DNA of 64,000 nt from Candidatus Altimarinota bacterium. GTDB lineage: Bacteria > Patescibacteriota > Gracilibacteria > JBDHUY01. The notes beneath the pieces were generated by a model. The model was not told the origin of the DNA. It worked only from the letters and a program-made list of their open reading frames with translations, and made no database searches. Numbering within the stretch: position 1 is the stretch's first letter; the number at the start of each line of letters is the position of its first letter. Positions 1 to 64,000 of the stretch are shown here, one piece after another. Location of the stretch: NCBI GenBank assembly GCA_039809385.1, contig JBDHUY010000001.1:134757-198756 (forward strand), given 5' to 3'. The translations under genes and the position numbers were made by a program.

Positions 1-1788
1 CAAAGATTTCCGGATATCTACCAAACCTTTTTTCAGCAGGCTCCGCTGGTAGCTGCTGCTCCTTTTTCCATGACCTGGATGACCGACAGCAGCATTCGTT
101 TTCGGGGTGCGGTGATTCGTCAGAAAATTCCGCTGAAGGGATATGTGGGAGTGGAAGAAACAGGACAAGCGGGTGAAATTTCGCTGGGTACGGTAACCTG
201 GTATGAATCCGGACAGGACCGGTTCTCAACTCCGGCGCCTTTATCGTCGATCTTTGCTCAGACCAAGGAAGTAGCGAAGTATATGGAGTCTCATTTTTCC
301 GTAAAGCTAGGCTCGCGGGGTATTCGCTTCCATGCTCTGCTGGAAATGGCGATTGACCGGGGGATGAGTTGTCATGCCACTCTGACCGCCTTAATAGCGT
401 TTCTGCTCTGTTATAGGACGAACCAGGTCAGCTCCGAGCAAATCAAACAATGGAGGGACGTGTCGGTGGAAGAACTGCTGAAAAATGACACATATGGTTT
501 CACGAAGGTAGCCGAACACGGCCGTAATATGGATCACATTACCAAATACGGCAATACCTGGGGTACCGGGGTGATCTCCAGTCTGGTTCCTTCCAGGTTT
601 CCTTTTGTCACGTTTCCTCAGCAAAAACCGGAAGTAAACTTGGAAGAGATCATGAAAGAAAAGATGGACGTACTCTCCTACCGCCTCAACGAACTATTTC
701 CCCAGCTGCCTCGAAAAGTATCGTGGCCTATCGACTATGCGATCATCTTTTCGGGGAAACTCTTGAATTTGGAAAATTCTCTGCAGAAAACTCTGACAAA
801 AAGCAAAGAACTAGAAGATATACAAGCTCATTTACGGCTCATAAAAGCAGAACAGGTAGATAAGACCGCGTTATTTACTATGAAAGTTAAACAAACAAAC
901 AGCTTTGAAAATACGTTTTTAGAGACGAACGCAATCGTATCGCTCATGCTGGTATCACAACTTGCAAAAATGATGTTAAAAAGCCACGATGAACGTGAAG
1001 CAGAAATGTTTATTGAATATATGAAAAAACGCCACAGTGCCGCCACAGTGATGGATCCGGTATCGCCCTACATTACCAAATTTCTTGCCCGTTTAAATAG
1101 TCAATTGGCCTCCGGAAAACAGTATAACAACTATGCTACATTTTGCTTTGACGATATTACTTTAGGAGGAAGCATTGGATTCGTAAGCTTAAAAGGGATA
1201 CAACGGGATATATTCTCAAATACGGCCAACAAGATTGTCAAAGAATTTCCAGTCTCATCAATCGATTATATGAGTTGGGAGGACGGCAGCTGTGATGATG
1301 GTGTAGAGATATTGCAAGATATTGAAAAGAAAACCTTTTCTCGTTACATACCCCCGGAAAGCATAATCATGAGTAGATTTGAAGGAAAAACCTCCCCTCA
1401 GCGCCTCCTTACTTCCCATAGTGCCGTAAACATTTCAGAAACAACGGGTCTGGTCTTGGACACCATACAAGAAAAAATATTCATTAACGGTGTAGCTCCT
1501 ACGAGTAAAGAACTTCACTCACACAAAGTAACAATTCAGCTTCTACGATTTCTGCTTTCGTCGAAGAATCATGAAATTAGCAATAAAGACCTGCCTCGCT
1601 CGGCATATTCTCTCAGCAAAAACGAGATGGAAGGGAAAATTGTTCGCCCCTTTAACTCACTAATAAAAACCAAACTTGGAAAAGACGAAAACTTCCTCAT
1701 ATGCATTGGAAATAATACAGATTTTTGTGTATATATGAATATGAATACTATCAATATAAATCTATATCAAAAACTGTTTGAGTTTTAA
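1..1788 (+). CDS. Degenerate GHMP-kinase-fold protein with probable C-terminal winged-helix domain; 5'-partial; paralog of 35118..36968
   Basis: Frame is open from base 1 (QRFPDIYQTFFQQAPLVAAAPFSMTW) and aligns with the paralog N-terminus (QKYPEVYQKFFVQCPLVLSAPLTFYW), so the true start is upstream of the window. Shared blocks IRQKIPLK, RG[IV]RFH, W.ID...I[FY]SGK, Y.SW.DG, KELHS, RSAY..SKNEM.GKI. Confidence 0.6.
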   Translation, partial: QRFPDIYQTFFQQAPLVAAAPFSMTWMTDSSIRFRGAVIRQKIPLKGYVGVEETGQAGEISLGTVTWYESGQDRFSTPAPLSSIFAQTKEVAKYMESHFSVKLGSRGIRFHALLEMAIDRGMSCHATLTALIAFLLCYRTNQVSSEQIKQWRDVSVEELLKNDTYGFTKVAEHGRNMDHITKYGNTWGTGVISSLVPSRFPFVTFPQQKPEVNLEEIMKEKMDVLSYRLNELFPQLPRKVSWPIDYAIIFSGKLLNLENSLQKTLTKSKELEDIQAHLRLIKAEQVDKTALFTMKVKQTNSFENTFLETNAIVSLMLVSQLAKMMLKSHDEREAEMFIEYMKKRHSAATVMDPVSPYITKFLARLNSQLASGKQYNNYATFCFDDITLGGSIGFVSLKGIQRDIFSNTANKIVKEFPVSSIDYMSWEDGSCDDGVEILQDIEKKTFSRYIPPESIIMSRFEGKTSPQRLLTSHSAVNISETTGLVLDTIQEKIFINGVAPTSKELHSHKVTIQLLRFLLSSKNHEISNKDLPRSAYSLSKNEMEGKIVRPFNSLIKTKLGKDENFLICIGNNTDFCVYMNMNTININLYQKLFEF

Positions 1789-1872
1789 CAGAAAAAAGCT
1801 CGTGAAGGAAATAGGAATCATTTTTTGACGTATGGTATCTTAAACGTAAATACAGGTTCTTGGGTATTAATA

Positions 1873-2919
1873 TCAGTTACTTTGCTTATCAATCAATCTT
1901 TTGATAGCAACTATATTTTCTTGCACTTCTTGAGGGTTAAATTGAGTTACAGCAATCCCAAATTGCTCATAATTATATTGAGATCTGTGCATTTGCCAAA
2001 TGAAATATTCATACAATTTTATTAATTCCTCTGTTTCACTATAAGACAACTTAAAATTATCTCCTCTTTTCTCATCAAGTAAAAAAAGGAGCTTTTGTGA
2101 TACACTTCTTGGTAAGTTTTGAATTAACAGGGAGGCTGTTTCGTATTCGGGTCCAGAAGTAATGAGTTGGCCGTGCTTGGTACAAATTGATCGTAGTAAT
2201 TTTATAAAATCCCGTATTACCATGAGTTGTATGGTCCTATTTGGACCATATTTAAAAGAAGACAGGTACTGAGCCCCGTTTTTAGAGTAGTAAGATTCAC
2301 CTTTTTCAGGATCATAATGACGTAATTCTTCTCCTTTACTTATTTGTTTACCAGAGGGCAGTATTTTGTAATACTCAGTAAAATAACTCTTTACTTGTTT
2401 TAAAACGCTTTTTCCATCCGAACCAACCAATTCCCCGAGCATTTTTCTTCGAGCCTCATCTAAAATTTGATTATTACCAGCTAGAACAGACGCATCTAAG
2501 ATACGTGACGGCCATTTTTGACCAGTTTCAAGATATTCAGATAGGCGTTCCTTATTAATATCTTTCTTCTCAAAGCCTTTAAAAAAAACACCGTGCTGGG
2601 ATTCAGTGCAACTTCTAATTTCCTGCTCAATCGTTGTAATCAAATCGTTTACCGCAGATATGCTTTTTGCCAATACAATTACCTCTAACTTTGAATCTGG
2701 CCCTTTTTCAAATCTCCCGTCACTACCAGTAGCCAATAATACTATATCATCTGTCTTATCGGTTACGCCTATAGTATGAAAAAAGTTGGTTACTAATTGC
2801 TGTAGTTCCAAGTTGTATTTTTGCAAATACTCAAAATATTTTTGAGGATTCTTTATATCGGGATTATCGATCTCTGGCAAAGTAGGACAAATCATTTTTG
2901 GACTTATAGCGTAGGACAT
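1873..2919 (-). CDS. Pol-beta-superfamily nucleotidyltransferase-like protein (GlnD/GlnE/DUF294-like), degenerate metal motif
   Basis: IVLLATGSDGRFEKGPDSKLEVIVL resembles the hG[GS]xGRxE-x-SDxD motif; RILDASVLAGN and FKYG resemble the DUF294 helical region. Confidence 0.6.
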   Translation of the reverse strand: MSYAISPKMICPTLPEIDNPDIKNPQKYFEYLQKYNLELQQLVTNFFHTIGVTDKTDDIVLLATGSDGRFEKGPDSKLEVIVLAKSISAVNDLITTIEQEIRSCTESQHGVFFKGFEKKDINKERLSEYLETGQKWPSRILDASVLAGNNQILDEARRKMLGELVGSDGKSVLKQVKSYFTEYYKILPSGKQISKGEELRHYDPEKGESYYSKNGAQYLSSFKYGPNRTIQLMVIRDFIKLLRSICTKHGQLITSGPEYETASLLIQNLPRSVSQKLLFLLDEKRGDNFKLSYSETEELIKLYEYFIWQMHRSQYNYEQFGIAVTQFNPQEVQENIVAIKRLIDKQSN

Positions 2920-2982
2920 ACTATTAATATATTTATATAATATTCTTCACAAAAAGCAACAAAAAAACCAAGAATTTTATCC

Positions 2983-3017
2983 AAAAAAACCTCTTCTGTA
3001 GGCGAAGAGGTTTTTTT
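2983..3017 (-). terminator. Intrinsic terminator (attenuator hairpin) upstream of the NTase gene
   Basis: Minus-strand RNA AAAAAAACCUCUUC-gccuaca-GAAGAGGUUUUUUU, about 60 nt before the ATG at 2919. Confidence 0.85.
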
Positions 3018-3045
3018 ATATAACATGCTGAAGGAAATCTCTCCG

Positions 3046-3144
3046 CTATGGTAAGAGGTTAATAATGACTACTCGAAGTACAGACCGCACTGGAGAGTTC
3101 GTTTTTGAAGGAAATCGTTGTAGTGTCTTATCCAGTGTAAACAT
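3046..3144 (-). CDS. Putative Val/Ile/Leu attenuator leader peptide, 32 aa (MFTLDKTLQRFPSKTNSPVRSVLRVVIINLLP)
   Basis: Hand-translated; 9 of the last 14 codons are V/I/L; lies between a sigma70-like promoter and the terminator. Confidence 0.7.
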   Translation of the reverse strand: MFTLDKTLQRFPSKTNSPVRSVLRVVIINLLP

Positions 3145-3169
3145 AAGAGATTGTATAAATACTGGATCT

Positions 3170-3197
3170 ATTCTAATTAGAGGGGAATAAAAGTCAA
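3170..3197 (-). promoter_or_regulatory. Sigma70-like promoter for the Val/Ile/Leu leader
   Basis: TTGACT (3197-3192), 16 nt spacer, TAGAAT (3175-3170) on the minus strand. Confidence 0.55.
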
Positions 3198-3204
3198 ATC
3201 TACG

Positions 3205-4144
3205 TTCTCTTTCAGATCAAATGCGACATAGCGAATTGATGAGGGGTGAGCATATTAAGGGATAAATGGGGTCGTTCGTGGTGGTAGTAATGGAGGTAGT
3301 CGTTGATCTTCTGCTGCAGCCAGGGCAGGTCTGATTTTTTGTATTTGATATGACCCACACATTCTTTCCTCAGGATTCCGTTAAATCGTTCGATAAATGC
3401 CTGTTCATTCTTTTTGTACGGTCGTGCTGTTCTGAGCCGTATCCCCAATCCTCTTACTCTTCTTTGCCACTCGGCTTTGAACTCCGGTCCGCCATCCCGT
3501 TGCGCGTGTTCCATGTGTCCATAAAACTTCAACTGTTCAATAAATGCTTCTTCTCCGGCTTTTGCTGTTAATCGGTCTTTCAAGATTACCGTTCCTTCTC
3601 TGGTACAAATATCAATCGACGTAAACGCATAAATATCTCCCAAATCCACCGTATCAAATTGTAATGCTTCCCGAGCTCTGCTTGCTTTCAATACCGTTTT
3701 ACCACGTACTACATTCTTCTTCCACTTACTGCGTAAAACATATTTCTCATTCAGAATTCGATAGATCGTGCTCCCCGAGACTTTTGTCCCATATTCTTTC
3801 TTCAAGAAATATTGAATCTTTTCTCCACAGCATTCGTGCCGCTCTTCCCGAATCTTCCAGATGTACCGTTTGGTTATCGGATCGGTTTCAGTTCTTTTTC
3901 GTTTCCCTTGCTTGGCCCGGGTAAAATCTCTCAAAAATATTTTGATCCCTTTCTTCTTCATTCCATTGATCCATCGATACACCGTGGCTCGGTGTACTCC
4001 TATCTGCTTTGGTATCTGCTCTGGTGATATTTCGTTCTTGTACAAATTCCAGCATACATACATCTTCTCTATTGTTTTCATGTCCATAGGATTAGTAGCT
4101 TCCTTCTACTATTCTACCCTATGTCGCATTTTTAAAGAGAATAC
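3205..4144 (-). mobile_element. IS481-like insertion sequence (ends approximate)
   Basis: Single DDE transposase; 13-bp inverted repeat AAATGCGACATAG (3219-3231) / CTATGTCGCATTT (4119-4131), outer TTCTCTTT/AAAGAGAA, right end reads TGT on the minus strand. No clear target duplication seen. Confidence 0.7.
3212..4087 (-). CDS. DDE transposase, rve integrase core (IS481-like)
   Basis: N-terminal HTH (IGVHRATVYRW), QFDTV, QRDGGPEF, QAFIERFNGILRKE, YYHHERPHLSLNMLTP. Confidence 0.9.
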   Translation of the reverse strand: MDMKTIEKMYVCWNLYKNEISPEQIPKQIGVHRATVYRWINGMKKKGIKIFLRDFTRAKQGKRKRTETDPITKRYIWKIREERHECCGEKIQYFLKKEYGTKVSGSTIYRILNEKYVLRSKWKKNVVRGKTVLKASRAREALQFDTVDLGDIYAFTSIDICTREGTVILKDRLTAKAGEEAFIEQLKFYGHMEHAQRDGGPEFKAEWQRRVRGLGIRLRTARPYKKNEQAFIERFNGILRKECVGHIKYKKSDLPWLQQKINDYLHYYHHERPHLSLNMLTPHQFAMSHLI

Positions 4145-4169
4145 AACGATCTATTATTTTTTATTAGAA

Positions 4170-5360
4170 TTACTCCGCGCTATTCTGAAGATTATTATAT
4201 ACATACTCTAACATTGAAGCTACGAGCGAATTGGTAACAATTGTATCCCGCAGTCGCTGTAGCTTCTGATGGACAAGTTCGCACACAAGCTCGTTTACCT
4301 TTTGAAACGTAACATAACGCTGCCATTCGATAATTTCCTGAGGAGTGGCATTCGTAATGCTGAGGTGCTCCCCCACTTGAATCGGAAATCCTCTCTTGCC
4401 GTGAATTACCTGAGCCAGATTCCCCTGGACGGAAGCCAAATATAACGCTCGTTTGGCATGATCGGTGATCATAGCCTTACTTCCATTCACAGCCACAATC
4501 GTACCTTTTTCTTCGCTAAAAGCACTCGTACGCTTGGCGACACACAGCAACGTACCTCTTGCATCCCGTACCGCGATACAACATCCTATCTGAAATTGCT
4601 CTTCATCCAACTCGACCCGCAGGTTACCAAATTCACAACTTTCGGTAATAACTCCCAATCGTAAGGGACTTTTTTCAATTTCCTCCTCTATCTTTTCGGT
4701 ATCAATGGGGTTGCCAAGTTGTTCGAAACCATATCCTCTGGCGATACCAGCTCCGGCCGGAGCGAATTTGCTCGCTCCGTCAAACACGTCACCCCCACGT
4801 TTTTCCGTAAGTCTCAGTCCGATCAGTTTTTCCAAAGAGATTTCATACACCTTTGCCTCGGCAAGTTTACCATGACCGTGAAACTCCGGCACCCGCATGT
4901 ACCAACGAGCCGGACCGACAAGTATCAATCCGGATGGGTATTGAATCATAACCCGTTTGCTTCCAACGTTGGAATCGTTCTCGTCATTTTGACCCACATG
5001 CGGATCGATAGTGATCACAAAAATAGCTTTACTACTCGATATTCTATCTTCAACGTATGCCGAAAGAGTGTGAGCAGCAGCTGTGAGGTTAAAGTTCTCT
5101 ACTTTGTTGGTACGAATGGGAATAGGATTATCCGCCAAGATATATTCCATGATCGCAGCCTGTTGGTTGAGCGATTCAGAATTGAGGTCGGCAATCGTAA
5201 TAATCTGACAGGACAATTGCTCACCAGATTCTTTGAAATCAGGAAGAACCGTGCCTTTATTGGGGAGATTGGAGCGAGAATTCGCATTTGGATATACCGA
5301 AGTTTCGGTCTGAACATCGGGAGTATCAGAAAAAGAAGTTTGGTTCTTTAGAGTAGACAT
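4170..5360 (-). CDS. DUF62 / SAM hydroxide adenosyltransferase (SAM hydrolase, chlorinase-fluorinase family), divergent
   Basis: Ordered family motifs: ITIADL, IFVITIDPHVG (VDPGVG), ILVGP, VFDGASKFAPAGAGIARG (TFHGRDVFAPAAA.LA.G), EFGNL (D.FGN), VAVNGS, LYLASVQGNLA. Confidence 0.75.
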   Translation of the reverse strand: MSTLKNQTSFSDTPDVQTETSVYPNANSRSNLPNKGTVLPDFKESGEQLSCQIITIADLNSESLNQQAAIMEYILADNPIPIRTNKVENFNLTAAAHTLSAYVEDRISSSKAIFVITIDPHVGQNDENDSNVGSKRVMIQYPSGLILVGPARWYMRVPEFHGHGKLAEAKVYEISLEKLIGLRLTEKRGGDVFDGASKFAPAGAGIARGYGFEQLGNPIDTEKIEEEIEKSPLRLGVITESCEFGNLRVELDEEQFQIGCCIAVRDARGTLLCVAKRTSAFSEEKGTIVAVNGSKAMITDHAKRALYLASVQGNLAQVIHGKRGFPIQVGEHLSITNATPQEIIEWQRYVTFQKVNELVCELVHQKLQRLRDTIVTNSLVASMLEYVYNNLQNSAE

Positions 5361-5383
5361 ACCAGAAAAAGAAATGAGATAAT

Positions 5384-5414
5384 AAAAAACAGCCTCCGAA
5401 ATGGTCGAAGGCTG
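5384..5414 (-). terminator. Intrinsic terminator (attenuator hairpin) upstream of the DUF62 gene
   Basis: Minus-strand RNA CAGCCUUCGA-ccauu-UCGGAGGCUG-UUUUUU, 10-bp stem with one G:U, ending 23 nt before the ATG at 5360. Confidence 0.85.
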
Positions 5415-5439
5415 CTTGTTTTAAAGGGGATAACGCACT

Positions 5440-5559
5440 TTAAACCATTTGCCTCCGAAGCAGACGCATCATCATCATTATCGCCATCATCATGTACCCG
5501 GTACGACAAATGTTGTTAACCGAAACTTCCTGTGATGGAATGTTTGAATACCGGGACAT
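5440..5559 (-). CDS. Putative methionine attenuator leader peptide, 39 aa (MSRYSNIPSQEVSVNNICRTGYMMMAIMMMMRLLRRQMV)
   Basis: Hand-translated; 7 AUG codons in a 9-codon window, directly followed by a copy of the terminator 3' arm (UUCGGAGGC). Confidence 0.85.
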   Translation of the reverse strand: MSRYSNIPSQEVSVNNICRTGYMMMAIMMMMRLLRRQMV

Positions 5560-5583
5560 AGAAAGAAAAAAGATTTTTACATC

Positions 5584-5611
5584 ATCATAATCGTCAAAAA
5601 AAGTTTGTCAA
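5584..5611 (-). promoter_or_regulatory. Sigma70-like promoter for the Met leader
   Basis: TTGACA (5611-5606), 16 nt spacer, TATGAT (5589-5584) on the minus strand, 24 nt before the leader ATG. Confidence 0.65.
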
Positions 5612-5904
5612 AAAATTCCCGAAGAAATTCCTACAATTCATTCTATTCTTGTAACAAGTGTATTATTATGAGAGTTTATACAATAATTAGTAGCTTATAA
5701 TTTAATACCTCCATCCTTGAAGGCAGATCAGTATCATTTTCAAGTTTTCCGTGATTTTTTAATTTCACCGAAAATGATAAAATAAAGCAACTATAAAACT
5801 TCATTCATTCTTCTTGCCACCGCAAACCCCGCTGCTATAATGTCCCTGCATTTTTAAGATGGAAAAGTCGGAGCAGTCGCTCTGAGAACAAAGAAATGCT
5901 GAAT

Positions 5905-5979
5905 GCCGGAGTAGCTCAGTGGTAGAGCAATGCTTTCGTAAAGCAGTGGTCGTGGGTTCAACTCCCATCTCCGGCTCCA
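5905..5979 (+). tRNA. tRNA-Thr (anticodon CGT)
   Basis: GCCGGAG/CTCCGGC acceptor stem, TAGCTCAGTGGTAGAGC D-arm, anticodon loop TTCGTAA, GGTTCAAC T-loop, encoded CCA. Confidence 0.95.
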
Positions 5980-6330
5980 GGGGGAAATAGTATAAAGTAT
6001 CTGGTATTAGGTATCTAGTATAGTGCCGAATAAGTAAACCACGTGCGGAAACATGAGTCCGGGGTTTTTACAGATAAGGACGTTTGACTCTTGACCTCCA
6101 AGACCTGTCCATTCACCCATTCCCGAGTCCTCATGCCCCTGCTGTTGGCTGTAAGCTGTCAGCTCTGTGTTTTGGCTAATCGCCACTACCCGCCTGTCAC
6201 CGCTGTAAGCTGTTCGCTGACCGCTGAACGCCGCCCGCCTGATTTGTCCCTTGCCTTTTACCTGCTCTTTTTCTATAGTAGAACACGCTTATCAAACGAC
6301 CTCTTATTTTCTATTTATCTAAAACCTGTT

Positions 6331-8823
6331 ATGAAGACCCGTTCGCGTTTTATCCTCATCCTGATCGTATTTGTATTTTCCTTGCTGGTAGCGTTGCCTT
6401 CAAGCGTAAAAACCACCGCCTTCCGCGCGGTAGGACTGGAGAGTAACGGGGTTGCCCAGTGGTTGAGCAACCAGCAGATCAGCCTCGGACTGGATTTACA
6501 GGGAGGTACGCAGCTCGATTACAAAGTCGACCTCAGAGACGTCCCCCAAAGAGATCGAAACCAGGTCATCGAGGGAGTCAAAGCCGTATTTGAAAAACGA
6601 GTTAACGGTCTGGGAGTATCCGAACCGAATATCTATACCTCCGTGGTAGGCAATGAAGAGCATATTATCGTTGAACTCGCCGGTATTACCGATATCAATG
6701 AGGCAAAAGCCACGATCGGGAAGGTGATTCAGCTCGAATTCAAAGTACAGAACGATGCCCAGGAATCGGATCAAAAGAGCCAGATCAAAAAGCAAGCCGA
6801 AGCGGTCCTGGTAGAAGCCAAAGCTAGCCCTCAAAACTTCGAGACGATCGGCAAGGAAAACGAAAAAGCCAGCCGGGTCGAGTACAAACAGGAAAGCAAC
6901 TTTCTGGACGCTGCTCCCGGTCCTGTCCAGAAAATTCTTCCCACGCTGGCTGAGAATCAGGTGAATCCGGAACTGGAGGAAGGCCAAACCGAGAGCACGT
7001 TCGAATTTGTAGACGGACAGGTACGGGAAGTACCGGCCAAGCAGGGGTACTTTATTGTAAAAGGCATATCCAGCGAACCGGTTTTGCGACCCGATCCTAA
7101 AAATGCGGAAGATTTTCTAAAGGCAGGTCAGGAAGTATCGACTGACAAAAAAGTAGACCTCGGCTTCGTGCGCAAAGGAGACTTGGATCCCGAACTTCAG
7201 GACAAAGTATTTTCCCTCTCGGCCGGCAATATTTCGGATGTCCTGGAAACATCCAAAGGCTACTATATTGCCAAACTGGTTCAGACGCTTCCTAAGGACG
7301 AGGAAATGATCCGGGCGGATAGTATCCTGATCAAACTCAAACCGGAACAACCGACCAAGACCATCGATGCCAGTCTACCCGATGCCGAAAAGCAGAAATT
7401 GGAAGAAGAAAATACAAAGATTCTGGCTGACAACGGGAGTGCCAAAAAATATAACGAGGAGGAAGCACCGAAACGAGCGCAGGAAGCCCTGGAAAAAGCC
7501 AAAGCCGATCCTGGCAGTTTTGCCGAGTTGGTAAATCAATATTCCGACGATACCGCCGCGAAGGCACACGGAGGCGATATGGGTTTCTTTACGAAAGACC
7601 AGCGCGCTCCCGAAATCGCGGAAAAAGCCTTTGGCGCCAATAAGGGCGACCTGATTCCGGAAGCAATCAAAACCAGCGAAGGATACTATATCCTGCGCGT
7701 AACCGATAAAAAGGCCAAAGACGAAGAGATTGCCCGGGTTCAGATGATTCAGATCTGTGGAAACGAGCAAACCGGCTGTACGGCAAGCCTAAGTAAGAGC
7801 GAAGCCAAAACCAAAGCCGACGAGACCCTCAAACGAGTGCGGGAAGAAAAGAAATACACCTATGCCTACATTTACTTTTCAACCAATCCTGATCCGTGGA
7901 AACCGGCTCTGGCCACGAATCCTATCACCAAAGAACAAGAACCGCTGACCGGAAAATTCTTCAAACGGGCCGATCTGCAATACGATTCGCGCACCTTCGA
8001 ACCTGTCGTAGTTATCTCGTTTAACGACGAAGGCGCCAAAATGTTCGAAGAGTTAACCGGCCGCTTGGTCAATCAACCTCTCGCTATTTTCGTCGGAGGA
8101 GAACTGATTTCGGCTCCGACGGTCAACGACAAGATCAGCGGGGGAAACGCGACCATCTCGGGACGATTCAGCGACGAGGAAGCCGCTAAATTACAGCGTG
8201 ATTTGAATGCCGGCGCGATCCCGGCTCCGATTACGCTGGTCGGCGAACAGGAGATCGGCGGATCGGTCGGGACCGAGGCTCTCAATGCCTCGCTGAAGGC
8301 CGGATTGATCGGCATACTAGTACTGATTCTCTTCATGATTTTGTATTACCGACTACCTGGTTTGATCGCCAGCTTAGCTTTAGGGCTCTATGTAATTGTT
8401 TTCATTGCTTTCATCAAACTCTGGCCCGGCATGGTCATGACCCTGGCCGGAATTGCCGGTGTGATCCTGTCGATCGGTGTAGCGGTAGACGGCAATATTC
8501 TCATATTCGAACGCGTACGTGAAGAGCTTTCTCTTGGCAAGACGCTGAATGCGGCACTGAAAGCCGGATTTGAACGAGCCTGGACTTCGATCCGGGATTC
8601 CAACTCGTCTTCGATTTTGACCGCAATCATCCTGTTGTGGTTTGGAACCAGCATTATCAAAGGATTTGCCTTCATGCTGATCGTCGGCGTAGTCTTGAGC
8701 TTATTCAGCGCCATCTACGTAACCAGAACGTTACTATACGTTTTCAATACGTCGCGGTTTGAAAAGAACCTGTTCCTGTGGGGAGCCAAGAAACCGGTCG
8801 CCGAAGAAGGCAAGAAGAAATGA
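6331..8823 (+). CDS. secD: Protein translocase subunit SecD with inserted parvulin/rotamase domains
   Basis: LGLDLQGG, KRVNGLGVSEP, LISAPTV, LNAGAIPAP, GVAVDGNILIFERVREE, IRDSN. Probable start is ATG 6331 rather than TTG 6091. Confidence 0.95.
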   Translation: MKTRSRFILILIVFVFSLLVALPSSVKTTAFRAVGLESNGVAQWLSNQQISLGLDLQGGTQLDYKVDLRDVPQRDRNQVIEGVKAVFEKRVNGLGVSEPNIYTSVVGNEEHIIVELAGITDINEAKATIGKVIQLEFKVQNDAQESDQKSQIKKQAEAVLVEAKASPQNFETIGKENEKASRVEYKQESNFLDAAPGPVQKILPTLAENQVNPELEEGQTESTFEFVDGQVREVPAKQGYFIVKGISSEPVLRPDPKNAEDFLKAGQEVSTDKKVDLGFVRKGDLDPELQDKVFSLSAGNISDVLETSKGYYIAKLVQTLPKDEEMIRADSILIKLKPEQPTKTIDASLPDAEKQKLEEENTKILADNGSAKKYNEEEAPKRAQEALEKAKADPGSFAELVNQYSDDTAAKAHGGDMGFFTKDQRAPEIAEKAFGANKGDLIPEAIKTSEGYYILRVTDKKAKDEEIARVQMIQICGNEQTGCTASLSKSEAKTKADETLKRVREEKKYTYAYIYFSTNPDPWKPALATNPITKEQEPLTGKFFKRADLQYDSRTFEPVVVISFNDEGAKMFEELTGRLVNQPLAIFVGGELISAPTVNDKISGGNATISGRFSDEEAAKLQRDLNAGAIPAPITLVGEQEIGGSVGTEALNASLKAGLIGILVLILFMILYYRLPGLIASLALGLYVIVFIAFIKLWPGMVMTLAGIAGVILSIGVAVDGNILIFERVREELSLGKTLNAALKAGFERAWTSIRDSNSSSILTAIILLWFGTSIIKGFAFMLIVGVVLSLFSAIYVTRTLLYVFNTSRFEKNLFLWGAKKPVAEEGKKK

Positions 8824-9179
8824 TGTACTGCCTTTGACCTTCAATGCTTTCTTCCCTCAGCACAAACTTTAGACTTTTGTCCCGACCTCCTATGTCCCCT
8901 GCTATAAACTGTTAGCTGTAAGTTGTTCACTAGCTCCCCTTGCATCCTGCTCCTTATTTTGGTTTAATAAGCGGGATGTTTCTCTTTTTATTTATTTTTA
9001 TCTCTTTTCCGGTCGGGATCGTACAATCCTCCCAGGGAAAACAAGCAGGAAGAATAAAGCATCCAGGGATAAGGAAAAATGTTTTATACATACTACCTTA
9101 TACCTAATACTTTATACTATTGTCTCCCGGGCCCCAGTACGAAACGAACGATCACGGAAATAACTTTTAAGGATGTGTT

Positions 9180-9923
9180 ATGCAGATCACCACGGATGAC
9201 CTCATCGGTCACGCAGTCCATTTCGGACTGAAAACCCAACGCTGGGATCCGAAGATGAAGGAATTCATCGCCGGAAGCAGCAAAGGCATTCATATTTTCG
9301 ACGTCGAAACCCAGAAACAAAAACTGGAAGAAGCGTTTAATTTTATCGTAAAAACCGCCCAGGAAGGAAAAAACTTCCTGCTGATCGGTACGAAGCTGCA
9401 AGTCAGCGACCTAACCGCAGAACTGGGCAAAGAACTGTCCATGCCTTATGTAAACCATAAATGGACGCCCGGCTTTCTCACCAATTTCGAGACCAGCCGC
9501 CGCCGTATCAAATACCTGCACGATATCGAACAAATGGAGGACAGCGGCGACATCGAGAAATATACCAAAAAAGAACAATCGAAACTGATGAAAGAAAAGA
9601 ACGATCTGCTCTACGCTCTTTCGGGAGTAAAGCAGATGGACAAATTGCCCGATGTGGTGATTATCATCGACGGCAAAAAAGAGCATATCGCTTTGCGTGA
9701 AGCCAAAAACCTTGGGATGCATATTGTCTGCTTTCTCAATTCCAACGGAAACCCGGACGGAGTGCACTACCCGGTTCCGGGAAACGTGAACGCCATTCGC
9801 TCGCTCAAATACCTCCTGCCTCTGGTAAAAGACGCTTACGCGCGCGGACGACACCTCAAACCGCGGGGCAAAGGAGAAGAGACGGGCAAAGCTCAGGCAC
9901 CTGTAGCGGCAGAAACAGACTAG
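9180..9923 (+). CDS. rpsB: 30S ribosomal protein S2
   Basis: VHFGLKTQRWDPKM, LIGTK, YVNHKWTPGFLTNF, LPDVVIIID, PVPGN. Confidence 0.95.
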   Translation: MQITTDDLIGHAVHFGLKTQRWDPKMKEFIAGSSKGIHIFDVETQKQKLEEAFNFIVKTAQEGKNFLLIGTKLQVSDLTAELGKELSMPYVNHKWTPGFLTNFETSRRRIKYLHDIEQMEDSGDIEKYTKKEQSKLMKEKNDLLYALSGVKQMDKLPDVVIIIDGKKEHIALREAKNLGMHIVCFLNSNGNPDGVHYPVPGNVNAIRSLKYLLPLVKDAYARGRHLKPRGKGEETGKAQAPVAAETD

Positions 9924-10068
9924 AATATAGTATTACATATCTGGTATCTGACTGCTATGGCTGATTCTCTGTTTTAGACTAAGTACTAGGCACTATGTAC
10001 TGTTGCCTGTTTAGCTGACAGCTTGTCCCCATCACTTTGCATTTTGCACTTTAGATTTTGCACTATCT

Positions 10069-10413
10069 ATGTCCCCTGAAACGCCGCCGCCTACAAACCA
10101 GCCGCCACTGCTTAACCCTGCTCCCGACGAGACTGAAAAATTGCTCTCGGCAATTGGATATTTGGGATTGCTATGTGTTTTACCCCTAGTCCTGCGGCGC
10201 GAAAGCAAGTTTTGCCAGCATCACGGCAAACAAGCGCTGGTCTTGGCTATTTTTGACTTGGGACTGCGCTTAACGGTATTCCTGGGGTGGCTCTACGGCC
10301 TGGTAACCCTGCTCTACTACGGACTGATCGTCTACTGCATGATTCGGGTCTTCCGGGGATCATACTTCCGGCTCCCGGTCGTCGCGGATATGGCAGACAG
10401 TCTGAAATTTTAA
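10069..10413 (+). CDS. Small membrane protein (DUF4870/Tic20-like)
   Basis: LSAIGYLG...SKFCQHHGKQAL...GSYFRLPVV pattern with three hydrophobic segments. Confidence 0.65.
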   Translation: MSPETPPPTNQPPLLNPAPDETEKLLSAIGYLGLLCVLPLVLRRESKFCQHHGKQALVLAIFDLGLRLTVFLGWLYGLVTLLYYGLIVYCMIRVFRGSYFRLPVVADMADSLKF

Positions 10414-10503
10414 CTGCAGATCGGAACGCAGAAAAGGGAGTAATACTCCAGTCATTCTGAGCGAAGCGAAGAATCTACCTTTTAACTTTATAAACATACA
10501 TCT

Positions 10504-11274
10504 ATGGAAATTTCCGCATCAATGGTCATGCAACTACGCGAAAAGACCGGCGTTTCGATGATGGCTTGTAAAAAAGCCCTGACCGAAGCCAACGGCGAGA
10601 TGGAAAAAGCTGTCGAGATCTTACGCAAAAGCGGCGAAGCCAAAGCCGCCAGTAAAGCCGACCGGGTTACCCACGAAGGTCGCATTTTTATGAAAAGCAA
10701 CGGGAACGAACTGGGCATCGTCGGGATTGCCTGCGAGACCGATTTCGTCGCGCGCAACGAAGATTTCGGTCATCTGGGAGAAGCTGTTCTGGACGTCTTG
10801 CTAAATGAGGGCGAAGAAGCCGCCAAGACCAAAGCCGATCAAATGATCAAAGAACTGATCGTCAAATTAGGCGAGAATATGTCTCTTACGATAGCCAAGA
10901 AAGTGTCGGGACATACGTGGGGATTGTATGTTCACAGTAACAATAAACTGGGTGCCTTTGTTTCGCTCGCCTCGGGAACAGACGATCAGGCCAAAGACGT
11001 CGCTATGCATGTAGCGGCCACAAATCCGCAGTTTCTAAGCCCAGATGACGTAGATCAGGTGGCAGTCGACAAGGAAGTCGAAATCATGAAAGAGCAGCTG
11101 AAAAACGAAGGCAAACCCGAAAACATCTGGGACAAGATTCTGGAAGGAAAAGTCAAAAAATTCCGGGAAGAGCGGGCACTGCTCACCCAGCCATTTGTAA
11201 AAGATCCTTCCATGACGATCGAAAAGTATTTGAACGGAGTAGCGGTGGAAAAGTTTGAGTATGTGGCGTTGTAA
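10504..11274 (+). CDS. tsf: Elongation factor Ts
   Basis: LREKTGVSMMACKKAL, CETDFVARN, DVAMHVAATNP, LLTQPFVKD. Confidence 0.97.
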   Translation: MEISASMVMQLREKTGVSMMACKKALTEANGEMEKAVEILRKSGEAKAASKADRVTHEGRIFMKSNGNELGIVGIACETDFVARNEDFGHLGEAVLDVLLNEGEEAAKTKADQMIKELIVKLGENMSLTIAKKVSGHTWGLYVHSNNKLGAFVSLASGTDDQAKDVAMHVAATNPQFLSPDDVDQVAVDKEVEIMKEQLKNEGKPENIWDKILEGKVKKFREERALLTQPFVKDPSMTIEKYLNGVAVEKFEYVAL

Positions 11275-11291
11275 ATAGTGAAAAGAACCTA

Positions 11292-11331
11292 TAAAAGATT
11301 CCTTCATGTTTTGCACGAAGGAATCTTTTTT
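11292..11331 (+). terminator. Intrinsic terminator after tsf
   Basis: AAAAGATTCCTTC...GAAGGAATCTTTTTT hairpin plus T tract. Confidence 0.8.
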
Positions 11332-11576
11332 GGGGTATGGCAGACTTTAGAGTATTTATACGATATAGTCAGCTCATGTAGCTTGCCGTAGAATAATAGG
11401 ACTCCAACGACAATAGAATCTTGTCTATATTTCAATCCCTCCGTCCTTTCTTGCGATGACACATTATCTTGAGTTAGCTATACCATACTCATTCGCTCAT
11501 TACGGCACGAGAATGAAAAAGTTCAAAATCTAAATAGCCTGAATTACGAAATAGACAAATGAATGGCTTTTCTAAG

Positions 11577-11724
11577 CGTCATTGCGAGGAGGTTTGTACT
11601 ATGCTTTTCAACAAGCTATTGACCAGACGAAGCAATGTGTGTCCCCTATCAGACAGTACATGAGATTGCTTCGTCTAGGAAGAATCGTCGAGATACTATT
11701 GTTCAAAGCTTCCTCGCAATGACG
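11577..11724. repeat. Nested palindromic REP/MITE-like element (GTCAT...ATGAC family)
   Basis: 14-bp terminal IR CGTCATTGCGAGGA / TCCTCGCAATGACG and inner IR AGACGAAGCAAT / ATTGCTTCGTCT. Confidence 0.8.
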
Positions 11725-11822
11725 GAGTTGCTCATCGTAAGACCAGGATAGATTTCCTAATTCAAGCTAAATACTAAATCCAAAGTTCAAACAGATCCCT
11801 AGCTCGATAGTAGACATTTGAA

Positions 11823-11883
11823 ATTTGAGTTTTGATATTTGACATTCTTTTGTCATTTGTCTGCCGCGGCGGATTGTGATTTG
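11823..11883 (-). repeat. 61-bp intergenic repeat, copy 1 (copy 2 at 25577..25637)
   Basis: Reverse complement matches 25577..25637 at 53 of 61 positions by manual alignment. Confidence 0.8.
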
Positions 11884-11934
11884 AATTTTTTCTGCTTATA
11901 CCAATGGATGCATTGTTTAAACTCGGCATCGGTA

Positions 11935-13650
11935 CTAGTAGAGACTTTGCAAATAACAGGCTTCGCAGTAGACGGACTCCGGTCTCCCGGGAGCATAACT
12001 GGTCTGAATGGAGGCAGCGCAACGATCGCAGGTACGAGACCACAGCCGGTGGGGATTTTTGAGTGCAAAACGATCGGTGTGGCGCTGGTCGGGATGGCGG
12101 CGCGGTAACGGAATATTATATTTGCGGTAAAACTCCAGTTCCTGCCGGATGATGCGGAATGGCTTTCCGGTAACCTCGCATTGAATCGCCCAGTTGAGCA
12201 GATTATCGGCAATCTCATAGATAGTATCCGGCAACTGGTCCGCCGGAATGATTTTTTCCACCTCCGGGCTGGGGCGTTCATAATCGCTCCAGTTATATCC
12301 CCGGGACAGAGCTTCCGAGCGGGTTAAAGGAAAATAGTCACTCGCAATCGTCTCGTTATATCCAAACGGCGACAGAGCGGGCGGGAAATATTCGCCCCAC
12401 TCGGGTATTCCCGCAGAAGTGACGTTTTTTTGCATATGTTCGATGATCTTCGGCACCAGTATCTCGTATTCTTGTTTGGTATATTGTTTGTTCAGAATAC
12501 AGTACCGGGCGCGTTTCAGGCCCACACAACCAAACAAATACGCCGATCCGTTCACGCAGGAATCGCAATACAGGCATTCCCGGGCATTGATCAAAAAAGA
12601 GCTGAACAGATTTCTATAGCCGGGAAATACTTGCGGGCCGACCTCGTACATCAGTTCGGTTCCCTCGCCCACTCCCGTAAAATCATAGACATCGTGTATC
12701 TGGTTCACGCTGAGAAACCCATATTTGCAATGCGAGATGCTGCTCTGCATTCCGTCGCTTTCAAAGATCCAGGCCGAGTCTTTGACATTCCTGATTTCGT
12801 CTCCGCTCGCATTGTCACACAAGGTCTGACGCGAGGCGACTCGAGGCATACGGGCACGTTCGATCTCAAATTTTTCGCGCCAATACCTGATTTTTTGATA
12901 GGAACCATTTATATTCTCGAGAATAAACTGCTCGAATTTTTCGGAAGAAACCGGCTGATTGAAAATGTGATACTCCTTGTTTCGAAGACCAACACACCCG
13001 AAACAATTGCGACATTGCCGGCAATCATACAGGAAATAGGAATCCGAACAATTCTCGCTGTAGCTAGAGTAAAAAAGGTTGTAACCGCCCTTACATTGAA
13101 CGCATTCGTAGCAATACTGCGAGTCGATCAGAAAATAAAAGTCGACGCACGATTGAACATAACGGCTATAGTGGCCATACAGACAGTTTTGGGCTTCGAA
13201 GCCGACTGTCATGTAGCAGTTCTTGCTATGGGCGATTTTGGTACAGTAATTGCAATTTTCAGACATCACGCGGTTTTGATTCATCCGCGGAACGGACAAA
13301 GATAGTTCCCGATATTGTTCAAAAAACGGCCGCGAAAAGTCAAAATCTCGTCCATAGTCGCGGGCATCCCAGCGGTCCGACCACCAGTAATCGGCACTCA
13401 CGACCGGAAAAGCATGGCCCGGCCGGTAAATAGAGAGAATCGGAGCTTGGGTAATGGCATCGACATCGTGGTAGAGTTGCCGTTCATTTGCCATGCACAT
13501 ACGCCGGGCGCTGCGACAGGGCGGACACACGGTCGGAGGCGGTACCAGATATTTTTTACCGGCAAATACCGGCGATACTTTTTCATAAAAAACCATATCT
13601 TCGTCCGCTATGTCAAAAACCGTTTTACACCAACGACAACTTCGATGCAT
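11935..13650 (-). CDS. Cys-rich zinc-ribbon/repeat protein typical of CPR genomes, function unknown
   Basis: CxxC pairs at both ends, repeated C..CFGCVGL....Y.I.N..Y blocks, SDRWDARDYGRDFDFSRPFFEQ, CEVTGKPFRIIRQELEFYRK. Probable start MHRSCRWC. Confidence 0.8.
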   Translation of the reverse strand: MHRSCRWCKTVFDIADEDMVFYEKVSPVFAGKKYLVPPPTVCPPCRSARRMCMANERQLYHDVDAITQAPILSIYRPGHAFPVVSADYWWSDRWDARDYGRDFDFSRPFFEQYRELSLSVPRMNQNRVMSENCNYCTKIAHSKNCYMTVGFEAQNCLYGHYSRYVQSCVDFYFLIDSQYCYECVQCKGGYNLFYSSYSENCSDSYFLYDCRQCRNCFGCVGLRNKEYHIFNQPVSSEKFEQFILENINGSYQKIRYWREKFEIERARMPRVASRQTLCDNASGDEIRNVKDSAWIFESDGMQSSISHCKYGFLSVNQIHDVYDFTGVGEGTELMYEVGPQVFPGYRNLFSSFLINARECLYCDSCVNGSAYLFGCVGLKRARYCILNKQYTKQEYEILVPKIIEHMQKNVTSAGIPEWGEYFPPALSPFGYNETIASDYFPLTRSEALSRGYNWSDYERPSPEVEKIIPADQLPDTIYEIADNLLNWAIQCEVTGKPFRIIRQELEFYRKYNIPLPRRHPDQRHTDRFALKNPHRLWSRTCDRCAASIQTSYAPGRPESVYCEACYLQSLY

Positions 13651-13919
13651 ACCAAGTATTAGTCTTAGGAATATCCCGGCAAACAAGACGAAAAAATTGT
13701 ACAGTGGAGTAGACAAAAGGACAATAGAGAAGGATGCTCCATGAAGCGATATATTGAGAAATCTATATAACTTCTTTTGAATAAGCCTGGCAACAGTCTT
13801 TTTTCTCAGAATTTAGGAATTTCTTATTTTAGGCTATTGCTTCAGGAAAAAAACTCTTGTACCGTTTTGGGCGGCAAGCTTTTTTGCCGTGTCGATTTTA
13901 TTTTTTAACCCTCCTTTGT

Positions 13920-14396
13920 ATGAAATACAAAGCATTTACCCTGGGGGTCGCTATATTATCACTTATTGTTGTAAGCTCCACGCTGCCGGCGCGCGGGCAA
14001 GACAGCGAAAAAACCAGAGAAGGTCCCGTATTGGCCCAACGAGCTTCGGGCGTCAAGAATCCGACGTGTCTGGATAATTATCTATCCTGGAACAATTCAA
14101 CGACGTACAAAACCACCTCCAGCTGGAATACGGCTTTTATGACCTCGTCGGTCATAGCGACTTTGGCGTCTGCCGGAAGCAATTCGCTGAACCCGATCAA
14201 TCAGCTACAAGATATTAACGGAGACGGTCTACCCGATTACGTTTATCTTCAAAAAGCCAACGATTTTACCGGTCAAAATCAGGCAGCGAGCGAAGCCAGC
14301 TGCGTTTATCTGAACAACGGAAATGGCTGGACCTTGACATACCGGTGCGTAGCAGACCCCACGAGCGGCAAATTTTACGGCGACTGCGCCGGATAA
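13920..14396 (+). CDS. Secreted protein with one FG-GAP/VCBS-like repeat
   Basis: Signal peptide MKYKAFTLGVAILSLIVVSS; LQDINGDGLPDYV...VYLNNGNGW; four Cys. Confidence 0.7.
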   Translation: MKYKAFTLGVAILSLIVVSSTLPARGQDSEKTREGPVLAQRASGVKNPTCLDNYLSWNNSTTYKTTSSWNTAFMTSSVIATLASAGSNSLNPINQLQDINGDGLPDYVYLQKANDFTGQNQAASEASCVYLNNGNGWTLTYRCVADPTSGKFYGDCAG

Positions 14397-14651
14397 GAAT
14401 CGCCACACACTTGCATCGGCATTCTATAAAACGATGTAGCTTGAACGCGATATTTCAAGATGTTCATACACATGAAACATTGCTCAAATGTATATGGGGG
14501 ATGATTCCAGCGAGCATCTGTGACGAAAAAATTACGCAACGAGCCTCGATCTCCTCTTTTTAAAAATCAAGAATGAAAACCGAGTAGAACTTTTTTCCAG
14601 CACTACGAAGGCACACAAATCGATGATTCTATAACTTTATTTCTCCTCTCT

Positions 14652-17600
14652 ATGGATTTCCGAAAACGAATGAGCGCCTTGATGCTCGTCATGATCCTGG
14701 CAAATACACTAAATATTCCTTTGCTCGTCCATGCCGCCGAGAATGAAAAAGCAGCTGAATCGACCAGCGACAGCAACGATACCAGCACCGGCAGTGGCAC
14801 AAGCATCGCAGCTGAAACTACTACTTCGGGTATTCAAAGCGATAACGGAGAAATCCAGACAGATAAAGACAGAGATTCTCTCCCCGCAGAGAATGTCCCG
14901 GAAGAAAAAGTTACAGTACCGGAAATAAACGCCCTCCGGGCGACCGAGACCGTGACACCTCCGTATTTGTTCGCTTCCTCGCAGGCTCCTGCAAACAATA
15001 CCAAGAATGGGTTAAAAGGCTTGAAAGGAACTTTTCAGACCGATCTCTTTACCGGTGGCGGTTCGTTCAGCTACCCGCTCGACGTAATTCCCGGTCGCGG
15101 TGGTATGACACCCAGCGTAGTTCTGGGATACTCCACGCAAAATACGCGTCAGGATAGTCTGGTCGGCTACGGCTGGGATATCAATTCGTCGTTTATCGTA
15201 CGGAGCGGCAATAAAGGAACCGATAAACTCTATTCCGAAAACAGTTTTACCGCATCCCTGTTCGGATTAACCGAAGAGTTAGTCCTGACCAATGCCGCAA
15301 CCGGGGAGTTCCGTCCCAAAGTAGAAGGATCGTTCCGGGTTTATACTTTTACCAATGGCACATGGACGGCACGCGACAAAACTGGAACCCAGTATATTTT
15401 CGGATCGACTGCCAATAGCCAGCAAGGGAATCCCGCTGATCCCACAAAAATATACAAATGGATGCTGGAAAAAGTTATGGATACGAACGGAAATTACATG
15501 AGTTTTTCTTATACCAAAGACCAGAACCAGATCTATCCTGATGCGATCCGTTATACCGGCAACGGCACCGATCCGGGGATCTTTGAAGTGCGTTTTACAT
15601 TGGAAAATCGCCCTGTCGTAGTACAGAACGCGATTCCGGGCTTTATGATAACCACGACGAAGAGAATGAAACAGGTGGACATGCGCCTCAACACTACCAG
15701 CAGCTATCAAACCGCCTATAGCTTTATATTCAATTATAATGATGGAGGAATAATAAAAAACCTGCTCACTTCCGTGGTACAGAGCAGCGGGTCCCAAAAT
15801 ATTCCTCCCTTGGCATTTGGGTACACGAGCGGAACCGAAAGCCCGATCCAGCTACCGAACCTCCTAAAATCGATTCAAACTCCCTACGGCGGGCAGACCA
15901 GTATCGTCTATCAATCCTCGAAGCAGGCCTTCAATGGTAACACGCCGCTTAATCCCAAATTGTTTCTCCAGATCAATACGGTAAAAAGCATCACCCAAAA
16001 GAACAGTCCGTCGGATTCGCCGAAAGTCACGAATTATACCTATAAAAACGGGCATTACTTTTTTGAAATGCTCGACAGTTACAAACGCGAATATGCCGGG
16101 TTCGGACAAGTAACTGTCACCGATCCGCTGGGACAAATCCAACAATTGTACTTTCACCAGAGCGAAAAAGACAGTACGAATCCTTCCACCGGCCCACTAG
16201 GAGAATTTCAAGACCATTTGAGCAAAAAAGGTCGTATCTATCGGCAGGAAACTTTAGATGGGAGCGGGAATATGTATCGGATCATCCTGAGCAAATGGGA
16301 CCGCTCCGACCTGGGAAACGGCAGAAGCTTTCCATTTCTCAGTCAGGCAGTCACGATGCAATACGACGGCGGGAGTACTCACAATGATACGGCAGTCAGT
16401 TACGCGTACGATCAGTACGGGAACATTACCAGCGAGAAGAACTGGGGAGAAGTTACGGCGAACAATGACGGAACATTCAGCGACATCGGATCGGACACGG
16501 TAATAAAAGAAAACCTCTATGCTCAAAGTAGCACCGGGTATATTACGGCCCTGCCGCAACAGGTCACGCTGAAAGACGGCAGCGGTACGCAGCTTCAGCA
16601 GCAGCGCATCTTTTATGATAATCTGCCGCTCGGGCAGGTAGCCAAGGGCAATATGACCAAACAGGAAGAATGGCTCAATCCTGGCAATCGCTTTATCGCT
16701 GCGAAACAACAAACGTTTAATATATTCGGCCTTGTTACCGCAACCACTGATCCCCGCGGCAAGACCAGCACGCTAGCCTACGATACCTATAATCTCTATG
16801 CGGCTATTACCACCAACCCGCTGGGACATACGACGACCGGAAGTTATGATTATGCTTCCGGTCAGGCCAAAGAGACGATCGATCCGAACGGCGTAAAAAC
16901 CACCAACCAGTATGATCCGTTCGGCCGGCTGGTCGAAACAAAGATTACCGATCCGGCCAATACAGCTGCCCAGAAGACCAGCAAAACCATCCGATATTTC
17001 GACCTTGAACAACCGGTGCGTGTAGTAGAAACCGATTTTAACGGACAAACCGGAAATACCGGGAAACAGGAGATACGCTTCTTTGACGGAGTCGGACAAC
17101 TGATGCAAACCCGCAGAACCGCCGAGGGCAACAATACCTATATCGTAAAATCCATTATTTACGATCAGAAAAACCGTGTTTCCAAAGAGCTTTTACCCGT
17201 CTTTGGAACCGGAGCAAGCTTTACGGCTCCCGATAACAACGGAGCCGGCAACATGATGAGCTATGACGTGCTTGACCGGACCAAAGCGGTCACCAATACG
17301 CTCGGTAGCACCACAACATTGTACGACAAATGGACTAAAACCGTCACCGACGCGAACGGTCATTCGAGAAAGTTTGTCTACGACGCCTACCAAAACCTGA
17401 TCCGCGTGGAAGATACGAACGGATCTCAAACGTACAGCACGCGCTACGATTACGATGCCCTGAAGCATCTGAGAAAGATCACCGACGCCGAAAGCAATAT
17501 CCGCACCTTCAGCTACGATTCTCTCTCTCGATTGCTGAATCAGGATATGTTACATCCTTCTACTGCAGTCAATGTGGGCAGCTGGAACTACACGTACGAC

Positions 17601-19724
17601 GACGGAGGAAATTTGACCGCTCGTACCGATCCGGAGAACCGGGTCGTGAATTATAGCTATGATGATCTAAACCGCCTGCTGACTGAAGACTTTGCGGGCA
17701 ATGGCGAAATCGAAGTAAAAAATGACTACGACGACCGCCCAAATGCCAAAGGAAAGCTGATCAGGGTCACCCTACCCGGCTATGTGATCGGATTGCTGTA
17801 CGATCCGCTCGGTCGCGTAACGTCGCGGTATGATGTTTTGGACGGCGTCAATTATAGTACGAATACGTCGTACGACCTGCTGGGAAATACGCTCAGTATC
17901 ACGTACCCCAATAGCAAAACCGTGACCTATGAGTATAACAACGCCTATCAGATCAATGCTATAGCTCTGGCCCCCGGTTCGACGCTGGTATCCAACATCG
18001 ACTATTCGCCGCTCGACATGATCAGCCGGATCGATATGGGTAACGGAGCTACTACGATAAACACGTACGATATCGCAAAGCTGTATCGGCTGACGAATAA
18101 GAAAACCACCAAAGAAGCAACCATTCTGCAAGACCTCTCCTACACCTACGATCCGGTAGGAAATCTTTTGGCTATCGCCGAAAATGCGCCCACCGCCGCC
18201 AAAAGAAACGCGACGTACACGTATGACGATCTGGACCGGCTGCTGAGCGCTACGATTACCAACACGAACAATAACACGAATGTTTCTCAAACGTTCAGCT
18301 ATAGCCCGGGCGGCAATATTCTCTCCAATTCGTTGTTGGGCAATTATGTCTATGACGGAGCTAATAATGCCAATCCCCAGGCTGTAACGCGCGTCGGCAA
18401 CGACCGCACGTATGCGTATGATAAAAACGGCAATGTGGTTGCCATAGGCAAAGCAGGCGTCAATCAGAATCTGAGCTACGATTACCGCAACAATCTCAGC
18501 CAGTCGGTCAAAGGAACCGCGGTGACGAAGTATGCTTACGATCAGGGTTTTAATCGAATCAAAAAATGGAGTTCGGGGAGCAATGCGTTACAGGTATATT
18601 TAGGAGACTACGAAATCGAAGGAACGGCGAATAGTTCGGGAGTACTGACTGGTACAACTCTGCAGCGGATCAATGTTCCCTTGGGCAAAGGACAGGGAGT
18701 ATCGATCGAGACGACGATTACGGGGAATATCACCGCTCCGATTTATCATCATACCGATCATTTGACCGGATCGAGCGTCGATACGGATCAGAATGGGTAT
18801 ATGCTCGAGGTGCAGGATTATCTGCCTTTCGGTTCGCAACGGGTCGACCAGCGCTTTCAGTCGTACGCAAACAAGAAAAAATTTACCGGAAAAGAGCTGG
18901 ATAGCGAAAACGGACTGTACTACTATGGAGCGCGGTACTATGATAGTGACATAGGGCGCTTCATGGGGGTCGATCCGGCAGTATTTTTCCATGACAAGTT
19001 TGCCGATCTGCTGGTAAATCCGCAGCTGCTCAACAACTACAGCTATGTCGCCAACAATCCGCTAAAGTATGTTGATCCGGATGGACAATTCTTACAACTC
19101 CTGGCAGCTCTTGTATCAGTTGTAGTCACGGCAATCGATGTGCTGACGACTTTCTTTAGTGGAATTCCGATTGCCAATGCGCCGGGACCGGAAGGTCCGG
19201 TCACTGCGGCAACTGCAGCTCCGGCCCGAGACGGCTTGAACGGCGAGATTGTGGATATGGCAGTAGGAGCAGTTGTGGGCGGAGTAATTGGGAAAGGGCT
19301 CGGTGCAGGGATTGAATATGTTGGAGGGAAACTTTTAGGAAAGGCGGGAGAAGAAGCAATCCAGTCAACGACTTCCACTGTACGACAAGGTATTGACGAC
19401 GCGATAAATGCCGATATTCCTAAAGTTAGTGGTGATGTGTTACCAACTAATGTTCAAAATACAGTTTCTCAACTAAAAAGTAACGGTTACGAATCATTGC
19501 AGGGATATAAAGGAAAAGAGGTATTTGAAAATAGAGAAGGCTTGCTTCCTTTGCAAAAACCAAACTATTATACAGAATTTGATGTAAAACCATTGACCAC
19601 CGGCTCTGATCGAGGATTAGACAGGATTGTAGTAGGAGGGCAGGGAGAAACTACTTTCTTTACTAATACACACTATGGTACTGTTCCAAATGGAATTGAT
19701 CCACCATTTTACCAAATAAAATAG
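14652..19724 (+). CDS. SpvB/TcB-like plus RHS/YD-repeat polymorphic toxin with C-terminal barnase/RNase Sa-like domain
   Basis: Signal peptide; SpvB-like TGGGSFSYPLDVIPGRGGMTP..GYGW; EYAGFGQVTVTDP; many YD repeats; RHS core FTGKELDSENGLYYYGARYYD...NNPLKYVDPDG; tip FENREGLLP..YYTEFDV..RGLDRIVVG..TNTHY. Confidence 0.92.
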   Translation: MDFRKRMSALMLVMILANTLNIPLLVHAAENEKAAESTSDSNDTSTGSGTSIAAETTTSGIQSDNGEIQTDKDRDSLPAENVPEEKVTVPEINALRATETVTPPYLFASSQAPANNTKNGLKGLKGTFQTDLFTGGGSFSYPLDVIPGRGGMTPSVVLGYSTQNTRQDSLVGYGWDINSSFIVRSGNKGTDKLYSENSFTASLFGLTEELVLTNAATGEFRPKVEGSFRVYTFTNGTWTARDKTGTQYIFGSTANSQQGNPADPTKIYKWMLEKVMDTNGNYMSFSYTKDQNQIYPDAIRYTGNGTDPGIFEVRFTLENRPVVVQNAIPGFMITTTKRMKQVDMRLNTTSSYQTAYSFIFNYNDGGIIKNLLTSVVQSSGSQNIPPLAFGYTSGTESPIQLPNLLKSIQTPYGGQTSIVYQSSKQAFNGNTPLNPKLFLQINTVKSITQKNSPSDSPKVTNYTYKNGHYFFEMLDSYKREYAGFGQVTVTDPLGQIQQLYFHQSEKDSTNPSTGPLGEFQDHLSKKGRIYRQETLDGSGNMYRIILSKWDRSDLGNGRSFPFLSQAVTMQYDGGSTHNDTAVSYAYDQYGNITSEKNWGEVTANNDGTFSDIGSDTVIKENLYAQSSTGYITALPQQVTLKDGSGTQLQQQRIFYDNLPLGQVAKGNMTKQEEWLNPGNRFIAAKQQTFNIFGLVTATTDPRGKTSTLAYDTYNLYAAITTNPLGHTTTGSYDYASGQAKETIDPNGVKTTNQYDPFGRLVETKITDPANTAAQKTSKTIRYFDLEQPVRVVETDFNGQTGNTGKQEIRFFDGVGQLMQTRRTAEGNNTYIVKSIIYDQKNRVSKELLPVFGTGASFTAPDNNGAGNMMSYDVLDRTKAVTNTLGSTTTLYDKWTKTVTDANGHSRKFVYDAYQNLIRVEDTNGSQTYSTRYDYDALKHLRKITDAESNIRTFSYDSLSRLLNQDMLHPSTAVNVGSWNYTYDDGGNLTARTDPENRVVNYSYDDLNRLLTEDFAGNGEIEVKNDYDDRPNAKGKLIRVTLPGYVIGLLYDPLGRVTSRYDVLDGVNYSTNTSYDLLGNTLSITYPNSKTVTYEYNNAYQINAIALAPGSTLVSNIDYSPLDMISRIDMGNGATTINTYDIAKLYRLTNKKTTKEATILQDLSYTYDPVGNLLAIAENAPTAAKRNATYTYDDLDRLLSATITNTNNNTNVSQTFSYSPGGNILSNSLLGNYVYDGANNANPQAVTRVGNDRTYAYDKNGNVVAIGKAGVNQNLSYDYRNNLSQSVKGTAVTKYAYDQGFNRIKKWSSGSNALQVYLGDYEIEGTANSSGVLTGTTLQRINVPLGKGQGVSIETTITGNITAPIYHHTDHLTGSSVDTDQNGYMLEVQDYLPFGSQRVDQRFQSYANKKKFTGKELDSENGLYYYGARYYDSDIGRFMGVDPAVFFHDKFADLLVNPQLLNNYSYVANNPLKYVDPDGQFLQLLAALVSVVVTAIDVLTTFFSGIPIANAPGPEGPVTAATAAPARDGLNGEIVDMAVGAVVGGVIGKGLGAGIEYVGGKLLGKAGEEAIQSTTSTVRQGIDDAINADIPKVSGDVLPTNVQNTVSQLKSNGYESLQGYKGKEVFENREGLLPLQKPNYYTEFDVKPLTTGSDRGLDRIVVGGQGETTFFTNTHYGTVPNGIDPPFYQIK

Positions 19725-19744
19725 TACTACTTAGAAATTAAATT

Positions 19745-20299
19745 ATGATACCTTTCAACCGTAGAGAAGTTGTCTTCCAAAAACATTTAGATTTCGATCT
19801 TATAAGGGATGGCAGTTGTATCTTGTATCATAAAAAAGATTACTTAGACAAGGATAAAAACTGGCTGTCACAAAAAGGCTATGAAGTATATGAATTTCAT
19901 TGCCATCAGTGGAAAGATCGACATACCATGCATACAGACTTGCAAGATAAATTGCAGTTTCCCTATTACGGGATGAACCTCGATGCTCTAAATGATAGTC
20001 TTAAGAACCGAGAAACAGTGGAAAACTCTACAGGTTTAATCTTAATCTTTTATCAGTTTGATTCTTATATGTCTAAAGATGAGGAATATTCCTTAAATTT
20101 ATTAGACGTATTAAACAATTGCTCACGATATTTTCTTCTATTTGGAGAAAAGCTTCTTGTCTTGATACAAGTCGATAATAGAGCCCTGGAAATATATCCC
20201 ATATCCTTCAATGGGGTAATCTGGAATTTTAATGAGAGATTTGCAAAAAGCAGAGGAATTCCTCAAGAAAAAATGCAAGTGATTGGAAAAAAAATCTGA
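19745..20299 (+). CDS. Barstar-family immunity protein
   Basis: LQFPYYGMNLDALNDSL barstar motif, immediately downstream of the RNase toxin. Confidence 0.88.
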   Translation: MIPFNRREVVFQKHLDFDLIRDGSCILYHKKDYLDKDKNWLSQKGYEVYEFHCHQWKDRHTMHTDLQDKLQFPYYGMNLDALNDSLKNRETVENSTGLILIFYQFDSYMSKDEEYSLNLLDVLNNCSRYFLLFGEKLLVLIQVDNRALEIYPISFNGVIWNFNERFAKSRGIPQEKMQVIGKKI

Positions 20300-20361
20300 A
20301 GAATAAGAAAGTAAGACTATTATCACGAAAGTTAGGGAGTTAGCAGATAGTTCATCCGAGC

Positions 20362-20856
20362 ATGAGACATCCGATCGCCCCGGAAGAAAAAAGTACGGGC
20401 TTTGCTCTGGGTGAGGCGGTGGGAAACGGGATTGGTTTTGGAGTTGGTGTTGCGGAAGCGGTTGGAGGAGGGTTAGTAATCGCAGGAAGTGTGGCCGGAG
20501 CAGGAGCGCTCTCGGCGGGAAGCGAGGCTCTCGCGGTTGGTGTAGTCACGGCAGGGGTAGGAGTAGGGGCTTTAGGAGTACAACAAGGTACGGGAATTGC
20601 GCAGTATTCGACTAAGAAGGCGTTGAGTGGGGGTGATGAACCAGAAGATATAACCAAGAAGAGCGATTGGAAACGAGCGAATGAACATCAAATTGAAACG
20701 TTGAAAGAAAAAGGATTTAATGCACATGATCCTCAATGGAAGGTAGGGAAATCAAAACAAGATGTATTCATTGATAAAAAAGGTAATGTAGGATTGGGCC
20801 CCAGAAAAGGTTCAGGAGAAATCGATCCCCTAGAAATAAATATTTATAATGAATAA
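20362..20856 (+). CDS. Orphan polymorphic toxin C-terminal module (Ntox33-like)
   Basis: Gly/Ala/Val-rich pre-toxin linker followed by a basic tip LKEKGFNAH...DVFIDKKGNV...KGSGE; no RHS core. Confidence 0.65.
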   Translation: MRHPIAPEEKSTGFALGEAVGNGIGFGVGVAEAVGGGLVIAGSVAGAGALSAGSEALAVGVVTAGVGVGALGVQQGTGIAQYSTKKALSGGDEPEDITKKSDWKRANEHQIETLKEKGFNAHDPQWKVGKSKQDVFIDKKGNVGLGPRKGSGEIDPLEINIYNE

Positions 20857-20864
20857 GAACATTT

Positions 20865-21290
20865 ATGACTCCCTATGTTAATGTATTTCTCAATATCCTC
20901 TCAGATACAAAGTCACCAGAAGAAATATCGGATTTCTTAGGAATAACATGCGATGAACTTAAGAGAAAAGGAGAACCAATTCCTCTCACAAATCCTCAAA
21001 AGTTATATGAGATACACAAATGGCGTATAAATTCCAACTTAGATGAGTCACACTTGGATGTTATTGATCATATAAAAGACTTATTGCATAAAATTCCTGA
21101 CACGATTACTGGGAAAATAAAAGAGCTATCAAAAGACCATGAAGTATATCTCACGATAGGTTCGGTATCTCACGAAAGCCATCCTTACTTGTTTTTTGAA
21201 GCAGACATGATCCAAAAAATTGCCGACATGGGAGCAATATTAGACCTTGATTTATACATCTTTCCCCAAAACGAGGACGAATCTTCTTAG
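20865..21290 (+). CDS. DUF4279-like protein, probable immunity protein
   Basis: SPEEISDFLGITCD..KRKGE..W...; C-terminal IQKIADMGAILDLDLY; 8 nt after the orphan toxin. Confidence 0.7.
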   Translation: MTPYVNVFLNILSDTKSPEEISDFLGITCDELKRKGEPIPLTNPQKLYEIHKWRINSNLDESHLDVIDHIKDLLHKIPDTITGKIKELSKDHEVYLTIGSVSHESHPYLFFEADMIQKIADMGAILDLDLYIFPQNEDESS

Positions 21291-21395
21291 CAAATCATAG
21301 CAGTACAATACGCTACGATAAGATCAGATATCCTGACCTCATTCTCATCATTCACTGATAGCTGGTGTGAATCTGAATATAGATAAAAATGATGA

Positions 21396-22001
21396 ATGCC
21401 TCGGTATCGAAGTTTACTAATGGAATATAACAATTCTTTCATCACTGTAGGTTTCGATATTAGAGAAAGGTACTTTTCTGGAGGTGAAAATTATACTTTT
21501 GGAAAAGGAGAATTCGTAACTATGGACACAAGTCTATGTGAAAGATACGAGAAAAGTATTATTTGGCACTATGAAAATAACCAAAGTTATCCCTTAGAAT
21601 TTCATCCCGCATATGAAGAATTAAAATCGATATATGGGAATCTTACCCCGGCTGAGAAAAAAATATTCACACTCTACGCGTTTGAGATTTATAGCAAAGA
21701 CATGTCAATCGTAAAGAGAATGGTTGGAAGTAAAGAGATTCCCTTATACCAATGGGCTCTCACAAGAAACCTGGGGCTTTTGGCTGCACAAGAATGGCAA
21801 TTCCAGGGATACGATGTATGTGGGGCAGCCATAGAAGTATCAGCTGTGACAAATTGTGCATATAAAAAAGAGGAGATTGAAAAACTTGGAAAACTGAACA
21901 AAAACTTTCTTTTGGAAGAATTACATGGAGCTGTTGCTTTTCAAGAATTTGCAAATAAGGATGCGATAGAACATGCACCTTTTGTCATCTGGAAAATATA
22001 G
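21396..22001 (+). CDS. Hypothetical AT-rich protein, possible orphan immunity gene
   Basis: 201-aa ORF at the end of the toxin cassette; GYDV...SAVTNC; family not recognised. Confidence 0.5.
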   Translation: MPRYRSLLMEYNNSFITVGFDIRERYFSGGENYTFGKGEFVTMDTSLCERYEKSIIWHYENNQSYPLEFHPAYEELKSIYGNLTPAEKKIFTLYAFEIYSKDMSIVKRMVGSKEIPLYQWALTRNLGLLAAQEWQFQGYDVCGAAIEVSAVTNCAYKKEEIEKLGKLNKNFLLEELHGAVAFQEFANKDAIEHAPFVIWKI

Positions 22002-22304
22002 CTGAATCAATATAGGATGTCGTAAAAATAGTACTATTTCATTTCATTAGAGATCGGCATTAAGCGGTAAGACGAGGTGATAAAGTAATGAGGCACTATG
22101 GCAAGTTATTACAAGTTAGCTATATACAAACGTAAGGAGAATCTCTCATCGGAATCGAGAAATTCCGTGAATTGACAGTACAAAAAGAAAAGTCCACAAT
22201 ACAAAAAAGTCGATTCGTACGAACAGATACGTATGCTCAAGAATCGACGATAGGCTTATTTTCTTTACTACGTCTATGGAACACCTTCGAAGCTCGGGGA
22301 TCGA

Positions 22305-23135
22305 TTGGCAGGATTTCATGCACCCAACTGGCAAACGCAACTGAAAGAAGAAAAAGTCTTCGAGCAATTGTCCGAAAAAATCTTCACCCGGATCCCCTAC
22401 CCGCGCGAAATGGCGGAATTTATCGGGGCAGCCGCACCGTGGAAAGAATTCTGCGCCCTTCGCATAGACGAGAAAAATCTAACCCATTTTCCCGAAACAC
22501 CCGAAGGCAAAGAACCGGGCTACCAGCGGAGAGAGCGCAAAGCCGGCCGCGACGAAAAAGAATTTTTCCACTTCAACCGCAATTACATAAAAACGTTCGC
22601 CGAATCCGGCAGAGCCAAGATAGCCGGCATTCGGGCCTTTCACGACTTCGCAGACGAACTTTTACAAATTAGTGGCGACTACATCCTCTCCATTGCTCAT
22701 TCCATGCGAGACAGCATACCCGCATTATACGAAAACCTCGAAGCGCGTGAACTGACCCTGCGCTTTTTGCACTATATTCCCAGCCAGGACGCTCCCCATA
22801 TATTGGCCGATCCGCACTTTGACCGTTCGGGCTTTACGCTCCATCTGTATGAAAACTATCCCGGAGCCCAGTATCTGGACTGGGATAACACCTGGAAAGA
22901 GCTGCCGATCGATACCGGCAAAACCGTGGCTTTCGGCGCCTACCAGATGGGAGTACTCACCCGCAACAAAATTCAGCCGCTCTGGCACCAGGTGGTTTCG
23001 CGTCCCGACCTGGCGACACTACACGGAGATCGCTACGCTATCGTACTCTTCAGCAGTCTTCCTGAGGTCGAACCGTTTCCCAAAGATATCCGTACTCAGG
23101 ATCTCCTACCAGGCTATCTGCCGAAAGTGGACTGA
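22305..23135 (+). CDS. 2-oxoglutarate/Fe(II)-dependent oxygenase (isopenicillin N synthase-like); start uncertain
   Basis: KEFFHF, LRFLHY, HxD (PHFDRSGFTL), distal His (PLWHQVV), RYAIVLF. Confidence 0.85.
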   Translation: MAGFHAPNWQTQLKEEKVFEQLSEKIFTRIPYPREMAEFIGAAAPWKEFCALRIDEKNLTHFPETPEGKEPGYQRRERKAGRDEKEFFHFNRNYIKTFAESGRAKIAGIRAFHDFADELLQISGDYILSIAHSMRDSIPALYENLEARELTLRFLHYIPSQDAPHILADPHFDRSGFTLHLYENYPGAQYLDWDNTWKELPIDTGKTVAFGAYQMGVLTRNKIQPLWHQVVSRPDLATLHGDRYAIVLFSSLPEVEPFPKDIRTQDLLPGYLPKVD

Positions 23136-23292
23136 AGCATCCAGGCTGGTTCAAAAACATTTTTCAAACATAGCAAAAAGGAATCGTTTTTCAATAAGGT
23201 GAAAATAGAGACAAATATTCAACAGTTATTTACTATTTCATATAATTATACTACAATTTATATGATTTTTTATAGTAACATTATTAAATTCT

Positions 23293-23514
23293 ATGTCACT
23301 GATTCAAGTAAGTGTGGATGAAAAAGTCAAAAAAGCTATACAGAAGAAAGCCGATAAGTACGGCGTTCCGGCCAGTTCTCTGATCAAGATAGTCCTTGTC
23401 AAAGCTTTTTTGACAGAAGACCACGAATCGTTTAAAGCTGGAAACATATTTAATGCCGACAGAGACAATCATGGCCAGAGGCTTAGTATTGACGATCTTA
23501 TCTCAGCCTTGTAA
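23293..23514 (+). CDS. Ribbon-helix-helix antitoxin
   Basis: LIQVSVDEKVKKAIQKKADKYGVPASSLIK; directly upstream of a RelE-like toxin. Confidence 0.7.
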   Translation: MSLIQVSVDEKVKKAIQKKADKYGVPASSLIKIVLVKAFLTEDHESFKAGNIFNADRDNHGQRLSIDDLISAL

Positions 23515-23524
23515 AAAAGAGTAT

Positions 23525-23761
23525 ATGCCGGATAAACTCGTAAAGTTTTTGCGTTCACCGGAAGCCCCGCTTCGTGAAAAGCTGAAAAACAGACTGGAAG
23601 CGTTAAAACAATCGCCGTTTGCCGGACAGGATATAAAAAAGCTGAAAGGATCTTTATCTCATCAGTATCGTTTACGGGTAGGGAAGATCCGGATCATTTA
23701 TGAAGTAAAAGACGGAGAAGTGAGCATCATCGACATAGACTTTCGAGGGAATATTGATTAG
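23525..23761 (+). CDS. RelE/ParE-family toxin
   Basis: DIKKLKG...YRLRVGKIRIIYE...IDIDFRGNI; probable start ATG 23525. Confidence 0.85.
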   Translation: MPDKLVKFLRSPEAPLREKLKNRLEALKQSPFAGQDIKKLKGSLSHQYRLRVGKIRIIYEVKDGEVSIIDIDFRGNID

Positions 23762-23837
23762 AGAAACAAAAAGAATCAGATAAAAAAGTTTAACGTATAC
23801 AGCAAACTTGGTAGAATAGGTGCTACAAACCTTCCTT

Positions 23838-24212
23838 ATGCGCATAAAATCTTTCTTCAATACTAGTTTCGCTTTCCTGTACGGGTTTCTGCTACCTACG
23901 ACCTCGTGGGCTCAAACCAGCACCGAGGGGAACGGGGTACTGCCAAAACAATCGTGCATCAACGACGGTTCGTGCGGACTGCAAGATATTCCGTTTTTCA
24001 TTTACTATTTTGTAAACTTTTTGATCGGCATTGCCGGAACGCTGGCAGTTCTGATGCTGATGTACGGCGGATACCAGTATATCGTAGGCGGAATTGTCGA
24101 AGACCAGAAAGCCAAGGCGAAAAAAACTATTACGTACGCCGTAGCGGGATTGATCGTGAGCTCCCTGGCATGGGTCATCATAAACGTTTTGCAAACGACC
24201 CTGGCCGGTTAA
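23838..24212 (+). CDS. CPR-type small pilin (TrbC/VirB2-like)
   Basis: Signal region, Cys pair, two hydrophobic helices with LMYGGYQYI...AKAKKTITYAVAGLIV. Confidence 0.75.
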   Translation: MRIKSFFNTSFAFLYGFLLPTTSWAQTSTEGNGVLPKQSCINDGSCGLQDIPFFIYYFVNFLIGIAGTLAVLMLMYGGYQYIVGGIVEDQKAKAKKTITYAVAGLIVSSLAWVIINVLQTTLAG

Positions 24213-24245
24213 ACACACATCTTTGCTTCTTCATCTTTTTTTCCT

Positions 24246-25484
24246 ATGGCTAATAAACTTGTCTCTCAAGCTCAAAAACTGCTCAACACGACCCAAAAGA
24301 CCCTGAGCGCGCTGCAGCAGAAACTCCCCAAAAAACACAACCATCAGGAACCGGCTAGTGACGAACATATGCTTTCTCCTGCGTCCGGGGATACGGACAA
24401 ACCTCGCACCGTAGTGGACGTGAGCGTCTCCAGTATTACCAAGGGTGCTTTTGCCATTGTGGGCATTTTACTGCTGATCTATTTTTTATATTCGGTTCAG
24501 AGCACGCTGGTACTGCTCTTCGTATCGCTGATCCTGGCCGCCGCACTGGATCCGGTCGTAGACGGTCTCGAGGCGCGCAGAATCCCCAGGGGTATCAGCG
24601 TGCTTATAATGTATATTGCTCTTTTAGTCATTCTGGGCACGGTAGTTTACTCGATCATTCCGATCATCGTCGATCAGCTGATTACCATGACCACCAATAT
24701 CAGCACCTTTATCAACAATATTTTATCCGAAAATACCAAGATTACCTTTAGCAAGGAACTTGAACCGGTCATTAACAGTCTCGTAAACAATATCGACAAA
24801 GAGCAGATTATCAGCGAGCTCCAAAAGATCCTTTCCACGATCAGCAGCCAGCTGGGCAATATCGCGGGCAATGTGTTGCTGGCGCTGGGAGCGATCTTTA
24901 ACGGTATTCTCAATGCGGTACTGGTATTGGTAGTAACGTATTTTATGGTTACGGACAAAGCCGCCCTTTACAATTTCGCCCATGCGCTCATCCCCGCCCG
25001 ACATGCACATTATTTTACGATCAAAACGCGCCAGATGCAGAAAAAAATCGGCGGATGGGTACGCGGCCAGGTATTGCTCTGTATCAGTATTGGCATATTT
25101 ACTTATATGGGTCTATACATTTTACAATTCTTTGGGATGGATATTCAGTATAAAGAGACACTAGCCGTTGTGGCCGGCGTAACCGAAATAATACCGTTTG
25201 TCGGCCCCCTTATCGGTATGATTCCAGCCCTCTTGATTGCATTGAATGTCTCGGGCTGGGCAGCATTATGGGTCATTGTATTGTATATTTTGATACAGAG
25301 TCTGGAAAACAATATCATGGTGCCGCTGATCATGAATAAAGAAGTCGGCCTGAATCCGATCGTTATCATCGTAGCGATGCTCATTGGCGCGCAGTTTTTT
25401 GGCATCCTGGGAATTATCTTGGCGATCCCGGTCTCGACGTCGATTTCGGTTTTGGTGGAGGACTATATTGAAAAAGATAAATAG
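24246..25484 (+). CDS. AI-2E (PerM/TqsA) family transporter
   Basis: ALDPVVD, GGWVRGQ, EIIPFVGP, QSLENNIMVPLIM...GLNP, GILGIILAIP. Confidence 0.92.
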   Translation: MANKLVSQAQKLLNTTQKTLSALQQKLPKKHNHQEPASDEHMLSPASGDTDKPRTVVDVSVSSITKGAFAIVGILLLIYFLYSVQSTLVLLFVSLILAAALDPVVDGLEARRIPRGISVLIMYIALLVILGTVVYSIIPIIVDQLITMTTNISTFINNILSENTKITFSKELEPVINSLVNNIDKEQIISELQKILSTISSQLGNIAGNVLLALGAIFNGILNAVLVLVVTYFMVTDKAALYNFAHALIPARHAHYFTIKTRQMQKKIGGWVRGQVLLCISIGIFTYMGLYILQFFGMDIQYKETLAVVAGVTEIIPFVGPLIGMIPALLIALNVSGWAALWVIVLYILIQSLENNIMVPLIMNKEVGLNPIVIIVAMLIGAQFFGILGIILAIPVSTSISVLVEDYIEKDK

Positions 25485-25576
25485 GTTTTTCCTTTCCTGA
25501 ACAAATGAGCGCCAATGTGGCAAGAAACTGACCACTTCTATTTGGTTTTACCTTGAGAGGGCGGCGCGTAGAGAGC

Positions 25577-25637
25577 CAAATCTCAATCCGCCGTGACGGA
25601 CAAATGACAAAAGAATGCCCAATATCAAAATCCAAAT
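25577..25637 (+). repeat. 61-bp intergenic repeat, copy 2
   Basis: CAAATCTCAATCCGCCGTGACGGACAAATGACAAAAGAATG...; matches reverse complement of 11823..11883. Confidence 0.8.
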
Positions 25638-25817
25638 AAATGATAGCAGAAAAAATCTATCCAGAAGAGCATGGCCTCCCGACCTGCTCTTCGCGTTTTA
25701 CAAAATCTACTTTGATATAACGTAGTTTCGATTCGAAATGGAATTGAGATTACCGTATTTTTTTTCAGAAAAGCCTGCAAAGATACTGTCCGGATAGCTT
25801 TGCCAAGAAAATGGTAT

Positions 25818-25847
25818 AAAAAAAGATCCGCCGCGGCGGATCTTTTT
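25818..25847 (-). terminator. Terminator after rpsU (potentially bidirectional)
   Basis: AAAAAAAGATCCGCC-gc-GGCGGATCTTTTT palindrome about 10 nt past the rpsU stop. Confidence 0.8.
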
Positions 25848-25857
25848 AAAGGAATTG

Positions 25858-26064
25858 CTATTCGATGAATTTCTGTTTCTTGCGTGCGGCTCGATATTGC
25901 TCCCGCATCAGCGCACGGTCCCGCATTTTGCTGCGGGTAGGTTCGCCTTTATGATAACGTTCTTTTTTAAGCACGTTGACAAAACGGGCCTCTTTAACGG
26001 CTTTTTTAAAGCGACGGTAAATATGGTCGTTATTTTCATTCGGATTTTTCTTGAGCTTGATCAT
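25858..26064 (-). CDS. rpsU: 30S ribosomal protein bS21
   Basis: ENNDHIYRRFKKAV...KKERYH...PTRSKMR; ATG 26064 follows a strong SD. Confidence 0.85.
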   Translation of the reverse strand: MIKLKKNPNENNDHIYRRFKKAVKEARFVNVLKKERYHKGEPTRSKMRDRALMREQYRAARKKQKFIE

Positions 26065-26067
26065 AGG

Positions 26068-26079
26068 CACCTCCTTTCT
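26068..26079 (-). promoter_or_regulatory. Extended Shine-Dalgarno of rpsU (AGAAAGGAGGTG)
   Basis: Plus strand reads CACCTCCTTTCT, a common bacterial 16S 3' tail sequence; 3 nt from the ATG. Confidence 0.85.
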
Positions 26080-26212
26080 TGTTCGTTATAGATAAGATAA
26101 TGACAGAAAACCTACAAAGTGGAAACGTTCCTAAGGATAGAAAAATCCATTTCTTAAGAATACTGCAAAATACTCCTGTGTATTATAAAAAAAACCTCTG
26201 GACAAAGTCAAC

Positions 26213-26710
26213 TTATTCGCTGATCGTAAAACGGGTATAACTGGGTTTGTATGTAACCAATTCTTCTTTTTTAAACCACACGCCAATCTCGGTTTCGGCT
26301 TCTTCCGGAGAACCGGAGGCATGAATCAGATTGAAAATACCGATATTCTTTTCGTCGGCGTGTTGAAAAGAAACGTGGGCATAATCGCCGCGGATCGTAC
26401 CCGGAGCCGCCGTTTTTGGCTCGGTAGCTCCAACCATTTTTCGAGCAACTTCAACCATATCGACACCTTCCAGAGCGATAGCAACAATCGGTCCGGAAGT
26501 AATCATGGAGATCATCATTTCACGAACCTTTTCCCCACGTCTTTTAGCCAAATCGTCAGTATAATGCTGCATAGCAGTATCTTTCTCGGATACCAGAAGC
26601 TTCAATCCTACTATTTTAGCTCCGACTCGTTCAAAGCGAGTCAAGATCTCTCCGACAATACCACGTTCCAAAGCATCGGGTTTCAGAAGAATAAGCGAGC
26701 GCTGTACCAT
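26213..26710 (-). CDS. ndk: Nucleoside-diphosphate kinase
   Basis: QRSLILLKPDA, SGPIVA, GATEP..AAPGTIRGD, NLIHAS. Confidence 0.97.
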   Translation of the reverse strand: MVQRSLILLKPDALERGIVGEILTRFERVGAKIVGLKLLVSEKDTAMQHYTDDLAKRRGEKVREMMISMITSGPIVAIALEGVDMVEVARKMVGATEPKTAAPGTIRGDYAHVSFQHADEKNIGIFNLIHASGSPEEAETEIGVWFKKEELVTYKPSYTRFTISE

Positions 26711-26739
26711 ACAAAAAAGAAATTAAAAAAAATAAAAAA

Positions 26740-27996
26740 TTACATAAGGGATTCGAACCGGGCGGGAGTATCGAACGGACCGATGACCGACAGATACATC
26801 GGACGACCGAAGAGATCTTTGGAAACACGGGATAGGTCGTCCAAGGTCACCAGGTCAATATTCTTGGTAATATCTTGCGGGTCTTTCACTTCGTTGCGCA
26901 ACAGTTTTTGACGACCGTAAAAGTGGGCCACTGTTTCGGTATCTTCAAATGACAGCATCATCTTGCCTTTGATAAATTCCTTCGCCTTGGTCAGTTCTTT
27001 CTCCGTCACCGGTTCGTTCGCTAACAAACGGTATTCATCCTGAATCAGCCGGACCACGTCGTCGATATCTTTCAGACTGACCCCGGCCCGGGTATAAAAC
27101 ACCCCGGTCTCCTTATAATCGCTAAACGAACTTTGTACATAATAAGCCAAACCGCGGTCTTCGCGAATCTTCTGAAACATGCGGGAACTCATGTTACCCC
27201 CCAGAATGGTCGCAATGACTTCCTGGACATAGCGATCGGGGTGAAAATAGTCTAGTCCTTCCACTCCCAACACCAAATGGGCCTGCTCGGTCTTTTTATT
27301 GGTAACCGAAACCCGGCTGGTAGGTGTATGGGGTTTATACGCATCGAACTCTTTATTTTTTTCGATCAGCGAAAACTCGAAATAACGTTCGATCATGGCC
27401 CGGGCTTCCTGTTCGTCGAAATTGCCGGCCAGCGTAATGACCGTATTCTTGGCACCGTACAGCATATTTTTATACGACTGGAAATCCTTCTGCTGAATGC
27501 TCATAATACACTCCTTTGTGCCGACTTCGTCCCATCCCAGCGGCTGATCGCCAAAAATCAAGCGCTCGAAATCCCACTGCACCTGGTACATCGGCGTATC
27601 CTGGTACATATTGTATTCCTCCATAATTACTCCGCGTTCTTTATCGATCTCGGCCGGATCGAAGGTGGGATTGATCAACATGTCGGAGAGAATATCGAGC
27701 GATTTGTCCAGATGCTTGGCTGCGATTTTAATATAGTAGCCGGCATACTCCTTGCCGGTAAAAGCATTCATCTCGGCACCGAGTTCGTCCACGGCGCTCG
27801 AAACGTCATGCGAGGTAGGGTATCGTTGCGCCCCTTTAAAAAACATGTGTTCCAAATAATGCGAAATCCCGTTGATCTTAGGAGTTTCATAGCGGCTGCC
27901 GGCTCCCACCAGGATCAGGGCAGTGACCGACTGCGTGCTTTTCATCGGAACGGTAATAAGCGTCAGACCGGAAGGATATACATGTGTTGAAAACAT
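26740..27996 (-). CDS. M16 (pitrilysin) family zinc peptidase
   Basis: GSRYE...GISHYLEHMFFKG (HxxEH), NAFT, LGGNMSSRMFQKIREDRGLAY. Probable start MFSTHVYPSG. Confidence 0.93.
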   Translation of the reverse strand: MFSTHVYPSGLTLITVPMKSTQSVTALILVGAGSRYETPKINGISHYLEHMFFKGAQRYPTSHDVSSAVDELGAEMNAFTGKEYAGYYIKIAAKHLDKSLDILSDMLINPTFDPAEIDKERGVIMEEYNMYQDTPMYQVQWDFERLIFGDQPLGWDEVGTKECIMSIQQKDFQSYKNMLYGAKNTVITLAGNFDEQEARAMIERYFEFSLIEKNKEFDAYKPHTPTSRVSVTNKKTEQAHLVLGVEGLDYFHPDRYVQEVIATILGGNMSSRMFQKIREDRGLAYYVQSSFSDYKETGVFYTRAGVSLKDIDDVVRLIQDEYRLLANEPVTEKELTKAKEFIKGKMMLSFEDTETVAHFYGRQKLLRNEVKDPQDITKNIDLVTLDDLSRVSKDLFGRPMYLSVIGPFDTPARFESLM

Positions 27997-28320
27997 AAGC
28001 AGAAAAACTAAGAACAAAATAAAGATTTTTTCAGCCACAGTACTTTACAGAAAAACGATCAAAAAAGCAAAAGTCGAACGAGAGAATGAAACACAAACAC
28101 TGCCAAACATTACAGATCATAGCATTTTGGTATGTATATCTTTTTATACATTGGAACAAAGAGTACATGAAAAAAGAATCAGGCCGGACGATACAGTCAG
28201 TTCAATACGGACATCTTACGCTGAGCCACAAACAGAGAAATGATTTGAAAGAAATTGCACGAAAAAAGAAGCCCCGCTATAGTAAGACTAGTTATTTTTT
28301 ATTCTCTATTCTTAAATGGC

Positions 28321-28857
28321 ATGGACAATCCTGCTCTCCTCAAACGCCCCTGGCAAGCTACGTTTCTGGCCGTCATAAATATCATAGGAGCGGTCTTGAC
28401 CAGTCTGGTCGGCTTAATATTGCTTTTTTTACAACAGGCATTACCCGGAATGCTGAAAGTACTGGGTGTAAGCGGCGAGTTATTGCAGGAAGAAGTTAAA
28501 AAACAAGCAGCGCAAAACGGTACGGTAGCGCAAACCGTCGACCCGGAACAAATACATAAACTGACCGAAGGACTCAGCAGCATTGTTGGAGGAGTAGGCA
28601 TGTTTTTGGGAATAATCGTATTGGGAATCGCCATATTGCTCATATTTATGTCTCGCGGAGCTTTGAAAGGACAGAAATGGTCACCAATCATGTCAACAAT
28701 TTTCAGCGCAATAGCCTTATTAGGTGCTCTGAGTTCTTTGACACAAGCAGGAAATGCGGTCCCGGTAGTGATACAGGGCTTTATATTGTATTGTGCAATT
28801 GTATGCATTACCAATCCGTTCTTTCAGAAAGTTAACCATGAACGGGGACACAACTAG
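28321..28857 (+). CDS. Hypothetical membrane protein (about 4 TM)
   Basis: Hydrophobic segments, KRP N-terminal motif; probable start ATG 28321. Confidence 0.6.
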   Translation: MDNPALLKRPWQATFLAVINIIGAVLTSLVGLILLFLQQALPGMLKVLGVSGELLQEEVKKQAAQNGTVAQTVDPEQIHKLTEGLSSIVGGVGMFLGIIVLGIAILLIFMSRGALKGQKWSPIMSTIFSAIALLGALSSLTQAGNAVPVVIQGFILYCAIVCITNPFFQKVNHERGHN

Positions 28858-29002
28858 AAATACCTAAAAAAGAAATTGATGCACGACAATCGGTCGAAGA
28901 AAAAAACATACGCGATTTTGCTTTGCCTCTGACAAAATACAAAGGTATAATACAAGGCAAGCTGTTTCTATTTTGCGAAACTTTACCCCCCATCTAAAGA
29001 AC

Positions 29003-30328
29003 ATGGAAAAAATTCAATCGGTTCAAGGTATGCACGACTGGTTCGGCGACGATCAGGATTTTTTCACGTTTATCAAGAAAGTAGTACGTCATCGCTGCCG
29101 GCAGAACGGCATTCGCCGTATTACGACGCCGTCATTGGAATATACCGAAGTTTTTCAAAAAGGCATCGGAAACGATACCGACATTGTCGAGAAAGAAATG
29201 TATACGTTTACCGACCAGGGCGATAAATCCCTGACGCTGCGCCCTGAATGTACCGCCGGCATCGCGCGTGCCTATATAGAGCACGGCATGTTCAACTGGC
29301 CCCAACCGGTCGAGTTCTATGCGATCGACTCGATGTTCCGCCGCGAGCGTCCCCAAAAAGGGCGCTATCGCCAATTCTTCCAATTCGACGTCGAGAGCAT
29401 TGGCGAACTCGATCCGGCCATCGACGCAGAATTGATCCAGCTGGCTTATATTATCTGCTGCGACTTGGGCTTGGGAAAAGAGATCGACGTGACCATTAAT
29501 TCGATTGGCTGCCATGTTTGCCGCCCCAAATATATCGAAGCTCTGCGCAATTTTTATGCCGGGAAAGAACGCAGTTTGTGCGAGTCCTGTAAGAATCGGC
29601 TGGAAAAAAATCCTTTGCGTCTGCTCGATTGTAAGGAAGAAGACTGTCTGATATTGTCCGAACTCGCGCCCAAAATCGGCGATTATCTCTGTAAGGAATG
29701 CAAAACTTTTCATACCGATCTCAAGAAATACCTCGATATACTGGAAATACCCTATGTGGAGTCTTTCAAACTGGTACGAGGGTTAGACTACTATACCAAG
29801 ACGGTTTTTGAGATAATGCTTAAAAACACTGCCAAAGCCCAGGGAAGCCTGGGAGGAGGCGGACGCTATGACAAACTGATCGAACTTTATGGAGGCCCTC
29901 CCACGCCGGCCTCGGGCTTCGCGCTGGGCATCGAACGGCTTATTCTGGCAATGAAGGATATGGGCTGGAAAGTACCGACGAAAGATAAAATCCATGTCTT
30001 TATCATCCAGTTGGGAGACGAAGCAAAACTCAAGTCGATGAAATTGATGCGGGAAATGCGTATGCGCGGCATCAAAGCGCGAGCCTCTTTCGGCAAAGAC
30101 AGCATTAAATCGCAACTGCGTCTGGCAGACAAATTCGACGCTCCTCTCGCCCTGATTCTGGGACAGCTCGAAGTCAAGCAAAAAACGATCATCATACGCG
30201 ACATGCTCAAAGGAACCCAGCGTATCATTAAATTTGAAAATGCTATCGACGAGATTGTCGAAGCCGTGGGTCAGGATGCGCTCGATACCTTCAACTTCGA
30301 ATCCGAACTGATTCCGATCGACGATTAA
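29003..30328 (+). CDS. hisS: Histidine--tRNA ligase
   Basis: DIVEKEMYTF, LRPECTA, FRRERPQKGRYRQF, LVRGLDYYT, GGGGRYD, GFALGIERL. Confidence 0.97.
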   Translation: MEKIQSVQGMHDWFGDDQDFFTFIKKVVRHRCRQNGIRRITTPSLEYTEVFQKGIGNDTDIVEKEMYTFTDQGDKSLTLRPECTAGIARAYIEHGMFNWPQPVEFYAIDSMFRRERPQKGRYRQFFQFDVESIGELDPAIDAELIQLAYIICCDLGLGKEIDVTINSIGCHVCRPKYIEALRNFYAGKERSLCESCKNRLEKNPLRLLDCKEEDCLILSELAPKIGDYLCKECKTFHTDLKKYLDILEIPYVESFKLVRGLDYYTKTVFEIMLKNTAKAQGSLGGGGRYDKLIELYGGPPTPASGFALGIERLILAMKDMGWKVPTKDKIHVFIIQLGDEAKLKSMKLMREMRMRGIKARASFGKDSIKSQLRLADKFDAPLALILGQLEVKQKTIIIRDMLKGTQRIIKFENAIDEIVEAVGQDALDTFNFESELIPIDD

Positions 30329-30408
30329 AAACGAACCTTCATGATTCCTAAAAAGACGCTGTCGCTTGAAAACGATAGTCGTTTGTTGAATAGATAAAAA
30401 CTGATCGT

Positions 30409-30981
30409 TTAGGCTTCCTCAATGCGATCGAACATAAAATAGCGCAGTCGGGGGAACGGAATGCCGTACTGCTTCTCGATCATAAAATGTACGGCTTCAA
30501 AAATGGCGTCATTCCAGGAAAGACCAAGCTGACCGGCAGCGTCGCGCACCAGTTGTTCAGACGGTCCTTCGATTTCAATATAGGGAGGCACCGAAGGCCA
30601 CGTATCTATATCCAAAGTTACCTCGCCGAGATGGAACGTATGTCGTTTCTTTTCCTGTTGGCGGTACAAGATCAAGCCAGCCTCGAGTAAAAGCAGTTTA
30701 GCCTTTTCCATATCATTGATCTCGAGTTCGATCTCTTTTGTACCGTCGACCATTTCGATCTTCGAATTTTTAAACGTCATGGTAACCTTCTTACTGGTTT
30801 TACGTAAACGGATACACTTTCTTTCCTCAAACTGCCATTTGCCGTCTTTATCGTAGAAAATAATCTCCTGCAAGTGTTCCTCTCCCTGATCGACTGCTCC
30901 CAATTGGAGCAGTTTTCGGATGATTTCAGCTTTATCTATATTGATAAACCTCGCCTCGATTTCGATGTTGGAAGAAGCCAT
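30409..30981 (-). CDS. CYTH-domain protein (class IV adenylate cyclase-like)
   Basis: IEIEAR, IRLRK, TFK, EIE, EKKR, YIEIEG. Confidence 0.85.
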   Translation of the reverse strand: MASSNIEIEARFINIDKAEIIRKLLQLGAVDQGEEHLQEIIFYDKDGKWQFEERKCIRLRKTSKKVTMTFKNSKIEMVDGTKEIELEINDMEKAKLLLLEAGLILYRQQEKKRHTFHLGEVTLDIDTWPSVPPYIEIEGPSEQLVRDAAGQLGLSWNDAIFEAVHFMIEKQYGIPFPRLRYFMFDRIEEA

Positions 30982-31015
30982 AGATAAAAAAAGAATAGGG
31001 ATAGAAAAGATCTTT

Positions 31016-31234
31016 TCAGGCTGTTTTCCGTTCTAGCCGGGTAATTCGGTGTTCATGGTCGGACACAACCACTTCGATCGGCGGCAATCGGTCCAACTTG
31101 TGATTGATTTGCACAATTTCTTGTTCAATGCGGGTAACCCCTTCGCCTAAGGATAAAACCGCATCGGCCAGAAGGACGAGTTTCTCATGGATTTCTTTAA
31201 ACAGAACCTCAAATCGTTCTTTTTCGGTAGTCAT
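31016..31234 (-). CDS. Small coiled-coil hypothetical protein
   Basis: 72-aa ATG ORF with heptad pattern ending DHEHRITRLE. Confidence 0.6.
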   Translation of the reverse strand: MTTEKERFEVLFKEIHEKLVLLADAVLSLGEGVTRIEQEIVQINHKLDRLPPIEVVVSDHEHRITRLERKTA

Positions 31235-31464
31235 TGATCAATATATTTATAAAGATTATGAAATAAGCATACAGGGGTCTTTGTTAAAAACAAGTCCGAA
31301 ACCTAAAGTTTTTTTAAATTCCGGAAAAAATTGCCTTCTTCTATTTTGATTATAGGCCCAAAAGGCCCTTAGCTGCATGAGAAAAAGGAGTCGAATACCT
31401 TAGATTCGTATCGATTGAGAAGAAGTAGATAAAAATATTTGTTTATCTTTGTTCGAACTTTCTT

Positions 31465-33030
31465 TCACTCAAGAGTCTTTTTCCTGTGGAAAAATTTATG
31501 GATGAAAAGGTCGGCTTCCCGAATCCCCAGCCATTTGGTAAACGCAAAGAACAAGATCATACCTATGAAAGAAGTCCCCAACAGATCCAGAATAATAAAA
31601 ACTTTTCCCTCGCCTACGCTAGACAGAAGAGTATGAACGCCCCAACAACCGCTCCCCATTATACATGTAGCCAGAATGCAGTTCCCTAAAAAAGAAAGCA
31701 AGCTATCTCCGGCTTGTTTTTGTATAAATTTATTATTCATAAAATACAGCAACAAGACAGTATTCACCACCTGAGCGATAGAAAAGGACAAAGCCAGACC
31801 GACGAGACCCAGATGGAGCGTCCAAACAAAGAAGAGGCTCAGAACGGTATTGATCAGAACCGTTATGATCGTAATAAGCACCGGAGTACGCGTATCCTGA
31901 TAGGCATAAAATACCCGGGTCAACAAAGGAACCAGCGCCTGGAATATCAGACTCCCGGCAAATACACCCAGAACATTGGCGGTCAGGTTTAAATTTTCGG
32001 CCACGCTGGAAAATTTTCCGTAATTAAACACAAGATCCACCAGACTATACCTCAGCAGAAAAAAACCGAATGTCATCGGTAACATTATAAAAATAATGAC
32101 GCGCATATTGTTCATCAGCGCTTGGTAAACGCCGCTCCGATTATCTTCGGCGGCATGGTCGGACAATACTGTAAACGCCGTGATCGAAATCGAGATACCT
32201 ACCAGTCCGATCGGGACATACTGGATATTCTGCGACCAGTTGAAAATGGTCAGACTCCCGGCAGCTAAGGTACCGGCGATAACAGTATCCACAAGCAGGC
32301 TAATCTGGGAAGCGCTCACGCCGACGATACGCGGTACTATAAGCCGGCTCATCTCGCGGATGGACCGATCTTTAAGCGAAAATGTCCAGACATAGCGATG
32401 TTTACTCGCCATGAGCGGAAACAGTTGTACTGCCGCGTGGCACAGTGCGCCAATTACCACCCCCCAGGCCACACCGTATACCCCCCACAGCGGTACCAGA
32501 AAGACAATACCCAGAATAATCGAAATATTGTACAGGAGCGGCGACCAGATATAGCCGGTAAAATTTTTATACACCGAGAGATAGCTGCTCAGAATGCTGC
32601 TAATACCAAAGAAAAGTGGTGAAAGCAACATGATGCGTATGAGGTTACCAGTTAATTCCTTTTGAGATGCCGGCAACCCCAGCGTCAGACCGTCGAGATA
32701 GAGCGGCAAGGCAAGATACAAAAGTACCGAGCCAATTGCCAAAAATACAAAAGCAACCGACAAGAAATTATTCAGAATACGATGTACTTGATCAGGATCT
32801 TTTTTGAGAAAGCGAGCGAATATCGGCACAAAGACGGCCGCCCCGACGCTCATGATAACCAGATTGAACAGAAAATCGGGAATGCGGAAAGCCGCATAAT
32901 ACGCGTCCAGAGGATTGCTCCCCCCTAGACCGCCGAACTGGCTCGCCAGAAGGTTTTCGCGCATCACTCCCAGTAGCCGGCTGAGAAAAGAGGCCAGAGC
33001 AATAAAGAAAGTAGAACGAACAAGTTGCAT
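31465..33030 (-). CDS. murJ: Lipid II flippase MurJ/MviN
   Basis: SRLLGVMRE...FG...DAYYAAFRIPD, SPLLYN, FYAYQDTRTP. Confidence 0.95.
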   Translation of the reverse strand: MQLVRSTFFIALASFLSRLLGVMRENLLASQFGGLGGSNPLDAYYAAFRIPDFLFNLVIMSVGAAVFVPIFARFLKKDPDQVHRILNNFLSVAFVFLAIGSVLLYLALPLYLDGLTLGLPASQKELTGNLIRIMLLSPLFFGISSILSSYLSVYKNFTGYIWSPLLYNISIILGIVFLVPLWGVYGVAWGVVIGALCHAAVQLFPLMASKHRYVWTFSLKDRSIREMSRLIVPRIVGVSASQISLLVDTVIAGTLAAGSLTIFNWSQNIQYVPIGLVGISISITAFTVLSDHAAEDNRSGVYQALMNNMRVIIFIMLPMTFGFFLLRYSLVDLVFNYGKFSSVAENLNLTANVLGVFAGSLIFQALVPLLTRVFYAYQDTRTPVLITIITVLINTVLSLFFVWTLHLGLVGLALSFSIAQVVNTVLLLYFMNNKFIQKQAGDSLLSFLGNCILATCIMGSGCWGVHTLLSSVGEGKVFIILDLLGTSFIGMILFFAFTKWLGIREADLFIHKFFHRKKTLE

Positions 33031-33227
33031 ACAGGGAAATCAAAGCTACAATAGGCACTGTAAGCGTGAAAAGCAGGTTTGTCAAAAAGTATCCGCTCAT
33101 TTGCGAGACCGGAAATAAGAAATACTACGAATCTTGAAACAATAGGGAACTTCCATCCGTTTAGAATAATGAATAGGTCCTTTATAAGAAGCAAATTTTA
33201 TCTCTTTGGTTTGACGAGACAAAGATC

Positions 33228-34985
33228 ATGAAGCTTTCAGAACTGATCCGCGCAACTTCGAAAAAAGTGAGTCCTTCTCACTATTTTAGGGTACATTCAA
33301 AAGAACACTTGCTCCAAACGATCCAGGCCGGCTCGAGGAGAAAAGACTTATTTTTTCTGATGCAGAAATTAATAGCCACAAGTCTGGGATTGATTCTGTT
33401 TTTCGGACTGGTGATACGATTGGTACCGCCGCAGGCGGTCAAGGCGTATGTGGCCGAAGCCAAAGTCTTGGAAGGATCTCTAATTTTGGAAAAAGCGGGA
33501 CTCGAACCTTTTACAATTACATCAAATACCGGAATTACGGTCGGAGATAAGCTGACCGTACCTAAAAATTCTAAAGTGCAGGTCGACTTTATCGACACGA
33601 GCAGTACGATTTTGGCAGCTGAAACGGTTGTTACGGTCGATGCTTTTTTGGTCAACCCGCAGGATGTGAAAAAAAGCTATGTTTCATTGCGGATCGACGA
33701 AGGAAATCTGACCGGCAGCGTGGAAAAAGCCGATTCGGAAGCTTCGCAGGTAAAAATTCAAACCCCCAGCGGCATCATCGAAGCCAGTTCCTCGGACTTT
33801 ACGATCAATGTCAACAAAAAAGGGGAAACCGACGTAACCGTCTTGAAAAATGCCTTAACCGTAAAAGCGATCGATACGAAGACCCAGCAGCCGACCAAAC
33901 AGATCCTGGCGCAAGCCCAACCGGTCGCCGGTTATTCGGTCAAAATCGCCAAAGAGCCGGGCAACAGCCCGACGGCTTTTACGATCACCCCGCAAACTAA
34001 CGATACGAAAGAGAACCAGCCGGAGAGCGACAAACCGGAAACCGGATCCGACAACAATGGAGGCGTGATTGCCGCCACACTCCAGGATAATACCAACGGA
34101 TCGGCCAATCAGAACTCCAACGAAGCAGCTGCGGCCATACCCCAGGATCTGGATCCGGAAGTATACAAAACGATTACCGGCCATTTGGAGATCGCTTCGG
34201 TGAAGCTCAACCAGGCCATCCGGTTCCTCAATGAGAGGGACACCGATCAAGCTCTGGCGGCGTTGAAAGATTATAATCTCAAAATAGTGACGGTGTATAA
34301 CCTCCTGACCGGGGAGAGCCGGCCGACCGATACAAACAAAAAAGAACTGAGTACGATTTTGATCGATACCATTACGGGAGAAGCCCTGACGCAGGCCGAC
34401 AAGCGAATCACAGACGACCGGCAACGGGCCATGATCGCGCTCATCAAAAATCTCTATATTATCGAACAAAGCGTAAAAGAAAAGATCGTGGTAGATTCGG
34501 TTTCGATCGTGAGTTCTCCGGACAACGAGAATGGGAGCGATATTCTCGTCTCGCCCGGCAACGATAATAACAATGCGGTACCGGCCGATACGAACGAGAA
34601 TGTGAACGCCCCTGACGGCAACGAAAATACGAATGCGGTTTCAACGTCGGAAACGCCCAAAACAGGCGTAAAATCGGATCCTTTTACCCTGCCGGCCACC
34701 TACCGCTTCGAGGTTTCCCAAATCGTCGAACTGGCTCAACTGCAAAGTAATCTGACCGAAGAAAAGCGGACAGAATTGGAGGGAGTCATCAGTAATTCGG
34801 TTTACCGCCTGAGCGTTTATCTGGGGGAAATCGAAGACTGGAAAACCCAACAAACGGCGACCAAAGCCATCCTTTCCGAAATGCCGAATAACCTGGTCCT
34901 CGGAACGACTCTGGAAAAAATGCGCAGCCTCTTCCCCGACCGAGTTTCGCATCTGGTCACGGCCAAAATACGCGGATTGAAATAG
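33228..34985 (+). CDS. FecR-domain membrane-anchored protein
   Basis: One N-terminal TM, then GDKL.V...V.F.D.S...L...G....IQTPSG FecR-like pattern; Asn/Asp-rich linkers. Confidence 0.7.
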   Translation: MKLSELIRATSKKVSPSHYFRVHSKEHLLQTIQAGSRRKDLFFLMQKLIATSLGLILFFGLVIRLVPPQAVKAYVAEAKVLEGSLILEKAGLEPFTITSNTGITVGDKLTVPKNSKVQVDFIDTSSTILAAETVVTVDAFLVNPQDVKKSYVSLRIDEGNLTGSVEKADSEASQVKIQTPSGIIEASSSDFTINVNKKGETDVTVLKNALTVKAIDTKTQQPTKQILAQAQPVAGYSVKIAKEPGNSPTAFTITPQTNDTKENQPESDKPETGSDNNGGVIAATLQDNTNGSANQNSNEAAAAIPQDLDPEVYKTITGHLEIASVKLNQAIRFLNERDTDQALAALKDYNLKIVTVYNLLTGESRPTDTNKKELSTILIDTITGEALTQADKRITDDRQRAMIALIKNLYIIEQSVKEKIVVDSVSIVSSPDNENGSDILVSPGNDNNNAVPADTNENVNAPDGNENTNAVSTSETPKTGVKSDPFTLPATYRFEVSQIVELAQLQSNLTEEKRTELEGVISNSVYRLSVYLGEIEDWKTQQTATKAILSEMPNNLVLGTTLEKMRSLFPDRVSHLVTAKIRGLK

Positions 34986-35117
34986 GCTCATACTCCTTCG
35001 CTTTCAATCCGATGATACTACGAAGTATTTTATGGTAATTGCTCTATAGCAAGCTTATTCAAGCTCCATAGTAATAATATCAGATCTTGAAGTCATGGAC
35101 TTTTTCATCAGAATGAT

Positions 35118-36968
35118 TCAAGTATCAAAAAGTTTCTGGATGATGGTTATACTACTATCATGAGACAACTTCAGCGCAATATTGAAATTGGTATTGGTTC
35201 CTTTAAGTTTTATTTCCAAAGTCTTGCCGGTTCTTTCTTTCATAAGCCGACAAAAGGGACCTGTGATTTTACCCTGCATCTCATTTTTACTGGTAGCATA
35301 GGCTGAACGTTTGAGCTCAGTGTTCATAATCTCATGACTGGGGTCGTCCAGCAGCATGGTGACTATCTGGATCGTGGCGGTCTGGGAATGAAGTTCTTTG
35401 CTCGAAACAGGCAGGTTTCCCATGGTGATATTGTTTTCAATCAGATTGAGGGTGACATCTGATTTTTCATCCGATGGATCAACGTCATTGAACGGTACAA
35501 TCTTTTCATATTTTCCGTCGTTTCGATACTGGATAATCTTGACCAGATTTTTGCCAAGGTGCTTCGAGGTGATCGATTGATCCATGTATTGCTCCACTAT
35601 TACGCCGTCCGAACAATATCCATCGCGCCAGCTGAGGTATTCGATCGCAAGATCGGGATACTCTTTCTGCAATGTTTGGACAGCATTTTCCAGAGCCTTG
35701 CGGTGGGTACCGATTGAACTGACAAAGCCGATATTGCCGCCTCGTGCACCATCATACATGGCAAAGATAGAAAAATTACTCAATGGATTAGCGTGAAAAA
35801 AGGCAGAATTCAATCGGTGTAGCAACTTTCGCATATGTTCGGACATGGGATCGGTTGCAACTACCGAGGCATATCGGGAATGCATCAAGTTGATAAATTC
35901 ATTCACTATTTTCTCATCGTATCCATGTAACAATAAGTGGTAGAGTTTGTCTATAAGCCGTATGGAAATAGTACCAAAGAGATCGGTCGTGTAGAATTCA
36001 GTATTGGAAGAATCTGCACCAAATTTGTCATAAAAATCGGGCATCACGGGCGCCGATTGCATATCTGAAGAAAATTTTTCATGAATAAAGCGACGTATAT
36101 CCTCAATTTTATAATCAATAATTGTATCCCTGAGCCTACTATATTGTTTTAAAACACTTTTCCCGGAATAAATAACTCCAAAATCAATTAGCCACTCAGT
36201 TATATCGATAGGAAGATCTGGATACAAATCTCTGAGATCGTATCCCCAAAAGGGTATATTGCCCTGTATCAAATTGAACTTGTTTTTTTGGTGGTATTCA
36301 TAATCGAATGTTCGAATTGTCTTAGCAGGAAAAGCAATTATTGGATATGGTGTTGAAACCATAGCGGAAAAACAGGTAGTAGTCCAAGAATGACCTTGTA
36401 ACAGAATTAGATCAAAAATACGTGCCAATTCAAATGCTTTGGTAAAACCATGTTTACCATCTTTTAATAATGACTTCGGTGAAAACTTTTTCCAAATTTG
36501 TATTTGATCTATACTCAGTTTTTCCGACAACAACTGGAAGATCGTAGCCATTAGTGCGGATATGTTAGCTCGTGTCCCATTAGGATAACCATATAAACTG
36601 TCTTCGACCAAAGTGTGGAATCGCACACCTCTCGAATTGGCCCATACAACATCTTTTTTAAATTTCTCTTTTATGAAGTTTAGAAATTCCAATCTATTTG
36701 GCAGAAAGTCATTCAGATCATGATGAAAAAATGCAGCATTGGAATTAGAAAAATACTGCAAACTTCCAAGCTCAATGTGCTCCTTTTCAATAAACTCTAC
36801 GCCCAAGAATACTTTCAAAGGGATCTTTTGGCGGATCATAACTCCACTGTAGCTAGACGGATGTTCCGTCCAATAAAAAGTAAGCGGCGCGGACAACACC
36901 AGTGGACACTGCACAAAAAACTTCTGATATACCTCAGGATATTTCTGTTGAAGCGCAGTAGAATTCAT
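35118..36968 (-). CDS. Degenerate GHMP-kinase-fold protein with probable C-terminal winged-helix domain; paralog of 1..1788
   Basis: VLSAPLTFYWTEHPSSYSG resembles GHMP motif 1 (SAPGK..L.GEH.VVYG); DGARGGNIGF resembles the Gly-rich motif 3; shared blocks with 1..1788. Confidence 0.6.
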   Translation of the reverse strand: MNSTALQQKYPEVYQKFFVQCPLVLSAPLTFYWTEHPSSYSGVMIRQKIPLKVFLGVEFIEKEHIELGSLQYFSNSNAAFFHHDLNDFLPNRLEFLNFIKEKFKKDVVWANSRGVRFHTLVEDSLYGYPNGTRANISALMATIFQLLSEKLSIDQIQIWKKFSPKSLLKDGKHGFTKAFELARIFDLILLQGHSWTTTCFSAMVSTPYPIIAFPAKTIRTFDYEYHQKNKFNLIQGNIPFWGYDLRDLYPDLPIDITEWLIDFGVIYSGKSVLKQYSRLRDTIIDYKIEDIRRFIHEKFSSDMQSAPVMPDFYDKFGADSSNTEFYTTDLFGTISIRLIDKLYHLLLHGYDEKIVNEFINLMHSRYASVVATDPMSEHMRKLLHRLNSAFFHANPLSNFSIFAMYDGARGGNIGFVSSIGTHRKALENAVQTLQKEYPDLAIEYLSWRDGYCSDGVIVEQYMDQSITSKHLGKNLVKIIQYRNDGKYEKIVPFNDVDPSDEKSDVTLNLIENNITMGNLPVSSKELHSQTATIQIVTMLLDDPSHEIMNTELKRSAYATSKNEMQGKITGPFCRLMKERTGKTLEIKLKGTNTNFNIALKLSHDSSITIIQKLFDT

Positions 36969-37037
36969 TAAAAAAAGTTACAATTTCGTCTTATTATAAC
37001 AAAAGCGCAACGCTCATTCTTAAATTTTTTCTAAATT

Positions 37038-38000
37038 CTACTTCAAACGAAACAAAAACTGCCCCCACTTGCCTTTTCGCATAGAGGAAACTACTTCAAA
37101 ACCATGTTCTTCAAAAAAATGAATAAAAGTCTCCTCGTGATAAGCTCGAATATTTAGGACCTCAAGCCTTTCGTTGGGTAAAAGAGTCACTTTCTGGCTG
37201 TGCACTGTCACATTAATTTTCTCTTTACACAGAAAATAATAACGAAAAGCCAGTGCCCCGATAGAATGCTCTATAACCATCTCAAGCTTTGGTTCACCCT
37301 TCTTGATATCCACACCTGCTTCCTGGAGAGAATAAAAAAAATGATTCACCTGAAGCGGATCTTGGAGACGTTGAGTATAATGCTCGAACATCAGCAAATC
37401 GCTTTCTTTTTTGGTATCTTCTCGAAAAACAGCATCAATCCATACCACATCTCCACCTTTCAGGATACTGACCAAGGTATCTACAATGTCAGTAGCAACC
37501 ATATTACCGAAAGTATAACCCAAGAAGGCAAATACCCGATTAGGATAATCACGCAGATAGTAGAACATCTCGGGTGCGAAATTGGGAGCCATGAAATCTG
37601 CCCATATAAAAAACTTTTTGAAGTCATACGGTTTTAGCTCCTGATAGGCCAGTTCTAACATGCTTTTTGAAGAATCGACACCCAGATAAACAAAGGGGAA
37701 GTCGGCTGCAAAACTTTGTTCCAGTACCTTTTTCTCAGAGGAAGCATTTCCACAGGCCAAGGAGATAAAAGCAAATTTCTCCAGATTCTCTGCCAAATAA
37801 TTGGAAGATAAGAAGTTGTAATATTCCGCATCTGTCAGAGCCGGACCCAAAAACAGATTGGGAGCACTGACTTTCTGATAATACAATTGAGCCCCTTTTC
37901 CGACATACGTATGTTTCTGTTCTATGGCTCGAACTTTCATATTCTTCAAAAGGTCAAGTTCGAGCTGACGTTCGGACAAAAGCGGAATCAATGAAAACAT
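37038..38000 (-). CDS. EgtD/Methyltransf_33-like SAM-dependent methyltransferase
   Basis: IEQKHTYVGKGAQLY, ISLACGNASSEK, GVDSSKSMLELA, ADF, FLGYTFGN. Confidence 0.75.
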   Translation of the reverse strand: MFSLIPLLSERQLELDLLKNMKVRAIEQKHTYVGKGAQLYYQKVSAPNLFLGPALTDAEYYNFLSSNYLAENLEKFAFISLACGNASSEKKVLEQSFAADFPFVYLGVDSSKSMLELAYQELKPYDFKKFFIWADFMAPNFAPEMFYYLRDYPNRVFAFLGYTFGNMVATDIVDTLVSILKGGDVVWIDAVFREDTKKESDLLMFEHYTQRLQDPLQVNHFFYSLQEAGVDIKKGEPKLEMVIEHSIGALAFRYYFLCKEKINVTVHSQKVTLLPNERLEVLNIRAYHEETFIHFFEEHGFEVVSSMRKGKWGQFLFRLK

Positions 38001-38004
38001 ATAA

Positions 38005-38898
38005 TCATTTTTGAAAAGAAGAAGCTTTAAGTTGGAAATGAGAGCCTAAGGGCATAATCATACCACCTGTTTTAAAACAGAACCTAGCCATAAAATTGGA
38101 TCCATTAGTTTCCAAGGAAATAACTTCGGTCTTAGACTCAAATTCCTGGTGCGCGAGAAGCTCACGATAGTATTCAATCTCGTTCACCTCCCAGATAATC
38201 GTGTCACTATGGGCATAAATCAAACGGTACAATTGCTCGCTCAAATCGGAAAAAGACTGCTCATATAAAAACTGCTTGAGTTGCGCGGGATTCTTTATAC
38301 CCCGGCGGCGACACTTTTCCTTAAAGGATCGTTTCACCCGGTCAATCTTACAAACCGTGGAACTGCTCCAGTTCAGGAGCCCCTGTAGGGGCAAAAAGAT
38401 CGCCTGCGTTTCAAACGCCATACGCACCTGTTTGTGCCCCTTTAAGCGGTCGAGCGTCATCAAGTTATTTTCCCGATCCGCCAGTTTCAATAATAATACC
38501 CGCACATCCAGCATCCCGGCATACAACAACCGTTCTATTTTGTCCTCAAAGGGCGTAAAAGGAAGCGCATAAAAATCCAACCTGTTTTTGGTAAGCGCAT
38601 CCACCATAAATCCGACCGAGCTCCCGAACGTTTCATAAATACTACGCCGTTCGATCGTCTCATTATCCTCGACCACGTCATGCAGCAGCGCCGCCGCGGT
38701 CATCCGGATATCCCGAAATTTGGAATATACCCGGATCGCCACCTCGATCGGATGAACGATATACGGCTCTCCCGAGATTCGTTGCTGATCCAGATGCGCT
38801 TTTTTGGCAAATCGCAAAGCCCGGATCAAAAAACGTTTTTCCGGAGAAGAAAGATCCTCGATCAACCGTATAAATTCTTCTTCTTGCGGCAAAGCCAT
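38005..38898 (-). CDS. RelA/SpoT-type HD hydrolase domain protein (small alarmone hydrolase-like)
   Basis: FAKKAHLDQQRISGEPYIVHPIEVA, AALLHDVVED, LKLADRENNLMTL; no synthetase domain. Confidence 0.88.
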   Translation of the reverse strand: MALPQEEEFIRLIEDLSSPEKRFLIRALRFAKKAHLDQQRISGEPYIVHPIEVAIRVYSKFRDIRMTAAALLHDVVEDNETIERRSIYETFGSSVGFMVDALTKNRLDFYALPFTPFEDKIERLLYAGMLDVRVLLLKLADRENNLMTLDRLKGHKQVRMAFETQAIFLPLQGLLNWSSSTVCKIDRVKRSFKEKCRRRGIKNPAQLKQFLYEQSFSDLSEQLYRLIYAHSDTIIWEVNEIEYYRELLAHQEFESKTEVISLETNGSNFMARFCFKTGGMIMPLGSHFQLKASSFQK

Positions 38899-39103
38899 TT
38901 TGATTAAAATGAGAGAAGAACTGTGTACGCAAATACAACAAGCTGGTTCATGTCAGAGTATACTACACCTTTTCTGCTTTTCATACCTTTTTTCTGTTTT
39001 ATATAGACTATAGAGTATAGATATTTATCGATCAAGAGAAAATATCTCCGAAGGAGCTCTACGCTTAATATCGGTGTCTTAAAAGTTTTCGAGCATTATA
39101 TCT

Positions 39104-39276
39104 GTCATCCGCCTCGGCGGATCCGGGTACGGGTGCTACATCATGAACACGAGTGATGTGCACTATTTATTACCTGGTAGGGGAAATGGATCATGGTATC
39201 TTTATGGAATTACGCTTCATTTAGCACCTTAAACAAGCTCTGTGTTTCTACGGATGCCGGGCGGAGCCAGCATGAC
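39104..39276. repeat. GTCAT...ATGAC palindromic element
   Basis: GTCATCCGCCTCGGCGGATCC at left, GGATGCCGGGCGGAGCCAGCATGAC at right; right half resembles 58543..58569. Confidence 0.55.
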
Positions 39277-39371
39277 GGAGAAGGCGAAGAAGGGAAGATG
39301 TATACTTTTCAGATTCAGACACCCTACTATAAAGAAGATAGACGATACAAGAGTCCGGAAGCCACATCGAT

Positions 39372-41618
39372 TTAGGATTCGCCCGGTTGCTCTTCTTCCG
39401 TACCGCAGCCATTACATTTGAGTATTCCCTTTTTGGCTTGAACCATCAGATTGCTACAAGCGGAACACTGCTTCAGCGGTTTTTTCCAGGAAACGAACTT
39501 GCAATCGGGATAGCGGCTGCAGCCGTAAAACGGTTTGCCGCGTTTGCCTTTACGTTCGATGACATCGCCTTGCTTGCATTCGGGACAGGTGAAGCCGGTT
39601 TTCGTGACGATGGGTTTGGTAAACTTACATTCGGGATACTTCGAACACGCCCAGAAAGCACCGAAACGTCCTTTTTTGAAAACCAGCGAAGAACTGCAGG
39701 TTTCGCATTTTTCGTCCGTTGTGGGTACTTCTTCGTCCGCATTCTTAAGGTTCTTAATATTTTTGCATTCCGGATAGTTAGAGCACGCCAAGAATTTACC
39801 GTATCGTCCCATTTTGATAATCATGGGATGTCCGCACTTGTCGCAGATTTCGTCGGTCTGTTCCTGATACCGTGCTACTTCCTGCTCTTTTTTTACAAGA
39901 TTTTTTTCAAAAGGCTCATAAAATCCCTTCAAAATGGTACGCCAGTCTTTTTTCCCTTCGGCGACGGTATCGAGGGATTCCTCCATCTCGGCGGTAAATT
40001 TATAGTCGACAATATCGGCAAAGTGATTCAGGAGAAAATCGGTCACCAGTTCCCCCATCTCGGTTGGGTAGAGGTATTTCTCTCTTTTCTCCGTATAATT
40101 TCTTTCAATAATGGTCGAAATTGTAGGAGCATAGGTAGAGGGACGGCCAATTCCCTCGGATTCGAGTTTTTTTACCAGCGAGGCTTCAGTATAGCGGGGC
40201 TCCGGTTTGGTAAAATTTTGGTTTCCGGTAACATCCAGCACGTCGCAGCTGGTTCCTTCCTGCAATTTCGGCAACACCGCCTCGTCAGATTCTTCTTCGT
40301 CGTCACGACCTTCCATATAGACCTTCATAAATCCCGGAAACAAAATTACTTCGCCTTTGGCTTGAAATTGGTACTCTTTACTATTTTCCGGAAATAGGAA
40401 AAGGGTCGTATTCTCGACCGCCGCCGGCGCCATCTGACAGGCCAGGGTACGTTTCCAGATCAACTCGTAAAGGCGCAGTTCGTTGCGATCGAGATACTCT
40501 TTTACATCGTCGGGTTTTAAATCCAGGTTGACAGGGCGAATAGCTTCGTGCGCTTCCTGAGCGCCCTTGGCTTTAGTTTTGTAGAAACGCGGTTCGGTCA
40601 GGGCATACTCTTTTCCGTAGAGATGAGAAATAACCTCCCGCGCCTGTTGCAACGCCTGCTGTGACAAATTGACGCTATCGGTACGCATATACGTGATCAA
40701 ACCAGTGCGTCCTTCTCCCAGATCGACACCTTCATATAATTTTTGAGCCACCACCATGGTCTGTTTTACCGAAAAACCCAATTTACGCGAAGCCTCTTGC
40801 TGAAGCGTACTGGTGGTAAAGGGTGGCGACGGATTCTTTGATCCTTTTTTCACCTCGAGCGCGTCGACGATGAAATGACGGGCTTGTTTTATATGTGCCA
40901 AAATATCGTCGGCTTGTTCTTTGGAAGAAACCCATACTCCTTTCTTAAGTTCGGGAGCGGGAATTTTAAGAGCTTCGTTGCGTATCTTCGCCAGTTCGGC
41001 TTTGAACTTGGTATCTTCGTGCTCCAGCTGGGCCACGATCTTCCAGTATTCTTGCGGCACAAAAGCCCTAATCTCGCGTTCGCGTTCCACGATCAAACGT
41101 ACAGCCACGCTTTGTACGCGACCGGCCGACAAACCTTTGGCGATCTTTTTCCACAACAGCGGCGAAAGTTTATAACCGACCAGCCGGTCCAGTACGCGGC
41201 GCGCCTGCTGCGCGTCTACCAGATCGTCGTTGATCTTTCTGGGATGTTTGAGAGAAGATTCGATGGCGGATTTGGTAATTTCGTGAAAAACGATGCGGTC
41301 GTATTGCTTTGGCTTTAGTCCCAGAACTTCCATCAAATGCCAACCGATCGCCTCGCCTTCGCGATCCTCATCAGTCGCGATGTAAATTTTTTCGGGTTCG
41401 AGCTGCTTGACTTTTTCTTTCAGAGCAGTGATCGTCTTTTTTTTGTCGGCAGGAATAACATATTGGGGAGCGAAGTTGTTTTCGAGATCTACTCCCAGCT
41501 TACTCTGCGGAAGATCCCGGATATGACCGAATGAAGCCATAACCGCATAATTTTTACCCAGGAATTTTTCAATGGTTTTAGCCTTGGCAGGCGACTCGAC
41601 GATAACCAGGTTTTTCAT
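39372..41618 (-). CDS. topA: DNA topoisomerase I with C-terminal zinc ribbons
   Basis: LVIVESPAKAKTI, ATDEDREGEAI, SAGRVQS, ITYMRTDS, GIGRPSTYA, C4 zinc ribbons. Confidence 0.98.
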   Translation of the reverse strand: MKNLVIVESPAKAKTIEKFLGKNYAVMASFGHIRDLPQSKLGVDLENNFAPQYVIPADKKKTITALKEKVKQLEPEKIYIATDEDREGEAIGWHLMEVLGLKPKQYDRIVFHEITKSAIESSLKHPRKINDDLVDAQQARRVLDRLVGYKLSPLLWKKIAKGLSAGRVQSVAVRLIVEREREIRAFVPQEYWKIVAQLEHEDTKFKAELAKIRNEALKIPAPELKKGVWVSSKEQADDILAHIKQARHFIVDALEVKKGSKNPSPPFTTSTLQQEASRKLGFSVKQTMVVAQKLYEGVDLGEGRTGLITYMRTDSVNLSQQALQQAREVISHLYGKEYALTEPRFYKTKAKGAQEAHEAIRPVNLDLKPDDVKEYLDRNELRLYELIWKRTLACQMAPAAVENTTLFLFPENSKEYQFQAKGEVILFPGFMKVYMEGRDDEEESDEAVLPKLQEGTSCDVLDVTGNQNFTKPEPRYTEASLVKKLESEGIGRPSTYAPTISTIIERNYTEKREKYLYPTEMGELVTDFLLNHFADIVDYKFTAEMEESLDTVAEGKKDWRTILKGFYEPFEKNLVKKEQEVARYQEQTDEICDKCGHPMIIKMGRYGKFLACSNYPECKNIKNLKNADEEVPTTDEKCETCSSSLVFKKGRFGAFWACSKYPECKFTKPIVTKTGFTCPECKQGDVIERKGKRGKPFYGCSRYPDCKFVSWKKPLKQCSACSNLMVQAKKGILKCNGCGTEEEQPGES

Positions 41619-41874
41619 AATACCTAAAAAAGAGATAGTCATGGAAAATACCGTACGGGCATTTTCGATACGTTGTAAAATTTTATAGAAAGGTTTTTAG
41701 GCTGTAAAGGGAATCCGCGCTTTTCAATTATTTTTTAGAAGAAATTTATCCCGAAAAAACCTTACTACGATATGACACTGGAGGTAGTCGCTAAACAAAG
41801 ATAGCATATCAGAAAAACGATCTCATTGATTCTTTGATAGAGAAGTCTTGCTCAAAGTTCGGAACCATAGTTGC

Positions 41875-43083
41875 TTACAGTTTGATCAACCGGAAGATCT
41901 CCCGCCCCACAAACTGCCCGTCGCGGCGGTAGACCAGAGAACCACGAGTCAGGTCTATTCCCAGGATTTGGGCAGATTCAGGAGCAAGAAGCGGATCAAT
42001 ATCAAAGCCGCATGAACGAACTATGGCGGCAAAGCCGTTCAAGTAATATGGTTTCCTGTCCCGATAGAAAACCGGTACGCACAGTACGATCGGAATAGAC
42101 GTGATATTCACAGTCTGTAGCACTCCCAAAAGACCACTATACAAACGCGCTACTTCGGTATGCACCTGCGCGATTTCGGTTTCGGAAGGGTCACTTCGCA
42201 AAACCGGCCCCAGATACCCTTCGGTGACAAGCGCGTCAAAGCCAAGCTGTCGGGAAAAAGGCTTGGTAGCATCTTGGACGAATAACGGCGGACGAGAGAC
42301 GGTGTTTAGACCCATTTCTTTTTGATACCAGCGTAGGTTAGCATCGGCTTGTTCGAGCACGCGAGGATCGATGTCGGCCCCGGCGATCCCGTATCCCATC
42401 CGCAACGCTTCGATTAAGATACCACCCGTGCCGCAAAAAGGATCATAGATAGTACACGGCGGTTGGACGGCAGCCAGATTGATGAGGATCTGTGCCAATT
42501 TCGGCGGCATGAGCCCCACCTCCATATTCCGGGCCGGTTTACCGGTATCGCGGCGGGTGTATTGCTCAATATTTTGGCTTGCCGCGAGTCGTCCGATAAA
42601 AATACGGTGGTAATGAAAAAAAACCGCCACTTCGCTCCCCTTATCCGCCAGTCTTTCATGAAAAGATTGGACGCTGGTGGTATTGTTAAAATCATGATTG
42701 ACGAAACGGGAACCTATGCCTGCTTCGCGTAAGCCTTTTTTGAGCGAGAGAATAAGTTCTTTCTGAAAAACTCGGTCGTTCTTGCCAAAAACGTTAAGGG
42801 CAAACGTCAGTTTTCCGCCTCGCGGCAGCGATTCGAGATAGGATAAAACCACCTCGGATAACGATGTCTCTTCTTTCCGGTCTATCGTCGCCACGATCTC
42901 GTAGATCTTGATCGTACCGCCCAGGGAATCGAGTATTTTTTGAGGGGCATCCGTGAAAGATGCGGAAAAGACGGCGTATTGCGTATGAAGTGCCATTTTT
43001 TCCGATTTCTTATGAAAATGTGAGATTTCGGCAATTGACAGAGAGGGATGTGTTCCTAGTATAAAGGCGTATTGCGAGGACAT
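41875..43083 (-). CDS. Trm11/TrmG10-like tRNA methyltransferase
   Basis: MPPKLAQILINLA, YDPFCGTGGILIEA, GADID, DALVTEGYLGP. Confidence 0.8.
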   Translation of the reverse strand: MSSQYAFILGTHPSLSIAEISHFHKKSEKMALHTQYAVFSASFTDAPQKILDSLGGTIKIYEIVATIDRKEETSLSEVVLSYLESLPRGGKLTFALNVFGKNDRVFQKELILSLKKGLREAGIGSRFVNHDFNNTTSVQSFHERLADKGSEVAVFFHYHRIFIGRLAASQNIEQYTRRDTGKPARNMEVGLMPPKLAQILINLAAVQPPCTIYDPFCGTGGILIEALRMGYGIAGADIDPRVLEQADANLRWYQKEMGLNTVSRPPLFVQDATKPFSRQLGFDALVTEGYLGPVLRSDPSETEIAQVHTEVARLYSGLLGVLQTVNITSIPIVLCVPVFYRDRKPYYLNGFAAIVRSCGFDIDPLLAPESAQILGIDLTRGSLVYRRDGQFVGREIFRLIKL

Positions 43084-43331
43084 AGGAAGGAGTCGGTAGA
43101 CCGGAGTTAGGAGATAGGAGTGGGGGCAGGCTTACAGCCGACGGCTAACAGCTGACAGAAAAACAAAGGAAAGAATGAGGCGTTAGAATTGAAGAAGTAT
43201 GAATCATGAATATAGAAAGATAAGAATTCTCTGTTTCAACTTTAAACTTTACATTTTGCATTTTTCACTCTGCCTCTGCTGACCGCTAGTCGCTAACCAC
43301 TGACCACTTTTACTCCTTTCACACCTCTACT

Positions 43332-43823
43332 ATGTCGACTTCCTTGCGCGAAAAATTCCTGATGACCGGTTTACTGCTTTTGTTTCTCTTTTTAGGTTTT
43401 TTCGCCGGAAGGAGCAGCATAAAAACCGAAGCGCTGAACAACCATGATCCTATCAAAGAACGAGGACAGATTTCAACATTTGTTCCGGTGATAGAATTGA
43501 CCAGACTTGAGCAAGGGGTACTATCGGGCAAGACTTCGGCACAAGAAACCCGGCTTTTTCTGAACAAAAAGGCAATACAGATCCAACCTGACGGTACGTT
43601 TCAGACAGACACCGGCGGAATAACGATTGTGAAAGAAACGGAAAGTGATCAATTTACCCAAGGATCCGGCAGTATGCTATACGTCGGAAGTAAAAACAGC
43701 AATATATATCATCCCGTAGGAAGTTCTGCTGCCAATCGGATCGCTCCGCAAAACAAAGTTTTCTTTACTTCGAAGGAAGACGCCGAAAGCAAAGGCTACA
43801 AGCCCGGAAAAGAAGTTAAATAA
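43332..43823 (+). CDS. Membrane-anchored protein with Cys-less Ada-like metal-binding domain
   Basis: N-terminal TM; YVGSKNSNIYH......ANRI...N.VFF.S.EDA...GYKP. Confidence 0.7.
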   Translation: MSTSLREKFLMTGLLLLFLFLGFFAGRSSIKTEALNNHDPIKERGQISTFVPVIELTRLEQGVLSGKTSAQETRLFLNKKAIQIQPDGTFQTDTGGITIVKETESDQFTQGSGSMLYVGSKNSNIYHPVGSSAANRIAPQNKVFFTSKEDAESKGYKPGKEVK

Positions 43824-45806
<1,983 letters not shown>

Positions 45807-45842
45807 ATCAAGGATAAAGGATTAATTATTAATGACGAATTG

Positions 45843-46208
45843 ATGGGAGACGAAGGACATATTTACGATATTAGACTTAGAAGCAAGGCGTTTGCTGTTA
45901 CCATAATCACTCTAGTACGCAGTTTTCCTAAAGATACAGCCAGCTATGTTATCGGGAAACAGGTGATACGTTCTTCAACTTCGATCAGTGCAAATATCGC
46001 CGAAGCCCAAGGTGCTCTTACAAAAAAAGAATTTATTCATTCAATGAATATTGCTAAAAAAGAAGCTCTCGAATGCGCAAACTGGATTGAAATGATTCAG
46101 GAATCTCACTTACATACGAATACTGATCACTTACTAAAGGAATGTAACGAGATTATCAAGATTTTTGTAAGCATTGTTAAAAGATCTCAGCAATCTGCCT
46201 CCCTTTAA
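45843..46208 (+). CDS. Four-helix-bundle protein (23S rRNA intervening-sequence protein family)
   Basis: QVIRSSTSISANIAEA...KKEF...IAKKEALE..NW. Confidence 0.9.
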   Translation: MGDEGHIYDIRLRSKAFAVTIITLVRSFPKDTASYVIGKQVIRSSTSISANIAEAQGALTKKEFIHSMNIAKKEALECANWIEMIQESHLHTNTDHLLKECNEIIKIFVSIVKRSQQSASL

Positions 46209-46246
46209 TACTTAATAATTGATATTTAATACTTTACAACTTGGTC

Positions 46247-47287
46247 ATGAAAATTAATGTTATAAAGCATCGCAATATCTGGTTCGCCATCTCCGGTATT
46301 CTATTTATTGTAAGCCTGATGGGATTTTTCGGCATAGGGCTCAAATACGGTATCGACTTTACCGGAGGGAGTCTGATCGAACTGGAGTTCGCACAAGGGC
46401 AAAACGTTACGGTAGAGCAGATGAATACTGCTCTAAAAAAAGCCGAAGACAAAGTAAACGCGGATGTGAAAAATCAGGTTAAGACACTATCACTGAATGA
46501 AAACCGCAACAGTACGGCTCAGGCCACCGGAAGCGGTGCCGTAACGGGAGATACGGACGAAGGAGTCGCACTCCCGAAAGCGACGGTAGACATCGGGACT
46601 CCGGTAATTGTGCCAACCAATACCGGCATGACCATTCGGCTCAAAGCGTTGGATCCCTATACTCACGAAGAGATCCGTCAGACGCTCGCAACCGATTTTC
46701 CCGGGATAAACGAGAAAAAATTCACCACAATCGGTCCGACGGTCGGAGAATCGTTGCGACAGAAGGCATTGCTGTCATTGTCTGTCACGCTGATCGGGAT
46801 GATCCTGTTTATCGCATTTGCTTTCCGGAAAGTACCGAAAAAGATCAGCCCGTGGAAATTCGGCGTATGTGCTGTAATTGCTTTGCTGCACGACGTGATT
46901 ATTCCGGTAGGAGTATTCGTTCTGCTGGGGCAATTGCTGCATGTGGAAGTGGAAAGTTTCTTCGTAACGGCGTTGCTGACAGTGATGGGTTTTTCGGTAC
47001 ACGATACGATCGTCGTATTCGACCGGATTCGAGAGAACCTCACGTACCAGAAACGCGAAGAAACCTTTGCCGACGTAGCCGAAAAGAGCGTACATCAGAC
47101 GTTTGCACGCAGTATCAACACATCGTTGACGGCCATGATCACGCTCTTGTTTCTGTTTCTGTTCGGAAGTGAAACGACCCGCTGGTTTGTCTTTACCATG
47201 TTAATCGGTATCGGCATCGGAACCTATTCTTCCATCTTTATCGCTTCGCCGCTCCTGGTTGCATGGAAAGAACGGGGAACGAAATAA
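46247..47287 (+). CDS. secF: Protein translocase subunit SecF
   Basis: GIDFTGGS, IGPTVG, ALLHDV, GFSVHDTIVVFDRIREN, RSINTSLT, GTYSSIFIASP. Confidence 0.97.
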   Translation: MKINVIKHRNIWFAISGILFIVSLMGFFGIGLKYGIDFTGGSLIELEFAQGQNVTVEQMNTALKKAEDKVNADVKNQVKTLSLNENRNSTAQATGSGAVTGDTDEGVALPKATVDIGTPVIVPTNTGMTIRLKALDPYTHEEIRQTLATDFPGINEKKFTTIGPTVGESLRQKALLSLSVTLIGMILFIAFAFRKVPKKISPWKFGVCAVIALLHDVIIPVGVFVLLGQLLHVEVESFFVTALLTVMGFSVHDTIVVFDRIRENLTYQKREETFADVAEKSVHQTFARSINTSLTAMITLLFLFLFGSETTRWFVFTMLIGIGIGTYSSIFIASPLLVAWKERGTK

Positions 47288-47414
47288 GGTAATCTTTTCT
47301 CAAAAGCGAGGAATTTTGGTTATTTTCAGTACTTTTGTTGCTTGTTTCGAGTGTTTTTTGATACTATAGTATGAAAGCATACGTTTAGGTGCTTTTCATA
47401 TACATACCTACTCT

Positions 47415-48014
47415 ATGAAAAAACTATTTTCACTGCTGGTGCTATTTGTTTTAGCAAGCATGTCAACATTTGGACTCGATAACCACCTGGCTGCCCAGGC
47501 CGCCCCCCGTCTCGAAATAGCTTTGAAAGCTTTTAACATTACTCAAAATCAAGATGCGACGACGGTGAATAACAAAGCCGGAGATATTATCCGGTATACC
47601 GCCAATGTTAAAAATCTGGGTCCGGAAGATTTGGTAGACTATAGCATGCGGATCTATATCGCCGATCTGTTACGTTACGGGACCCTGGTAGATATAGGCA
47701 CAGGGATCATCGAAGGAGATTACATTGTATTTCCTCCAATACTCCAATCGGCGAGCTGTAATTGTGTCAACGACGGAGTCTTTAAGATAAAACTCAAAAG
47801 CAATGTCTGCGAAGTGAGCAGCCTTAACGCGACATACGAAGATATTTCGGTAGCAATTCCGGTCCGCTGCGAAGCGCCCCCCTCACCCACCCGGGTTCCG
47901 CGGACACCGACGAACGGGCCTTCCGAGGTTTTACTATTTTCAGCGCTGGGCGCAATTGTTGTGGGAACAATCGTAGTAATATTGAAAAAATACAGAAAAA
48001 AAGAAACAGCATAA
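47415..48014 (+). CDS. Secreted/surface protein with DUF11-like domain and C-terminal sorting-signal-like tail
   Basis: Signal peptide; AGDIIRYTANVKNLG; Pro-rich linker, TPTNGP, TM helix, KKYRKK tail. Confidence 0.65.
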   Translation: MKKLFSLLVLFVLASMSTFGLDNHLAAQAAPRLEIALKAFNITQNQDATTVNNKAGDIIRYTANVKNLGPEDLVDYSMRIYIADLLRYGTLVDIGTGIIEGDYIVFPPILQSASCNCVNDGVFKIKLKSNVCEVSSLNATYEDISVAIPVRCEAPPSPTRVPRTPTNGPSEVLLFSALGAIVVGTIVVILKKYRKKETA

Positions 48015-48044
48015 AGAGTCAGCAGCTAGATAGGAAAGTCAGAC

Positions 48045-48076
48045 GAAAAAGACTGTTGGGAAAACAGTCTTTTTTT
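48045..48076 (+). terminator. Intrinsic terminator
   Basis: AAAAAGACTGTT-ggga-AAACAGTCTTTTTTT. Confidence 0.8.
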
Positions 48077-48132
48077 ATTGACAATGAAGATAAACTGATC
48101 TAAAAGAATGTATCACATGATTACACTTGTAT

Positions 48133-49863
48133 ATGCTTCGGGAAGAATCCCCATCTCAAGATCAAGATAAACCCGTTATTGACTTTATTATCTGGCTGGC
48201 AGAGGAAGATTTTAGTTCAGCTGAGAGTATCGAACGGTTTATCAATATTTACAGCAATGCCTCTTCTGCAGTAGAGAGAGATGAAGATACGTTACTGAGT
48301 ATAATCAGAATAGAAAAGGGGATTCTTAATGGTCTCCCTACAGAGACAAAGAAAATGTATTGTGATACAATTCAGGAATATTGTGTGGCGATTCTACAAA
48401 GAAATAAATGGAATTTTTATATAGAGCATTATTCAGAGCTTTCGCCAGAAAATCAAACGCTGGTAAACAATTTACTAAAAGAGAATCTTCCACCAGACGA
48501 ATACCAAGATTTACAACAGTTTAAAAAGTCACTGGAAGAACAACATGAACGATACGGCTGGATATTAGAGGGTGACCCACCCGGCACGCTGAACTTCCCC
48601 AGAATTCTGCAGACCAGTCATCTCATACATATTGTTGCGGGATGCGATCAAGGTGAAGCTCCGACTGCTAACGAGGACAGAACGGTACTTATCGAATATC
48701 AGGATCCGGTATTAGGCCTTTTTGTATCCGTCATTGATGGTATAGGCGGGAATAAAGATGGCCAGAAAGTCGCCAAAATACTGGCAGAAACGATGTCAAA
48801 AGGAACTGATATCACTTCCCAGGGCCGAGTTGATTTTGACCTGCTATTGGCGCGTACGGCCGTTGGTATTAAACAAAGCGAACCGGCAGTAGATCAACAC
48901 GCCGGAGCATGCCTCATGGCAGCCCATATACGCCCCGATCAAGAAAACGGAACGTTTCGGCTCGATACGTTTCAGCTGGGAGATTGCCGCATCATGGTCT
49001 TAGACGAAAAAGGAGAGATGGTCTACGTATCCTGCGACGAAGGTTGGTCGGAACATGTGTGGCTGGAAGAAGGGTTTGTCAGAAAAAGTATCAGGGTGGC
49101 TACGAACGACTTTCGCAATAATTTAGTCACCAATTCTTTTGGGTGGCAAAGAAGAAACGAGGTACGGAAAAACACATTGTTCAAAGGTATAGATTTTTAC
49201 GAACAACAGAATCCCATACGTCCTTCAAAGATACGCGATCCCGATGCAATCGACAATGGATTTCGGCTTGAACCCGGTTGGCGGGTCCTACTGTTTTCGG
49301 ACGGACTGGAAATGTTTACCCGAGCCGAACTTGCGAACGCGATCAAAGGATTGAACACGGAACAGGCATTTTCGCGAATAGCAGCTTTATCGGATCTGAG
49401 CATGTCTGATACGACAACTAACTTGCTCGATGGTCTTTTGATTTCGAATTTTATTAAAAAAGACCACCGGTCGCTCATCGTAATTGATATCCCCGGCAAA
49501 ACGGAATCTCCGCATCCGGTCAGGCCCCACCCCATATCAGACGATACAATGGAAATCGCCTTGAACGATCTTGATGAAAAAGCCATACCGTCCAACAAAT
49601 ATCGTATGGCGTGGCGGTATATCATCCAGAAGAACTCCCTAACAGTTGATGATTGCATCTACTCTATACAATCATTATGCCCCCCTCAGGGTTCTCTCGA
49701 TTTTACTCTTTTTGCAGAGAATATTCCCAAAGATAACGGGCTGCCAGAGCTGTATGCGTACGCCCTCTCTCGCAACGATGTGACAACTATGCTAAGGATT
49801 ATCGCTATAGCCAAAGAGCATATAAAGAATACGATCGAGTATCTCAAAAAGGTTACCTCATAA
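48133..49863 (+). CDS. PP2C/PPM-family phosphatase with uncharacterised N- and C-terminal extensions
   Basis: NEDR, VIDGIGG, QLGDCR, LLFSDGL, DHRSLIVI. Confidence 0.8.
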   Translation: MLREESPSQDQDKPVIDFIIWLAEEDFSSAESIERFINIYSNASSAVERDEDTLLSIIRIEKGILNGLPTETKKMYCDTIQEYCVAILQRNKWNFYIEHYSELSPENQTLVNNLLKENLPPDEYQDLQQFKKSLEEQHERYGWILEGDPPGTLNFPRILQTSHLIHIVAGCDQGEAPTANEDRTVLIEYQDPVLGLFVSVIDGIGGNKDGQKVAKILAETMSKGTDITSQGRVDFDLLLARTAVGIKQSEPAVDQHAGACLMAAHIRPDQENGTFRLDTFQLGDCRIMVLDEKGEMVYVSCDEGWSEHVWLEEGFVRKSIRVATNDFRNNLVTNSFGWQRRNEVRKNTLFKGIDFYEQQNPIRPSKIRDPDAIDNGFRLEPGWRVLLFSDGLEMFTRAELANAIKGLNTEQAFSRIAALSDLSMSDTTTNLLDGLLISNFIKKDHRSLIVIDIPGKTESPHPVRPHPISDDTMEIALNDLDEKAIPSNKYRMAWRYIIQKNSLTVDDCIYSIQSLCPPQGSLDFTLFAENIPKDNGLPELYAYALSRNDVTTMLRIIAIAKEHIKNTIEYLKKVTS

Positions 49864-49949
49864 ATAATAACGGACTGTATCCATAGAAAAGGATTGTTCC
49901 CGAAGAACCTTGGGAAAGGACGAGCAAAGCCTGTTCTGATTTTTGAATA

Positions 49950-51740
49950 TCACATCGATATAGCATTTATACCATGCTTCTGAGGAACTACCTTCTGTTC
50001 GTAGTGAGACACCATTTTGGAGAAAAGTCCCTTATTGGCCAGTAACTGATCGTATGTTCCGGTTTCGACAATCCTACCCCGCTCGAAAACATAGATATAA
50101 TCGAAATTTTTGAGCAGATGCAGACGGTGCACCGAAGCGACGATACAGCGATCCGTAAAATGTTCGAAGAGATGTTGGTAAATCTTGCGTTCATTGAGCG
50201 GATCGACGCTGCTGGTCGGTTCGTCCAGAAGCAAGATCGAACTGTCTTTTACCGAAAAAATACCACGGGCCAGCGCCAAGCGCTGTTTTTCTCCGCCCGA
50301 TAAGTTGACGCCTTTCTCGCGGATATCACTTTGAAATCCCTGGGGTAACTTTGCTACTACCGTGTCAAAACAGGCCAGCTCGGCAACTTTTTCCAGATCA
50401 TTACGCGAATGATGAATACCGAGAGTAATGTTATATTCGATCGTATTTTCAAAGATTTCGGGATCCTGGGGAATAAGGGCGGTCGTTTGAGCGAGAACTT
50501 TGAGAGAATCGTAGTGATCGCTATCGATATCCATATGTACAGATTGAGCTTCGTACAAACCTCGAATCAGGGCCATGGTCGTACTTTTCCCCGAGCCACT
50601 TTCGCCTACGAACGCGATTTTTTTACCTGCTTCCAAGGCCAGACTAATCCGATCAAGGCTCTGGCGTCGATCGCCACCGGTAGCGTGTTGAAAAGACAAG
50701 TCGCGAATATGGATGGTTTGCCATTTCTTGACATGCGCAACCGGAAGCGATGAAGAAGAAAAGTGGGACGAACTTTGCAAGATGGGCTCTACACTGAGAA
50801 TGTCAGCGTTTAACAATACCACACGTTCGTACTTCCAAGCCACTTCGAAGATCCCGTTGATAATCTTGTCGATAAACTGATAAAAGATCATAAGTGTCCC
50901 GATCAGAACCGGTTGTCCGGAGGTAATCGTCATGAGAATGAAGAGGAACAGACTCCCGAACCGTAAGACAGTCAGGAGCATCGAAAGTACAAACCATTTC
51001 AACTCGTTTACGCGAGTCTCCCGGGCAAAGACCGGATGGATATGCATGTACCGTTTGACTATTTCTTTGCGAGTCAGTTGTTCCAATCGTAAACTGATCA
51101 CAGTGACAATATTGGAGATATAATCGAAGAAACCGGCGGTCAGGTGGTGCTCGCGTCTGTTGATTTCTTGCTGGAGCGCCATGATACGGTGATCGAAATA
51201 CGCCATGACGAGGAGTGCCACCGCAGAGAGAATAACGACACCGGTTCCTATCAGAGGGCTCAAGAAAAGTACTGCAACAAAAGAAAAGAGCGATTTGACG
51301 ATCGTTTCAATATACTGAAAACCGTCTTCGTCGAAAGTTCTCAAAGCCCGGGCAGCTTTATTAATACGGTTGTAGGTATCACCGGTATGATGATCCTGGT
51401 GCCATTGATACGGTAGATTTGTCAGAATCGCGAACATCCGTTCGCGAAAATTCTTTTCGATCATAAACGCAATCTCGCGCTCCCAGATCCGGGCGGTACC
51501 GTGAAATATCCAGATAAACACAGGTAAAGAACCGTACAGTCCCAGATACCATAAACTTTTCTGCAGCAGATCGGGCTCGTTATTTTGAATGACATTGAGA
51601 AACAGACCGAAGATAATCGGTCCTAACAGATCGATACAATTGGATATGACAAACATACCGTAGGTGAGCACAAATTTTTTACGGTACCCTTCAGCATATT
51701 GCCACGAACTTTTTATCAGATTCCAGTACGGATTCGTCAT
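49950..51740 (-). CDS. ABC exporter, fused permease/ATPase
   Basis: N-terminal TM domain; GESGSGKST, LSGGEKQRLALAR, LLLDEPTSS, HRL. Confidence 0.95.
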   Translation of the reverse strand: MTNPYWNLIKSSWQYAEGYRKKFVLTYGMFVISNCIDLLGPIIFGLFLNVIQNNEPDLLQKSLWYLGLYGSLPVFIWIFHGTARIWEREIAFMIEKNFRERMFAILTNLPYQWHQDHHTGDTYNRINKAARALRTFDEDGFQYIETIVKSLFSFVAVLFLSPLIGTGVVILSAVALLVMAYFDHRIMALQQEINRREHHLTAGFFDYISNIVTVISLRLEQLTRKEIVKRYMHIHPVFARETRVNELKWFVLSMLLTVLRFGSLFLFILMTITSGQPVLIGTLMIFYQFIDKIINGIFEVAWKYERVVLLNADILSVEPILQSSSHFSSSSLPVAHVKKWQTIHIRDLSFQHATGGDRRQSLDRISLALEAGKKIAFVGESGSGKSTTMALIRGLYEAQSVHMDIDSDHYDSLKVLAQTTALIPQDPEIFENTIEYNITLGIHHSRNDLEKVAELACFDTVVAKLPQGFQSDIREKGVNLSGGEKQRLALARGIFSVKDSSILLLDEPTSSVDPLNERKIYQHLFEHFTDRCIVASVHRLHLLKNFDYIYVFERGRIVETGTYDQLLANKGLFSKMVSHYEQKVVPQKHGINAISM

Positions 51741-51891
51741 ATTTAAACATTACACAAGTTTTCAAAGAAGGCTTGAAGAGATCCCAGCGGTCGATCAGGG
51801 AAAAGGATACGTACAACCAAAAACGCGACAAAACCCGAAAGTGTTTCTGGAATCGTCACTTTCGAGACAGGAAAAAGAGGTTTTATCAAAG

Positions 51892-52635
51892 TTATATTGA
51901 CGCTCCCGCATCGACCGGATAGATACCACCCGTGATGTAGGCCGCTTTTTCGGAAGCAAGAAACAGAATCGTATGCGCAATATCTTCGGGCATGGCAATG
52001 CGCCCCAGCGGGGTGGAATGGACATAGGAAGAGAACTCTTCGGAATTGTCAAAGACATTTCGCAACAAGGGCGTATCGGTGGCACCGGGACAAACGGCGT
52101 TGAAGCGGACTCCCTTTTGAATATAATTGAGAGCCATAGCTTTGGTAAACATGTTTACGGCGGCTTTGGAGGATGCATAGATGAATGCGTCGTCTTTGAG
52201 AGGCTTGATACCGAGCCGAGAAGAGACATTTACGACATTTCCAAGGGAAGCAAGCAGGTACGGAATCGCATACTTCGTCATCAGAAAAACACTTCGAAAA
52301 TTTAAATTTATCGTTTCATCAAAACTTTCTTCCGAAAATGTTTCCAGATCCGTCTCGTTGGGAATACTGACGCCGGCGTTATTGATCAGAATATCGAGAC
52401 GTCCGAATTTCTCTATCGTTTGGGAAACAGCTTTTTGGGTACCTCCGCTTAATGACACGTCGGCCGATATACCGAAGGCTTTATTTCCCAGTTGCTCTAT
52501 GGCTCTGTCGAGCCGACCTTGATTTCGTCCTACCAAAACGACCTGTGCTCCGGCTGCTTGGAAGAGTCGGGCCGCGGCAAAACCGATCCCCGAAGATCCG
52601 CCGGTAATAATAACGACTTTGTCGGAAAATTCCAT
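51892..52635 (-). CDS. Short-chain dehydrogenase/reductase
   Basis: TGGSSGIG, NNAG, YASSK, NAVCPG, PLGRIA. Confidence 0.93.
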   Translation of the reverse strand: MEFSDKVVIITGGSSGIGFAAARLFQAAGAQVVLVGRNQGRLDRAIEQLGNKAFGISADVSLSGGTQKAVSQTIEKFGRLDILINNAGVSIPNETDLETFSEESFDETINLNFRSVFLMTKYAIPYLLASLGNVVNVSSRLGIKPLKDDAFIYASSKAAVNMFTKAMALNYIQKGVRFNAVCPGATDTPLLRNVFDNSEEFSSYVHSTPLGRIAMPEDIAHTILFLASEKAAYITGGIYPVDAGASI

Positions 52636-52710
52636 ACAGAAAAGGAAATGGAACAACACTTCTTCATACATCGAAGTTCCTCGCCGTTCTCAAGAAGAGA
52701 ACAGAGGGGT

Positions 52711-52784
52711 TGGAGCGGGTAACGGGAGTCGAACCCGTCTCTCAGCCTTGGGAAGGCCATATAATACCGATATACGATACCCGC
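52711..52784 (-). tRNA. tRNA-Gly (anticodon CCC)
   Basis: Minus strand GCGGGTA...GCCTTCCCAAGGC...GGGTTCGACTCCC...TACCCGCTCCA. Confidence 0.93.
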
Positions 52785-52953
52785 GGGGAGCAGAGTAGAG
52801 AGTATTAGGTATAAAGAGTATAACGTATAGGACAATAGTTCTAAAAGATTATCCTGAAATGTAGTTACTCATTACATCCATGCTCTAGACTCCGTTTTGT
52901 GACCTGACTTATACCTGTGTATTTTGCACTTTTTAAGCTTTGCACTTTTACTC

Positions 52954-53484
52954 TTACTCGTGACCTTCTGCCTGATAGGTCTCGTAGGCTTTTTTTGCTA
53001 TGGCTAAAGCCTCATTTTTATCCCCCCATCCCTGCACCTCGACTTTTTTTCCTTTGAGATCTTTATAATGTTCAAAAAAATGGGAAATTTCCCTGAAAAT
53101 CTGGGGGCTGAGCTGTTCCATACTCTCAATATGATTGTAATGGACATCGTCTGCGGGAACACACAATAGTTTCTCGTCGTATTCTCCGTCATCCATCATT
53201 TTAAGCACCGCAATCGGTCGGGCATCGACGACACAGCCTGGAAAAACCGAATTATCCAGCAATACAAAGGCGTCCAAGTGATCACCGTCGCCGGAACGAG
53301 TCCCGGGAACATCACCGTAGTCGTAGGGATGGCTCATGGCAGCATCGTAGTTGACACGGTCCAACTTAATCACATCCAGTTCTTCATTATACTCGTATTT
53401 ATTACGACTACCTTTCGGGATTTCAATAACCACGGTAATTATTTCGGGGAATTTGTTACCTTGCTTAATATGTTTCCAGCTCAT
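52954..53484 (-). CDS. ppa: Inorganic pyrophosphatase (family I)
   Basis: IEIPKGSRNKYE, LDR, DGDHLD, DDGEYDEK, HFFEHYKDL. Confidence 0.95.
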   Translation of the reverse strand: MSWKHIKQGNKFPEIITVVIEIPKGSRNKYEYNEELDVIKLDRVNYDAAMSHPYDYGDVPGTRSGDGDHLDAFVLLDNSVFPGCVVDARPIAVLKMMDDGEYDEKLLCVPADDVHYNHIESMEQLSPQIFREISHFFEHYKDLKGKKVEVQGWGDKNEALAIAKKAYETYQAEGHE

Positions 53485-53639
53485 GGTTGAGAGAAATGAA
53501 AAAATAAGAACCGAACGAAAGGTATTTTGCCGAAAAAAGCTCGGGGACGCAAGAGTCTTGCGTGACACGAAAATATTTTTTTATTTTACGGTTTTTCCAA
53601 GCTTTGTTATATTCATGATAATTGTTGTCTTCTCGCCCT

Positions 53640-55538
53640 ATGCCACGCAAAAAAAATACCGACAATCCCCCCTTACCGCTTGAAGACGAGAAACCTCAAA
53701 AAGTCTCTCCCAAGCATGTCAAGAAAGAAAAAACCTCCGATAACAGTCCAAAAGAGGAGCATTTGAGCGAGAGCGCAAACAATCTGACCGAAGAGGTGCA
53801 CACCTATGTCGCCACACTTAAGAACACTCCGAAAGAAAAAAATGCTCAGCTGAACAAGACCGAATTGCCGCCCCCGTCACCACCGGCAGGGATAACAGGA
53901 AGATGGCTCAAGATATTGCTTCCGACACTCGCCTGTATCGTGCTGGGAATCTTAGCAGTAGTATCGGTATGGAAATTACAGAATTCCCGACCGGTACAGC
54001 GACTGCTGCCCGCTGAGAAAACGGTTGCATTTTTTACCATACAAACCGACACAACACAAGCCGCGTGGAAGAATCTTGATACCATGTTCGAAAAAAGCGG
54101 ATCCGGAGCGCTCGTGACACAAACGCTCGGGCTGGAGAGGAGTTATTTTGATCAGAATATCGTACCATGGCTGGGCGGTACGACGAGTATAGCCTGGATC
54201 CAGACAGCCAAAGGACTACAAACGGGTTTAGTGGTAGAAATTCAACCAAACGAAACTTCCCAAAAATATTGGGCCGGTTTTGAAAGTCCAGACAGCAGCG
54301 CCAAAACTGAGTACAACGGCATAACGATACGCAACAGTACCGATAATCGCTTTCGGTTTATCCAGATCGATCAATATTACGCCATTTCGTCGAATCGCGA
54401 AGTTCTGCAGGAGATTATAGATACCTATCAGAACAAAAAAGAAAACCTCGATCAGTCAGTCCTGTTTCAAAACATCCAGAAAAACCTGCCTGCCACGCCA
54501 TTCATCAAAGGATACGTCAATATGAGGTTGGCCGGAAATCCGTTTTTTTCCATGCTGCTCTCAGAAAAGAAAATCCATCCCGACATAGAAACCTTGATTG
54601 CTCCTTTCGCCGGCGCAATCGACGGACTAGGAATAGCGGTGGATATGCGAAACGAGCAAAATACAAAGCTCTGGCATACCAAGGTCTCGTTAGTAGGAAA
54701 ATCCGAGCTTTTTAAGATGCCGGTCGACAAAAACACCCCCGAACTTGTACTGGCCGATAAGAATCGTTCGAATATGCTTGCCTACCTGGACGGCCGTAAT
54801 TTTTTAAGCACCACGTCGGACATCCTGAAAAATATGGGAAATCTCTCGCCCCAAAGCGAGATCATCCTGGAAGGATTGTTAAATTACGCCCTGTCAACCT
54901 ACATCAGCAGTACACTGGATGTCGCTACGGTAAAAGACATGACCGTCGGAGAATACGGTATATTCTGGAATACGTTAAACGACCAGCAAGGAGGTACCGG
55001 TTTCATGGCAGTATTGCCCTTGAAGAACGAAACCGAAGGCAGAAAACGTCTGGAGACGGCTTTCGAAGATTTCCGATCTAACAGTGTGCTCTTGTTCAAT
55101 CCGCAAATACGCAATATAACGCTGCCCGATAATACGCAGGGCAAAGAAGTTTTTATGGTTCCTAAAGATATCGAAGTAAAGGCAGAAACTATCCCGGGAG
55201 GAACGATTCATTACCTTGATATTGGGGACGAGGAATCGTTACGACCTGGCTATGGGATTGCAAACGGCAATTTGTATGTATTCTCTCATCCCAAGATCCT
55301 AAAAGACTATCTCGACTCGTCCGATACTTCTATACCGGCAACTGAAAATATCATTGCCAGAAGCGCCGCATTGCGATTTGGCGGGAACCTTTCTTTCATA
55401 CTGCCTAAGTTAGTCGAACATGCCGTGCTAACAGATCAGCGCTTCAAAAACTTCCTGGCGCAATTTTCGTCGTTTTCGGGAGGCATATCGTTTTTTGATC
55501 AGGGTATGATCGCCGAAATGGCTATGGAAACGAAGTAA
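53640..55538 (+). CDS. DUF3352-like membrane-anchored protein
   Basis: Disordered N-terminus, single TM, LLPAEKT, IVPWLGG, EYNGITI, YAISSN...IIDT. Confidence 0.6.
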   Translation: MPRKKNTDNPPLPLEDEKPQKVSPKHVKKEKTSDNSPKEEHLSESANNLTEEVHTYVATLKNTPKEKNAQLNKTELPPPSPPAGITGRWLKILLPTLACIVLGILAVVSVWKLQNSRPVQRLLPAEKTVAFFTIQTDTTQAAWKNLDTMFEKSGSGALVTQTLGLERSYFDQNIVPWLGGTTSIAWIQTAKGLQTGLVVEIQPNETSQKYWAGFESPDSSAKTEYNGITIRNSTDNRFRFIQIDQYYAISSNREVLQEIIDTYQNKKENLDQSVLFQNIQKNLPATPFIKGYVNMRLAGNPFFSMLLSEKKIHPDIETLIAPFAGAIDGLGIAVDMRNEQNTKLWHTKVSLVGKSELFKMPVDKNTPELVLADKNRSNMLAYLDGRNFLSTTSDILKNMGNLSPQSEIILEGLLNYALSTYISSTLDVATVKDMTVGEYGIFWNTLNDQQGGTGFMAVLPLKNETEGRKRLETAFEDFRSNSVLLFNPQIRNITLPDNTQGKEVFMVPKDIEVKAETIPGGTIHYLDIGDEESLRPGYGIANGNLYVFSHPKILKDYLDSSDTSIPATENIIARSAALRFGGNLSFILPKLVEHAVLTDQRFKNFLAQFSSFSGGISFFDQGMIAEMAMETK

Positions 55539-55541
55539 TAT

Positions 55542-57779
55542 ATGCTTATCAAGGACATCCGCCCCTTTTCCTCTCTGTCTACGCAGCCGCCGCAACCACC
55601 GTCGGCATGTTTGAACGAGCAAAAAGCGTTAATCACCTCATCTGCGGGTGATACTCAAAAAAAGATAGCCGATATCCGTAATTCGTCTTCTTCTAACGAT
55701 ACCCGGCTCGATCTGACAAAGCTCTCTCCCTCCGCTCAACTGCCGGAAAGAGAGCTCAAAGAACTTTCGGTATCGAGCCTCCGCTCTTCGATTGAAAAAA
55801 AGAGACATCCGGCTGGCTTCCGGCATTTCCCAACGCGTAAAAACAAAGAGATCAACAAAACCCTTCGTTCTAACTGGAGCGTATTTGGCACTCTCGGACT
55901 GTTCATCTTCTTAGGTTCGTTAAGCATCATCATTATTCCCGGAACTTTACGGTTCGAGGAAAATATAAAAGCCCGGGCAACCAGCGGTTTCCGGGCACTG
56001 GAAGAAACTACACTGGCAGAGAACTGGGCAGATATCCGGACTGCGGGCAGTCTGATAGAACAAGCTCGCGGAAATTTTGCCCAAGCGCAGGAAGAACTCG
56101 CCTACGTGCGGCAAATGGTACACGGATGGAATAATTCGTTACTGGACAGTGCTCATGCGGCGACGTTAATCGAAGCCGGCGATCGGATTGCACAGGCCGG
56201 ATTGACAGGCATACGACTGGCCGAGTCATTTGGGAAACTAAAAGAGCAGTATATGCAGAATGGCTGGAGCGGAGTTCAAACCGCTTATCCCGATCTGACC
56301 GGATTTTTGAAAGAAAAACTAGCTGACATTGAGCAGGTACAAACCTATATCACCCAAGCTTCGGCGCAGTTGAAAGAGATACCCGAAATAGCAGTTCCGC
56401 GCGAACTGAGGAATAAGTTTAACGACGCCCGTCAGAAGTTGGAGACACTGTCTGTTCTTCTTGGAGAGATTCGCTCTCACGGTACGTTGCTGCTTAGAGC
56501 ATTTGGCCAGGATTCTCCGCAGCGATATGCCATACTCCTCCAAAACAACGACGAAATGCGCCCGACCGGCGGTTTCATCGGGAGCATTCTTTTTGTGACC
56601 TTTTCCAAAGGATATATTTCCCAATGGCAGTTCCAGGACGTCTATCAGCTTGACGGTCAGATACATTCGGTCCTGCCAGCACCGTATGGGCTCAACCGTA
56701 TTGCCAATACCTTCAGTCTGCGCGATGCCAACTACTGGGCTGACTTTCCTACTTCCGCCCGAACTATCCTCGAATTCATCCAACAAGGTCATGGTCCTTA
56801 CGTTGATGGAGTTCTGGTGATAAACCAAGATTTGCTACTACAAATGCTTCAGATAACCGGTCCGGTTCATGTTGAAGGCATAAAGATTCCTTTTTCCGCC
56901 GACAACTTTTCAATTCTGATGTCCTATATCGTCGAATCGAAACTGTACAAAGATCAGCCGAAAGAGATACTCAAACAATTTATTGACGAATTTTTGAAAA
57001 AACTGCCGACAAGTGATACCGCCAAACTGGCAGAGGTCCTCCTCGAAAATGCCGAAAAAAGAAATATCGCCTGGTATGCGATCAATCAGGATCTGGAAGC
57101 AGAGTCGGTAAAGCTGGGATTGGACGGAAGCCTTGCCGCTTCCCGGGAAAAGGAAGACTATTTTTTGCTGAGCGAGACATCTTTGTCAGGCAACAAATCC
57201 GATCGCTACATGCAAAACCGGGTTGAACACGAGACTTTTATTTCGCGATACGGTCATGTAACCAATCGGGTTACCGTCGCGCGGGAACATACTTTTTCCC
57301 AAAGCGCCGAGGAGATCATGAGCGATAGTATAAAAAAGGCCGGTTTTGAGCTCCCCGATCATATGAAAACTATTCTGGGCAAAGGAGAAAATGTCTCCTA
57401 CCTGCGAATCTATACTCCCAAAGGAAGTCAACTCAACTCGGTATCGGGGATCAGTCGCGATGAAGTAACGGTTTCTCAGGAAAACGATAAAACCGTCTTC
57501 GGCTTTATCGTGAGAACCTATCCCGGGAATACTCGCAACGTCACTTTGGAGTACCAACTCCCCTTCCAGCTCACCGAACGGCTGGATATCTACAAAATAC
57601 TGACCGAAAAACAGATCGGCGGCGACACGTTCGCGTTTGAAAAAAAGATCCTGTTGGACGAAGATCTGATCTTCAAAAAGACCTCTGACGGAGATACGCA
57701 AAACGAAAAAGCGCTTGACCGGAAGTCTGAGCTAACGAATCAGAGTTTTTTCTCGGCGTTGATCGAGAATAGTTTGTAA
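55542..57779 (+). CDS. DUF4012-like protein
   Basis: YAILLQNNDEMRPTGGFIGS, DVYQLDG, RDANYWADFPTSA, GNKSD, YLRIYTPKGS. Confidence 0.85.
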   Translation: MLIKDIRPFSSLSTQPPQPPSACLNEQKALITSSAGDTQKKIADIRNSSSSNDTRLDLTKLSPSAQLPERELKELSVSSLRSSIEKKRHPAGFRHFPTRKNKEINKTLRSNWSVFGTLGLFIFLGSLSIIIIPGTLRFEENIKARATSGFRALEETTLAENWADIRTAGSLIEQARGNFAQAQEELAYVRQMVHGWNNSLLDSAHAATLIEAGDRIAQAGLTGIRLAESFGKLKEQYMQNGWSGVQTAYPDLTGFLKEKLADIEQVQTYITQASAQLKEIPEIAVPRELRNKFNDARQKLETLSVLLGEIRSHGTLLLRAFGQDSPQRYAILLQNNDEMRPTGGFIGSILFVTFSKGYISQWQFQDVYQLDGQIHSVLPAPYGLNRIANTFSLRDANYWADFPTSARTILEFIQQGHGPYVDGVLVINQDLLLQMLQITGPVHVEGIKIPFSADNFSILMSYIVESKLYKDQPKEILKQFIDEFLKKLPTSDTAKLAEVLLENAEKRNIAWYAINQDLEAESVKLGLDGSLAASREKEDYFLLSETSLSGNKSDRYMQNRVEHETFISRYGHVTNRVTVAREHTFSQSAEEIMSDSIKKAGFELPDHMKTILGKGENVSYLRIYTPKGSQLNSVSGISRDEVTVSQENDKTVFGFIVRTYPGNTRNVTLEYQLPFQLTERLDIYKILTEKQIGGDTFAFEKKILLDEDLIFKKTSDGDTQNEKALDRKSELTNQSFFSALIENSL

Positions 57780-57813
57780 AACCAAAAAAACTAAAATTAT
57801 ACAGCTCTTGCTT

Positions 57814-58338
57814 ATGCCCCCCTCAGTAGCCATACAAAACTTGTTCGAGAAATATAAACTTCCCGAACCTATCCGGCTTCATTGCGAAGGAGTCGGCAGA
57901 ATTGCCTTTGAAATTGCCAAGAACATCGAAGATAAACTCCCAGAGAGCGGGATAAATCCGGAGAAGGTCTACCTGGCTGCCGCTTGTCACGATATCGGAA
58001 AGTGTCGACCCGGCATCCACGAAATCAATACGGTCGAGATTCTTTGCTGCGAAGGGCTTGGCGATATTGCTCCTCTGGCGATGCACGGTTTTGTGTATGA
58101 AATTCATCTGCTACGCGGCGAGGAACGTCCGGAATATCTTCCGCACAGATTGGAAAACAAAATAGTCGTCCTAGCCGACATGTATTACAATCAACGCCAG
58201 GAACGCGTCTCTCTCGAGGAGCGCTTCGACGACATCCGCGCACGCTACCGGGAGGACAAAACCTTTCTGAAAGCCGTAGACTTGGCATTTCCCCGGATCC
58301 AGAAACTGGAACAGGAAATCCTAGGCTATTTGGAATAA
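57814..58338 (+). CDS. HD-domain (HDIG) phosphohydrolase
   Basis: H...V, AACHDIGK, LENKIVVLAD, VSLEERFDD. Confidence 0.85.
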   Translation: MPPSVAIQNLFEKYKLPEPIRLHCEGVGRIAFEIAKNIEDKLPESGINPEKVYLAAACHDIGKCRPGIHEINTVEILCCEGLGDIAPLAMHGFVYEIHLLRGEERPEYLPHRLENKIVVLADMYYNQRQERVSLEERFDDIRARYREDKTFLKAVDLAFPRIQKLEQEILGYLE

Positions 58339-58703
58339 TCAGAGATCCGGGAAAGAGGCAAGGAATTCCCTTTCTGTTCTTTTCGAGTACCTCCAAAAAA
58401 GTAATTTCGGCATATACCAAGTCTAATCATACTAATTCCATTTCAAACTGATATCGACTATTGTGTAATCCGGTCCGCCTGTTCGTAGTATCGACTCAGT
58501 GTGTCGAGTTTGATTGCGCGCAATAAAACTCTGCCGAACGTTTACGGATCCCGGGCGAGCCGGGATGACCATTCATCATTTTTGTAGCAGTTCGATTTGG
58601 AAATGGTATCAGCTTGTTTTTTTACCATATTTAAAAAAAATTTAATACCTCCCGAGTACGATCGGGAAGACAGAAAAACTCTTACAATTTTCGATATGAC
58701 TCC

Positions 58704-59093
58704 ATGGTTTATGATCCATTACAGCACCACCGCCGGTCCATTCGACTAAAAAACTACGATTATACCGCTTCAGGATATTATTTCCTGACGATGTGTACAC
58801 AGAAACGGGTGTGTTTATTTGGAGAGGTGGTAGAAGGGAGGATGGAAATAAACATAGCTGGCCGCATGATAAGGAAATGGTGGTTTACACTGGCAGAGAA
58901 ATTTTCAAATGTACGTTTAGACGGGCATATAGTCATGCCAAATCATTTTCATGGAATTATTGAAATAACCAACCGAAATCTACCGGTTGGGGCAGACCCC
59001 TCCGTTGGGACCGTTGAAGCAGATGCGCCTGTTGGGGCAGACCCGCGTGTCTGCCCTGTCCCTATCTATCCTACCGCCGTCCGGCGGACATGA
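58704..59093 (+). pseudogene. Truncated REP-associated tyrosine transposase (RAYT/TnpA-REP)
   Basis: RRSIRLKNYDY...YFLTMCT, VMPNHFHGII (HUH); the usual C-terminal half with the catalytic Tyr is absent and the ORF runs into the convergent gene. Confidence 0.8.
58986..59057 (+). repeat. REP-like hairpin repeats inside the RAYT ORF
   Basis: GTTGGGGCAGACCC twice (58986, 59031); second copy is a full hairpin GGGCAGAC-ccgcgt-GTCTGCCC. Confidence 0.75.
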
Positions 59094-59748
59094 TATTGAG
59101 AATATTGATGAACAGGTTAAAGAAATCCAGATACAAAGCCAATGCGGCCTCCAGAAACATATTGTCGGGATAACGGGTTTTGATCATCTGAATATCGTAC
59201 ATGGTAAAACCGGAAAAAACCAGCACTACGACCCACGAGAGGAAGTAATCGAAAGCCGAACTCTGGACAAAGAAATTGACGAGAGAGGCGATGATCACGC
59301 CAATAAGTCCGACAAATAGGAATCCGCCCATTCCCGAAAGGTCGCGTCGGGTCACGGCTCCGTAGATGGCAATACCGCCAAACAGGGTAACGGTTGCCCC
59401 CAAAGCTTTGACCAACAAAGGAATACCTCCGACCGCGCTGGCCGCCCACAGAAGAGGTACTGCGGTGAATCCGCTGAAAGCGGCAAACAAGGCGAATAAC
59501 AGGTAGTTCAGTCCGCGAATCTGGCTCCAAGCCCGGGCGGTAAAGATCAGCAGCAGTTCAAGCGCAAATACACCGTAGAACATGAAAGAATTGGCAAAGA
59601 TACTCGGATAGGCCAGGATCAATTGTCCGCCTAGCACGACGCCCAGAAGACTGATCAGCAAAGCCAGCCCGAAAAAAGCAAAGACTTTCGAGAGAAATGC
59701 GGTCCGGCTAACGCCGGTATGGACATGGGTTTGATAGATCGTTTGCAT
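59071..59748 (-). CDS. Bax inhibitor-1/YccA family membrane protein
   Basis: FLSKVF, TRRDLSGMG, FSGFTMYDIQ, AALALYLDFFNLF. Confidence 0.92.
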   Translation of the reverse strand: MQTIYQTHVHTGVSRTAFLSKVFAFFGLALLISLLGVVLGGQLILAYPSIFANSFMFYGVFALELLLIFTARAWSQIRGLNYLLFALFAAFSGFTAVPLLWAASAVGGIPLLVKALGATVTLFGGIAIYGAVTRRDLSGMGGFLFVGLIGVIIASLVNFFVQSSAFDYFLSWVVVLVFSGFTMYDIQMIKTRYPDNMFLEAALALYLDFFNLFINILNIMSAGRR

Positions 59749-59863
59749 AGATAAATGGATTTATCAAATAAACTGAGTCCATTATAGCAACATTTTCTTT
59801 TTACACAATAGCACTCGTGTAGCACCAGTGCTAAAAAAACGGCATATCGTCAGGTTTGGAATG

Positions 59864-60367
59864 TTAAGCAGCTTGTTTTACGTCGGTCTTTGGGCTACTT
59901 CCCTTAGCAACTGGTTTGTTGAGAATAATATCTCTCACCTCTCCAGTTTTCTTTATCAAATCCCGAAGTTCCCGATATAAACCCGGTAACTTAGTCTTGA
60001 GCATAAAATCAATCTTTACAAATTGTTGAGCGGTAAGTTTTTCGTCACCCAAAACGCGGGTAAATTTTTCTTTAAAAGCTGCATATTCCGCCTCTGATAG
60101 GGACGTCTTCGTACGATATTCAAAAAACAGGATCAGATCTATGATATCCATGTCTTCAATAGGTTGACGAGAAACAAGAATCGCACATATTCTGGTATGG
60201 AAGTACTCGTCAAACAAACCGGTTTCGCGGTCGATAAACTCAGACTGCGGCGGCAATACAATTTCATTCTGTAACTGGAGAGAAAGGCTACTGGGCTGTA
60301 CAGGCCTAGCCTCCGCATTGACAGTTAATTCTTCAGGTGTGTGTTGGGTCTCATCCTCGCGCAACAT
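59864..60367 (-). CDS. Hypothetical protein
   Basis: 167-aa ATG ORF filling the gap between yccA-like gene and queG; no motif recognised. Confidence 0.6.
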   Translation of the reverse strand: MLREDETQHTPEELTVNAEARPVQPSSLSLQLQNEIVLPPQSEFIDRETGLFDEYFHTRICAILVSRQPIEDMDIIDLILFFEYRTKTSLSEAEYAAFKEKFTRVLGDEKLTAQQFVKIDFMLKTKLPGLYRELRDLIKKTGEVRDIILNKPVAKGSSPKTDVKQAA

Positions 60368-60477
60368 AGAATATTATCGGATAATAAAACGTAAAATATT
60401 TGCCCAAAATACTAGTCCTTTTTGGAACAAGTGACAATAATTTTTTAAAAATACTAATACGTCCTGCGAGGAACCAT

Positions 60478-61554
60478 TTATCGGTAAGAAGCGCTGCGGC
60501 TCTCGATTTCGGCAATGGCCCAGCGCGCATGCTCGCCATGAACCGGATCCGAAGCCGTAGCGATTGTATGTAAAGCGGGAAGAAGTTCGGCATTTCCGAC
60601 ATTTCCCGCCACCACGCAAGCGTTCCGGATCATCCCGAACCAGCCCGCCCGCATGAGCGGAGAACCGGCAAAGCGATGTAAAAACTCTTCCTCGGTGCGT
60701 ATACTCAGCAATTCCGAAAGCAGAAGGGCTGTAGTGGCGATCGGTTTTTCGGAAAGCGGATTAAATGCTTCCTGATCGCGTTTTGTATTAAAAGGGCAAA
60801 CCTCCTGGCAAATATCGCACCCAAAAATGCGATCTCCCATCGCCTTACGGTATTGGAGCGGAATGGCTCCCTTGTTTTCTATAGTGAGATAGGAAATACA
60901 CTTGTTCGCATCGATCACCCCGGGGCGCACGATCGCTCCCGTCGGGCAAGCCCGACTACAACGTGTACAAGAACCGCAGGAGAGCTTGTCAAAAGCAACT
61001 CCCGGCTTTGACGGCTTTGGCGGAATCTCCTGATTAGTAAAGAGCAACCCGATCAGCACCCACGATCCGGCAGCGGGGGTAATCAGACACGAGTTTTTAC
61101 CGACAAATCCCACCCCGGCGCGCTGGGCCCAGGCGCGCTCAAGCACCGGATGAGCGTCCAAAGACAGACGATAATCGTTCTTGGTCGAAGTCGGAAAAAA
61201 TTGCTGCCGGAGCGAATCGGTCAGACGAACGAGCATTTTTTTGATCACCTTGTGGTAATCCCGTCCATAAGCATAGCGAGCCACTTTTCCGCCATTCGGC
61301 ACCGGGGCTTGAGGATGGTAATAGGAAACGGTCCCCACGAGCACAAAACGGGCGTCTTGAAAAAACAGATGAGGATCTTTTCTCACATCTTTGGTCTTTT
61401 TCATATACTCCATATCGGCTGCGTAGCCCTGGGCAAGCCATTCCTCAAAATAAACCGATTCCTTATCCAGCGGCGTGACCGCCGCTACGCCGATCTCGCT
61501 AAATCCGATATTCTCTGCCAATAAAGAGAGACCGTCCCAAAAAGTATTCTCCAT
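60478..61554 (-). CDS. queG: Epoxyqueuosine reductase
   Basis: ARYAYGRDYH, LERAWAQRAGVGFVGKN, CGSCTRCSRACPTGA, CISYLTIE, FGCDICQEVCPFN. Confidence 0.95.
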   Translation of the reverse strand: MENTFWDGLSLLAENIGFSEIGVAAVTPLDKESVYFEEWLAQGYAADMEYMKKTKDVRKDPHLFFQDARFVLVGTVSYYHPQAPVPNGGKVARYAYGRDYHKVIKKMLVRLTDSLRQQFFPTSTKNDYRLSLDAHPVLERAWAQRAGVGFVGKNSCLITPAAGSWVLIGLLFTNQEIPPKPSKPGVAFDKLSCGSCTRCSRACPTGAIVRPGVIDANKCISYLTIENKGAIPLQYRKAMGDRIFGCDICQEVCPFNTKRDQEAFNPLSEKPIATTALLLSELLSIRTEEEFLHRFAGSPLMRAGWFGMIRNACVVAGNVGNAELLPALHTIATASDPVHGEHARWAIAEIESRSASYR

Positions 61555-61880
61555 CAGAACAAGTATATAAACTGAATTATCGCCTTCTTCTTAATTTATA
61601 TATAACATCTATTATACACCTAGTATATCCGCTTATGGGAATACATGGAATTCGGGATGAGTACCTGGATTCGGAGAAGCTCGCCCAAAGGTACTTCCTC
61701 TCACATAAAAACTAACGAACATAAAGATCCATCTCGTATTCAAGATATCCCAGCAGCTTAGAAAGATCTTAGAGGAATATTTACTGATTATAGGGATAAA
61801 CAGGAGAACTTCTGTAAAATGAAAAGTTACTCCGCATTATGACTTTTATCCTGAGCAATATTGTCTCATAAACCAGACCG

Positions 61881-61904
61881 GATTCCCACTTGCGTGGGAA
61901 TGAC
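61881..61904. repeat. ATTCCC-N8-GGGAAT-GAC palindrome (dRS3-like half element)
   Basis: GATTCCCACTTGCGTGGGAATGAC. Confidence 0.6.
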
Positions 61905-61942
61905 AGGCAAGAAATCCTTAGAGATATTCCAAAGGAAAATAT

Positions 61943-62863
61943 CTACTTCTTAACCTTCGCGGCGCTATTAGCCTCCAGTGATCCGATTAATTGCTGCATC
62001 AGTTCGGAAGTTTTACCGATACTGCTGTCCATGAATAAGACTTTTGAATTATCCGATACACCGATACTCTTGAGCGTATCCAGATACTGGGTAAGGGTAA
62101 GAATGGACATGATTTCAGCCGGATTTTGATGGGTCGCCTGTTTGACGATCTCCACCGAATGCTGCAGACCCGAAGCGATCGCTTCGCGTTCAAGCGCGAT
62201 ACCTTCTCCCTGCAGACGTTTGCGTTCTTTTTCAGCCTCAGCCTCTTTGATCGCCTGAATCTTGATCGCCTCACCTTTGTTTTCGGCGGCTTTTCTCAGC
62301 TGCTGGGAAGCTACGACCTCGGACATGGCGTTGGTGATGGTTACCGGAAAGTTCACATTGGTGATTTGGAAACTCATGATGACCATACCCCATTCTTCAA
62401 ATTGTTTTTCAAGATCATTGCGTATATGCATAGCAAGCTCGTCTTTTTTTTCCAGAATTCCCTCGTGTGTTTCTTTGGCAATATAGGTTCGCAGCGAATT
62501 TTCGATAATAGCGCCGATCGACTGATTTCGATTTTGCAGGGCGTAGGTATATTTTTTTACTCCGTCTTCGGTGGCGTTGACTTGATAGATCAGGTTGGTA
62601 GCCACATCCACTATCACCTTATCCGCGGAAGGGTATTTCCCGTCGATCGCGAAATTTTGCTGCCGGAGAGAGACTTTTTCCACGATTTTTTCCAGAAACG
62701 GGATTTTGAGATTCAATCCGGCGGCCATGATACGCCGGAATTTTCCCAGAAGTTGTATGACCAGTACCGTATTTTGATCCACGATCCGGATATTGGAAAC
62801 CAGAATCAAAAAGACTATAACCCCCACAATCGTCCAGATAACGTTCGGAGAGATATCTTGCAT
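61943..62863 (-). CDS. SPFH/band 7 domain protein
   Basis: N-terminal TM, LGKF....AGLNLKIPF, AMSEVVASQQLRKAA, AEAEAE-like coiled coil, LTQYLDTLKSIG. Confidence 0.9.
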   Translation of the reverse strand: MQDISPNVIWTIVGVIVFLILVSNIRIVDQNTVLVIQLLGKFRRIMAAGLNLKIPFLEKIVEKVSLRQQNFAIDGKYPSADKVIVDVATNLIYQVNATEDGVKKYTYALQNRNQSIGAIIENSLRTYIAKETHEGILEKKDELAMHIRNDLEKQFEEWGMVIMSFQITNVNFPVTITNAMSEVVASQQLRKAAENKGEAIKIQAIKEAEAEKERKRLQGEGIALEREAIASGLQHSVEIVKQATHQNPAEIMSILTLTQYLDTLKSIGVSDNSKVLFMDSSIGKTSELMQQLIGSLEANSAAKVKK

Positions 62864-63025
62864 ACGTCAAAGATGAATAAAAAAATAAGCTACTTTTGAT
62901 TATAGCAGGGACGTAAAAAGGATAAAGAAAAAATGATAATTGATTGTTCTAAGTTGTATTGACACTGGCATAATGGATCAATATAACTTGTAGGGTCTGT
63001 CGTTATTCTTCAACCTAATCTCACT

Positions 63026-63883
63026 ATGTCGTCTTCAACACACACAGAAAAAGCTCACAACGGTCACGGAAAAATGCTATTGCTGGTATTGGGGTCGCTC
63101 GGCGTGGTGTTTGGCGATATCGGAACCTCGCCGCTCTACGCGATCAACGAGATGTTCTTTGGGCATGGCGAAATACCGGTCACCCCGGAAAATATTTACG
63201 GGAGTATCTCACTGGTAGTGTGGGCCATCACGCTTGTAGTATGCTTCAAGTACCTGACGTTTGTGCTGCGAGCGGATAACGACGGCGAAGGCGGTGTTTT
63301 TGCTCTGTACGGACTTCTCAATACGTTCAAAAAACACTCTGTGAAAATTTTAATGCTGGTACTCATGCTTTCTGCCGGGTTACTCTTTGGCGACGGTATT
63401 ATTACCCCGGCTATCAGCGTGCTTTCGGCAGTCGAGGGATTACGGGTAGCCGCACCGGCTTTAGGTGATTATGTCGTTCCCATCACCGTTGCGATTTTAA
63501 CCGGCTTGTTTGCTATCCAGTTTAAAGGAACCGCCAAAGTTGGCACTATCTTCGGTCCCATTGTGACGATCTGGTTCATTTGTCTGGCACTACTGGGGAT
63601 CAATCAGATAATCGATCATCCTGAAATATTTTATGCATTTAATCCGATCTACGGGCTTAAATTTTTACACACGCTGGGCTGGCAAGGGAGTCTACTCCTG
63701 CTGGGAGCGGTCATGCTCGTTATAACCGGCGGGGAAGCCCTATATGCGGATATGGGCCATTTTGGCAAAAAATCGATCCGGATCGGCTGGTTCAGCCTCG
63801 TCTATCCAGCCCTGATACTCAACTACTTGGGACAGGGAGCCTATCTGCTCACTGGCAGGATAGTACAAGATAATAATATTTGA
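63026..63883 (+). pseudogene. kup: KUP/HAK/KT potassium transporter, truncated at 285 aa
   Basis: LGVVFGDIGTSPLY, ADNDGEGG, GDGIITPAISVLSAVEG, TGGEALYADMGHFG, LNYLGQGA; stops at about half of normal Kup length. Confidence 0.85.
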
Positions 63884-63947
63884 GAATGTTGATATATAGA
63901 TAGATTTAGTATAGGATGAAGGAGATTTATTACCTGAGATTCATCCT

Positions 63948-64000
63948 ATGGATAAATGCAAGAATTGCCAATCTGGAAGTATTGTAAAGAACGGGAAGGT
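63948..64000 (+). CDS. Start of a probable IS1/InsA-like zinc-ribbon transposase (3'-partial)
   Basis: MDKCKNCQSGSIVKNGK matches the CxxCxS..IVKNG pattern; only 17 codons visible. Confidence 0.55.
   Translation, partial: MDKCKNCQSGSIVKNGK

What the first reader, a model, noticed from the sequence alone, without database searches (positions are those of the whole stretch)
4170..5611. Methionine leader-peptide attenuator controlling a SAM-hydrolase-like (DUF62) gene
Seen on the minus strand, in order: TTGACA-16-TATGAT promoter; a 39-codon ORF (5559-5440) containing MMMAIMMMM; UCGGAGGC (5458-5451) just after the Met run, which copies the terminator 3' arm and can pair with its 5' arm GCCUUCGA (5412-5405); then a 10-bp hairpin plus U6; then the DUF62 start. 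Established: this is the layout of trp/his/ilv ribosome-stalling attenuators, Met regulation is normally done by SAM riboswitches, T-boxes or MetJ, and DUF62 enzymes split SAM into adenosine and L-Met. Inference: low Met-tRNA stalls the ribosome, frees the antiterminator and induces an enzyme that recovers Met from SAM, a salvage switch suited to an auxotrophic symbiont. I do not know of a characterised Met leader-peptide attenuator of this type.
Basis: partly seen in the sequence, partly recalled or inferred. Interest (0 to 1): 0.93.

Follow-up and report, generated by a model that had tools for sequence, protein, structure and literature searches.

The report
Methionine-sensing leader-peptide attenuator before DUF62 gene
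A short upstream reading frame packed with methionine codons, followed by two mutually exclusive RNA hairpins, most likely switches on a SAM-cleaving (DUF62) enzyme gene when methionine runs short, and the same layout recurs before related genes in other tiny-genome bacteria.

Summary

- **Recurrence.** I read the upstream DNA of 20 DUF62-family loci. Nine carry the same layout: a short ORF with a run of Met codons, then a segment complementary to the 5' arm of an intrinsic terminator, then the terminator. The helix sequences differ between lineages, but the three segments change together.
- **Geometry.** In the folding models, a ribosome stalled in the AUG run leaves the antiterminator free. 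A ribosome at the stop codon covers it fully or mostly in 5 of the 9 loci.
- **Rarity.** The run is the only intergenic one in its genome.
- **No Shine-Dalgarno sequence.** The genome does not use them, so its absence here is not an objection.
- **The gene.** It encodes a divergent DUF62 protein by profile and by fold. The Asp and Arg that I recall as catalytic are kept, but the His is replaced by Asp, so SAM hydrolysis is inferred.
- **Metabolic context.** MetK is present. MetE, MetH-type and MetQ families were not found in a genome that is 95% complete.
- **What is missing.** No RNA data exist.
- **Novelty.** Met leader peptides have been predicted before metBA in Campylobacter jejuni, where translation initiation was seen, and before metNIQ in Streptomyces lividans. 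New here are the full terminator/antiterminator architecture, the phylum and the regulated enzyme.

Verdict: probably real (about 0.78), a new variant of classical attenuation.

The parts
5584..5611 (-). Sigma-70-like promoter: TTGACA (5611-5606), 16-nt spacer, TATGAT (5589-5584). The transcription start is inferred near 5577.
   Evidence: 11 of 12 matches. Equivalent sites scoring 10-12 of 12 stand before the leaders of L002, L003, L041, L043 and L057. None was found for L067.
5440..5559 (-). Leader ORF of 39 codons with a TAA stop at 5442-5440. Its roughly 18-nt 5' UTR is T-rich and G-free and has no Shine-Dalgarno sequence.
   Evidence: The genome as a whole lacks SD motifs: 40 of 883 long ORFs carry one, against an 11.8% background. 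The other two frames through the run give no conserved ORF in the 9 loci.
5467..5493 (-). Regulatory run: 7 AUG in 9 codons (codons 23-25 and 28-31, with Ala and Ile between). This is the proposed stalling site when Met-tRNA is scarce.
   Evidence: Met runs stand in the same relative place in 8 other loci.
5451..5458 (-). Segment 2, the antiterminator strand UCGGAGGC (codons 34-37). It begins 8 nt after the run, and the stop codon begins 8 nt after it.
   Evidence: In transcripts cut before the 3' arm, this segment pairs with the terminator 5' arm, both with no ribosome and with a ribosome at Met codons 23-31. Duplex energy is -13.5 kcal/mol; 28 and 25 of 1000 shuffles reach it.
5405..5417 (-). 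Segment 3, the terminator 5' arm. It is shared between the antiterminator (with segment 2) and the terminator (with segment 4).
5384..5399 (-). Segment 4, the terminator 3' arm (5399-5387), and the T run (5389-5384). The expected 3' end of the attenuated transcript is near 5384.
   Evidence: 13 pairs, 6 of them G-C, loop of 5. The hairpin alone folds at -18.6 kcal/mol.
5491..5560 (-). Long-range helix pairing the leader's start-codon region (about 5560-5546) with about 5504-5491, just before and into the first Met codon. Its role is unexplained; it could be a pause or a commitment element.
Evidence: It is not conserved in the other loci. L002 and L004 instead pair codons 3-6 with segment 2.
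4170..5360 (-). Regulated gene: a 396-aa long-form DUF62 (SAM hydrolase-like) protein. It has a disordered N-terminus of about 50 aa and a helical C-terminal extension of about 55 aa.
   Evidence: Pfam SAM_HAT_N, 26.0 bits against a cut-off of 26.3. The family profile hits the DUF62 structures 2zbu, 2wr8 and 1wu8 at E = 5e-17 to 8e-17 over both domains. The AlphaFold model has mean pLDDT 75, and the top 7 Foldseek matches are all DUF62 or SalL chains.

Best explanation
Positions 5611-5384 on the minus strand form a ribosome-mediated (leader-peptide) transcription attenuator keyed to methionine codons. It controls the DUF62-family gene at 5360-4170.

**Proposed sequence of events**
1. Transcription starts near 5577, and a ribosome begins the 39-codon leader.
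2. With ample Met-tRNA(Met), the ribosome passes the AUG run and reaches the TAA. There its footprint covers segment 2 (UCGGAGGC). Segment 3 then pairs with segment 4, the hairpin plus U6 forms, and the transcript ends near 5384.
3. With scarce Met-tRNA(Met), the ribosome stalls in the run of 7 AUG in 9 codons. Segment 2, which starts 8 nt past the run, stays free. It pairs with segment 3 as soon as segment 3 is made, the terminator cannot form, and polymerase reads into the gene.
4. The enzyme then cleaves S-adenosylmethionine at C5', releasing adenosine and L-methionine, the very amino acid whose shortage was sensed. That closes a feedback loop.

**Shown here:** the sequence elements, their geometry, their rarity, their recurrence before related genes with co-varying helices, and the DUF62 fold.

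**Inferred:** that the ORF is translated, that ribosomes stall there, that the hairpin terminates transcription, and what the enzyme does.
For: 1. **Anatomy.** Confirmed.

2. **Recurrence.** I read the upstream DNA of 20 DUF62-family loci. They were found by peptide-pattern scans and by genome searches:
   - 5 of 205 and 11 of 205 genomes in the order of G061;
   - 4 of 401 and 5 of 401 in the window's class;
   - 5 of 301 in the phylum.

   Nine carry a short ORF with a Met run followed by a terminator:
   - window (7 of 9 codons);
   - L002 and L004 (MMMSMMM);
   - L003 (8 Met in 12 codons);
   - L041 (MMAMMM);
   - L043 (MMMM);
   - L056 (MFMMM);
   - L057 (MQMMM);
   - L067 (MMAM).

   L057 and L067 precede ordinary-length DUF62 genes, and L067 lies in another class.

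3. **The peptide outside the run is not conserved.** The codons between the Met codons also differ (Ala-Ile, Ser, Asp/Pro, Ala, Phe, Gln). Only the Met frame keeps an ATG start and a stop next to segment 2.

4. **Co-variation.** In each lineage segment 2 is a near copy of that lineage's terminator 3' arm, although the sequences differ between lineages: UCGGAGGC, GCGAAGG, GCGGAGG, GGAGAG, CGGGGG, GGCGGG. Read by eye, the first base of segment 2, the last base of segment 3 and the first base of segment 4 are U/A/U in the window and G/C/G in L002, L003 and L004.

5. **Pairing against shuffles.** The number of 1000 dinucleotide shuffles that reach the observed duplex energy:

   | Locus | Shuffles as good |
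   |---|---|
   | window | 25 |
   | L002 | 1 |
   | L004 | 1 |
   | L003 | 2 |
   | L043 | 2 |
   | L057 | 7 |
   | L067 | 73 |
   | L041 | 75 |
   | L056 | 257 |

6. **Constant geometry.** Segment 2 starts 6-11 nt after the run. The stop codon lies 0-12 nt from segment 2.

7. **Folding with a 28-nt ribosome mask.** In transcripts cut before the 3' arm, segments 2 and 3 pair when the ribosome sits on the early Met codons. This was tested in eight loci, all but L056. In L003 and L067, and for the first Met codon in L043, the switch also works at equilibrium on the full transcript. With the ribosome at the stop codon, the terminator forms.

8. **Uniqueness.** The run pattern hits only the leader in G061. 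In G062 it hits the leader plus one out-of-frame site. In the window's genome it is the only intergenic Met run.

9. **The missing SD is normal for this genome**.

10. **Metabolic sense.** The gene belongs to the DUF62 fold family. MetK is present, while MetE, S-methyl_trans and MetQ families were not found at 95% completeness. The SAM-I riboswitch was not found. The only T-box matches score about 26 bits against a gathering score of 93.
Against: - **No expression data.** No RNA run holds the locus, so translation, stalling and termination are untested.
- **Equilibrium folding mostly favours the terminator.** On full-length transcripts the minimum-free-energy fold keeps the terminator, wherever the ribosome is masked, in the window, L002, L004 and L041. 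The model therefore needs the usual kinetic argument that segments 2 and 3 pair before segment 4 exists.
- **Eleven of 20 DUF62-family loci have no such leader.** These are L042 (a member of the same clade), L044, L046, L051, L053, L058, L059, L062, L064 (only 102 nt of upstream DNA on its contig), L065 and L066.
- **Weak cases.** Antiterminator pairing is not significant in L056 and is marginal in L041 and L067.
- **Partial masking.** In L002, L004, L041 and L057 a ribosome at the stop codon covers only the last few bases of segment 2.
- **The segment 1:2 hairpin is inconsistent.** A local hairpin just after the run exists in 7 of 9 loci, but it beats shuffles only in L043, L056 and L067.
- **No clear segment 1 in the window.** Untranslated window transcripts would therefore read through in the model.
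- **Low independence.** The loci are homologous. L002 and L004 are near copies, so independent lineages number roughly 6-7.
- **Enzyme uncertainty.** The His of the FHGRD motif is Asp in the long clade and in L057, and the window protein scores just under the Pfam cut-off.
Confidence: 0.78

Rival explanations
1. The short ORF encodes a functional Met-rich micropeptide, for example a precursor peptide or a partner or substrate of the DUF62 protein. The hairpin after it merely sets the ratio of peptide to enzyme transcript, as terminators after precursor genes do in peptide-natural-product clusters.
For: A small ORF, a partial terminator and an enzyme gene is also the layout of such clusters (my own knowledge). 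The Met run and a following Arg-Arg are conserved in the long clade.
Against: - The peptide outside the run is not conserved, and its length ranges from 10 to 39 residues.
- The conserved Arg-Arg codons are the antiterminator strand, and they change where the terminator arm changes (L043, L057, L067).
- No modifying enzymes stand nearby. The neighbours are a GNAT, a Wzy_C/TPR protein, an unassigned 107-aa ORF and a transposase.
- This reading leaves the complementarity of segment 2 to segment 3 unexplained.
Confidence: 0.06
2. The element is a non-translated structured RNA, either a ligand-binding or a protein-binding leader. The AUG repeats act as an RNA motif, and the alternative hairpins respond to that binder rather than to a ribosome.
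For: Because Met has a single codon, conservation of the run is also conservation of nucleotides. The window leader folds better than its shuffles (z = -2.9).
Against: - No Rfam family reaches its threshold on the window or on 7 other leaders. The only matches are Leu_leader at 30 bits against a gathering score of 50 on L002 and L004.
- No conserved structure surrounds the run. The upstream helices differ between loci.
- The ATGs keep one frame across variable spacers of whole codons, with an ATG start upstream and a stop beside segment 2 in all 9 loci.
Confidence: 0.05
3. The leader is a ligand-dependent arrest peptide of the TnaC or SpeFL type. The nascent Met-rich chain, together with free Met or SAM in the exit tunnel, stalls the ribosome. 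The gene would then be induced by excess rather than by shortage.
For: Arrest peptides also sit before metabolic genes and act through transcription termination (my own knowledge). Inducing a SAM-degrading enzyme when SAM is in excess would make sense.
Against: - Arrest peptides depend on a specific conserved peptide sequence. Here only the Met codons recur, in runs of 3 to 8 at varying distance from the N-terminus.
- The geometry matches hungry-codon attenuators, with a run placed just upstream of segment 2.
Confidence: 0.06
4. Coincidence: a trinucleotide repeat (ATG)n lies next to an ordinary terminator, or a His-codon ORF sits on the other strand (5449-5535 +, HHHHYRHHH).
For: ATG repeats can arise by slippage. 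A second ATGATGATG-TAA lies inside the -10 box at 5588-5577. The opposite strand does read as a His run.
Against: - The layout recurs in 9 loci with different sequences and a fixed orientation relative to the DUF62 gene.
- The runs are interrupted by different whole codons, so they are not pure repeats.
- The reverse-strand ORFs in L002 and L004 do not read the run as His.
- The T runs lie on the DUF62 strand.
- Nothing related to histidine lies downstream on the plus strand, only tRNA-Thr and a SecDF-like ORF.
Confidence: 0.03

Closest known systems
Classical leader-peptide attenuators of enterobacterial amino-acid operons (trpL, hisL, pheL, thrL, leuL, ilvL; Rfam Trp_leader, His_leader, Phe_leader, Thr_leader, Leu_leader)
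   Same: A promoter-proximal short ORF holds a run of codons for one amino acid. An antiterminator and a terminator share one strand. The stop codon is placed so that a terminating ribosome blocks the antiterminator. The controlled gene product supplies the sensed amino acid.
   Different: The sensed codon is AUG. The leader has no Shine-Dalgarno sequence and in L003, L057 and L067 is nearly leaderless. The regulated gene is a single SAM-cleaving enzyme, not a biosynthetic operon. A clear segment 1 is absent from the window and from L003 and L057. No Rfam leader family matches above its threshold.
Predicted Met leader peptides: C. jejuni MetL (20 aa, 3 Met codons, before metBA) and CJsORF19 (MMYQMR, before a D-methionine transporter gene); S. 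lividans metL (before metNIQ)
   Same: These are short ORFs enriched in Met codons ahead of Met-related genes, proposed to couple Met-tRNA supply to read-through. The C. jejuni MetL RNA ends shortly after the stop codon, and its start codon gave a translation-initiation signal (PMC3847290 and PMC11955535, passages).
   Different: They hold two or three Met codons. In the S. lividans case the Met codons are interleaved with Cys, and the authors state that a typical Rho-independent terminator is missing (PMC8079986, passages). They control biosynthesis or import genes, not a DUF62 enzyme, and occur in other phyla. I saw no antiterminator analysis or comparative co-variation in those passages.
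Polycysteine leaderless short ORFs of mycobacteria (Cys-responsive attenuators; bioRxiv 10.1101/834739, abstract start in a search listing only) and the Cys leader ORFs of Actinobacteria (PMC1262725, passages)
   Same: These are runs of a sulfur amino acid's codons in a short, SD-less or leaderless ORF that controls downstream genes.
   Different: Those cases lack an intrinsic terminator (PMC1262725 says so). The present elements all have a hairpin plus T run with a competing antiterminator.
SAM riboswitches, Met T-boxes and MetJ (the usual Met/SAM regulators)
   Same: The physiological variable, Met/SAM status, is the same. The read-out, premature termination, is the same as for S-box and T-box leaders.
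   Different: The sensor is a translating ribosome, not a ligand-binding or tRNA-binding RNA. In the window's genome SAM-I was not found. The only T-box matches score about 26 bits against a gathering score of 93 and lie elsewhere.
DUF62 / SAM hydroxide adenosyltransferase family (PH0463, TM DUF62 2zbu, MJ1651 (R)-SAM hydrolase 22uy; relatives SalL chlorinase and fluorinase)
   Same: The two-domain fold is shared, with TM-scores of 0.70-0.79 normalised to the targets. The profile E-value is about 5e-17. The DPxVG Asp and the following Arg are conserved.
   Different: The protein is about 100-170 residues longer, through a disordered N-terminus, a 9-residue insert after DPHVG and a C-terminal helical extension. 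The His of FHGRD is Asp. The clade is very small: 9 clusters at E <= 1e-30 among 1.84 billion representatives.

Membership tests
Leader-peptide (ribosome-mediated) transcription attenuator | Short ORF close to the promoter, ahead of the regulated gene | tested here: met
   The ORF runs 5559-5440, about 18 nt after the inferred transcription start. It is present in 9 of 20 related loci.
Leader-peptide (ribosome-mediated) transcription attenuator | Cluster of codons for the amino acid that the regulated product supplies | tested here: met
   The window has 7 AUG in 9 codons, and runs of 3-8 AUG stand in the 8 other leaders. That the product supplies Met is inferred from the family.
Leader-peptide (ribosome-mediated) transcription attenuator | Intrinsic terminator between the leader ORF and the gene | tested here: met
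   for the window, and for L003, L002, L041, L043, L057 and L067. L004 and L056 were read, and their hairpins were folded.
Leader-peptide (ribosome-mediated) transcription attenuator | Antiterminator helix that competes for one terminator strand, supported by co-variation | tested here: met
   Duplex energy against shuffles is significant (at most 25 of 1000) in 6 of 9 loci, marginal in 2 (73 and 75) and not significant in 1 (257). Segments 2, 3 and 4 change together between lineages. The co-variation was read by eye, with no formal test, because MAFFT misaligned the window's hairpin by one column.
Leader-peptide (ribosome-mediated) transcription attenuator | Geometry: a stalled ribosome frees the antiterminator and a terminating ribosome blocks it | tested here: inconclusive
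   Mask-and-fold models agree for the stalled state in eight loci; L056 was not masked. At the stop codon the mask covers segment 2 fully or mostly in the window, L003, L043, L056 and L067. It covers only its last bases in L002, L004, L041 and L057. Full-length equilibrium folds switch only in L003 and L067, and partly in L043.
Leader-peptide (ribosome-mediated) transcription attenuator | Read-through rises on starvation for the cognate amino acid, and the ORF is translated | not testable with these tools
   No RNA holder is listed for the locus. This needs reporter, Term-seq or cell-free assays.
Rfam leader families (Trp, His, Leu, Thr, Phe leaders) and SAM or T-box leaders | Covariance-model score at or above the gathering threshold | tested here: not met
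   Window 3000-8000 gave only tRNA at E <= 1. Seven other leader loci gave only Leu_leader, at 30.3 and 30.6 bits against 50, on L002 and L004.
DUF62 / SAM hydroxide adenosyltransferase (Pfam SAM_HAT_N plus the C-terminal domain) | Sequence-profile membership | tested here: inconclusive
   The window protein scores 26.0 bits against a cut-off of 26.3. The genome search counts it as 'yes (27 with its neighbours in the frame)'. L002 scores 38.7 and L003 scores 30.0, both over the cut-off. The clade profile hits DUF62 PDB chains at about 5e-17 over both domains.
DUF62 / SAM hydroxide adenosyltransferase (Pfam SAM_HAT_N plus the C-terminal domain) | Two-domain DUF62 fold | tested here: met
   The AlphaFold model has mean pLDDT 75 and pTM 0.70. 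All 7 Foldseek hits at E <= 0.001 are DUF62 or SalL chains.
DUF62 / SAM hydroxide adenosyltransferase (Pfam SAM_HAT_N plus the C-terminal domain) | Asp-Arg-His catalytic triad. The triad is recalled from the PH0463 literature and was not seen in any call. | tested here: not met
   Asp119 (in DPHVG) and Arg136 are conserved. The His position of FHGRD is Asp194 in the long clade and in L057, but His in L043 and L058.
DUF62 / SAM hydroxide adenosyltransferase (Pfam SAM_HAT_N plus the C-terminal domain) | SAM cleaved to adenosine plus L-Met | not testable with these tools
   This needs an enzyme assay with both sulfonium epimers.

The most novel reading that the evidence does not exclude
In Met-auxotrophic Patescibacteria, DUF62 enzymes are an emergency valve induced by starvation. 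When Met-tRNA charging falls, a ribosome-sensed attenuator switches on an enzyme that converts the SAM pool into methionine for translation. That pool may be the cell's own SAM, its inactive (R,S) epimer, or SAM taken from a host. This would give the DUF62 family, whose physiological role is still debated in print (PMC12120602, passages), a defined in-vivo purpose. It would also be the first complete leader-peptide attenuator described for methionine and for this phylum.
Probability: 0.45. Interest if true: 0.8.

Novelty: new variant of a known kind. Interest (0 to 1): 0.7.

Why it matters
1. **Reach of the mechanism.** It extends classical ribosome-mediated attenuation to methionine with a complete, comparatively supported terminator/antiterminator design. 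It also extends it to small-genome candidate-phyla bacteria that use no Shine-Dalgarno sequences. In such bacteria almost nothing is known about gene regulation.

2. **A clue to DUF62 function.** Regulatory logic of this kind is an independent clue to enzyme function. A gene induced by low Met-tRNA should make methionine. This bears directly on the open question of what DUF62 'SAM hydrolases' are for. Two views are in print: removal of (R,S)-SAM (bioRxiv 10.1101/2025.08.29.672840) and an unknown role (PMC12120602).

3. **Testability.** The element is compact, about 230 nt, so it can be tested in a heterologous reporter. It could also serve as a Met-responsive genetic part.

Tried and rejected
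**Searches and analyses that gave nothing useful**
- **His-leader reading on the plus strand.** Rejected: the frame is not conserved and there is no downstream target.
- **Asp-frame and stop-frame readings of the run.** Neither gives a conserved ORF.
- **Met-run leaders before other genes.**
  - The pattern ATGATGN{0,9}ATGATGATG hit only the leaders in G061 and G062.
  - In 401 genomes of the class it hit 237. Most hits were Asp-codon repeats, and some lay in genomes with in-frame TGA.
  - I inspected only the 30 loci returned, out of several hundred matches, and found none convincing. This is not evidence of absence.
- **Other same-residue leader ORFs in the window's genome.** Of 19 hits, only the Met leader has a terminator.
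- **The C2:194855 Met-rich window.** It lies out of frame inside a long ORF. The C3 hits were not checked.
- **More contexts for the protein's relatives (P0002, P0005-P0015).** These could not be fetched. The tool that looks up contigs by protein identity is closed and was not called. The viral-contig scan found none.
- **Expression.** No RNA holder was listed. Contigs of four DNA runs laid on 4170-5650 were identical to the window where they covered it, so there was no population variation to exploit.
- **Formal covariation counting and a covariance model.** Not done, because MAFFT misaligned the window's hairpin by one column and the leaders are too divergent between lineages.
- **The search of earlier findings.** It answered that it is closed and was not tried again.

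**Rows dropped from the locus count**
- L052: a 120-aa frame with an internal TAG, E = 0.002.
- L054 and L055: partial hits at E = 0.004-0.007 inside proteins of about 1300 aa.
- Duplicates: L005-L007, L039, L040 and L045-L050 repeat earlier loci; also L060 = L058, L061 = L057 and L063 = L046.

**The L041 gene start is ambiguous.** An ATG 30 nt after the terminator is in another frame and is closed by a TAG. The first in-frame ATG lies about 90 nt after the terminator.

**Literature**
- Searches for a Met leader-peptide attenuator found none by those phrases. Later searches and reading passages found the C. jejuni and S. lividans predictions.
- Supplements were closed. These include Fig. S7 and Table S12 of PMC3847290 and Table S9 of PMC4007540, which lists 14 putative Deinococcus leader peptides. 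They may hold further Met cases or structures.
- The library omits most subscription journals.

Full report
**Observation.**
- The promoter is TTGACA (5611-5606), a 16-nt spacer and TATGAT (5589-5584). It matches 11 of 12 consensus positions.
- The 39-codon ORF at 5559-5440 encodes MSRYSNIPSQEVSVNNICRTGYMMMAIMMMMRLLRRQMV.
- TCGGAGGC at 5458-5451 is identical to the terminator 3' arm (5399-5392) and complementary to GCCTTCGA at 5412-5405.
- The terminator-like hairpin runs 5417-5387 and is followed by T6.
- The ATG of a 396-codon gene is at 5360.
- The 222-nt leader folds better than its shuffles: z = -2.9, and 1 of 200 shuffles folds as well.
- Rfam finds nothing but a tRNA in 3000-8000.

**Rarity.**
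- Across six frames of the 1.87-Mb genome, only six windows hold at least 5 Met in 9 codons. One of them lies out of frame inside a long ORF. The three on contig C3 look like Met-rich protein sequence and were not checked.
- A scan for ORFs of 8-45 codons outside long frames, with at least 5 identical residues in 7, returned 19 hits. The leader was the only Met case and the only one followed by a clear terminator.

**The missing ribosome-binding site.** Only 40 of 883 long ORFs in this genome have an SD-like motif upstream, against an 11.8% background. Start regions are T-rich and G-poor, like the leader's.

**The regulated gene.**
- Pfam gives SAM_HAT_N at 26.0 bits against a cut-off of 26.3.
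- The protein has only 8 relatives among 5.8 billion clustered proteins. Among 1.84 billion representatives, 9 hits reach E <= 1e-30, the query itself among them.
- A profile of the clade matches the solved DUF62 proteins 2zbu, 2wr8 and 1wu8 at about 5e-17 over both domains. It also matches 22uy, labelled (R)-S-adenosyl-L-methionine hydrolase.
- An AlphaFold model (mean pLDDT 75) finds only DUF62 and SalL chains at E <= 0.001.
- The Asp of DPxVG and the following Arg are conserved. The His of FHGRD is Asp in this clade. My identification of these residues as the catalytic triad is recalled, not taken from a call.
- The clade adds a disordered N-terminus and a helical C-terminal tail.
- Passages of two papers say that DUF62 enzymes hydrolyse SAM, preferring the (R,S) epimer, to adenosine and Met, and that their physiological role is unsettled (bioRxiv 10.1101/2025.08.29.672840; PMC12120602).

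**Comparative test.**
- Pattern scans found three homologous loci: L002 and L003, whose record titles read Candidatus Peregrinibacteria, and the metagenome contig L004. All three have a Met-run ORF directly upstream.
- In L003 the ATG listed first overlaps the -10 box. The likely start is the ATG at 2528, which gives a 29-codon ORF.
- Whole-genome searches added further loci:
  - 5 of 205 and 11 of 205 genomes in the order of G061;
  - 4 of 401 and 5 of 401 in the window's class;
  - 5 of 301 in the phylum.
- I read the upstream region of 20 distinct loci. Nine carry a Met-run ORF plus terminator: the window, L002, L003, L004, L041, L043, L056, L057 and L067.
- Eleven do not: L042, L044, L046, L051, L053, L058, L059, L062, L064 (only 102 nt available), L065 and L066.
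- In a tree of the 16 proteins known at that point, the window's clade (7 rows, support 99/100) has the leader in 6 rows. L043 and L057 carry it outside that clade. At least 3 changes of state are needed, and 11 of 500 label shuffles do as well.
- L057 and L067 are ordinary-length DUF62 genes, and L067 is from another class. The link is therefore to the family, not only to the long form.

**What is conserved.**
- The peptides share nothing but the run. In the long clade they also share Arg-Arg codons, which are the antiterminator strand.
- The spacers within the runs are whole codons of different identity.
- Only the Met frame has an ATG start and a stop beside segment 2 in all nine loci.
- Segment 2 starts 6-11 nt after the run, and the stop codon lies 0-12 nt from it.
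- In each lineage segment 2 is a near copy of that lineage's terminator 3' arm, while the sequence itself differs between lineages. This is co-variation of three segments.
- The best pairing partner of the terminator 5' arm within each leader is always this segment. The number of 1000 dinucleotide shuffles that do as well is 25 for the window, 1 for L002, 1 for L004, 2 for L003, 75 for L041, 2 for L043, 257 for L056, 7 for L057 and 73 for L067 (earlier run).
- Promoter-like sites scoring 10-12 of 12 precede five further leaders, but not L067.

**Mechanism model.** I masked 28 nt, from -15 to +12 around the A-site codon.
- In transcripts cut before the 3' arm, segment 2 pairs with segment 3 whenever the ribosome sits on the early Met codons. 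This was tested in eight loci, all but L056.
- With the ribosome on the stop codon, segment 2 is covered and the terminator forms in the window, L003, L043 and L067.
- In L003 and L067, and for the first Met codon in L043, the switch is visible even at equilibrium on the full transcript.
- In the window, L002, L004 and L041 the terminator is the more stable fold throughout. As in the trp paradigm, order of synthesis must decide the outcome.
- A local hairpin between the codons just after the run and segment 2 exists in 7 of 9 loci. This would be a 'segment 1' that a stalled ribosome covers. It is convincing only in L043, L056 and L067.
- L002 and L004 also pair codons 3-6 with segment 2.
- The window instead has a strong helix between its start-codon region and the bases just before the run. 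I cannot explain it.

**Metabolic context.**
- MetK is present.
- MetE, the homocysteine S-methyltransferase domain and MetQ were not found in a 95%-complete genome.
- The attenuated gene is the only DUF62 gene.
- SAM-I riboswitches were not found. The T-box model gives only two matches of about 26 bits, elsewhere in the genome.
- An enzyme that frees Met from SAM, induced when Met-tRNA is short, fits this picture. The picture itself is inference.

**Prior art.**
- Phrase searches found no Met attenuator.
- Passages of PMC3847290 describe a 20-aa MetL with 3 Met codons before metBA of C. jejuni, on a short RNA that ends after the stop codon.
- PMC11955535 reports initiation peaks on MetL and a further MMYQMR ORF before a methionine-transporter gene.
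- PMC8079986 lists a metL before metNIQ of S. lividans without a typical terminator.
- The idea is therefore in print. New here are a complete and co-varying terminator/antiterminator design, the much denser runs, the phylum and the regulated enzyme.

**Limits.**
- There are no RNA data.
- The loci are homologous, giving about 6-7 independent lineages.
- Half of the family's loci lack the element.
- One case (L056) is weak.
- The enzyme's chemistry is unproven, given the His-to-Asp change.
- Co-variation was read by eye, not tested formally.

**Verdict.** A Met-sensing leader-peptide attenuator is the best explanation (0.78). It is a new variant of a known kind, with interest 0.7.

Noticed in passing
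window 3212-4087 (-), and G+C across 2001-6000: A transposase gene with rve_3, rve_2 and HTH_32 domains lies directly downstream of the DUF62 gene. The surrounding 4 kb has 38-42% G+C, against 45-50% for most of the window. No genome of the window's own family carried the gene: 0 of 1 searched. The gene and its leader may have arrived by transfer.
   Followed up: partly
window 5577-5588 (-): A second ATGATGATG followed by TAA overlaps the -10 hexamer, upstream of the inferred transcription start. It could be a coincidence, a remnant of a duplication, or a sign that the true start lies further upstream.
   Followed up: no
window 5449-5535 (+): On the opposite strand the Met run reads as a His run (MPPKQTHHHHYRHHH...). 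The frame is not conserved in L002 or L004, and no histidine-related gene follows.
   Followed up: yes
window 5814-5841 (+) and 5905-5979 (+): A promoter-like site matching 11 of 12 positions, with an extended -10 TG, lies 64 nt before a tRNA-Thr(CGU) gene. It diverges from the attenuator promoter.
   Followed up: no
whole genome G000: The genome makes essentially no use of Shine-Dalgarno sequences: 4.5% of 883 long ORFs carry one, below the 11.8% background. Start regions are T-rich and G-poor, with T at position -1 in 54%. TGA is used as a stop codon (194 of 883).
   Followed up: partly
G000:C2:36229-36426 (L068 230-427) and G000:C14:552-730 (L069 153-331): There are two sub-threshold T-box matches of about 26 bits against a gathering score of 93. 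The first lies about 760 nt before a class-I aminoacyl-tRNA synthetase ORF that carries an inserted or fused histidine-phosphatase domain (tRNA-synt_1 at 39-529, His_Phos_1 at 533-700). The second lies before a Ham1-family gene and a protein with an HGTP_anticodon domain.
   Followed up: partly
G000:C3 about 23.6-23.9 kb and 172.7 kb: These reading frames are very rich in Met (MMMKDG-like repeats). They are probably Met-rich proteins and are unrelated to the leader.
   Followed up: no
L058 about 1190-1270 and L059 about 1385-1470: In two genomes of one family the ordinary DUF62 gene starts within about 10-20 nt of a sequence that looks like a tRNA gene. I judged this by eye; ARAGORN was not run. 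Neither locus has a leader.
   Followed up: no
L002 2594-2661, L004 2167-2244: The terminator parts of these two Met leaders give sub-threshold matches to Rfam Leu_leader: 30.3 and 30.6 bits against a gathering score of 50, at E of about 0.014. This probably reflects shared hairpin architecture.
   Followed up: no
L027 and L010 (genomes G360, G291 of the same class): Acidic coding regions there contain in-frame TGA codons, as expected for a recoded stop. The class therefore mixes genomes using the standard code with genomes that reassign TGA.
   Followed up: no
L002 4025-4348, L003 4035-4358, L004 about 3666 onward: In L002 and L003 a 107-aa ORF with no Pfam match follows the long-form DUF62 gene at about 65 nt and may be co-transcribed. 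At the corresponding place in L004, one search lists only a 59-aa TTG ORF (3666-3845) near the contig end; I did not compare it. In the window the ORF is replaced by the transposase.
   Followed up: no
window 1873-2919 (-): A 348-aa ORF with no Pfam family lies beyond the transposase.
   Followed up: no
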